A stretch of DNA of 32,000 nucleotides from positions 14,998 to 46,997 of the forward strand of contig JABUBF010000001.1 in the NCBI GenBank assembly GCA_013306035.1, given 5' to 3'. The notes under the pieces were generated by a model. It worked only from the letters and a program-made list of their open reading frames with translations, was not told where the DNA came from and did no database searches. The position numbers were made by a program, and so were the translations under genes. Shown piece after piece: positions 1 to 32,000 of this stretch. This DNA comes from Nitrososphaerota archaeon (lineage in GTDB: Archaea; Thermoproteota; Nitrososphaeria; Nitrososphaerales; UBA57). Numbering within the stretch: the first letter of the stretch is position 1; each line of letters starts with the position of its first letter.

Positions 1-90
1 GTTTACATTCCAGGTTGTCCTCCTAGACCAGAAACACTTATTCAAGGAATCATTGAACTACAAAACAAAATAAGGAAATCCAAGGTGTAA
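1..90 (+). CDS. nuoB: NADH:quinone oxidoreductase subunit B (NuoB), C-terminal fragment; 5' end lies outside the window
   Basis: Frame 1 reads VYIPGCPPRPETLIQGIIELQNKIRKSKV*. The GCPPRPE motif is the conserved C-terminal Cys-containing motif of NuoB/PSST. nuoC starts 12 nt downstream. Confidence 0.85.
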   Translation, partial: VYIPGCPPRPETLIQGIIELQNKIRKSKV

Positions 91-102
91 TATACATACT
101 CA

Positions 103-582
103 ATGTCTGCTAAATTCGCTACTGAAAATCAGCTTGCAAAAAGCTTAAAAGATCAATTTAAAAATAAAATTAAAGAAGAATACGTTGAATCTAACAGAAT
201 AAAAATTTCTACTAGTCCAGAGAATCTAAAAAACCTAGCAATTGCAGTCAAGGAATTAGGTTTCGAACAAGTAATGTCTCAAGGTGGAACTGACTATCCA
301 GAAAACAACGTCTATCGTATAGAATATCACATTATCTGCGTATCCAAAAAAAAACTTCGGAGTATTATTTTCTCTATAATGACTGAGATTCCAAAGGATA
401 AACCTGAAATCGAAACTTTAATTGATGTATTCCCTAGTGCAGAATTTCATGAACAAGAAACTTTCGAAAATTTCGGAATAACATTTATTGGCCATCCTAG
501 AATGGAGAGATTACTTCTTCCGGAAGATTGGAATGATATACCTCCATTAAGGAAAGACTATATTCTACCTGGAAGAGGATGA
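103..582 (+). CDS. nuoC: NADH:quinone oxidoreductase subunit C (30 kDa subunit)
   Basis: 159 aa. C-terminal EFHEQETFENFGITFIGHP...LLLPEDW matches the NuoC signature (ERE..D..G..F.GHP). Lies between nuoB and nuoD. Confidence 0.88.
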   Translation: MSAKFATENQLAKSLKDQFKNKIKEEYVESNRIKISTSPENLKNLAIAVKELGFEQVMSQGGTDYPENNVYRIEYHIICVSKKKLRSIIFSIMTEIPKDKPEIETLIDVFPSAEFHEQETFENFGITFIGHPRMERLLLPEDWNDIPPLRKDYILPGRG

Positions 583-583
583 T

Positions 584-1705
584 ATGCAAAACGCAGGAAT
601 GAATATTGAAGATAAAGGCGGAGATAAATTAGTTCTCCATGTTGGACCGCAACATCCAGGTTCTGGACACTTTCGTCTAATTATTACTGTTGATGGAGAT
701 TACATAGTAGGAGCTAAACCAGATCCAGGGTATGTGCATAGGGGAGCAGAAAAAATGGCAGAATATCGAGATTACATTCAAAATATTCCACATCTTGAAC
801 GACCCGTTATAATAGATGCAACAGGAGTAACTCTCCCATACGTTCTTGCTGCTGAAAAAATCATCGACGTAGAAGCTCCTGAACGTGCTCAGTATATTCG
901 CATGATAATGGCTGAATTAAACCGTGTTATCTCTCATCTGTATTGGCTTGGAATATATGGCATATTCCTTGGACACTCTACTATGTTTATGTGGCCTATG
1001 GGAGACAGGGAACTGTTTATTGACCTTGCAGAATCTATTGGCGGAACCCGTGTAACTTTCTCATATGTTGTTCCTGGCGGAGTAAGAAACGACATGCCTA
1101 CTCATTTTAAAGAAAGAGCATTAAAGACATTTGATTATTTCGAAAAACGTATCGAAGAATACAAAAAAATATTCTTCAATAATCCCATCATGACAGCAAG
1201 AACTGAATCTATTGGAATAATGAGTCAAGCAGATGCAATTAAACTCGGCATAACCGGTTCAAATCTTCGTGCTGCCGGAATAGATTCCGATACTCGCAAG
1301 GATGAACCATATTGTCTATATGATAGAGTTGATTTTGAAATACCAACACGTAAAGAAGGAGATTCATATGCAAGATGTATTGTCCGATTAGAAGAACTCC
1401 AACAAAGTATGAACATTATAAAACAAGTCCTTGATCTTATCGAACCCGGTCCAATCAAACAAGTCATTGGCGGAGTTATGCGTGGTGAACCAGGTGAGGC
1501 ATTTGTCCGTACAGAAGCTGCAAGAGGAACAATGTTTTATCATATTGTTAGTAATGGAGAAAAATACCCATACAGAGTAAAAATCAGCGTCCCTTCATTT
1601 CGAAATCTGATTGGTATGACTCATTTATTGGTTGGCTCAAAATTGGCAGACATGCCTGCTATTTATTGGAGTCTTGATTACTGGCCAGTAGAAGCAGATA
1701 GGTGA
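584..1705 (+). CDS. nuoD: NADH:quinone oxidoreductase subunit D (49 kDa subunit)
   Basis: 373 aa. N-terminal LHVGPQHPGSGHFRL and C-terminal ...SLDYWPVEADR are typical NuoD/NiFe-hydrogenase large-subunit-like ends. The start lies 1 nt after the nuoC stop. Confidence 0.92.
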   Translation: MQNAGMNIEDKGGDKLVLHVGPQHPGSGHFRLIITVDGDYIVGAKPDPGYVHRGAEKMAEYRDYIQNIPHLERPVIIDATGVTLPYVLAAEKIIDVEAPERAQYIRMIMAELNRVISHLYWLGIYGIFLGHSTMFMWPMGDRELFIDLAESIGGTRVTFSYVVPGGVRNDMPTHFKERALKTFDYFEKRIEEYKKIFFNNPIMTARTESIGIMSQADAIKLGITGSNLRAAGIDSDTRKDEPYCLYDRVDFEIPTRKEGDSYARCIVRLEELQQSMNIIKQVLDLIEPGPIKQVIGGVMRGEPGEAFVRTEAARGTMFYHIVSNGEKYPYRVKISVPSFRNLIGMTHLLVGSKLADMPAIYWSLDYWPVEADR

Positions 1706-1710
1706 AATAG

Positions 1711-2871
1711 TTGGAGACATTTGAAGAGTTTGTTAAACGAATACTTACAATATTATTCTGGCTCATCATTGTCTTACCTATCATAATCTTTCCTATATTA
1801 TTCCTTGTTGTTGGCTTATTAGGTATTGATGTAATTATAGTCAATGAAATCCTGACTGCTGCAATAGATCCTCTAAAAGCTATCAAACTAGCTGAAAGAT
1901 ATGGATTAGGATTTTCTTCTACATTCTTTAAAATAGCTGTTTTTCCTGGATTTACATTTGCGGCTCTTATTGCAACATTTACAATTCTTTACGAGCGTAA
2001 ATTACTGGCTAAAGTACAACTTCGTGTTGGCCCATTGTACGCTGGACGATTTGAAGGAATTTTGCAACCTATCGCCGACTTGTTCAAATTACTTGGCAAA
2101 GAACTAGTTGTTCCTGAAAAAGCAGATAAAATGTTTTTCTGGGCTGCTCCAATTCTTAGTATAGGACTTGCAGCATCACTACTTTCAGTAATTCCTTTAT
2201 CCCCAACAATCTACATTGCACGTTCTGAGTTTAGTTTACTGATCCCTTTTGCTATTCTCGGATTCAGTCCTCTGGTTGTTCTGATTGCGGCATGGGCTAG
2301 CAGTAATAAGTTTGCATTTATTGGCGGGTTAAGAGCACTGCATCAACTTGCAGCTTATGAAATTCCTATGCTTCTCTCAATCTTAGGAATTGTAATTCTT
2401 ACTGGCTCTTTCGATTTAATGAAAATTGTAGAGGCACAAAAAGATATATGGTTTATATTTCCACAATTTCTTGCAGCTATTATATTTTATATTACCATTC
2501 TCTCTGAATTAGAAAGAATTCCTTTTGACTTGCCCGAAGCTGAGACTGAAATAGTTTCTGGATGGTTGACTGAATACACTGGAATGCACTTTGGCTTATT
2601 GCAACTTGGCGTATACATGAAGTTCTATGCGCTTGCCTTACTCTTTACACTACTATTCTTAGGAGGATGGAATGGCCCTGCTTTTCTCCCTCCAATAGTC
2701 TGGTTACTAGGCAAATTGTTTTTCGTAATTACTATAATAATATTTCCGCGCGCGGTTCTTCCTCGTTTACGTATGGATCAATTAATTCGAATTGGATGGG
2801 CTTGGCTAATCGCATTATCATTTATTAATATCTTTATTGCAGTAATTGAATCATCACTTGGTATAATCTAA
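1711..2871 (+). CDS. nuoH: NADH:quinone oxidoreductase subunit H (ND1-like), with about 50 extra N-terminal residues
   Basis: 386 aa polytopic membrane protein containing YERKLLAKVQLRVGP and the EAETEIVSGW..EY loop typical of NuoH. TTG start 5 nt after the nuoD stop, with no in-frame ATG further in. Confidence 0.88.
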   Translation: METFEEFVKRILTILFWLIIVLPIIIFPILFLVVGLLGIDVIIVNEILTAAIDPLKAIKLAERYGLGFSSTFFKIAVFPGFTFAALIATFTILYERKLLAKVQLRVGPLYAGRFEGILQPIADLFKLLGKELVVPEKADKMFFWAAPILSIGLAASLLSVIPLSPTIYIARSEFSLLIPFAILGFSPLVVLIAAWASSNKFAFIGGLRALHQLAAYEIPMLLSILGIVILTGSFDLMKIVEAQKDIWFIFPQFLAAIIFYITILSELERIPFDLPEAETEIVSGWLTEYTGMHFGLLQLGVYMKFYALALLFTLLFLGGWNGPAFLPPIVWLLGKLFFVITIIIFPRAVLPRLRMDQLIRIGWAWLIALSFINIFIAVIESSLGII

Positions 2872-3371
2872 TGAACTACAAACTTATTTCCGGAATCTTA
2901 GGGGCATTCGCTGTAGGATTTAGAAACATATTCAAACGACGTATGACTCTGAGATATCCTGAACAGCGCTTAGATATCGAATCAGGTTATACATTTGATG
3001 CAAAATCTAATACTGGCAGCGCTGGATTCAAAGGAAGACACATCCTATATACTGACAAATGTACTGGCTGTTCTCTTTGCGCCATCGCTTGTGAAAATAT
3101 CGCTGATTGTATTGATATGGTACAAGTTGAGGGTAATTGGCCTATAAATCCCAAAGATATTATGCCACAAATAGACTATGGCAGATGCGTTTTCTGTGGA
3201 TTCTGTGTTGACGCATGTCCTTTTGATTGCTTGTTTATGACTCCTGAATATGAACTATCTGTGACAGATAAAAGAAAATTAGTTCATACTCCATTCCAAC
3301 TCGCTGTATTTCCTGAAAAGAAAGGAAATGTAAAATTAATTACTGACGATGGAGTAGCTTATCATGACTGA
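2871..3371 (+). CDS. nuoI: NADH:quinone oxidoreductase subunit I (2x[4Fe-4S] ferredoxin-like)
   Basis: 166 aa with two CxxCxxCxxxC(P) motifs (CTGCSLCAIAC and CVFCGFCVDACP). TAATG overlap with nuoH. Confidence 0.92.
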   Translation: MNYKLISGILGAFAVGFRNIFKRRMTLRYPEQRLDIESGYTFDAKSNTGSAGFKGRHILYTDKCTGCSLCAIACENIADCIDMVQVEGNWPINPKDIMPQIDYGRCVFCGFCVDACPFDCLFMTPEYELSVTDKRKLVHTPFQLAVFPEKKGNVKLITDDGVAYHD

Positions 3372-3855
3372 TGTTGTTTTTCTTGTTGTATCATTGCTTA
3401 CTGTTTTCTTCGCTATCTTAGCTCTTGAATCTCGTGAATTAGTTTATGGTGCCGTAGCTTTATCACTTTCTTTTTTAGGTGTAGCAGGACTCTTCATTCT
3501 TCTTGATTCTCTTTACATTGCTATATTCCAAGTTCTAGTTTATATCGGTTCAATTGCAATTCTAATAGTTTTCGTTATCATGCTTGTCCGCAGAGACAAA
3601 TGGGCAAATGTAACCAGCGGCAACGAAAGAATTCTTGGCATCATTGCAGCAGTTTTATTATTCTCTACAATGACTTATTTCTCTCTCTCATCTAGCTTAA
3701 CTAGTCAATATCCTAATCCAGCGGCAATCTCTGACTTTTATGAAATTGGTTCACAATTAATCAACGACTATTGGCTAATCCTCCAGTTGACTGGCTTAGC
3801 TCTAGCTGTTTCTATTGTCGGCGCACTTACCATGGCAAAATTTGAAAATCGGTGA
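3364..3855 (+). CDS. nuoJ: NADH:quinone oxidoreductase subunit J
   Basis: 163 aa hydrophobic protein in the J position of the operon. 8-nt overlap with nuoI. Confidence 0.8.
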   Translation: MTDVVFLVVSLLTVFFAILALESRELVYGAVALSLSFLGVAGLFILLDSLYIAIFQVLVYIGSIAILIVFVIMLVRRDKWANVTSGNERILGIIAAVLLFSTMTYFSLSSSLTSQYPNPAAISDFYEIGSQLINDYWLILQLTGLALAVSIVGALTMAKFENR

Positions 3856-4169
3856 ACCTGTTGGTACCTCTTATCCATTACTTTATTTTATCATCAGCAT
3901 TATTGTGTGTAGGTATCTATGGTTTAATTGCAAAACGAAATGCAATACGTTTACTATTCTCAGTTGAAATTATTATTAATGCAGCTATTATCAACTTTGT
4001 AGCTTTTGCTCGATATCATGACACCCCATTGATCACTGGCCAAACCTTCTCATTGTTTGCTATTGCATTGGCTGCCACTGAAGCAGCAGTTGGCCTAGCT
4101 ATTATTGTTCAGGCTTTTAGGCTCAATAACGACATTGATGTCCTAGAATTGAAGAAATTACGAGGTTGA
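3852..4169 (+). CDS. nuoK: NADH:quinone oxidoreductase subunit K
   Basis: 105 aa, three predicted TM helices with a conserved intramembrane Glu (VEIIINA). GTGA overlap with nuoJ. Confidence 0.82.
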   Translation: MNLLVPLIHYFILSSALLCVGIYGLIAKRNAIRLLFSVEIIINAAIINFVAFARYHDTPLITGQTFSLFAIALAATEAAVGLAIIVQAFRLNNDIDVLELKKLRG

Positions 4170-4177
4170 TCTAAGTT

Positions 4178-5707
4178 TTGTTATTACTCCAAGCTGTTTT
4201 CTTACCAATAATTCTTGCTCCAGTAGTTTATCTGGTTGGTTTGCGTATGGGCAAAAATGTCGGATGGCTTGCATTCCTGATTATGCTTTATAGTACTGGT
4301 CTAGTGCTATATTCTGGAATGTCCAATAATGGCTCATTATTCACTAATACAAGACTGGAAACCTATTCTTGGAATCCTATTGGGAATTTTGGACTTTATC
4401 TTGACGGCCTAAGCTTTCCATTTGCTGCAATCATACTTATTCTGTCAACCACTTTGGCAGTCTACTCTATGCCCTATATGGAACATAGAATAAAAGAAGA
4501 ATTTCATGAAAATAAAAAGAAATTCTCTGCAGATGCCTTAAACCGAAAGATGGCTTTATACTATAGTCTCTATGTCGTCTATGTTGCCGGTATGTTGGGT
4601 ACGGTACTTGCAACTAATTTAATTCAATTCTATATCTTCTTCGAACTAATGTTAATTCCATCATTCTTTTTAATCTCTGAATTCGGTTACGGTGAAAGAG
4701 CAAAAATCTCTATGATGTATTTCTTATGGACACATGTCGGTGCAGTTTCTTTACTTGCTGGAATATTAACTGTAGGATATTATGGCGGCAGCTTCAACTT
4801 TGTCGAAATAGCTGAGAGCGGATTACCTAGTTCGATTAGAGTATGGGTTGCAATTGCCATTAGTTTCGGATTACTTATGAAACTAGCAGCTGTAGGTCTT
4901 CATGTTTGGTTGCCATATGCACATGCTGAATCCCCGACTCCAATTAGTGCATTACTTTCTCCTGCCATGATTGGTATTGGCGCTTATGCCTTTCTTAGAA
5001 TATTTGTATTTATTCTTCCATCAATCTATCAAAGTATTGTTGTAGTTATTACTCTCTGGGGATTACTAACTATGATTTACGGCGGACTTATGGCTTATGC
5101 GCAAGACGATATCAAACGACTACTTGCTTATTCAAGTGTCAGTCAAATGGGTTATATCATCTTTGGTATGGGATCTCTTTACTATCTTGGTGTAACTGGA
5201 TCAGTTTTCCATTATGTAAGTCATGGTACTGGAAAAGCTCTGCTGTTTATGGCAGCAGGTTCTATAATTATGCAAACAGGAGGTGTCAGAAGTATCCGAA
5301 AATTAGGAGGCCTTGGCAGTAAACTTCCTATAACAGGTATTGCTGCAATGATTGGTTTTCTCGCTATCGTTGGAGTTCCACCTACCAATGGTTTTCAATC
5401 TGAATGGATGATATTTGCTGGTGCATTTGGCGGTGCTTTGGAAAGTGGTTCTACATCTAAGTTAATTATTGCTGCTCTGGCATTGGCTGTAACTCCTATC
5501 ACTGCAGGCTATGCTTTACTTACTATGCGTAAAGTCTTCTTTGGAAAACTTCCAAAAGAGTTTGAAAATATAAAAGATCCTTCTTTGTTAATGACCATTC
5601 CGTTACTATTTCTTTGTGCTTTAACTATTCTACTTGGTGTATTCCCTTCAGTTATTACTGATGGTCTTATTCCATTGCTTCAATCTGCTTTCGGTGGAAT
5701 GAAATAG
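4178..5707 (+). CDS. nuoM: Antiporter-like complex I subunit, divergent NuoM/MrpD-like (extra copy)
   Basis: 509 aa polytopic protein with HVWLPYAHAESPTPISALLS (the proton-pump motif WLP.AH.E.PT). TTG start. Confidence 0.8.
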   Translation: MLLLQAVFLPIILAPVVYLVGLRMGKNVGWLAFLIMLYSTGLVLYSGMSNNGSLFTNTRLETYSWNPIGNFGLYLDGLSFPFAAIILILSTTLAVYSMPYMEHRIKEEFHENKKKFSADALNRKMALYYSLYVVYVAGMLGTVLATNLIQFYIFFELMLIPSFFLISEFGYGERAKISMMYFLWTHVGAVSLLAGILTVGYYGGSFNFVEIAESGLPSSIRVWVAIAISFGLLMKLAAVGLHVWLPYAHAESPTPISALLSPAMIGIGAYAFLRIFVFILPSIYQSIVVVITLWGLLTMIYGGLMAYAQDDIKRLLAYSSVSQMGYIIFGMGSLYYLGVTGSVFHYVSHGTGKALLFMAAGSIIMQTGGVRSIRKLGGLGSKLPITGIAAMIGFLAIVGVPPTNGFQSEWMIFAGAFGGALESGSTSKLIIAALALAVTPITAGYALLTMRKVFFGKLPKEFENIKDPSLLMTIPLLFLCALTILLGVFPSVITDGLIPLLQSAFGGMK

Positions 5708-7806
5708 TGTCCACAGAAATTAATTTTCTTATTCCTTGGTTAGTGTTTGCCGTTCCAATTCTTGGAGCATTATTAATGCCGGTAGTTGCCCGTGCTGGTA
5801 ACAAAATCAGAGATTATTATGCGGTATCTCTGACACTAATTTCTGCTATTCTTTGTGCATTGATGTTACCTCTTGCAATTGCAGGAGAAACCTTCCATCA
5901 CCAAGTTATGTGGATTGCTGCATTGGATATTACCGCCGGTGTTCTAGCTGACCCATTAAGCATACTAATGTCAAACCTCGTTGGCTGGTTATCATTCTCA
6001 ATTATGATTTACAGTCTTGGTTACATGAAGGGAGAAGAAAACATGACCAGATATTGGTTCCTGATGGTATTCTTTATCGGAAGCATGCAACTCATTATTT
6101 TCTCCGATAATTTCCTTCAATTATTCTTTGGATGGGAAGGAGTCGGTTTATGTTCTTATGCCCTGATCAGTTTCTGGAATAAAGACCTCAAGAAAGATTA
6201 TGTCGGAACTGTCGGAAAGAAAGCCTGGGGAATACCTCTTGCATTTTCGCCTACGCACGCAGGTAGCAAAGCTTTTCTTATGACAAGAGTTGGTGATGTG
6301 TCATTTCTTATTGGCATTCTTATTCTGTTCTTCTTCTCTGGAACTTTTGATTTTGTTAAATTATCTGAAAATCATAGTTGGGCTGTAGATCTTGCACAAT
6401 CAGGATTATTGATTCCTGTTGCTGTATTCATCTTCGGCGGAGCTATAGGTAAGTCTGCACAGTTTCCATTGCAAGAGTGGTTACCTGATGCTATGGCAGG
6501 TCCAACTTCTGTATCTGCTTTAATTCACGCAGCAACAATGGTCAAAGCTGGCGTTTTTCTAATTGCACGTATTGGCCCTATTTTTATTACTGCTGTAGAA
6601 AATGTTGCTACCATAATGCCATTCTTTGAATTTGTTGCTTGGATTGGAGCAATTACTGCATTCTTGGCGGCATCTCAAGCTATGGTGTCTAAGGAACTAA
6701 AGAAAGTTCTTGCATATTCTACTATTTCTCAGATTGGATATATGATGCTGGCCTTTGGAGTTGCAGGGATGACTTCTAATTTTATTGCAGGTTATGTTGC
6801 AGGATTCTTCCATCTCGCTAGTCATGCAGTATTCAAGGCTGGATTATTCATGGCAGCTGGCGCAATAATCCACGCAACTCATACTAAGTATATGACTGAC
6901 ATGGGAGGTCTGCGTACTAAAATGCCTATAACTTTTGTTGCGATGACGATAGCTGCTGGTTCATTAGCTGGTATTCCTCTTCTTAGCGGTTTCTGGAGCA
7001 AAGATGCAATATTAGCTTCTATTCTTGATGTAGAAAGTTCTATGTCTCTCATCTCTCTTTACGCTATAGCAAGCATCACTGCGGTCATGACTGCGTTTTA
7101 TAGCTTTAGAATGATTGGCATGGTCTTCTTTGGAAAACCAAGTAAATATATTAAAAAACTGGAATCTAGTGGTAAACATATTCGTGAAGCTCCTGTCTTA
7201 ATGTATGCTCCTTATGTAGTTCTTGCAATAATTACTGTTGCCATTGGTCTAACTGGACCTACTGTTGAAGGATTCCTTGAAAATTCCTTGGCGCATCATC
7301 TTGAATACGCAGTTCATATGGAAATTCCCGAACATGTATTTTCTCTCAACCGTATTGCTGTATCGACTTCTATTATTGCTGTGTTGATTGGAGGTGGATT
7401 CAGTTATTTGTTCTACATCGGTAACCGAATGTCTCCTGACCAAGTAATTACTAGAATTCCAATTTTATCTAAGTTGCAAAGCTTTTTTGAAAATCGCTGG
7501 TACATTAATTCACTTTATTACATCGTTTTCATTAATGGCTCCTTAAGATTGTCAAAATTCATAGATAAATATATAGAAACCGGAATTCTGTCCAAACTTA
7601 ATACTGTCGTGCCTGATTATTCAATCTCCTCTTCACAAACTGGAGGTAAATTTGACAAATATGTAGTTGATGGCACCGCTACGCGTATTGCTAATCTTAA
7701 TCTCTTTCTTTCCCGTAATATCAGAAAACTTCAAACAGGTATTGCCGAACAATATGTCTTCGTCTTTACAATGGGAATTATCGCATTGATAATATTGCTT
7801 GGGTGA
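5707..7806 (+). CDS. nuoL: NADH:quinone oxidoreductase subunit L (long form, 699 aa)
   Basis: Contains QEWLPDAMAGPTSVSALIHAATMVKAGVFL, the diagnostic NuoL/ND5 motif. The long C-terminal region is consistent with a lateral helix plus anchor TM. GTG start overlaps the upstream stop by 1 nt. Confidence 0.9.
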   Translation: MSTEINFLIPWLVFAVPILGALLMPVVARAGNKIRDYYAVSLTLISAILCALMLPLAIAGETFHHQVMWIAALDITAGVLADPLSILMSNLVGWLSFSIMIYSLGYMKGEENMTRYWFLMVFFIGSMQLIIFSDNFLQLFFGWEGVGLCSYALISFWNKDLKKDYVGTVGKKAWGIPLAFSPTHAGSKAFLMTRVGDVSFLIGILILFFFSGTFDFVKLSENHSWAVDLAQSGLLIPVAVFIFGGAIGKSAQFPLQEWLPDAMAGPTSVSALIHAATMVKAGVFLIARIGPIFITAVENVATIMPFFEFVAWIGAITAFLAASQAMVSKELKKVLAYSTISQIGYMMLAFGVAGMTSNFIAGYVAGFFHLASHAVFKAGLFMAAGAIIHATHTKYMTDMGGLRTKMPITFVAMTIAAGSLAGIPLLSGFWSKDAILASILDVESSMSLISLYAIASITAVMTAFYSFRMIGMVFFGKPSKYIKKLESSGKHIREAPVLMYAPYVVLAIITVAIGLTGPTVEGFLENSLAHHLEYAVHMEIPEHVFSLNRIAVSTSIIAVLIGGGFSYLFYIGNRMSPDQVITRIPILSKLQSFFENRWYINSLYYIVFINGSLRLSKFIDKYIETGILSKLNTVVPDYSISSSQTGGKFDKYVVDGTATRIANLNLFLSRNIRKLQTGIAEQYVFVFTMGIIALIILLG

Positions 7807-9305
7807 TTATGTTGGTAGATGTTAGTTTTCCACTTATTTCCATTTTAATTGCATTGCCTATTTTAGCTGGTCTAGCAATTCCACTATTGTTTAAGAATTC
7901 TCAGAAATATATTATTCATTATGCTATTCTTATTGCATTAATTGAATTATTCATCACTTTCTATTCATACGGTCTAATTCTCTCAAACGGCAGTGGAGGA
8001 GAATATAATTTTGTCGAGGGCCCTGTTAAAATCTTAGGTAATTTCGGTATAGATTATCTCGCTGGTATGGATGGACTTAGTGGACCTCTTGTTTTAATTA
8101 CTTCAATTTTAACTCTGTTAGTTATATTCGGTTCACGTGACTTGATTGAAGATCGCAAAGTCCTTTATTTTTCTATGATATTCCTCTTTCAAGGATCAAT
8201 AATGGGTGTTTTCACTCAATTGAATATGATATTATTCTATGTTTTCTGGGACCTTGTTCTCATTCCGATGTTTCTATTTATCGGAATATGGGGAGGTCCA
8301 CGCAAACGTTATGCTGCTATGAAATTCTTCTTGTTTACATTTGTAGGCAGTGTTTTCATGCTTCTTGCGTTTATTCTTATTTACTTTAGTGTTTCACCGC
8401 ATTCATTTAATATTCCCGAAATAGCTGGAAAAATTCCATTAAGCTTGCAAATTATTTCTTCAGTACTTTTCTTTATTGGATTTGGTGTTAAACTTCCTGT
8501 AGTTCCATTTCACAGTTGGCTTCCCGACGCGCATGTAGAAGCTCCTGCACCAATCAGTGTATTTCTTGCAGGTCTGTTATTGAAAATGGGAGGATATGGA
8601 TTTCTACGTTTTAACATAGGTTTACTTCCCGAAGCATCGGCTCAATATGCTTGGATCTTTATACTTGTTGGTATAATCACTATGTTCTATGGTGCAATAG
8701 TTGCGATTGTTCAAACTGACATCAAAAAAATGATTGCATTGACTAGTGTTAGTCACATGGGATTTGTGTTGGTAGGTGCATTCACTGGGACTATTTTCGG
8801 AATTTCTGGTTCAGTATTCCAGATGTTTACTCATGCTGCAGCAGTCGGACTCATGTTCATGTTATCTGGATATCTACACAAAGCTACTGGAACAAGAAAT
8901 ATCACAGTTATTAAAGGACTAAAATTCTCGAGTCCTAGATTAGCTACCTTGTTAATATTGGGTTCTATGGCTGCTATGTGTATTCCGATCTTTAGTAGTT
9001 TCATAAGCGAATATATGGTAATTGTTGGCGCAATTCAAATTAATCCAATCTATGCATTAATTGTTGCTGTACCTGCTATTACTGTTGGATATTTCCTATG
9101 GATGTTAAGAAGAGTTGTAATGTCAGATCCAAAGTCAAATGTTAAAAAGTGGGATCTAAGTAATGTCTCTACTATCGCTTTAGTTCTATATCTTGTTCCA
9201 TTGGTTCTTACTCTGATTGCACCATGGTTAATTCTAGACGTCGTCAATCCATTTTCTACTGTTTATGCCGCTAATTTCAGGTTAATGTCTGGAGGTGCAG
9301 CCTAA
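7803..9305 (+). CDS. nuoM: NADH:quinone oxidoreductase subunit M
   Basis: 500 aa with SWLPDAHVEAPAPISVFLAGLLLKMGGYG, a canonical NuoM/ND4 motif. The start is GTG 7803 or ATG 7809. Confidence 0.88.
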   Translation: MIMLVDVSFPLISILIALPILAGLAIPLLFKNSQKYIIHYAILIALIELFITFYSYGLILSNGSGGEYNFVEGPVKILGNFGIDYLAGMDGLSGPLVLITSILTLLVIFGSRDLIEDRKVLYFSMIFLFQGSIMGVFTQLNMILFYVFWDLVLIPMFLFIGIWGGPRKRYAAMKFFLFTFVGSVFMLLAFILIYFSVSPHSFNIPEIAGKIPLSLQIISSVLFFIGFGVKLPVVPFHSWLPDAHVEAPAPISVFLAGLLLKMGGYGFLRFNIGLLPEASAQYAWIFILVGIITMFYGAIVAIVQTDIKKMIALTSVSHMGFVLVGAFTGTIFGISGSVFQMFTHAAAVGLMFMLSGYLHKATGTRNITVIKGLKFSSPRLATLLILGSMAAMCIPIFSSFISEYMVIVGAIQINPIYALIVAVPAITVGYFLWMLRRVVMSDPKSNVKKWDLSNVSTIALVLYLVPLVLTLIAPWLILDVVNPFSTVYAANFRLMSGGAA

Positions 9306-10755
9306 ATTGGATACTCCTCTAGTAGTTCTTGTCGTATTAACTTCGGTTGCAGTTACCTCACCACTATATGAAATGATATTTGGTAAAAAATCTCTAAAAT
9401 ACGTACAATATCTTACCATTCTTTCGTTGTTAGTTTCTTTGATTCTACTAATTAGTTCCACTCTATCTCTAACACCTCAAGAATCTACTGTTCCTCATCT
9501 GCTTCGTAATGACACTCTGGGTTCATTCTTCAGTTTTATAGTTATATTGGTAACATTGTTCGTTTCTATAACCTCCTTTGATTATATGAAAGGTAATCCC
9601 AATGAGCGTGTCTACTATTCACTGTTATTATTTACAGCAATTGGAATGACTATGCTCTGCTTTGCAGTTGATCTTCTTGTTATATTTGTTGCATTTGAAC
9701 TGATGAGTCTTCCAACATTCATCTTGGCAGGATATAATAAACAAGATAAACTCTCAAATGAGGCTGCTGTTAAATTCTTTATTCTTGGCGCATTATCGTC
9801 TGGCATTCTTCTCTATGGAATATCAATCATGTTCGGAATAACAGGTTCAACAAACCTTGAAGTAATCTCACAATCGCTTACTTCGCTCTCTCCTGATATG
9901 CTTCCGTTTGTCATATTTTCTACTGTCTCAATGCTTGCAGGTCTTGGACTTAAATTATCAATTGTTCCATTCCATATGTGGATTCCAGATACCTATGAAG
10001 GTTCACCTACAACTGTTAGTACATTATTATCTGCCGCTACAAAGAAAGCTGGTTTTGCCTCGGCAATAAGAATATTTGCAGTTATATTCCCATTATTCTA
10101 TTTCGATCTATCACTTGCACTGGCTATCATTGCTTTGGTAACAATGACTCTTGGTAACCTTGCCGCACTTACTCAAAAATCAATTACAAGAATGCTGGCA
10201 TATTCAAGCATTGCACAAGCAGGATATCTTCTTATAGGTATAGTAGTGTTACCGTATACCAATCTAGGACTGATTGGTTTATTATATCATTCTTTCAACC
10301 ATGCAATTTTACAAGCTACAGCTTTCTTAGCTGCTGGATTAGTTAGATTGAAAACTTCAAGTAGTTCTTTGGATAGTTATAACGGTCTTTCTAAAGTTAT
10401 GCCTATAACTTCCTTCTGTTTAGCATTATCATTATTGGGACTTGCAGGAATTCCGCCACTGAATGGATTCTGGAGTAAATTGATATTATTTTCTGCTGCA
10501 GTTGACGGCGGATATGCTTGGTTAGCTCTTGCAGGATTAGTTAACACTGCAATATCAGTTGCATATTATTTACTAGTTATAAAACGAATGTATATGGACG
10601 AAACATCAATAAAAGCCATAAAAGAACCTCTCATATTCATCTCAGTTCTTGTATTTGCTACTGCTATAATAATAGTAACAGGTTTACTTCCAAATGTACT
10701 CTATGATATTGCCGAAGATATTACGATCTCTTTTTTGGCTAATAATCCCGTCTAA
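9295..10755 (+). CDS. nuoN: NADH:quinone oxidoreductase subunit N
   Basis: 486 aa with HMWIPDTYEGSPTTVSTLLSAATKKAG (NuoN/ND2 motif W.PD.YEG.PT). Last gene of the operon. 11-nt overlap with nuoM. Confidence 0.88.
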   Translation: MQPKLDTPLVVLVVLTSVAVTSPLYEMIFGKKSLKYVQYLTILSLLVSLILLISSTLSLTPQESTVPHLLRNDTLGSFFSFIVILVTLFVSITSFDYMKGNPNERVYYSLLLFTAIGMTMLCFAVDLLVIFVAFELMSLPTFILAGYNKQDKLSNEAAVKFFILGALSSGILLYGISIMFGITGSTNLEVISQSLTSLSPDMLPFVIFSTVSMLAGLGLKLSIVPFHMWIPDTYEGSPTTVSTLLSAATKKAGFASAIRIFAVIFPLFYFDLSLALAIIALVTMTLGNLAALTQKSITRMLAYSSIAQAGYLLIGIVVLPYTNLGLIGLLYHSFNHAILQATAFLAAGLVRLKTSSSSLDSYNGLSKVMPITSFCLALSLLGLAGIPPLNGFWSKLILFSAAVDGGYAWLALAGLVNTAISVAYYLLVIKRMYMDETSIKAIKEPLIFISVLVFATAIIIVTGLLPNVLYDIAEDITISFLANNPV

Positions 10756-11617
10756 TTGTAAAATCTGCTAAATCACGGAGAAATTCTTTTTGTTCAGACT
10801 CTTTAATCACGTCTAATGAATTCTTTGCATTTTCTGAATATACATTTGCCATTTCCTTTAATTTTGTCAGAGTCACATGTTGATTCTCTTCATTATTGTT
10901 GCTAAATTTCATCTCATTTGAGAACTTTCTGTCCATTTCCCAATCTAAAATATCATCATGAATCTGATATGCAATTCCAAGATTTACACCAAAACCCGCT
11001 AAAGCATCTATTTCTTCTTCATTTCCGCCTCCAATAATTGCGCCTAATTTTGATGATGTCTGGAATAACGCTGCAGTTTTCTCGCTAATCACTGCTAAAT
11101 ATTCTACCCATGGAACTTTTCTTACATTCATGTTTAATTCTCTTTGTTCACCTTCGCACATCTTAATTGATGCTGACGATAATTCTTTCGCCACTCGTGA
11201 ATCATTGTATCTTGATGCAATTTCTAGAATAATACCAAATACAAAATCAGCAGTTAAAATTGACGTATTATTTCCATATCGTTTATGGAATGAATCTCTG
11301 TCACGTCTCTTTATTTGTTCATCAATTATATCATCATGTATTATTGATTCTGTATGTAAAAGTTCCACTGCCACCGAAGCCAAATCTGTTTTAGTGGAAG
11401 GTACACCTACAGCTTCAGCTGATAACATTAAAATCAGCGGTCTAATTCTTTTTCCTCCATATGTTGCATACAATAAAGGTTCATGAAAACTTGACCATAA
11501 ATGATCATCAAATACTTTGATCATAGCTTTGTCAAATTTTATTATATAGCTCTTAGATCTAATTTCGAATTTTTTAATTAATTTTTCTCTATTCAATAAC
11601 ACATCTCCCCTTTTCAT
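10739..11617 (-). CDS. trans-Polyprenyl diphosphate synthase (probably geranylgeranyl diphosphate synthase)
   Basis: 292 aa with the first (IHDDIIDEQIKRRD) and second (IHDDILDW) Asp-rich motifs of the E-isoprenyl diphosphate synthase family. Chain length cannot be read from the sequence alone. Confidence 0.85.
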   Translation of the reverse strand: MKRGDVLLNREKLIKKFEIRSKSYIIKFDKAMIKVFDDHLWSSFHEPLLYATYGGKRIRPLILMLSAEAVGVPSTKTDLASVAVELLHTESIIHDDIIDEQIKRRDRDSFHKRYGNNTSILTADFVFGIILEIASRYNDSRVAKELSSASIKMCEGEQRELNMNVRKVPWVEYLAVISEKTAALFQTSSKLGAIIGGGNEEEIDALAGFGVNLGIAYQIHDDILDWEMDRKFSNEMKFSNNNEENQHVTLTKLKEMANVYSENAKNSLDVIKESEQKEFLRDLADFTIRRDY

Positions 11618-11685
11618 TATTTATAATTCTTGAATTACAATTTTAAAAGTTGACACTATTTATTAATACTATGTTGATTTTATAC

Positions 11686-11840
11686 CCCGCCTCTGACTGA
11701 AATAGATCATCGTTTAGGCATTAGAGCCAGTACTTACCACTCCTCTTAAATCGGGGCTATTTGTGGTCTGTCACATCGCTGGGTGGCCAAAAAATCATCA
11801 AAGTGTAAATCACACAACTTCATAATCGGCCGTCACAATG
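11686..11840. ncRNA. Candidate structured small RNA (unclassified); G+C-enriched island with two long imperfect hairpins in an otherwise AT-rich 308-nt spacer
   Basis: CCCCG (11686-90) pairs with CGGGG (11752-56), enclosing further pairings (GCCUCU/AGAGCC, CUGAA/UUUAG). UUGUG (11761-65) pairs with CACAA (11834-38), enclosing GGCC/GGCC and GUGU/ACAC. On the minus strand each hairpin carries a GAUGA element and is followed by AUA. Strand and class are unresolved. Confidence 0.35.
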
Positions 11841-11925
11841 TATTTATAACCACAATTATCCAATGTTCTGCTAATTTATCTATTTTTAAAGAATTAAATA
11901 ATAATTGTGTCTTTTTTTATTTATT

Positions 11926-12537
11926 ATGTTGAGTGGAAATAATAGAATCGCCGCTATTGTTGGCGTGGTTATTTTAGTTGGAATTGGATTCTTCTTATTT
12001 AATCCATTTAATAGTAACTCAGATAGTACGAGTGCTAGTTCTGCTCCAATAGCAGTTATAGAAACTACTTATGGCATTATAGTTATTCAGCTATTTCCTG
12101 ATGTTGCTCCTGGACATGTTGATAATTTTGTACGATTAGCTAATGAAGGATATTATGACGGAACTACTTTTCATCGAGTTATCCCTGGATTTATGATACA
12201 AGGAGGCGATCCCAATTCTAAAGATGACGATCGAAGTAATGATGGTCAGGGAGGACATTCTGCAAATGGACCAAATACCTTTGTTAATGCTGAATTTAGC
12301 CAAGACTTGACACATAAACGAGGTATATTATCGATGGCCCGAGCACAGGACCCTAATTCCGCAGGTTCACAATTCTTTATTGTTGTTGCAGATTCTAATT
12401 TCTTAGATCGACAGTATTCTATATTTGGTGAAGTAATCGAAGGTATGGACGTTGCCGATAAAATTGTAAATGTTAAAAAAGATTCTGCGGATAATCCTCT
12501 GGAAAAAATTACCATGAAGGTTACTATTCGTTCTTAG
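11926..12537 (+). CDS. Cyclophilin-type peptidyl-prolyl cis-trans isomerase with N-terminal membrane anchor and Ser-rich linker (probably extracytoplasmic)
   Basis: Contains FHRVIPGFMIQGGDP, SMARAQDPNSAGSQFFI and YSIFGEV cyclophilin motifs. N-terminus MLSGNNRIAAIVGVVILVGIGFFLF followed by NSNSDSTSASS. I prefer ATG 11926 to the track's upstream TTG 11905. Confidence 0.88.
   Translation: MLSGNNRIAAIVGVVILVGIGFFLFNPFNSNSDSTSASSAPIAVIETTYGIIVIQLFPDVAPGHVDNFVRLANEGYYDGTTFHRVIPGFMIQGGDPNSKDDDRSNDGQGGHSANGPNTFVNAEFSQDLTHKRGILSMARAQDPNSAGSQFFIVVADSNFLDRQYSIFGEVIEGMDVADKIVNVKKDSADNPLEKITMKVTIRS
11982..12003 (+). repeat. 22-nt segment (aattggattcttcttatttaat) inside the anchor-coding part of cyclophilin 1; identical copy at 12560-12581
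   Basis: Direct comparison of the two stretches shows 22/22 identity. Confidence 0.9.
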
Positions 12538-12559
12538 AAATTATCTTTTTCAAAATCGT

Positions 12560-12581
12560 AATTGGATTCTTCTTATTTAAT
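12560..12581 (+). repeat. Second copy of the 22-nt segment, lying in the spacer upstream of cyclophilin 2 (relic of a duplicated anchor region)
   Basis: Identical to 11982-12003. It is in frame with the downstream ATG 12606 (reads ..VIGFFLFNSTSDSSDI-M), but no ATG/GTG/TTG lies upstream in that frame. Confidence 0.85.
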
Positions 12582-12605
12582 AGTACCTCTGACTCATCAG
12601 ATATT

Positions 12606-13100
12606 ATGAATAATAGTTCTGGACCAATTGCAGTTATTAAAACTAAATTTGGTGATATAAAAATTCAATTGTTTCCTGACGTAGCTCCAGGACATGTTGA
12701 AAATTTCGTTAAATTAGCTCAGGATGGATTTTATGATGGAACTACTTTCCATCGTGTAATACCTGATTTTATGATTCAAGGAGGAGACTCTAATTCTAAA
12801 AATGAAGATCGAAATACTCATGGTATTGGCGACCCTGGATATTCTATAAAGGCTGAATTTAGCAAAGACTTGACACACAAACGTGGCATATTATCAATGG
12901 CTAGAGGAACAGATCCTAATTCCGCAGGTTCTCAATTCTTTATTGTAGTAGCTGATTCAAAATTTTTGGACAAACAATATTCTATCTTTGGCGAAGTAAT
13001 TGAAGGAATGGAAGTCGCAGATAAAATTGTAGATGTTAAAAGAGATGCTAAGGAAAATCCTCTAGAAAAAATTACCATGAAGGTTACTATTCGTTCTTAA
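12606..13100 (+). CDS. Cyclophilin-type peptidyl-prolyl cis-trans isomerase, anchor-less (cytoplasmic) paralog
   Basis: 164 aa, collinear with residues 46-210 of the upstream gene, with the same motifs (FHRVIPDFMIQGGD, SMARGTDPNSAGSQFFI). Confidence 0.9.
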   Translation: MNNSSGPIAVIKTKFGDIKIQLFPDVAPGHVENFVKLAQDGFYDGTTFHRVIPDFMIQGGDSNSKNEDRNTHGIGDPGYSIKAEFSKDLTHKRGILSMARGTDPNSAGSQFFIVVADSKFLDKQYSIFGEVIEGMEVADKIVDVKRDAKENPLEKITMKVTIRS

Positions 13101-14746
13101 ATTCTCTTTTTCATCAACTGATCCAAATCTATATCAAATAATGAAATCGGAGTTCTTAACGCAAAGTTTTCTAAGACCTGTGGTTTAATCTCACCTATCG
13201 CTCCAATCTTGATTCCTCCTTCATCAATTATTTCTGCCGCTCTGCCTTTCACGAATATTTCATTCTCGCTAGCTTTCGTTGACAAATCTATGTCGAGTAA
13301 CTGTTTGCCAAATGCATTTAGATATGAACTTGCTTCTGTAAAATTCACTGTTGCATGTGCTAACCCTACCGTAAGCTGGTAATGTTCCTGTATTTCATTA
13401 TCGATTTTGTTAAACACTCTCGAAATCTCAAAGATTCTTTGAGGATATTTCTTATGTATATTTTTTGAAAATGTCTTGAGAATAGATGGCACATTGGAAT
13501 TCTTCAGTACTTTATGTTCAATGCTTTTTGTATCAACAACTTTTAACAAATTATCTGTACTCATTTCAGATTTTTTTAGCATATCTTCACTGATTAGCCC
13601 AATTGTCATTATCTCAATTAATCCTAATCCTGTAAGAACATCTCTTGCTTTATCCAAGAATTGTTGATTTTTATCAAATCCACCAGTCATATCCGAACCT
13701 GGCAGTGTTGGTTTTAGGTTGTGTATACCGTAGCCTAATACAATTTCTTCAATTACATCTACTGGATGAATCAAATCAAATCTGAAAGGCTCTGTTTTTA
13801 CTATTACCTTATTATTTTCTATATTTGCTGAAATCCTACATCGACGTAAATATGTAATAATTTCCTTTTCTGATAATTCCAATCCCAGAAGCGATCTTAC
13901 ATATTCTAACTCAACTTCCATTACCTCTTCTTTGATTTGCGGTGTCTTAATCTTGGAGTTATCCGAATTAATCTCTACTGTATGAACCTTTCCACCTGCA
14001 TCATTTAGAGTTGTAAAAATTACCGATAATGCATTACACACTGAATCTAAATCAGTTCCCGTTACATCTATAAACAAATTAGTTGTTTTCGAATCTAATC
14101 GAGTTAAATCTCCATTAATTATTGGAGGAAAAGACAAAACTTGTTTGTTTGCATCCCTAATGATAGGATATAGATTCTTCCCTGCAAGTATACTTGCATA
14201 TTGATTTCCTATTTCTGAATCCAATATTTCTTTTATAGTCATATCTGAATCCTTGTTTAAAGGAATAAATGAAAATGAATCATCTACTGTGATGTATTCC
14301 AACGGTGATTCTATAACATCCAAATTATGAATTCCTATTGCAACTTTCTTCCTTTTTCTTCCAATACCATTGTGCAGATCCTCCTGCATTGTAATGATCT
14401 GCCTTATTGTTTCATCCTCTAATTTGATATCTTTTATTACTGCTGCAACAATATACGGTCTAACATCTCTAGTTGATTTATCAATATTAATCACTAAATC
14501 ACTTTCATATACATCATATTTTGAATATTGAGTCTCAAAATCTAAAAAACTATTCAAAGATCTTGCTATTCCATAATCAGTAGAATAATCTGGACGATTC
14601 GGATTATATTCTATCTTTATGTATTCCTCAGTTTGTTCTTCAATATCCAAACCTAGGTACGGAATCTTATCAATTAATTCATCCTTCGATATCTCACCTT
14701 TCAACATCGAAAATATTCTATCATAATAAACTGTGACTACGGGCAT
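13097..14746 (-). CDS. pheT: Phenylalanine--tRNA ligase beta subunit (archaeal type)
   Basis: About 549 aa, beginning MPVVTVYYDR, with B3/4 and B5-like regions, immediately downstream of pheS. I prefer ATG 14746 (10-nt overlap with pheS) to the track start 14767. Confidence 0.85.
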   Translation of the reverse strand: MPVVTVYYDRIFSMLKGEISKDELIDKIPYLGLDIEEQTEEYIKIEYNPNRPDYSTDYGIARSLNSFLDFETQYSKYDVYESDLVINIDKSTRDVRPYIVAAVIKDIKLEDETIRQIITMQEDLHNGIGRKRKKVAIGIHNLDVIESPLEYITVDDSFSFIPLNKDSDMTIKEILDSEIGNQYASILAGKNLYPIIRDANKQVLSFPPIINGDLTRLDSKTTNLFIDVTGTDLDSVCNALSVIFTTLNDAGGKVHTVEINSDNSKIKTPQIKEEVMEVELEYVRSLLGLELSEKEIITYLRRCRISANIENNKVIVKTEPFRFDLIHPVDVIEEIVLGYGIHNLKPTLPGSDMTGGFDKNQQFLDKARDVLTGLGLIEIMTIGLISEDMLKKSEMSTDNLLKVVDTKSIEHKVLKNSNVPSILKTFSKNIHKKYPQRIFEISRVFNKIDNEIQEHYQLTVGLAHATVNFTEASSYLNAFGKQLLDIDLSTKASENEIFVKGRAAEIIDEGGIKIGAIGEIKPQVLENFALRTPISLFDIDLDQLMKKRI

Positions 14747-16254
14747 AATGGAACTCCCCTTAACCAATCAAGATCATTTTCATATAACTTTCTAACATCA
14801 TCTATTCCATATCTTAACATAACAAGCCGTTCTAATCCACTTCCCCATGCAAGAACTGGATTGTCTACACCAAGCGGCTTAGTAACTTCAGGTCTAAATA
14901 TTCCCATACCTCCCAATTCTATCCACTTGCCTAGACCTTCATGATATACCATTGACTGTAGCGACGGTTCAGTATAAGGGAAAAATGAAGGCCAAAACTT
15001 TATCTTATCAAATCCTAATTTCTTATAGAATTTTGTCAATAATCCCATTAAATCTCTAAGTGTTACATCTTTGCCTACTACAATTCCTTCAATCTGATGA
15101 AATTCAACCAAGTTCTTGAAAGTAACTTTCTCATTACGGAATACTCTTCCAACTGAAAATACTCTCGCCTCATCTGGTTTGTTGTCAGCTAAGTTTCTTA
15201 CTGATACACAAGTTGTATGTGTTCTCATGACCATTCTTCGTGCTTGTTCGATGTTCCATTGATACCCCCAACCTTTTGAGCCCGTATCTGCACCATTTTT
15301 ATGTACACCTTCTACATTTTTCAATATTTGTTTGTCTACATTAAGTGACGATTTCTCATTTGCAATGTAAAAAGTATCTTGAATCTCTCTTGCAGGATGA
15401 TCTTGAGGCGTAAACAAAGCATCAAAATTCCAAAACGAAGATTGAACAATCGATCCTTCTACTTCTTGAAAACCTAACGATACAAAAATCTCTCTTACTT
15501 CATCTATGAATATCCTTACCGGATGTTTCTTTCCAGAATATATTGTTGGAGCTGGCGATTCTACATTTAATGGTCTTAAAGTATTGTTTCTCCATTCTCC
15601 TGATTCTAACATCTTCGGCGTTAGCACATCAATGTAATTATCATCTTTAATATTTCTTGCAATCTCTAAACCATCTTTTGTAATCTTTATACGTGTTTTC
15701 TTTACTATTTCATATGAAATATAATCAGGTCTTTTTACTAGCGAACGTAGTATTTCCTGTTCTTCCGAGACGAAATTCGAAAGTTCTGTAGGCCCGGAAA
15801 TTTTATTTAATACCTCTTCCACTCTTGATACTGCACTATTACCTTCCTTTCGTATCATAACTCTGTTATCTTTCTTGAAAATCTTGATCCATTTCTCTGA
15901 CCTTGCATATCCTAATGCTGCTGATAATTCATCTTGATTCAAATCTATCTTTTTTGGTAATTCCGATAATTCAATATCTTCTCCAGTTTTTAACTTATCT
16001 ACAAGTCTTTTTTCAGGTAATCCTTTCTGCTTTGCACTTTCTCCTTCCCTACCAAGAGTGATTAATTTAATTTCATTCATTTTTACCTCAATCAGATTCT
16101 TCTCTTTCAACCATTCTACTGATCTTCTTATTTGGTCTAAAGTAAGCCCCGAATCACTAACTAAATCCTCAAGCTCAGCCTCGTTCCTACCAGACATCAC
16201 TTGCAATAATTTTCTTTCTAATAAATGCAAGTTATTTGTGTTCATATCCGCCAA
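14737..16254 (-). CDS. pheS: Phenylalanine--tRNA ligase alpha subunit (archaeal/eukaryotic type)
   Basis: 505 aa. The C-terminal class II core has FRNE (VGRVFRNEKV), the motif 3-like GSGLERLVMLRYG, and HPAREIQDTFY. The N-terminal winged-helix-like repeats are typical of archaeal PheS. Confidence 0.9.
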   Translation of the reverse strand: MADMNTNNLHLLERKLLQVMSGRNEAELEDLVSDSGLTLDQIRRSVEWLKEKNLIEVKMNEIKLITLGREGESAKQKGLPEKRLVDKLKTGEDIELSELPKKIDLNQDELSAALGYARSEKWIKIFKKDNRVMIRKEGNSAVSRVEEVLNKISGPTELSNFVSEEQEILRSLVKRPDYISYEIVKKTRIKITKDGLEIARNIKDDNYIDVLTPKMLESGEWRNNTLRPLNVESPAPTIYSGKKHPVRIFIDEVREIFVSLGFQEVEGSIVQSSFWNFDALFTPQDHPAREIQDTFYIANEKSSLNVDKQILKNVEGVHKNGADTGSKGWGYQWNIEQARRMVMRTHTTCVSVRNLADNKPDEARVFSVGRVFRNEKVTFKNLVEFHQIEGIVVGKDVTLRDLMGLLTKFYKKLGFDKIKFWPSFFPYTEPSLQSMVYHEGLGKWIELGGMGIFRPEVTKPLGVDNPVLAWGSGLERLVMLRYGIDDVRKLYENDLDWLRGVPLCP

Positions 16255-16264
16255 TCTTAATCAC

Positions 16265-17383
16265 TTAATCTCTCAAAATAAATTTATCGAAAGTTTTCTT
16301 TGCAGACTCTCTTTTTCTTTGATGTTCTTTTAAAAATATTTTGATCTTTTCTGCAGCTATTTGTTTTAATTCTCCTGATAATAGATTACCTGCTCTATAA
16401 TCTCTCTCAATCTCTTCTATTTTCTTGTCATCCTCCTCTAAAATCATGTAAAGGTATTGGAATGCGCTATCTATATCTGGATTACCTCCATGTTTTCTAT
16501 GTTCTTCTATCGTATCCCTACCTCCTGTAAACGCACTTTTTATTTTCTTCTCAGCTACTTCTGGTTCATCAGTTGTGAATATTGCAGTGTTTGGTTTTGA
16601 TGAACTCATTTTTTCTCCCCTCTGCAATGCTGGTAAAAATTTCGAATGTATCTGAGCTGGCTTATAATATCCAAGTTTTGGAGCAATCTCTCTAGCAATT
16701 CCTCTCCAATAATCATCTTGATCTATTGCTGCTGGAATCAAACATGGAATATTCTTTCCTTTTAATTCTGAAGGCAAAAAACAAGTCGCAGCTTGTAACG
16801 ACGGAAAAAAAATCATTCCAATATTTGAACTGTTCTGGAAACCAAAGATACCTTTTACTGTGGAAAATGTTACGTGTTTTGCTATATCTGTTGAAATTTT
16901 ATACATAGTTTTTATGTATTCAGTATTCTTGAAAATGAATGTTTTATCTGGATCAAAACCCAATGCTATTATGTCTAATATATTTTCATAAGAGAAATCC
17001 GATACTTGTTTCCTTGTTAATGATCTATCATGCATGTATTTCTCGTCATCAGTAATCTGAAAATATAATTCTACATCAAATTTTTCTTGTAAATATTGGG
17101 TAAAAATCCAAGGTAGTAAATGCCCTAAATGTGTATCTCCTGAAGGTCCTCTTCCCGTGTATAAAAAGAATTTTTCGTCTTTTTCATATTTATCAAGAAT
17201 CCAGTTGAAATCTCTATGACTAAAAAATACCTTTCTTTTTAACATAAAATGCGGTTTTCCAGTATGCTTTTCCACCCTATTTATTAAAGATTGGTCAATG
17301 TACGATGTTCCAAAATCCCTTACCAATCTATCGTAATCTATATCTCCTTTTACTTCCCATGGAGTTACTGAATAATCTGCCAA
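16265..17383 (-). CDS. trpS: Tryptophan--tRNA ligase (archaeal/eukaryotic type)
   Basis: 372 aa class I enzyme with HIGH-type motif (GDTHLGHLLP), KMSSS, GRGPSG...QITDDEKY and AAIDQDDYWR. These resemble eukaryotic/archaeal TrpRS rather than TyrRS. Confidence 0.88.
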   Translation of the reverse strand: MADYSVTPWEVKGDIDYDRLVRDFGTSYIDQSLINRVEKHTGKPHFMLKRKVFFSHRDFNWILDKYEKDEKFFLYTGRGPSGDTHLGHLLPWIFTQYLQEKFDVELYFQITDDEKYMHDRSLTRKQVSDFSYENILDIIALGFDPDKTFIFKNTEYIKTMYKISTDIAKHVTFSTVKGIFGFQNSSNIGMIFFPSLQAATCFLPSELKGKNIPCLIPAAIDQDDYWRGIAREIAPKLGYYKPAQIHSKFLPALQRGEKMSSSKPNTAIFTTDEPEVAEKKIKSAFTGGRDTIEEHRKHGGNPDIDSAFQYLYMILEEDDKKIEEIERDYRAGNLLSGELKQIAAEKIKIFLKEHQRKRESAKKTFDKFILRD

Positions 17384-17480
17384 TTTTATACCTGCATTTA
17401 ATAAGTTATCTTTCGTTAATATGATTTTATCGTGTGAATAATGAAAAAGTTAATGTATGTGTAATTTTTATAATGTATTG

Positions 17481-17598
17481 CTGCCGGCCATAGCGACGGG
17501 GTTCCACCTGGTCCCATTCCGAACCCAGAAGTTAAGACCGTCGACGCCAGTGTGTTAGTGAGGTCCTAACGGTCTCGTGAAGCAATGGTGCCGGCACT
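17481..17598 (+). rRNA. rrf: 5S ribosomal RNA, not linked to 16S/23S in this window
   Basis: UGCCGGC (17482-88) pairs with GCCGGCA (17590-96) as helix I. The internal CCACCUGGUCCCAUUCCGAACCCAGAAGUUAAG is the universal 5S loop B/helix III-loop C signature. Local G+C is far above background. A T-rich tract (tttatttta) follows. Ends are +/-2 nt. Confidence 0.93.
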
Positions 17599-17661
17599 TT
17601 ATTTTATCTAATAATGCTTATTTTCTAGTGATAACATAACTGTCTTGATTGAGTTGATTTT

Positions 17662-18780
17662 ATGGATTTAGTATTTATAATCGGAGCAGGAAACGCGCAA
17701 ATAACAAGTAATCCAATTATTAATCTTGCAATTGTTTATCTTCCGTTAGCTCTTTTAATCTTATACGGACAAAGATTACAAGTTTGGCTTATTACTAATG
17801 ACTTATCCAAAACTGTTGGACGTCTAAAGGAAATGAAAGATAGGTCAAGACAAGAAACTATTGATCATATTACTGAAGGAATAGATAACAAAGAAGAAAC
17901 AATAAAACGCCTCGATTCATTTCTTGAATATTTTACCATTATGCCTGTTGATTTAGATCCCGCCGGTGTGATAAATAAACTTGATCATATTATGACTAGT
18001 CGAGACATACGAATGAAAAGTGAAATTAAACAACTGTTTCCTGATTTAGATAAACTTAAGGCGAACTCTGTCGAGAATGTTATTGAAATTGCCACGTCAT
18101 TTAACTTTGTGTATAAAATTGTTCGTCATTTCTATTTAGTTGGTAAAAAGACAAATAATTTTATTATTCTAGCACAATTACAAATGATTATACCATTTCT
18201 TATGTTACAAGCTGATGCGTTAAGCCAAGCAATGACTACATTCAAAAAGAATCAACCTGTCGGCGATGCGATTGGACCTATGATTGTTGGTAAATTAATG
18301 TTAGAGCATGAAAAACATGACATCGCTGTAGATACCATTTATGCCGAATCTGATATATCAGGCCGTAAAGCAATTCTTGTTACTGCTAAAGGACCTGTTG
18401 GAACTGTAGGTCAGCCTGGTAATGCTGTTCAAGAGTTAATTCAGAAAGAAAATCCATCTCTTTTAATTATGATTGACGCTGCCCTAAGACTAGAAGGTGA
18501 AAAAACAGGCGAAGTTGCCGAAGGGGTAGGAGCTGCAATAGGAGGAATTGGAGTAGATAAATTCAAAATTGAAGAGGCTGCTACAAATAATAATATCCCT
18601 GTTTATGCAATAATTGTAAAACAGACTATTGTTGAAGCGATCTCTGTTATGACCAAAGAGATTGCAGAAAGTGTTGATTCTGTTCACGATATTATTCATA
18701 GAATTATTGACGAAAGAACCAAGCCTAATGATAAAGTAATAATTGTAGGCGTTGGTAATACCATAGGCGTGATTCAGTAG
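17662..18780 (+). CDS. Conserved archaeal membrane-anchored protein of unknown function (recalls the DUF1512 family)
   Basis: 372 aa, with an N-terminal hydrophobic segment followed by a soluble domain with a Gly-rich C-terminal part (GPVGTVGQPGNAV...GVGAAIGGIGVDK). Family assignment is from memory, not a search. Confidence 0.6.
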   Translation: MDLVFIIGAGNAQITSNPIINLAIVYLPLALLILYGQRLQVWLITNDLSKTVGRLKEMKDRSRQETIDHITEGIDNKEETIKRLDSFLEYFTIMPVDLDPAGVINKLDHIMTSRDIRMKSEIKQLFPDLDKLKANSVENVIEIATSFNFVYKIVRHFYLVGKKTNNFIILAQLQMIIPFLMLQADALSQAMTTFKKNQPVGDAIGPMIVGKLMLEHEKHDIAVDTIYAESDISGRKAILVTAKGPVGTVGQPGNAVQELIQKENPSLLIMIDAALRLEGEKTGEVAEGVGAAIGGIGVDKFKIEEAATNNNIPVYAIIVKQTIVEAISVMTKEIAESVDSVHDIIHRIIDERTKPNDKVIIVGVGNTIGVIQ

Positions 18781-18987
18781 ATGTCATTACCAATAATGGG
18801 AGTACCCGACAAGAAACGAAAAAAACTCACAGTCTACACAATTGAAGAATGTATTAACTGTAAAAAACCAACTAAAAGAGAATTTAAAGACGGAGATTTG
18901 GTTCATAAAATTCTTGATAAATGCAAAGATTGCGACAATAACATTATGATTTCTTTAATATACGGCGAAGAAATAAAAAAGAACTAA
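18781..18987 (+). CDS. Small 4-Cys zinc-ribbon protein
   Basis: 68 aa with CINC...(20 aa)...CKDC. Its ATG directly abuts the TAG of the upstream gene (tagATG), suggesting translational coupling. Confidence 0.6.
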   Translation: MSLPIMGVPDKKRKKLTVYTIEECINCKKPTKREFKDGDLVHKILDKCKDCDNNIMISLIYGEEIKKN

Positions 18988-19889
18988 GTCTTTGTTAGAA
19001 TTACTGCCCCATTCTCTGTAGGCGTTATTGTATGTTCAAATTGTGCAACCGTTTGATTATTTGCTTCTAATAAATCAGGATATACACGCATGATTTTCTT
19101 TGCTACAAGTTTATTCAACATCGCATTCAATTCCTCTTTTTTATAATCGTCCAGATACCATCTTGGCGAAAATGGTAGAGTGTTTCTACTATCCCAAATC
19201 TTTTTTGTAAATTCATCTATTTTCTTATCACCGGTCTTCTTTCTTTTTATCAACATGTAAATTGTTTTTGTTTTACCATCTACAACATGTCCTGATCCAT
19301 CTTTAACAGTAAGAAATGGTTCGATTGCATATACGTTTCCTATTCTTAAATTTGAACCTAATGCCGTCCATACATTAGGTATGGAAACCCCTGCATGAAC
19401 TTTGAATCTCTCAATCGAATGACCTGAAAGATTTGATATTGGTATGAATCCAAATTTATCTGCCGTATCAGAAATTACTTTTCCGATATTGGAAGAAGAA
19501 ATCTTATCCTTTACAATTTTTATCGCATTGTTCAGTGCTGTTTCAGTTGCTAATGTTAATTCTTGATAATCTGGATCATAACAGATTGTTGTAGCTGTAT
19601 CTGCTACATAGCCATCAATATGCGCTCCTAAATCTAATTTAATTACGGCATCGTCTCTTATTGTCTGGTCGTCAAATAATTCTCCACTATAGTGAGCAGT
19701 AACACTATTGATTGATACGCCACATGGAAAACCCGGTTCTGCTCCCAATCTTCTTGTCATTGATTCTACTTCTTCACAAACTTGATTTACTGTCATTCCG
19801 ACTAAATCTTTTTTCTTAAAATGTTCTCTAACAGTTGCCGCTATTTTTCCCGCCGTAACGAATCTTTCATCTATCTCCAGTTTATCCAT
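18984..19889 (-). CDS. map: Methionine aminopeptidase, type 2 (archaeal)
   Basis: 301 aa with a pita-bread fold signature: FPCGVSINSVTAHYS, DLGAHIDGYVADTA, GHSIERFKVHAG, EPF...FEHT metal-ligand positions. Confidence 0.9.
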   Translation of the reverse strand: MDKLEIDERFVTAGKIAATVREHFKKKDLVGMTVNQVCEEVESMTRRLGAEPGFPCGVSINSVTAHYSGELFDDQTIRDDAVIKLDLGAHIDGYVADTATTICYDPDYQELTLATETALNNAIKIVKDKISSSNIGKVISDTADKFGFIPISNLSGHSIERFKVHAGVSIPNVWTALGSNLRIGNVYAIEPFLTVKDGSGHVVDGKTKTIYMLIKRKKTGDKKIDEFTKKIWDSRNTLPFSPRWYLDDYKKEELNAMLNKLVAKKIMRVYPDLLEANNQTVAQFEHTITPTENGAVILTKT

Positions 19890-19975
19890 TATTTGATTCT
19901 AAATTTATTTTCTTGAATATAAAATCTATTCACATTCTTAAGATACATCTAAATCCCAATCATGTCGTATATGTT

Positions 19976-20446
19976 ATGATGAGTAAATACAAACGTAGCG
20001 CAGTCGGCGGGACATTTGATATTTTACATATGGGTCATAAACATCTATTAGAAGCAACATTTCAAATATCTGACGAAGTAATAATCGGAGTCAGTTCTGA
20101 TAATTTTGTAAATAAATTAAATAAAACTGTCATTAATAACTACGAAAATCGAATAAAGAATATAGAATATTTCATAAAATCCACATTTCTAAATATTCCA
20201 TATAATATCTATAAACTAGACGATTACTTTGGACCTGCAAGTTTTCTAGACAATATAGATGTAATCGTTCTAACATCTGAGAATTCCCATCGTTTAGGCT
20301 CCTTAAACGATGAAAGAAAATCTCGAGGTTTAAGTCGACTTAATGGAGAAATTATCGAACTTCTTAATGCAAAAGATGGCCTTCCTATCTCAACAACTCG
20401 TATTAAGAAAGGAATAATTGATTCCAATGGCAATTCTTTAATTTAA
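19976..20446 (+). CDS. Phosphopantetheine adenylyltransferase, archaeal type (cytidylyltransferase-like fold)
   Basis: 156 aa from ATG 19976, with GGTFDILHMGHKHLL (the nucleotidyltransferase (H/T)xGH motif) and C-terminal ISTTRI. The track's TTG 19913 start would add 21 residues that I consider untranslated. Confidence 0.78.
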   Translation: MMSKYKRSAVGGTFDILHMGHKHLLEATFQISDEVIIGVSSDNFVNKLNKTVINNYENRIKNIEYFIKSTFLNIPYNIYKLDDYFGPASFLDNIDVIVLTSENSHRLGSLNDERKSRGLSRLNGEIIELLNAKDGLPISTTRIKKGIIDSNGNSLI

Positions 20447-20530
20447 AATAAGTACATTCGATATATATTATAACTTGAATATTAATTCAAGAAGTAGGGG
20501 GGGGACGTAGCCTAGCTCGGTTATGGCGTC

Positions 20531-20550
20531 AGCACTTGTTGTGCCGCTAA
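20531..20550 (+). other. tRNA-Trp intron 1 (20 nt), non-canonical position 28/29 in the 5' strand of the anticodon stem
   Basis: Bulge-helix-bulge motif. The 4-bp helix is GGCG (20525-28) with CGCU (20545-48). The 3-nt bulges are UC|A (20529-31) and AA|C (20549-51). The intron hairpin is GCAC-UUGUU-GUGC. Cutting between bulge nt 2 and 3 gives exactly the stem needed. Confidence 0.8.
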
Positions 20551-20559
20551 CGGCTCCAG

Positions 20560-20622
20560 AAGCTAATAGTATAATTTAGGTAGAACTGACTTATTGGATG
20601 ATGTACCTTTGGAGCAGCAGTG
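20560..20622 (+). other. tRNA-Trp intron 2 (63 nt), canonical position 37/38
   Basis: The boundaries are dictated by the cloverleaf (loop CUCCAG|A). The BHB is relaxed: CUCC (20554-57) pairs with GCAG (20617-20) with one C-C mismatch, and the bulges are AG|A and UG|A. A competing perfect helix GCUCCA/UGGAGC (20553-58 with 20610-15) also exists. Confidence 0.65.
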
Positions 20623-20705
20623 ACCGGGAGATCGTGGGTTCAAATCCTGCCGTCCCCATTTCCTCATCTTTCTTAATGGCATACGTATTTAGTAATTAGA
20701 TTATG

Positions 20706-21563
20706 TTAAGCAGGAACTAAATATTTAATTTCCTTCAAATTATCTTCTAATGTATTTTCATTCGGCATTACTATGGCTGGTAGAAATCTCTTTGAGGTAC
20801 TTTCTGTTAATGCCTGACCTCCGACTACTATAGGTTTGTCATATCCTTTGGATATGTTCTTAACAAGATTTATACCACTTTGTACATTTGCAGGCAGTGT
20901 TATAGATACTAATACCATATCTGGTTCGATATTTGCTACGTATTTTATTACATCCTTGCTTGGAGTCGACGGAGATATATTATATACATTATAACCCTTG
21001 TTAGTTAATATCGATTCAAGCATATTACATACAATATTATGACGTTCACCAGAAGGATTACATATCAATAATTTAGATTTTTTCTTCTTCTTCACGTCTT
21101 TCTTATTCATCTCACTAATTATTCCAAGTAATCTATTACTTACAACATGTTCTGTTCCTATCATCAATTCATTTCGCCTCCAACGATCACCTACGTCATA
21201 TAGAATGTGTTTCACTATTTTATCATAAAATTCTAGTATTGAAAAATCATCACTATATTCATCATATACAATAGATAAGTTAATAGGTCCAGGACCTGCT
21301 AATTTTTTGAATAAATCTTTACGTACCTTTTCAACATATTTATTATAATTTTTACCTGATGCGTTCTGGTCCTTGGCAAAGAATTTAATTATATTCTTGT
21401 TATCTATATAATCTTCTGGAATATCATCTAATGTGATTTTCTCAGTTCTTCCAAGATATTTTATCGTTTCCTGTTTTGATACCTTTTTCTTCTTGTCCCA
21501 GATACTTCTTACTAGGTACGAATAATCCATTCCTTTTACTCGTTTATTTCTTATGTAGACCAT
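20706..21563 (-). CDS. B12-binding-domain protein with CarH/LitR-like Wx9EH helical-bundle motif and a basic, non-MerR N-terminal domain (putative cobalamin/light-responsive regulator)
   Basis: 285 aa with W128-x9-E138-H139 (DRWRRNELMIGTEHV). The Rossmann-type B12 domain has GERH175NIV (a DxHxxG variant), VLVSITL and PIVVGGQAL. N-terminus is MVYIRNKRVKGMDYSYLVRSIWDKKKKVSKQETIKYLGR. Confidence 0.7.
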   Translation of the reverse strand: MVYIRNKRVKGMDYSYLVRSIWDKKKKVSKQETIKYLGRTEKITLDDIPEDYIDNKNIIKFFAKDQNASGKNYNKYVEKVRKDLFKKLAGPGPINLSIVYDEYSDDFSILEFYDKIVKHILYDVGDRWRRNELMIGTEHVVSNRLLGIISEMNKKDVKKKKKSKLLICNPSGERHNIVCNMLESILTNKGYNVYNISPSTPSKDVIKYVANIEPDMVLVSITLPANVQSGINLVKNISKGYDKPIVVGGQALTESTSKRFLPAIVMPNENTLEDNLKEIKYLVPA

Positions 21564-21606
21564 TGAGACACTAAATCACATTCTAATATATATAGTATTT
21601 AGCACT

Positions 21607-21618
21607 AGAATTAATTCT
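21607..21618. promoter_or_regulatory. Perfect 12-bp palindrome AGAATTAATTCT flanked by GCACT direct repeats (21602-06, 21621-25), in the divergent promoter region between the B12-binding protein gene and the SDR gene; candidate operator
   Basis: Read directly from the sequence. A second 5-1-5 palindrome, GAAGA-A-TCTTC, lies at 21628-21638. AT-rich palindromes can arise by chance in this genome. Confidence 0.3.
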
Positions 21619-21676
21619 TGGCACTATGAAGAATCTTCTATATGTATTATAAATGATAATAAAAAATATCTGACGT

Positions 21677-22570
21677 ATGAAGAAAATACTAGTTAGCGGT
21701 TCTACTGGTTTTATTGGCAAGAATTTTATAAATTTCATCACACACGAATCATTTTCCGTAACAAAATTAGTAAGAAAAAATAATCATGTTGATGATTCTA
21801 GTATATTTTGGAATCCATATGAGGACGTATTAAACATAGATAAATTCGAAGATTTTGATGTAATAATTCATCTGTCAGGACGTTCTCCTATAACAAGAAT
21901 TACTCAAAATGTAAAACAGGCCTTGTATTCAAGTCGAGTCGAAACAACAAAAAATTTAGTTAATATGATAACTAAATTAAAAAAACCTCCTGACGTTTTT
22001 CTCTGTGCGTCAGCTACAGGTTACTATGGCGATCAGGGAAATACTGATTTATACGAGTCTTCTAATGCAGGAAATGGATTCTGGTCGGATATGTGCAGTG
22101 ATTGGGAAACTGCCACTATACCTGTAAAAGAACTTGGTATAAGAACAGTAAATCTTCGTATTGGCAATGTTATTGATAAGGTAATGAATTTAATATTATT
22201 GAAACTTCCAATATTCTCAGATTTTGGTCATGGCAATCAGTATTATCCATTTATCTCAATGCATGAATTAAATAATATTCTTCTTCATGTAATACAGAAC
22301 GACAATATTAACGGTCCAGTTAATTTAGTATCTCCTCAACCCATAACCAATCACATGTTTAATCAAGCATTAAGTAAGGTTTATCACCGCCCTGCAATAT
22401 TATCTATTCCCGAAATTCTTCCAAGATTGTTTCTAGGACGAGAAATTGCAAATCTTCTATATGGTAGTAGTAAAGTTTTCCCTAAAAAATTACTTGATTC
22501 AGGTTATAAATTTGCTGAAAATACTCCTGAAGAATCGATAATTCATTACAAAAATTACCGAGTCAAATAG
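21677..22570 (+). CDS. Atypical SDR / NAD-dependent epimerase-family protein (YfcH/TIGR01777-like, with DUF1731-type C-terminus)
   Basis: 297 aa with N-terminal ILVSGSTGFIGKNF Rossmann motif. Length and C-terminal LLDSGYKF resemble the SDR39U1/YfcH group (assignment from memory). Confidence 0.7.
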   Translation: MKKILVSGSTGFIGKNFINFITHESFSVTKLVRKNNHVDDSSIFWNPYEDVLNIDKFEDFDVIIHLSGRSPITRITQNVKQALYSSRVETTKNLVNMITKLKKPPDVFLCASATGYYGDQGNTDLYESSNAGNGFWSDMCSDWETATIPVKELGIRTVNLRIGNVIDKVMNLILLKLPIFSDFGHGNQYYPFISMHELNNILLHVIQNDNINGPVNLVSPQPITNHMFNQALSKVYHRPAILSIPEILPRLFLGREIANLLYGSSKVFPKKLLDSGYKFAENTPEESIIHYKNYRVK

Positions 22571-22586
22571 GTGAATAAGTGTATAA

Positions 22587-23052
22587 TTGATTTATCTGGA
22601 TTATGTTATTATTGGACTCATATCTGGTATTTTCCCCACAATAGTTATGTCAATCTTTGAATTTCCATTCTATAAAATTTGGGGCATTAAGAGTGTATAT
22701 GAACTTCATGAAAGTGAGATGATTGTGTGTAAATTGATGAAAAGAAAATTCCAGAATAATATCTCCCGTATGGGAATCTTGACACATCTGCTCAACGGAT
22801 CTTTGCTCTCCGTACCTTTTGTTATTTTCATTAATCTAACAAAATACCAATCCTAGTATAATTATTGGAATACTTTATTCTGTTGTTATTTGGCTTGTTA
22901 CATTATTACCTGTTCATAAACTGATTACTGGTGAATCTATTAGTGAAAATCCTTACGGATACCAACCTGCTTTGGTCAGTATAATTGGACACTTTATCTA
23001 TGGCATTATGTTGTACTATAGCTATATGACTCTTGGAGGTCTTTTGAATTGA
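22587..23052 (+). pseudogene. Small polytopic membrane protein, paralog of the downstream gene, interrupted by a +1 frameshift near 22840-22857
   Basis: Frame 0 gives 89 aa (22587-22856) matching the N-terminal half of the 154-aa neighbour. The C-terminal half (..SIIIGILYSVVIWLVTLLPVHKLITGESISENPYGYQPALVSIIGHFIYGIMLYYSYMTLGGLLN*) continues in the +1 frame (open 22840-23052) and aligns with the neighbour's ..HAIYGAALGYF.. region. Confidence 0.6.
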
Positions 23053-23513
23053 ACTTTGATTTTCTTCTTAATGGATTAATTGCTGGTTTTATAGCCACCG
23101 GCGCAATGTCTATCCTTCAAATTCCAATGTACAAAAAATGGGGAATGACTTCTGTTCTTGAATGGCACGAAAACCAGGTTATTACATCTAAAATTATTAA
23201 AAATAATCCTGAAGAATTATTAATCCCGAGCTTCTTTTTTCATTTTCTCCACGGCGGGCTTGGAGGCATAGCTTTTGCCATTACTGTAAGTATAATTAAT
23301 TTTCAGGTGTCATATTTGATTTCTGGAACCGTTTTAGGATTTCTTTTTGCTTTAGTTGTTCTAATTATTCATGAGCCAATTACAAAAGTCAAACCTCTTC
23401 AGCATCCATTAGGAAATCTTCCAGTTATTGCAAGTTTCGTAAATCACGCAATTTATGGCGCTGCATTAGGATATTTTCTTTTTCATCTTTCTCACTTTGA
23501 TATTATTTTATAA
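23049..23513 (+). CDS. Small polytopic membrane protein of unknown function (intact paralog)
   Basis: 154 aa, about 4 TM segments, with conserved KKWG..S..EWHE near the N-terminus and NHAIYGAALGY near the C-terminus. The TTG start overlaps the TGA of the upstream +1-frame ORF (TTGA). Confidence 0.65.
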   Translation: MNFDFLLNGLIAGFIATGAMSILQIPMYKKWGMTSVLEWHENQVITSKIIKNNPEELLIPSFFFHFLHGGLGGIAFAITVSIINFQVSYLISGTVLGFLFALVVLIIHEPITKVKPLQHPLGNLPVIASFVNHAIYGAALGYFLFHLSHFDIIL

Positions 23514-24851
23514 TTGTGTTGTGTAAATCTCTTTATCATAAAATGTAAAGTGTGCTACTACTAGTAATACTGCAACTATACATAGACCTATTATGTTCAA
23601 TATTGACGTGTTTACATCAGGAAAACTTCCTAAAATTGCCATTCCTTTACTAACTTGATATGGTCCAATTTTTGGTAAATATGAAATCAAATACATGGTG
23701 TCTGTTAACCAGAATAACGCTGCAGTCCAACCTACTATTCCTGCCAACAACGATCCTAGTCTAGCTCTCTTTCTTACGAAATAATAACCTATTCCAATTA
23801 CTGTTAACCAGACCAAAGTTACTATGCCTGTTAATGGTTGCATTGTCATCAATCTTTGATCTATGAGATAATGTAAGACCCCTGTAATTCCTAATATTAT
23901 CAATAAATAAGAAAGGTAATTTTCTTTTTTTGTGAATTCTTCTTTATCTTCCTCATGCGAAGTTAATTTTAATGATTCATCTACTCCTTTTAGTGGAATT
24001 GGTATCAAGTCCATTATTGATTTCTCAGTCATTACTGATTCATTTTTTAATCCTTCCACTAATGGCCGCGCTAATGATGCTTTTATCGGCGTAACCAAAT
24101 CTACCCAATATGAGGTGAATCTCAGGCTTAGAAATGGTATAATTATCATTATTATAGATTTGTTATTTATTTTTCCATACTTTTTCATCATTTCTCTATA
24201 TTCTAGTATGTCAGGTCCTCCAATATCGAATGTTCTCGCTTCAGTTTCTTTAACATTCAAACTTTCATAGAGATATCGTACTACATCGTCTATGTATATT
24301 GGCTGTAATTTTGTCAGAACCCATTTTGGACAGACCATTATTGGTAATCTTTCTACTAAATACCTCATCATTTCAAAGCCTCCGCCTCCTTTACCTAGAA
24401 TGACTGAAGCACGAAACACTGTGACCTTAGCTTTCGACGTTTTTAAAATCTCGCCTACTTCTTGTCTACTTGACATATGTTTAGACATCTCATTATCTGG
24501 GATACTCACTAATCCTCCTACATATATTATTCTCTTTACATTGCATTCTGTCGATGCATCGGCAAAGTTCTTTGCAATCCTTTTATCCAGATCTACAAAT
24601 CTTTCCCAATCCTTTGATTCACCCTCCATTGAATGAATAAGGTAATATACAACATCAATTCCTTCTAGAGCCTTCAGTACTTGTTTATAGTCTTGTGCAT
24701 CAGCTTTTATTTTCTCTAGATTATTATGTTCTAAATTATCTAAACTCTCTAAATTCCTCGACATTACTCGAACGGATATTTTTTTTCCTAATAGAAATCG
24801 AACAAGTTTCTTACCAATAAAACCACTTGCTCCCGTGATCAGTATTTTCAT
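23508..24851 (-). CDS. NAD(P)-binding atypical SDR (NmrA/YbjT-like) fused to a C-terminal four-TM domain
   Basis: 447 aa with N-terminal ILITGASGFIGKKLV Rossmann motif, about 300 aa of soluble domain, then four hydrophobic helices (YLSYLLIILGITGVLHYLI ... ILNIIGLCIVAVLLVVAHFTF). Confidence 0.7.
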   Translation of the reverse strand: MKILITGASGFIGKKLVRFLLGKKISVRVMSRNLESLDNLEHNNLEKIKADAQDYKQVLKALEGIDVVYYLIHSMEGESKDWERFVDLDKRIAKNFADASTECNVKRIIYVGGLVSIPDNEMSKHMSSRQEVGEILKTSKAKVTVFRASVILGKGGGGFEMMRYLVERLPIMVCPKWVLTKLQPIYIDDVVRYLYESLNVKETEARTFDIGGPDILEYREMMKKYGKINNKSIIMIIIPFLSLRFTSYWVDLVTPIKASLARPLVEGLKNESVMTEKSIMDLIPIPLKGVDESLKLTSHEEDKEEFTKKENYLSYLLIILGITGVLHYLIDQRLMTMQPLTGIVTLVWLTVIGIGYYFVRKRARLGSLLAGIVGWTAALFWLTDTMYLISYLPKIGPYQVSKGMAILGSFPDVNTSILNIIGLCIVAVLLVVAHFTFYDKEIYTTQL

Positions 24852-24879
24852 TTCTTACACTATATCTTTCATAATATTA

Positions 24880-25209
24880 CTAAATACTTTCCATGTACAT
24901 AGATACAGGATTATCATTTGCCATTTTATTCCATAATTCAGTATCATGTATCTGAATTAATTGTATGTCGTTCATTTCTGTTTTTCCTGTTGTAGTTACT
25001 ATGTTTTCATTTTCGGTTGTAAAATTTATTTTAATGTTCTTTCCAACATCATGAAATTCTTCAGGAATAAGAATTTCTTTTTCTCCATATTTGATATATA
25101 TTGGAATTTCTAAATCATCATTAAAAATTTTTCCTGAAATATTAGATTCTGTTAAACTTACATCAACTTGAAACTTTATTGGGAATTCAATTTTTATATT
25201 CATAAACAT
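24880..25209 (-). CDS. Hypothetical protein (no recognisable motif)
   Basis: 109-aa ORF in stop-codon-rich AT-rich DNA, not overlapped by another gene. A TATA-like tttaaataaa lies upstream on the minus strand. Confidence 0.45.
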   Translation of the reverse strand: MFMNIKIEFPIKFQVDVSLTESNISGKIFNDDLEIPIYIKYGEKEILIPEEFHDVGKNIKINFTTENENIVTTTGKTEMNDIQLIQIHDTELWNKMANDNPVSMYMESI

Positions 25210-25500
25210 TCTTGAGATTCTTTATTTAAATCTGTACAACTATTTTTTCTCAATTTATCTCTATGAATCTTTATTATTTTATTATATTTGCTATATTTTT
25301 ATATATATAATGCCATTTGGCTAAAGACAGCGGCGTCAAACTCCATGCTTGTTCACCTACTATGGGATTCATGGATGTTAAAGAAGAAAATCTTATTCCT
25401 GAAGTCGATGATATTGTTGGAGCATCTGCATTCTTATCATAGGCCAGCGAACTTGATGCATTGACACTATTCATTTAAGTATTAGAAATTTAGATTCAAA

Positions 25501-25875
25501 GTGAGAAAGATGAAAATAAGCTCCAGACCAGTTAAAGAATATATTATTTCTAGTTTGATTAAACATGATTCTTCTGATAATTTGGCACGCCGAACTGCAA
25601 TACAGTCCCATTCAATGACTTCTCCATATGTTAAATGGATTGATGGTATTGTTTATCGACTTCTTAATTTAACTTTTGGTGGCGTAGATGAACGACTCAC
25701 TGAACAATTTGTTGACAATGGTATTATGTGGATAGACATTGAATATGCAGAAATGCCAACTTTTACATCTACTATTAATTCTCCTCAAGAAAATATTGTT
25801 GTTCCAGTTATTAATAACAGCAGTGACTCAAATGAAAAAGCATTAATTACGTGGATTAAGGATAATAGTCAATAA
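25501..25875 (+). CDS. Hypothetical protein (no recognisable motif)
   Basis: 124-aa ORF (GTG 25501, or ATG 25510) ending 4 nt before the next gene. No family recognised. Confidence 0.45.
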   Translation: MRKMKISSRPVKEYIISSLIKHDSSDNLARRTAIQSHSMTSPYVKWIDGIVYRLLNLTFGGVDERLTEQFVDNGIMWIDIEYAEMPTFTSTINSPQENIVVPVINNSSDSNEKALITWIKDNSQ

Positions 25876-25879
25876 GTAT

Positions 25880-26440
25880 ATGACTGATTCTCGTGAATTA
25901 ATTCGTAGCCAGATTAAACATACACGCACATCACAATCTGTAGATGATATTAATCTCAAATCTCAAAGTATACAGAATAAATTATTCTCTAATGAAATCT
26001 TCATGAAGAGTGACTGTGTTGCTTTTTATTATTCTTTGAATACGGAAGTTAATACTCATAATATGATTGATAAAACCCTGAATATTGGAAAAACAGTTTG
26101 TCTGCCCAGGATTAATGTTGAATCTAAAAATATGATATTTCATATAATCAACAATACCTATACTATGAAAACAAATAATCTTGGCATTCTTGAACCCACC
26201 GATGGAGAAATTTGTACGAATATTGATGTTATTATTGTTCCTGGCCTTGCTTTTGATCAATCAGGTAATAGGTTAGGTTTTGGTTCTGGATATTATGATA
26301 AATTCCTAAATTCTCAATCTATTGAATATAAAATTGCACTAGCATTTGATTTCCAGGTTGTTGATAAGATTGATATTATCGAACATGACGTCCCTATGGA
26401 CCTGATTATTACTGAAAATCGCACAATTAAAGTTAGATAA
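25880..26440 (+). CDS. 5-Formyltetrahydrofolate cyclo-ligase (MTHFS family)
   Basis: 186 aa with GLAFDQSGNRLGFGSGYYDKFL (the family G.G.G(Y/F)YD motif) and a C-terminal ..HDVPMD.. element. Confidence 0.82.
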   Translation: MTDSRELIRSQIKHTRTSQSVDDINLKSQSIQNKLFSNEIFMKSDCVAFYYSLNTEVNTHNMIDKTLNIGKTVCLPRINVESKNMIFHIINNTYTMKTNNLGILEPTDGEICTNIDVIIVPGLAFDQSGNRLGFGSGYYDKFLNSQSIEYKIALAFDFQVVDKIDIIEHDVPMDLIITENRTIKVR

Positions 26441-26485
26441 ATTATAAACATTTTAACTATTGTAATGTTTACATGATTATAGAAA

Positions 26486-27292
26486 TTGCAAAGCACTATT
26501 AATTCAAAATTACACGATTTAGAATCATGGTTTAAAAATTATGATTCCGTTTTGATTGCATTTTCAGGTGGAGTAGATAGTACTTTGTTAGCAAAAGCAG
26601 CATTTATTAGCATAGGTAAAAAAGCAATTGCAGTTACAGCTGATTCACCTAGTATCCCAAGAAGTGAATTAACTAACGCAAAATCTCTTGCTAAAATGAT
26701 TGGAATCAAACATCTTATAGTAAATACTAATGAAATGGAAAATCCACAATACACTCAAAATCCATCTAATCGATGTTATTATTGCAAGTCTGAATTATTT
26801 TCGACTTTGTCCAATCTTTTAAAGGAAAAAGATATTGAGATTATAGTAGATGGCACAAATATAGACGACTTATCTGATTTTCGTCCTGGTCTACAAGCAG
26901 CAAATGAAAATCAAATTCATCATCCCTTTGTAGATCTTAAATTTACTAAACTTGATATTCGAAATATTTCCAAACATCTACAATTATCAACTGCAGATCG
27001 ACCATCTGCACCGTGTCTTTCTTCACGTGTCTCTTATGGCCAGCCTATAACTCTTAAAACATTAACAAAAATCGAAAAAGCTGAAGCATTCATTAAAGAA
27101 CTTACAGGAATTGAAGTTTTACGTGTGCGAGATCATAATAATATGGCAAGAATTGAAGTGGGAAAACACGAACGCTCCTTGTTGTTTGACGAAATAATTA
27201 TGGATAGAATCGATAAAGAATTAAAACACATCGGTTTCAAGTACATAACCTTGGAACTATCAGGTTATAAATCAGGTAATCTAAATAAATAA
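26486..27292 (+). CDS. larE: LarE-type ATP-dependent sulfur transferase (PP-loop ATP pyrophosphatase, NPN cofactor biosynthesis)
   Basis: 268 aa with PP-loop AFSGGVDST and the APC177LSSR active-site Cys motif, plus C97yyC100. TTG start, with no in-frame ATG upstream. Followed by larB. Confidence 0.8.
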   Translation: MQSTINSKLHDLESWFKNYDSVLIAFSGGVDSTLLAKAAFISIGKKAIAVTADSPSIPRSELTNAKSLAKMIGIKHLIVNTNEMENPQYTQNPSNRCYYCKSELFSTLSNLLKEKDIEIIVDGTNIDDLSDFRPGLQAANENQIHHPFVDLKFTKLDIRNISKHLQLSTADRPSAPCLSSRVSYGQPITLKTLTKIEKAEAFIKELTGIEVLRVRDHNNMARIEVGKHERSLLFDEIIMDRIDKELKHIGFKYITLELSGYKSGNLNK

Positions 27293-27302
27293 TCTTACAA
27301 AA

Positions 27303-28067
27303 ATGATCATTGATGAAATATTGAAAAAAGTTTCAACTGGTGAACTTACTCCTAGTGCTGCAAAAAAACAAATTCAATTAAATTCTATACACGAAGTTCA
27401 GAATATCGCAAAGATTGATACTGGACGTTTATTTCGAAAAGGTGTTCCTGAGATCATTCTTGCAGAAGGAAAGTCTCCAGATCAAGTTGTTAAAATTGCT
27501 AAAAACATGTTCTCAACTTCAGGTCATGTGATAATTAGCCGTACTGATAAATCTCATATTACTGCAATCTCTAAATCTTTTACTAAAAAATACATTTGTA
27601 AAAATGTTCTTGCAAATACTGTCGTAATATCTAATAAAAAGAAGCAAAAAGTTCATGGACATGTTGCAATTATTACTGCAGGTACTGCAGATATTCCTGT
27701 TGCTGAAGAAGCTAAAGTAATAGTTGATGAAGTAGGATGTAAAAGTACTACATATTATGACGTTGGAATTGCGGGAATACATAGATTATTTTCCTCACTT
27801 TCATCTGTTATTCAAGACGATGTAGATGTAATAGTGGCCGTTGCAGGTCGTGAAGGAGCTATGCCTTCTATTATTGCTGGTATGGTTGACATACCTGTTA
27901 TTGGAGTACCAACATCAATCGGTTATGGCTATGGTGACAAAGGAACTGCTGCATTGATGAGTATGCTACAATCCTGTGCACTTGGTATTGCAACTGTAAA
28001 TATTGATTCCGGTATTGCTGCAGGAGTTCTTGCATCAATTATTGTTCAAAAAAAATCAATTAAATAA
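27303..28067 (+). CDS. larB: LarB, nicotinic acid adenine dinucleotide carboxylase/hydrolase (PurE-like domain)
   Basis: 254 aa. The C-terminal half (VAIITAGTADIPVAEEA...VAGREGAMPSIIAG...PVIGVPTSIGYG) is an AIR-carboxylase-like fold with the N-terminal extension typical of LarB. Confidence 0.82.
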   Translation: MIIDEILKKVSTGELTPSAAKKQIQLNSIHEVQNIAKIDTGRLFRKGVPEIILAEGKSPDQVVKIAKNMFSTSGHVIISRTDKSHITAISKSFTKKYICKNVLANTVVISNKKKQKVHGHVAIITAGTADIPVAEEAKVIVDEVGCKSTTYYDVGIAGIHRLFSSLSSVIQDDVDVIVAVAGREGAMPSIIAGMVDIPVIGVPTSIGYGYGDKGTAALMSMLQSCALGIATVNIDSGIAAGVLASIIVQKKSIK

Positions 28068-29297
28068 TTCTTTTTGTATCTGTTTTGAAATGTCATCTTT
28101 TAACACTATTAAATTCATTTTATGTTTCTCAGATAATTTGATAATCTGATCAAATTCTGGCTTAAATTGAATAATTTCTCCAGATTCTGATTTGACTACT
28201 TTTACATCAATTTCTTCATCATCATTATTTATCCTTACATTTATCTTCACATTCTCCCTCATCTGTATGAATCTTGATATTGGATATACTCTCACACCCA
28301 GTGTTCCTGTTTCTCGCATAACAATATTGGAGAAAAACTCTGTTTTGCTTAAGTTTGTAATTACTTTTAATACATTACTTGGACGACCCTTCTTTCCTAT
28401 TGTCGGTATTAACGATACATCTAATGCACCATAATCAATTATCTTCTGCATCGCATAACCTAATTCTTCTCCCGTTCTATCATCTATGTTTGTTTCAATT
28501 ATTGCAACTTCGTCAGTAACTAATTTGGATTTCTGTCCTAGTGTAATTCTTAGAATGTTTGGTATTTCTTTAAAATCAGACGAACCAGCTCCTATCCCTA
28601 TTATGTCTGGTTTTATTCCTGGGAAAAATTCTTGACTGTCTTCTACCAATGCCGCTAGCATCGACATGCCTGTCGGAGTTGCAGTTTCATACATTCCTGG
28701 CCCTCCTTTAATTATTATGTTATTTCTTCTAGCAATCTCTAATATCGCCGGTGCCGGATTCTGCATTTTTCCATGTGAGAATGTTATATCTCCCCCTCCG
28801 ATTGAAACTGGTGTAGTTATAATCTGTTTTAATTTAAATAATCCTAAATTATCTAACGCAGTTCCTGTTCCAATAATATCAACAAATGTGTCTATCGAAC
28901 CAGCTTCATGTAAATGCATCTCTTCTTTTGTCACTCCGTGTAATCTCTTTTCTGCAGAAATTAAATTCTCAAACGACCTCTTTATGAATGACTTGGCATC
29001 TTTAGATATGGAAATATTTTTGACGCAATTCTCCAAGTTATTATTTAATTCATTTACATTGTGTGTCGTATTATCTTCTTGAATTACAATATCTGCTTTT
29101 TTCGCACGAAACCCATTTTTTATTACATCAATAAAACTTATTTCTAGACGATTACAATTCTTGAAATAATCTTTAATACTTTCTATGTTATCGATTACTA
29201 ATTCTTCATCTGCTCCTAAATCTATTGTTGAACTTAATAGCATGTCTCCCGATATACCTGCGATACTTGGATCAATTACTAAAATATCATTTACCAT
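28056..29297 (-). CDS. larC: LarC, nickel insertion (cyclometallase) protein, single-polypeptide form (DUF111/TIGR00299)
   Basis: 413 aa with N-terminal IDPSIAGISGDMLL and HLHEAGSIDTFVDIIG motifs characteristic of LarC. Convergent with larB (12-nt tail overlap). Confidence 0.82.
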   Translation of the reverse strand: MVNDILVIDPSIAGISGDMLLSSTIDLGADEELVIDNIESIKDYFKNCNRLEISFIDVIKNGFRAKKADIVIQEDNTTHNVNELNNNLENCVKNISISKDAKSFIKRSFENLISAEKRLHGVTKEEMHLHEAGSIDTFVDIIGTGTALDNLGLFKLKQIITTPVSIGGGDITFSHGKMQNPAPAILEIARRNNIIIKGGPGMYETATPTGMSMLAALVEDSQEFFPGIKPDIIGIGAGSSDFKEIPNILRITLGQKSKLVTDEVAIIETNIDDRTGEELGYAMQKIIDYGALDVSLIPTIGKKGRPSNVLKVITNLSKTEFFSNIVMRETGTLGVRVYPISRFIQMRENVKINVRINNDDEEIDVKVVKSESGEIIQFKPEFDQIIKLSEKHKMNLIVLKDDISKQIQKELFN

Positions 29298-29371
29298 GTT
29301 CTATTAGACTAGTTATTGAATCTAATTTAAGGATGAAGACTTAAAATAACCATTAATGAAAATTATATAGG

Positions 29372-29468
29372 GGGCGCGTCGTCTAGCCAGAGTTGATTCA
29401 ACTCCTAGAATGGTTAGGATGTCGCCTTTACACGGCGAAGGTCCCCGGTTCAAATCCGGGCGTGCCCA
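29372..29468 (+). tRNA. tRNA-Val (anticodon UAC at 29429-29431) with a 22-nt intron in the D-loop; mature length 75 nt; CCA end not encoded
   Basis: Hand fold. Acceptor GGGCGCG/CGUGCCC with A73. D arm GUCU-AGCC|UGGUUA-GGAU. Anticodon arm UCGCC-UUUACAC-GGCGA. Variable AGGUC. T arm CCCGG-UUCAAAU-CCGGG. Confidence 0.9.
29389..29410 (+). other. tRNA-Val intron (22 nt), non-canonical, in the D-loop immediately after C17
   Basis: Textbook central BHB. The 4-bp helix is CUAG (29383-86) with CUAG (29405-08). The bulges are CC|A (29387-89) and AA|U (29409-11). The intron hairpin is GAGUUG-AUU-CAACUC. Excision restores AGCCUGGUUA. Confidence 0.88.
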
Positions 29469-29527
29469 CTAAATATCATCTAGTTCTACTTGCAAAGTTT
29501 ATTAACAATTATTAGTATGAATTTCTC

Positions 29528-29761
29528 ATGACTAGATTAATCAAACATTCTGCTGACAAACCCTTTATTCACATGACACCTTCTGGCGATAAAGTTGCAA
29601 TCTGCATGTGCGGTCTTAGTAAAACATACCCATTTTGTGATGCTTCCCATGGTAAAACAAAAGATGAAAGTGGTCAATTATGTTGTTACGACAAAGAAGG
29701 TAATCGCCTCTCTTCAGACGAATGGTCATACCAAGAAGATAAAGAAATCACTAACGTCTAG
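29528..29761 (+). CDS. CDGSH-type iron-sulfur domain protein (mitoNEET-like [2Fe-2S] motif)
   Basis: 77 aa with CMCGLSKTYPFCDASHG, which fits C-x-C-x2-(S/T)-x3-P-x-C-D-(G/A)-(S/A/T)-H. Confidence 0.72.
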   Translation: MTRLIKHSADKPFIHMTPSGDKVAICMCGLSKTYPFCDASHGKTKDESGQLCCYDKEGNRLSSDEWSYQEDKEITNV

Positions 29762-29764
29762 ATT

Positions 29765-31531
29765 TTATTTTACTGTAACTGATTTTGCCAAGTTTCTTGG
29801 ATAATCTGGATTATTCTTTCTTCTTATTGCCGTATAGTATGCTAAAAGCTGTAATGGAATAAGCTCAATCAACGGATACAAAATATTATCTACTTTGGGA
29901 ATCTTTATCCAATAATCATACACTTCATTATTTTCAGATGATATTCCTATTATCTTTGCACCTCTTGCTTTCATTTCTATTGCATTGTTCATTGTATCCT
30001 CATACGATTCATCTTTCGGATTAATAATTATTGCAGGCGTACCTTCCTCAACAAGAGCTAACGTTCCATGTTTAATTTCACCTGCTGCCATTCCTTCAGC
30101 ATGAATATATGCGAGCTCTTTTAGCTTTAATGCACCTTCTAATGCAATTGGATGATGTATTGATCTACCTAAGAAATATACATCATTTGATTCATTCAGT
30201 AATTCTATTATCTCATGTAATGATTTTTCGTTTGATATAATCTCCTTTATTTGCTTCGATAATTCTTCTATCTTTTCATTACCATCCTTCACCTTTCCTA
30301 ATTCAAATATTATCTTGTATACTATTGCTAATTGAGATGTAAAACTTTTAGTTGCAGCAACTCCAATTTCTGGCCCACAATTTAGATTCAGACTAATGTC
30401 ACTTACTCTTGACAATGAGGAACCTATTGTATTGTATATTGATAAAATAGTAACTCCTTTGTCTTTCAAATTACGAATTACTTCAAGTAAATCTGCAGTT
30501 TCTCCACTCTGAGATATAGGTATTAATATTGAATTTTCATTCATTAATTCTCTATATTCTTCTGATTCACTAGATAAAAACGCCTGTACCTGACTTTTTA
30601 CAAATTTTGTAAGCATTTTCTTAAATATTAACGCTATATGAAAACTCGAACCCGATCCTGTGATAAAAATATTCTTTCCACTCAATAATTCTTTGACAAA
30701 TTTTTCAAATTCTTCCTTATCTTGATTTAATGCAGTTTTTACCGTAGAGCTTTGTTCATGTATCTCCTTAATAGTATGGTGTGAAAATTCCTCTTTTGAA
30801 ATATCTGCTGCTTCCCAAGCTACATGTGTTTTATCTCGTGTTATTTTATCTCCATTAAAATTTAGTATTTCAATTGAATTTTGTGTAACTTTTACTATTT
30901 CTTTGTCTTCTAAAAATATTACATTATCTGTATAATCTATGAAAGAAACAATATCGCTTGAAATAAAATTCTCATTTTCCCCAATTCCAACAATTAACGG
31001 TGCATATTTTCTTACTCCATAGATTTCATTTGTCCTATCACTAAAAATTACGACTAGTGCAAAACTACCGTTTAATTTCTTACTAATATTCTGTAATGTT
31101 TTTATTGGATCTTTTAATTTATTGTATTCTTCTTCAATTAAATGTGCTATTACTTCTGAATCCGTCTGACTCTGAAAATTATGATTATCTGATAACTCTT
31201 TAAATAATTTCCTGTAATTTTCTATAATCCCATTATGAACTAGTATTACTTCTTTATTACATGATAAATGTGGGTGAGCGTTTTCTTTTGTTACTCCTCC
31301 ATGTGTAGCCCATCTTGTATGGGCAACCCCAACTTTACCTTCTGCTTGCCCTAATTGAATTTTTTCATTTATTGAATCTATTCTTCCAATATCCTTCTTT
31401 ATTATTATCTTATCTTCATGAATAGTTGAAATTCCTGCTGAATCATAACCTCTGTATTCCATTCTTTTTAATGATTTTAATAAAATTGGAGCTGCATCTT
31501 TATGTCCAATATATCCAGTTATTCCACACAT
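29765..31531 (-). CDS. glmS: Glutamine--fructose-6-phosphate aminotransferase (isomerising)
   Basis: 588 aa with N-terminal MCGI (Ntn catalytic Cys after Met removal), two SIS domains, and the C-terminal ..RNLAKSVTVK typical of GlmS (..KSVTVE). Confidence 0.92.
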   Translation of the reverse strand: MCGITGYIGHKDAAPILLKSLKRMEYRGYDSAGISTIHEDKIIIKKDIGRIDSINEKIQLGQAEGKVGVAHTRWATHGGVTKENAHPHLSCNKEVILVHNGIIENYRKLFKELSDNHNFQSQTDSEVIAHLIEEEYNKLKDPIKTLQNISKKLNGSFALVVIFSDRTNEIYGVRKYAPLIVGIGENENFISSDIVSFIDYTDNVIFLEDKEIVKVTQNSIEILNFNGDKITRDKTHVAWEAADISKEEFSHHTIKEIHEQSSTVKTALNQDKEEFEKFVKELLSGKNIFITGSGSSFHIALIFKKMLTKFVKSQVQAFLSSESEEYRELMNENSILIPISQSGETADLLEVIRNLKDKGVTILSIYNTIGSSLSRVSDISLNLNCGPEIGVAATKSFTSQLAIVYKIIFELGKVKDGNEKIEELSKQIKEIISNEKSLHEIIELLNESNDVYFLGRSIHHPIALEGALKLKELAYIHAEGMAAGEIKHGTLALVEEGTPAIIINPKDESYEDTMNNAIEMKARGAKIIGISSENNEVYDYWIKIPKVDNILYPLIELIPLQLLAYYTAIRRKNNPDYPRNLAKSVTVK

Positions 31532-31567
31532 AATTAAAATCTTGAAGCTATATTAACAGATAAAAAA

Positions 31568-31969
31568 CTATGCCCTTCTTCCTCTTCTACCGCCAGCTTT
31601 TCTAGTCGTATCATGAGGAATTGGCGTTACATCTTCAATTTTTCCTACTCTAAATCCTCCTCTTGCAATTGCTCTGATTACTGCTTGTGCTCCAGGTCCT
31701 GGAGTTCTTCCACCTACTCCTCCAACTGCACGTACTCTGATGTGTAAGTGTTCTATTCCTTTTGATCTAGCAATTTCTGCCGCTGCTTGGGCAGCTTTCA
31801 TTGCGGCATATGGTGTTGCTTGGAATCTATCAGCTTTAACATGCCTTCCACCAGAGCTTATTGCAATTGTTTCCGAACCACTCAAGTCTGTTATATGAAC
31901 AATTGTATTATTATAACTACTAAAAATATGCACTATTCCCCATTTCTTTGATACATCAGAAATACTCAT
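31568..31969 (-). CDS. rps11: 30S ribosomal protein S11 (uS11)
   Basis: 133 aa with [18 protein letters not shown]...RVRAVGG...[15 protein letters not shown], typical of uS11. Basic C-terminal tail. Confidence 0.92.
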
Positions 31970-32000
31970 TTCTCTGTTGATTCCTCTTTAGTTTTTATAT

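Follow-up and report, generated by a model that had tools for sequence, protein, structure and literature searches.

Ammonia-oxidising archaea are inhibited by light and are major producers of cobalamin, and a full-text literature search found no light sensor or light-responsive regulator described for them. One gene in the 32,000-nucleotide stretch of Nitrososphaerota DNA analysed here (the window) raises the question of whether such an archaeon could control transcription through a B12-based photoreceptor. The first-pass annotation of this gene had read its product as a CarH/LitR-like adenosylcobalamin (AdoCbl) sensor fused to an N-terminal domain that is not of the MerR type, and had supposed an ammonia-oxidising host. 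The host does belong to an ammonia oxidiser lineage, and the open reading frame is real, its translation being identical to the one quoted in that annotation. The gene is complete (20706..21563, minus strand) and, according to the ORF list and the sequence, encodes 285 amino acids plus a stop codon from an ATG start. The product is composed of a beta-sheet head, a helical bundle and a Rossmann cobalamin-binding domain; the AlphaFold2 (AF2) model of the full-length protein has a mean pLDDT of 87.9 and a pTM of 0.77. As argued below, from sequence and comparative data, this regulator is probably a light-responsive transcription factor of the CarH kind that depends on AdoCbl and carries a new DNA-binding domain.

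The sensor module is formed by the bundle (aa 70-155; 21099..21356, minus strand), with G125-x-x-W128 and E138-H139 as the Wx9EH cap for the 5'-deoxyadenosyl group, and by the Rossmann-type B12-binding domain (aa 160-285; 20709..21086, minus strand), with the lower-ligand H175 in G-E-R-H-N-I-V. Both W128-x9-E138-H139 and G172-E-R-H175 lie exactly where they had first been read, encoded on the minus strand by the codons 21182-21180 (W128), 21152-21147 (E138-H139) and 21041-21039 (H175). The lower-axial His motif reads E173-R-H175-N-I-V, and S220-I-T-L and G248-G249, found within VLVSITL (S220, T222) and VVGGQA (G248, G249), complete the Rossmann set. In an alignment of 61 orthologues with identities down to 36-40%, W128, E138, H139, G172, E173, H175, S220, T222, G248 and G249 are invariant. 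The succession GxxW-x9-EH then GExH is present in 83 of the 84 full-length family members taken from genome loci, with A, G, V or S as the residue after Hxx. The Wx9EH cap is specific for an adenosyl upper ligand and is regarded in reviews as a mark of photoreceptor cobalamin domains (PMC11796333, PMC8156234).

Profile searches place this module among B12-binding domains and, more specifically, near the photoreceptor ones. Pfam B12-binding (PF02310) matches residues 166-254 above its cut-off (E=2.7e-10). The expected B12-binding_2 bundle stays below threshold in the window protein itself (14.5 vs 23 bits, E=0.041) and is recorded for more distant orthologues. The best NCBIfam match is CarH (equivalog NF052513), limited to the cobalamin-domain part (residues 114-267) and scoring 52.3 bits, far below its cut-off of 400. 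When the family profile was compared with PDB sequences, the best matches were the photocobilins 8j2x/8j2w (E=1.7e-21), CtMerR 8jbs (5e-18) and 8j2y; the W-x9-EH columns align in all four, whereas MetH aligns without W/EH. The comparison with CarH structures proposed in the first-pass annotation gave a concordant picture, since the top Foldseek matches of the AF2 model are the cobalamin domains of CtMerR, photocobilin and TtCarH. All of the top 17 are photoreceptor cobalamin domains with target-normalised TM of 0.75-0.83, and 8jbs, 8c36, 5c8a and 9s0g match the predicted model with a probability of 1.00 over 200-224 aligned columns. In the model, a four-helix bundle rests against the Rossmann fold in the manner of the CarH cobalamin domains with solved structures. 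Thus, in sequence and predicted fold, the C-terminal 215 residues are closest to experimentally light-responsive cobalamin domains, corrinoid carriers and MetH matching less well, and the assignment to a CarH-type rather than an enzyme-type domain is borne out by both the PDB profile matches and Foldseek.

The same searches bear on another reading, in which the protein is a corrinoid methyl-carrier of the MtbC/MtaC/MttC type. Several orthologues carry the JGI label 'methanogenic corrinoid protein MtbC1', MttC and 4jgi are among the fold matches, and the protein weakly matches the NCBIfam models of MtgC, MtaC and MtbC (E=1e-5 to 1e-9). However, these matches score 24-37 bits against family cut-offs of 200-450, and the fold similarity to MttC and 4jgi (TM about 0.5) is poorer than that to CarH-type domains. 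The corrinoid-type methyltransferase partners that would have spoken for an enzyme role are absent from all 85 loci inspected, and neither the invariant head of transposase/nuclease type nor the promoter repeat described below has a role in methyl transfer. A methyl-carrier function is therefore hardly credible.

The closest known relatives of the sensor module are CtMerR of Chloracidobacterium thermophilum (8JBS/8JBT) and the photocobilins SasPcob/AbDPcob (8J2W/8J2X/8J2Y), which are the best matches in both sequence and fold and are experimentally light-responsive (PMC11796333). The motif context is almost identical, GDRWRRNELMIGTEH in the window protein and GERWRRGELNIWEEH in CtMerR, and in both the Trp is followed by Arg and not His. 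These proteins differ from the window protein in their partner domains, namely a MerR HTH, a biliverdin-binding or a GGDEF domain instead of its head. Thermus thermophilus CarH (TtCarH; 5C8D/5C8E) and the CarH of Bacillus megaterium and Myxococcus xanthus, as CarH/LitR proteins, share with the window protein the helical bundle followed by a Rossmann cobalamin domain, and the motif spacing is nearly equal (W128/E138/H139/H175 vs W131/E141/H142/H177 in TtCarH); for this group the target TM is 0.7-0.83. In contrast to TtCarH, the window family has no His after the Trp; this residue, which belongs to the bis-His photoproduct of TtCarH, is absent in 83/83 orthologues with the motif. The signature of light-responsive domains defined in the SignatureFinder study comprises GxxW, EH, GxxH and GxxxP (PMC11796333), three of which are present here (G125xxW128, E138-H139 and G172xxH175). 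The fourth reads S197-P-S-T-P201, and S/T/A-x-S-x-P in nearly all orthologues; owing to this SxSxP in place of GxxxP, a strict signature-based search would probably exclude the window family. We infer that the window protein would bind AdoCbl and respond to light.

Between head and sensor, the first-pass annotation had placed some 80 residues of low-complexity linker, a description that does not hold. Residues 40-108 are mostly confidently helical and conserved: AF2 predicts helices at 56-64, 70-89 and 96-103 with block pLDDT of 81-93, the sole low block being 61-70 (61), and the orthologue alignment shows no variation at P49 and F61 and hardly any at D47, I48, L88 and Y100. The part nearest to the head is a conserved connector (aa 41-68; 21360..21443, minus strand) with the D47-I48-P49 motif, F61 and short helices, as seen in the AF2 model and from conservation. 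According to the model, residues 40-108 contribute the first helices of the bundle capping the Rossmann domain.

The N-terminal head (aa 1-40; 21444..21563, minus strand) is, as judged from AF2 and conservation, a predicted DNA-binding domain. It is not MerR, in agreement with the initial reading: both the full-length and the head-only AF2 models show a three-stranded antiparallel beta-sheet (strands 2-9, 12-23 and 28-39; pLDDT 91). No MerR or HTH family of Pfam matches at E<=10 and no other Pfam family fits the head; Pfam searches with 22 head sequences returned single chance matches only. In the 61-orthologue alignment, conservation is highest in the head, with 14 invariant residues (Y3, R5, K7, G11, Y14, Y16, V18, S20, W22, Q31, K35, Y36, L37 and G38), several of them basic or aromatic. 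Its likeness to the N-termini of IS1634 transposases, at first suggested with reserve, proved correct. The head profile matches P0268 (E=1.2e-7), which NCBIfam classifies as an IS1634 transposase (215 bits against a cut-off of 100), and hhalign of the head with the IS1634 N-terminus gives a probability of 97.7% and 43% identity over 40 residues. Homology is confined to these N-terminal residues, about 40 in number: DDE_Tnp_1 is present in P0268 and has no match in the window protein, which lacks the DDE catalytic domain and has only the head in common with the transposase. Unlike the mobile IS1634 element, the regulator gene recurs in a conserved neighbourhood across the phylum. The head is also found N-terminal to HNH and AbiEii (nucleotidyltransferase) domains, and stand-alone head-only proteins exist. 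Since DDE transposases and HNH nucleases need a DNA-targeting module, their fusion to the head points to such a role for it, though we know of no established role for this N-terminal region in IS1634 transposases. In Foldseek searches, the head-only model had no significant match in PDB (best E=0.34) or BFVD (best E=0.06), and the best match of the head profile among PDB sequences was the dsRBD of RNA helicase A (E=0.2). A resemblance to the AP2, Tn916-Int or lambda-Int arm-binding beta-sheet domains, which we considered, was not supported by any tool result.

If the head is a DNA-binding domain, its target could be a direct-repeat pair, TTAGCACTAG-N9-TTRSCACTAK (10-bp repeats with a 19-bp period, 29 bp in all), which lies immediately next to the TATA box in the promoter of the regulator itself. 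Within the window, the predicted operator (21599..21627, plus strand) consists of TTAGCACTAG at 21599-21608 and TTGGCACTAT at 21618-21627, separated by 9 nt, and sits in the 113-bp divergent intergenic region 21564-21676. With 0+2 mismatches, it is the one strong pair that the window contains, against 0.12 pairs expected, and the same pair is conserved in the loci L005-L010. A second pair at 31035-31063 lies inside the glmS coding sequence and has 1+3 mismatches, so that it was taken as a chance occurrence, and the half-site CTAGTGATAA at 17625-17634, which stands 27 nt before a DUF1512 gene, was not counted because it has no partner repeat. The TATA-like element TATATATAT (21586..21594, minus strand), read from the sequence and putatively that of the regulator's own promoter, is separated from the operator by 4 nt, and its centre is about 27 nt before the regulator ATG; this distance suggests a leaderless mRNA. 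A sigma-70 promoter scan of the window, a model irrelevant to an archaeon, gave nothing above shuffles.

Across the family, the placement of the repeats is not random. The pair was found upstream of 37 of 79 orthologues, vs 0.3 in shuffles, and only 7 of the 135 pairs detected in 804 kb fall in coding sequence though 66% of that sequence is coding. The 9-nt spacer is dominant (100/135 pairs), and in 27 promoters the ATG follows repeat 2 by exactly 31 nt, in a fixed repeat-TATA-ATG geometry; in the lineage of the window, the pair stands in inverse orientation with respect to the regulator gene. Repeats are also present before neighbouring genes, namely those for DUF1722, amine oxidase, SDR and small membrane proteins, and in the intergenic region shared with Pyr_excise. 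The NmrA/SDR-like promoter carries them in L041, L047, L065, L070, L074 and L079. The genes downstream of the strongest operators encode proteins whose function is unknown (clusters c5, c2 and c52), not photolyase. A metagenome scan with the exact pattern or strict consensus returned 54 stretches, mostly on low-GC contigs, whose downstream genes match families of the ammonia-oxidiser loci (mainly c5, c2, c52 and c557), with a TATA directly after repeat 2 and an ATG at +29 to +32; it added no photolyase promoter, and a few of its hits are unrelated tandem repeats (L090, L104, L106 and L136).

From the co-localisation of gene and repeats we infer that the head binds the pair. Since the repeat scan sampled mainly DNA around the regulator gene, the motif could instead belong to another factor, the head then being a protein- or RNA-interaction module and the protein an AerR-like anti-repressor or a partner-switching B12 photosensor. 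Indeed, AerR/PpaA, the anti-repressors of purple bacteria (7TE2), are among the fold matches of the cobalamin domain (E=1.1e-9, target TM 0.72), no structural analogue of the head is proven to bind DNA, and head-only proteins as well as, in some loci, a TFB paralogue occur. To our knowledge, AerR lacks a DNA-binding domain and works via CrtJ, unlike the window protein with its predicted nucleic-acid-targeting head. Against this alternative stand the fusions to DDE transposase and HNH nuclease, the presence of the pair in the regulator's own promoter across the phylum, and the fact that no other DNA-binding regulator recurs across the loci. Furthermore, head-to-tail CarH oligomers bind direct repeats, and the geometry of the pair fits such cobalamin-domain oligomers (PMC8156234). 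We hold a head devoted to protein or RNA partners to be improbable and favour direct operator binding. The regulator would resemble CarH/LitR in its N-terminal DNA-binding module, in a predicted operator of direct repeats overlapping the promoter and in a genomic association with photolyase-type genes. It departs from them in that the predicted DNA-binding domain is a three-stranded beta-sheet and not a MerR winged helix, the predicted operator is a 10-bp pair with a 19-bp period and not three or four tandem 11-bp repeats, and the promoter is an archaeal one dependent on TBP/TFB.

The position of the repeats also bears on the sign of regulation. They span roughly -33 to -61 relative to the start codon, upstream of the TATA and not over the start site, and the position just upstream of the TATA is used by many archaeal activators. 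The same sensor and operator could hence serve an activator that recruits TBP/TFB, in the dark or after photoconversion. However, repeat 2 directly adjoins the TATA and occupies the BRE position, an arrangement that speaks for TFB being occluded, and a perfect repeat in L065 is placed like a repressor site, at 7 nt from the ATG of DUF1722. The characterised CarH proteins of Thermus, Bacillus and Myxococcus are, moreover, dark repressors (PMC11417400, PMC8156234). By analogy with them we mildly favour repression, and consider an activator a tentative and somewhat unlikely alternative.

In the window, the operator points towards the divergent gene for a NAD-dependent epimerase/DUF1731 protein (21677..22570, plus strand; Pfam Epimerase and DUF1731; d=50), which is a candidate target; a TATA-like TTATAAAT lies at 21647-21654. 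Two ORFs for DUF6789-like small membrane proteins, a family that recurs beside the regulator, follow at 22587..23513 (plus strand; 22587-22856 and 23049-23513); Pfam DUF6789 matches 23049-23513 only (E=1.7e-5), below the gathering score (25.4 vs 27.1 bits). Both fall in BLAST cluster c6, members of which are also present in L006-L009 and at further loci, and the related cluster c2 carries perfect operators. Further on lies the gene of a 447-aa NmrA/SDR-like protein (23508..24851, minus strand), matched by Pfam over residues 1-149 only and with a hydrophobic C-terminal part in its orthologues, preceded by a 109-aa ORF (24880-25209). No convincing operator precedes this SDR operon (24880-25209 / 23508-24851) in the window, and a single half-site does so in L007 and L009. 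A tRNA-like stretch downstream, without a match in Rfam or by default ARAGORN, was resolved by ARAGORN with introns allowed.

All 263 genome loci at which the family was found are in Nitrososphaerota, and every named one of the 207 homologues comes from this phylum; the close relatives of the window are marine metagenome-assembled genomes. As to the distribution of the architecture beyond the phylum, a high-GC fragment (P0221) has head, connector and bundle up to GRRW, and a search with it as query revealed no full-length relative. The orthologous loci contain genes for DNA photolyase, DUF1722, Pyr_excise (pyrimidine-dimer glycosylase), amine oxidase and UvdE; in L056, DUF1722 overlaps the start of the photolyase gene. 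The NmrA/SDR-like family adjoins the regulator in 41 of the 85 loci, in Nitrososphaeraceae, Nitrosopumilaceae and the lineage of the window. In bacteria, DUF1722/RudS and photolyase belong to light operons controlled by LitR (PMC11417400).

These neighbourhoods are relevant to the nature of the signal, since DNA binding could answer the supply or form of B12 and not light, for example by tuning B12-dependent metabolism. The domain certainly resembles B12 binders, ammonia-oxidising archaea make cobalamin, and the nearest relatives of the window are marine. Furthermore, no photolyase or other UV-repair gene is among the annotated ORFs of the window (about half of those of at least 90 aa), and most operator-bearing genes are of unknown function. 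However, no cob/cbi, B12-transport or B12-dependent enzyme genes occur among the neighbours or operator-bearing genes at the 85 loci, photolyase, DUF1722, Pyr_excise and UvdE do occur in orthologous loci, and the adenosyl-specific Wx9EH cap is that of photoreceptor domains. Because the predicted operator is conserved in the promoter of the regulator itself and, in orthologous loci, ahead of genes with links to photolyase, DUF1722, pyrimidine-dimer glycosylase and amine oxidase, we favour light over mere B12 sensing and regard an availability sensor as unlikely.

The reading that we prefer, a light-responsive regulator, could operate as follows. In the dark, the AdoCbl-loaded protein, sensing through its Wx9EH bundle over the Rossmann domain with the lower-axial His, would assemble into head-to-tail oligomers, by analogy with CarH. 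The small beta-sheet heads, of the kind found at IS1634 transposase N-termini, would then occupy the two direct repeats, which adjoin the TATA on its upstream side and cover the BRE position in the promoters of apparently leaderless genes. Illumination from the near-UV to the green would cleave the Co-C bond, so that the oligomer disassembles and the promoter is freed; both this oligomeric state and the sign of regulation are taken from the CarH model. Comparative genomics predicts that the regulator controls its own gene together with a few others, usually next to it and including UV-repair genes: DUF1722 (followed by photolyase in one locus), flavin amine oxidase, the NmrA/SDR-like protein and several small proteins that are secreted or in the membrane. 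The window has a single predicted operator, between the regulator and the divergent epimerase/DUF1731 gene.

B12 photoreceptor regulators are distributed across bacterial taxa, according to a CarH review (PMC8156234), and the full-text literature search found no publication describing the present family. We give about an even chance to the full picture, namely that this is the first archaeal cobalamin photoreceptor transcription factor, with an uncharacterised beta-sheet DNA-binding fold shared with or recruited from IS1634, an operator over the BRE, and a phylum-wide light/UV regulon of ammonia-oxidising archaea including photolyase-linked genes and membrane or secreted proteins of unknown function. 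If true, the B12 photoreceptor class would gain an archaeal member, and a new small DNA-binding fold would explain targeting by IS1634 transposases and some HNH and AbiEii proteins. A concrete operator and a testable regulon would be at hand, with a light-related context for the DUF6789-like proteins, the secreted c5 family of about 295 aa and a 66-aa membrane protein, and a compact green-light switch on a TBP/TFB promoter may find optogenetic use. For the light-sensitive nitrifiers themselves, the regulator would provide a molecular handle on light perception.

The ORF at 20706..21563 (-) starts with ATG and encodes a 285-aa protein, the same as that quoted in the first-pass annotation. A regular-expression check located W128-x9-E138-H139 and G172-E-R-H175 exactly where that annotation had placed them, so the Wx9EH and downstream His motif is real. 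Of the two Pfam domains expected, the B12-binding Rossmann domain was found above cut-off at residues 166-254 (E=2.7e-10), whereas B12-binding_2 gave only a sub-threshold match at residues 108-144 (14.5 bits vs 23). The top NCBIfam model was the CarH equivalog, at 52 bits vs a cut-off of 400 and with only the cobalamin part aligned. At the N-terminus, neither MerR nor any other DNA-binding family of Pfam was matched.

The AlphaFold2 model built from a 61-sequence alignment (mean pLDDT 87.9, pTM 0.77) has strands at 2-9, 12-23 and 28-39 and helices at 56-64, 70-89, 96-103, 109-129 and 135-155, followed by an alternating beta/alpha Rossmann domain. The head is non-MerR, as had been suggested, and is modelled as a three-stranded beta-sheet, whereas the ~80 residues taken for a low-complexity linker are predicted to be helical with good confidence and contain P49, F61, L88 and Y100, all invariant or nearly so. 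Foldseek comparison with the PDB retrieved first the photoreceptor cobalamin domains, namely CtMerR (8JBS/8JBT), photocobilin (8J2X/8J2W) and many TtCarH entries, with target-normalised TM of 0.75-0.83 over 200-224 columns, and then AerR. In the family profile search of PDB sequences, MetH (5.6e-15) scored between the photocobilins (E=1.7e-21), CtMerR (5e-18) and AbDPcob (1e-15) on one side and TtCarH (5e-11) on the other; the W-x9-EH columns are aligned in the photoreceptors and missing in MetH. A corrinoid carrier is an unlikely alternative: the carriers MttC and 4JGI reached a TM of only ~0.5, and no corrinoid-dependent methyltransferase, the partner named beforehand as speaking against a sensor, was found among the neighbours of the regulator in 85 loci. 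It is very likely that the regulator carries a CarH-type cobalamin domain. Three of the four elements of the light-response signature GxxW, EH, GxxH and GxxxP, defined in the paper that solved 8JBS (PMC11796333), are present, while the GxxxP position reads SPSTP; a strict signature search as in that paper would therefore exclude the family. Both here and in CtMerR, Trp is followed by a residue other than His, so that the bis-His photoproduct of TtCarH is not expected.

The tentative suggestion that the head resembles the N-termini of IS1634 transposases turned out to be correct. When 1.84 billion representative proteins were searched with a head profile (residues 1-66), 535 matched at E<=0.001. 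In one match beyond the orthologues of the regulator, P0268, the head precedes a DDE transposase of the NCBIfam IS1634 family (215 bits vs a cut-off of 100), and hhalign of the head profile aligned the two with 97.7% probability and 43% identity over 40 residues. In other matched proteins the head is N-terminal to HNH endonuclease domains (P0223, P0227) or to an AbiEii nucleotidyltransferase (P0242), or is followed by cysteine-rich tails (P0211, P0217). A further family of 160-185 aa (P0209, P0218, P0235, P0238, P0255, P0257, P0259, P0264, P0266, P0267) combines it with an unnamed ~100-aa C-terminal domain ending in ...AGI.VP.EVFVE.F; P0209 and P0238 were scanned, and neither had a match in Pfam or NCBIfam. 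Modelled alone, the head forms a three-stranded antiparallel sheet (pLDDT 91) with no significant structural neighbour in the PDB or BFVD and no significant sequence-profile neighbour among PDB sequences. Since its partners include DNA-acting enzymes and R5, K7, K35, Y14, Y16, W22 and Y36 are invariant, the head would be a DNA-binding domain of a fold so far uncharacterised. Head-only proteins of 73-85 aa (P0363, P0368, P0340, P0295 and others), with the head and a DIP..Y connector but without the cobalamin domain, are encoded on long contigs of ammonia-oxidising archaea (AOA), the longest being 228 kb. Such proteins may compete or cooperate, independently of B12, at the same predicted operator, described below, and some may be truncated gene calls.

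A word-indexed search of ~5.8 billion proteins retrieved 207 homologues of the regulator, all from Nitrososphaerota where the source was named (Nitrosopumilaceae, Nitrososphaeraceae, Nitrosotenuis). Scanning one genome per GTDB species gave 263 loci encoding the family, and the best 80 of these all belong to AOA, including Nitrosopumilus, Nitrosopelagicus, Nitrosotenuis, Nitrososphaera, Nitrosocosmicus and Nitrosopolaris. The window's own lineage (loci L005-L009) forms a tight group of 84-94% identity, with only ~40% identity to the proteins of Nitrosopumilus and Nitrososphaera. Across the 61-sequence alignment the N-terminal 38 residues are the most conserved stretch, and W128, E138, H139, G172, E173, H175, S220, T222, G248 and G249 are invariant. 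Of the 84 full-length genome-derived members, 83 have GxxW-x9-EH followed by GExH, and none of these 83 has His after Trp. Several soil genomes encode two copies; the paralogue pairs of several Nitrososphaeraceae genomes, located on separate contigs (L019/L021, L020/L049, L047/L059, L041/L062, L038/L051), all keep Wx9EH and recall the CarA/CarH duplication of myxobacteria. P0221, a 126-aa fragment of high GC content encoded on a contig of 611 bp, shows the head-connector-bundle architecture as far as GRRW, which hints at a head-bundle fusion outside low-GC AOA; a search with P0221 as query retrieved no full-length relative.

A decamer repeat was first spotted by eye in the aligned upstream regions. 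Scanning 804 kb with the consensus TTAGCACTAG-N(8-10)-TTAGCACTAG (<=4 mismatches) gave 135 direct-repeat pairs, only 7 of them in coding sequence though 66% of the scanned sequence is coding. A 9-nt spacer separates the repeats in 100/135 pairs, TTTATATA or TTTAAATA directly follows the second repeat, and in 27 of the 135 the start codon lies exactly 31 nt past it. This promoter geometry, repeat-N9-repeat-TATA, ~23 nt, ATG, suggests that the transcripts are leaderless and that the repeats overlie the BRE. A pair is present in 37/79 regulator upstream regions at <=5 mismatches (0.3 in shuffles), and many of the remaining ones show visibly related variants or have the regulator directly behind an operator-bearing gene of c5, a secreted family. 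A pair or perfect half-site also occurs in promoters of c5, DUF6789-like genes, the nucleotide cyclase and DUF1722, in the intergenic region common to DUF1722 and the pyrimidine-dimer glycosylase, and ahead of the small first ORF of the SDR operon, or of SDR itself where divergent; in 5/6 loci the amine oxidase promoter has a perfect repeat, always at the same position. A contig scan found the exact pattern in 54 metagenome stretches, most of low GC (~0.26-0.40) and most with the same TATA geometry and ATG at +29 to +32. Downstream of these lie genes of families already met in the AOA loci: c5, the DUF6789-like proteins, a membrane protein of 66 aa and a small protein with a zinc ribbon. Overall, the repeats are promoter-proximal and non-random, and the head presumably reads them. 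A less probable alternative is that the regulator is a non-DNA-binding anti-repressor and the apparent operator belongs to another factor: the head has no significant structural neighbour, but it is fused elsewhere to DDE transposase and HNH nuclease domains, and pairs precede the regulator's own gene.

The window contains one strong pair vs 0.12 expected, TTAGCACTAG at 21599-21608 (+) and TTGGCACTAT at 21618-21627 (+), in the 113 bp that separate the regulator (ATG 21563, -) from a divergent epimerase/DUF1731 gene (ATG 21677, +). Its orientation is inverted relative to the regulator and usual relative to the divergent gene. TATA-like TATATATAT (21594-21586), on the regulator side, lies 4 nt from the pair with its centre ~27 nt before the ATG, and TATA-like TTATAAAT (21647-21654), on the other side, 20 nt from the pair. 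This arrangement is kept in L005-L010, even where the divergent gene is DUF6789-like. Directly downstream of the regulator, on the opposite strand, lies a tRNA-Ser(TGA) gene (20501-20658, +) whose anticodon loop is interrupted by a 74-nt intron; the gene was missed by default ARAGORN and Rfam and found by ARAGORN with introns allowed.

A second, weak pair inside glmS was treated as chance, and the lone half-site CTAGTGATAA (17625-17634), which precedes the DUF1512 gene (17662-18780) by 27 nt and has no partner repeat, is probably due to chance as well; this half-site comes after a solitary 5S rRNA gene (17480-17599, +; Rfam 74.6 bits). Elsewhere in the window, a cluster at 26486-29297 resembles nickel-pincer cofactor (lar) biosynthesis genes, with three ORFs that we take to be LarE, LarB and LarC. 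The first (26486-27292, +) is PP-loop ATPase-like, its NAD_synthase and QueC matches lying near or at cut-off and lacking a significant stretch; the second (27303-28067, +) resembles AIR carboxylase, and the third (28056-29297, -) is of the Ni_insertion (LarC) type. Two adjacent genes encode cyclophilin-type peptidyl-prolyl isomerases (11905-12537 and 12606-13100), the first with an N-terminal extension of ~50 aa.

Clustering of ORFs from the 85 loci, with representatives annotated by Pfam, identified as the commonest neighbour (41/85 loci) an NmrA/SDR-like protein of 447-491 aa with a hydrophobic C-terminus, encoded in the window at 23508-24851. DUF6789-like membrane proteins, c5, a class III nucleotide cyclase, a Pyr_redox_2 enzyme and a TFB paralogue also recur, and a flavin amine oxidase is found in 6 loci. 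Part of the neighbourhood has a light/UV flavour: DNA photolyase occurs in 5 loci, DUF1722 in 9, pyrimidine-dimer DNA glycosylase in 5 and UvdE in L003, and in L056 the DUF1722 stop overlaps the photolyase start. DUF1722/RudS and photolyase are tied to bacterial LitR operons (PMC11417400). Among the annotated window ORFs (~half of those >=90 aa) no photolyase or other UV-repair gene was found, which would fit the less likely rival idea of a light-independent B12 sensor; the photolyase, DUF1722, glycosylase and UvdE neighbours of the orthologous loci speak against that rival.

The best predicted operators belong to c5 (for instance L048:4880-5767, L072:3769-4671 and metagenome loci L085, L092, L099, L111), a family of ~295 aa and unknown function that is often encoded directly upstream of the regulator, its ATG mostly being 29-32 nt past repeat 2. 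The protein begins with a signal peptide, contains a motif resembling IPxWIKNNAxWWAxGxISDxxFVxGIQYL twice, and matched no Pfam family. In Nitrosopelagicus-like loci, a 199-aa protein (L031:10002-10601 and cluster c23 in L037, L067, L073, L082) is encoded directly downstream of the regulator, with a repeat pair 15 nt ahead of its ATG; the DICT sensory domain matched it weakly and below cut-off (E=2.6e-4). DICT is among the partners of light-responsive cobalamin domains (SignatureFinder paper, PMC11796333).

The best-supported model is a CarH-like switch, whose full mechanistic statement we consider reasonably probable. AdoCbl would bind at the interface of the Rossmann domain and the bundle that carries Wx9EH, with H175 serving as its lower ligand. 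In the dark, head-to-tail oligomers with heads all facing one way would recognise the direct repeats, and CarH recognises direct repeats via such oligomers (review PMC8156234). Occupancy over BRE/TATA would control TBP/TFB access, and light would cleave the Co-C bond and dissolve the complex. Domain identity, motif invariance, fold similarity, head homology and the placement of the repeats are observed, whereas cofactor binding, photochemistry, reading of the repeat by the head, stoichiometry and the sign of control are predictions of the model. Repression is favoured over an activator version of the same switch, because repeat 2 covers the BRE position and L065 has a perfect repeat 7 nt from the DUF1722 start codon.

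Our full-text literature search, with many subscription-journal papers outside its coverage so that an earlier description is possible, found no description of a B12 photoreceptor, this regulator family or the repeat motif in these archaea; the CarH review describes a distribution of B12 photoreceptors spanning bacterial taxa (PMC8156234). Though proposed to work like CarH/LitR, the regulator is not a strict member of that family: it shares Wx9EH, the His motif and, in the predicted model, the fold, but it has no MerR domain, scores below the cut-off of the curated family and deviates in one signature element (GxxxP, PMC11796333). The initial proposal of a CarH/LitR-like AdoB12 sensor with a new head is supported by domain, motif and fold, and a predicted operator and regulon are now added to it. 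The most fitting description of the regulator is a photosensory cobalamin domain of CarH type joined to an uncharacterised beta-sheet head of the kind seen in transposases, with its own predicted operator, a fusion confined so far to ammonia-oxidising archaea.
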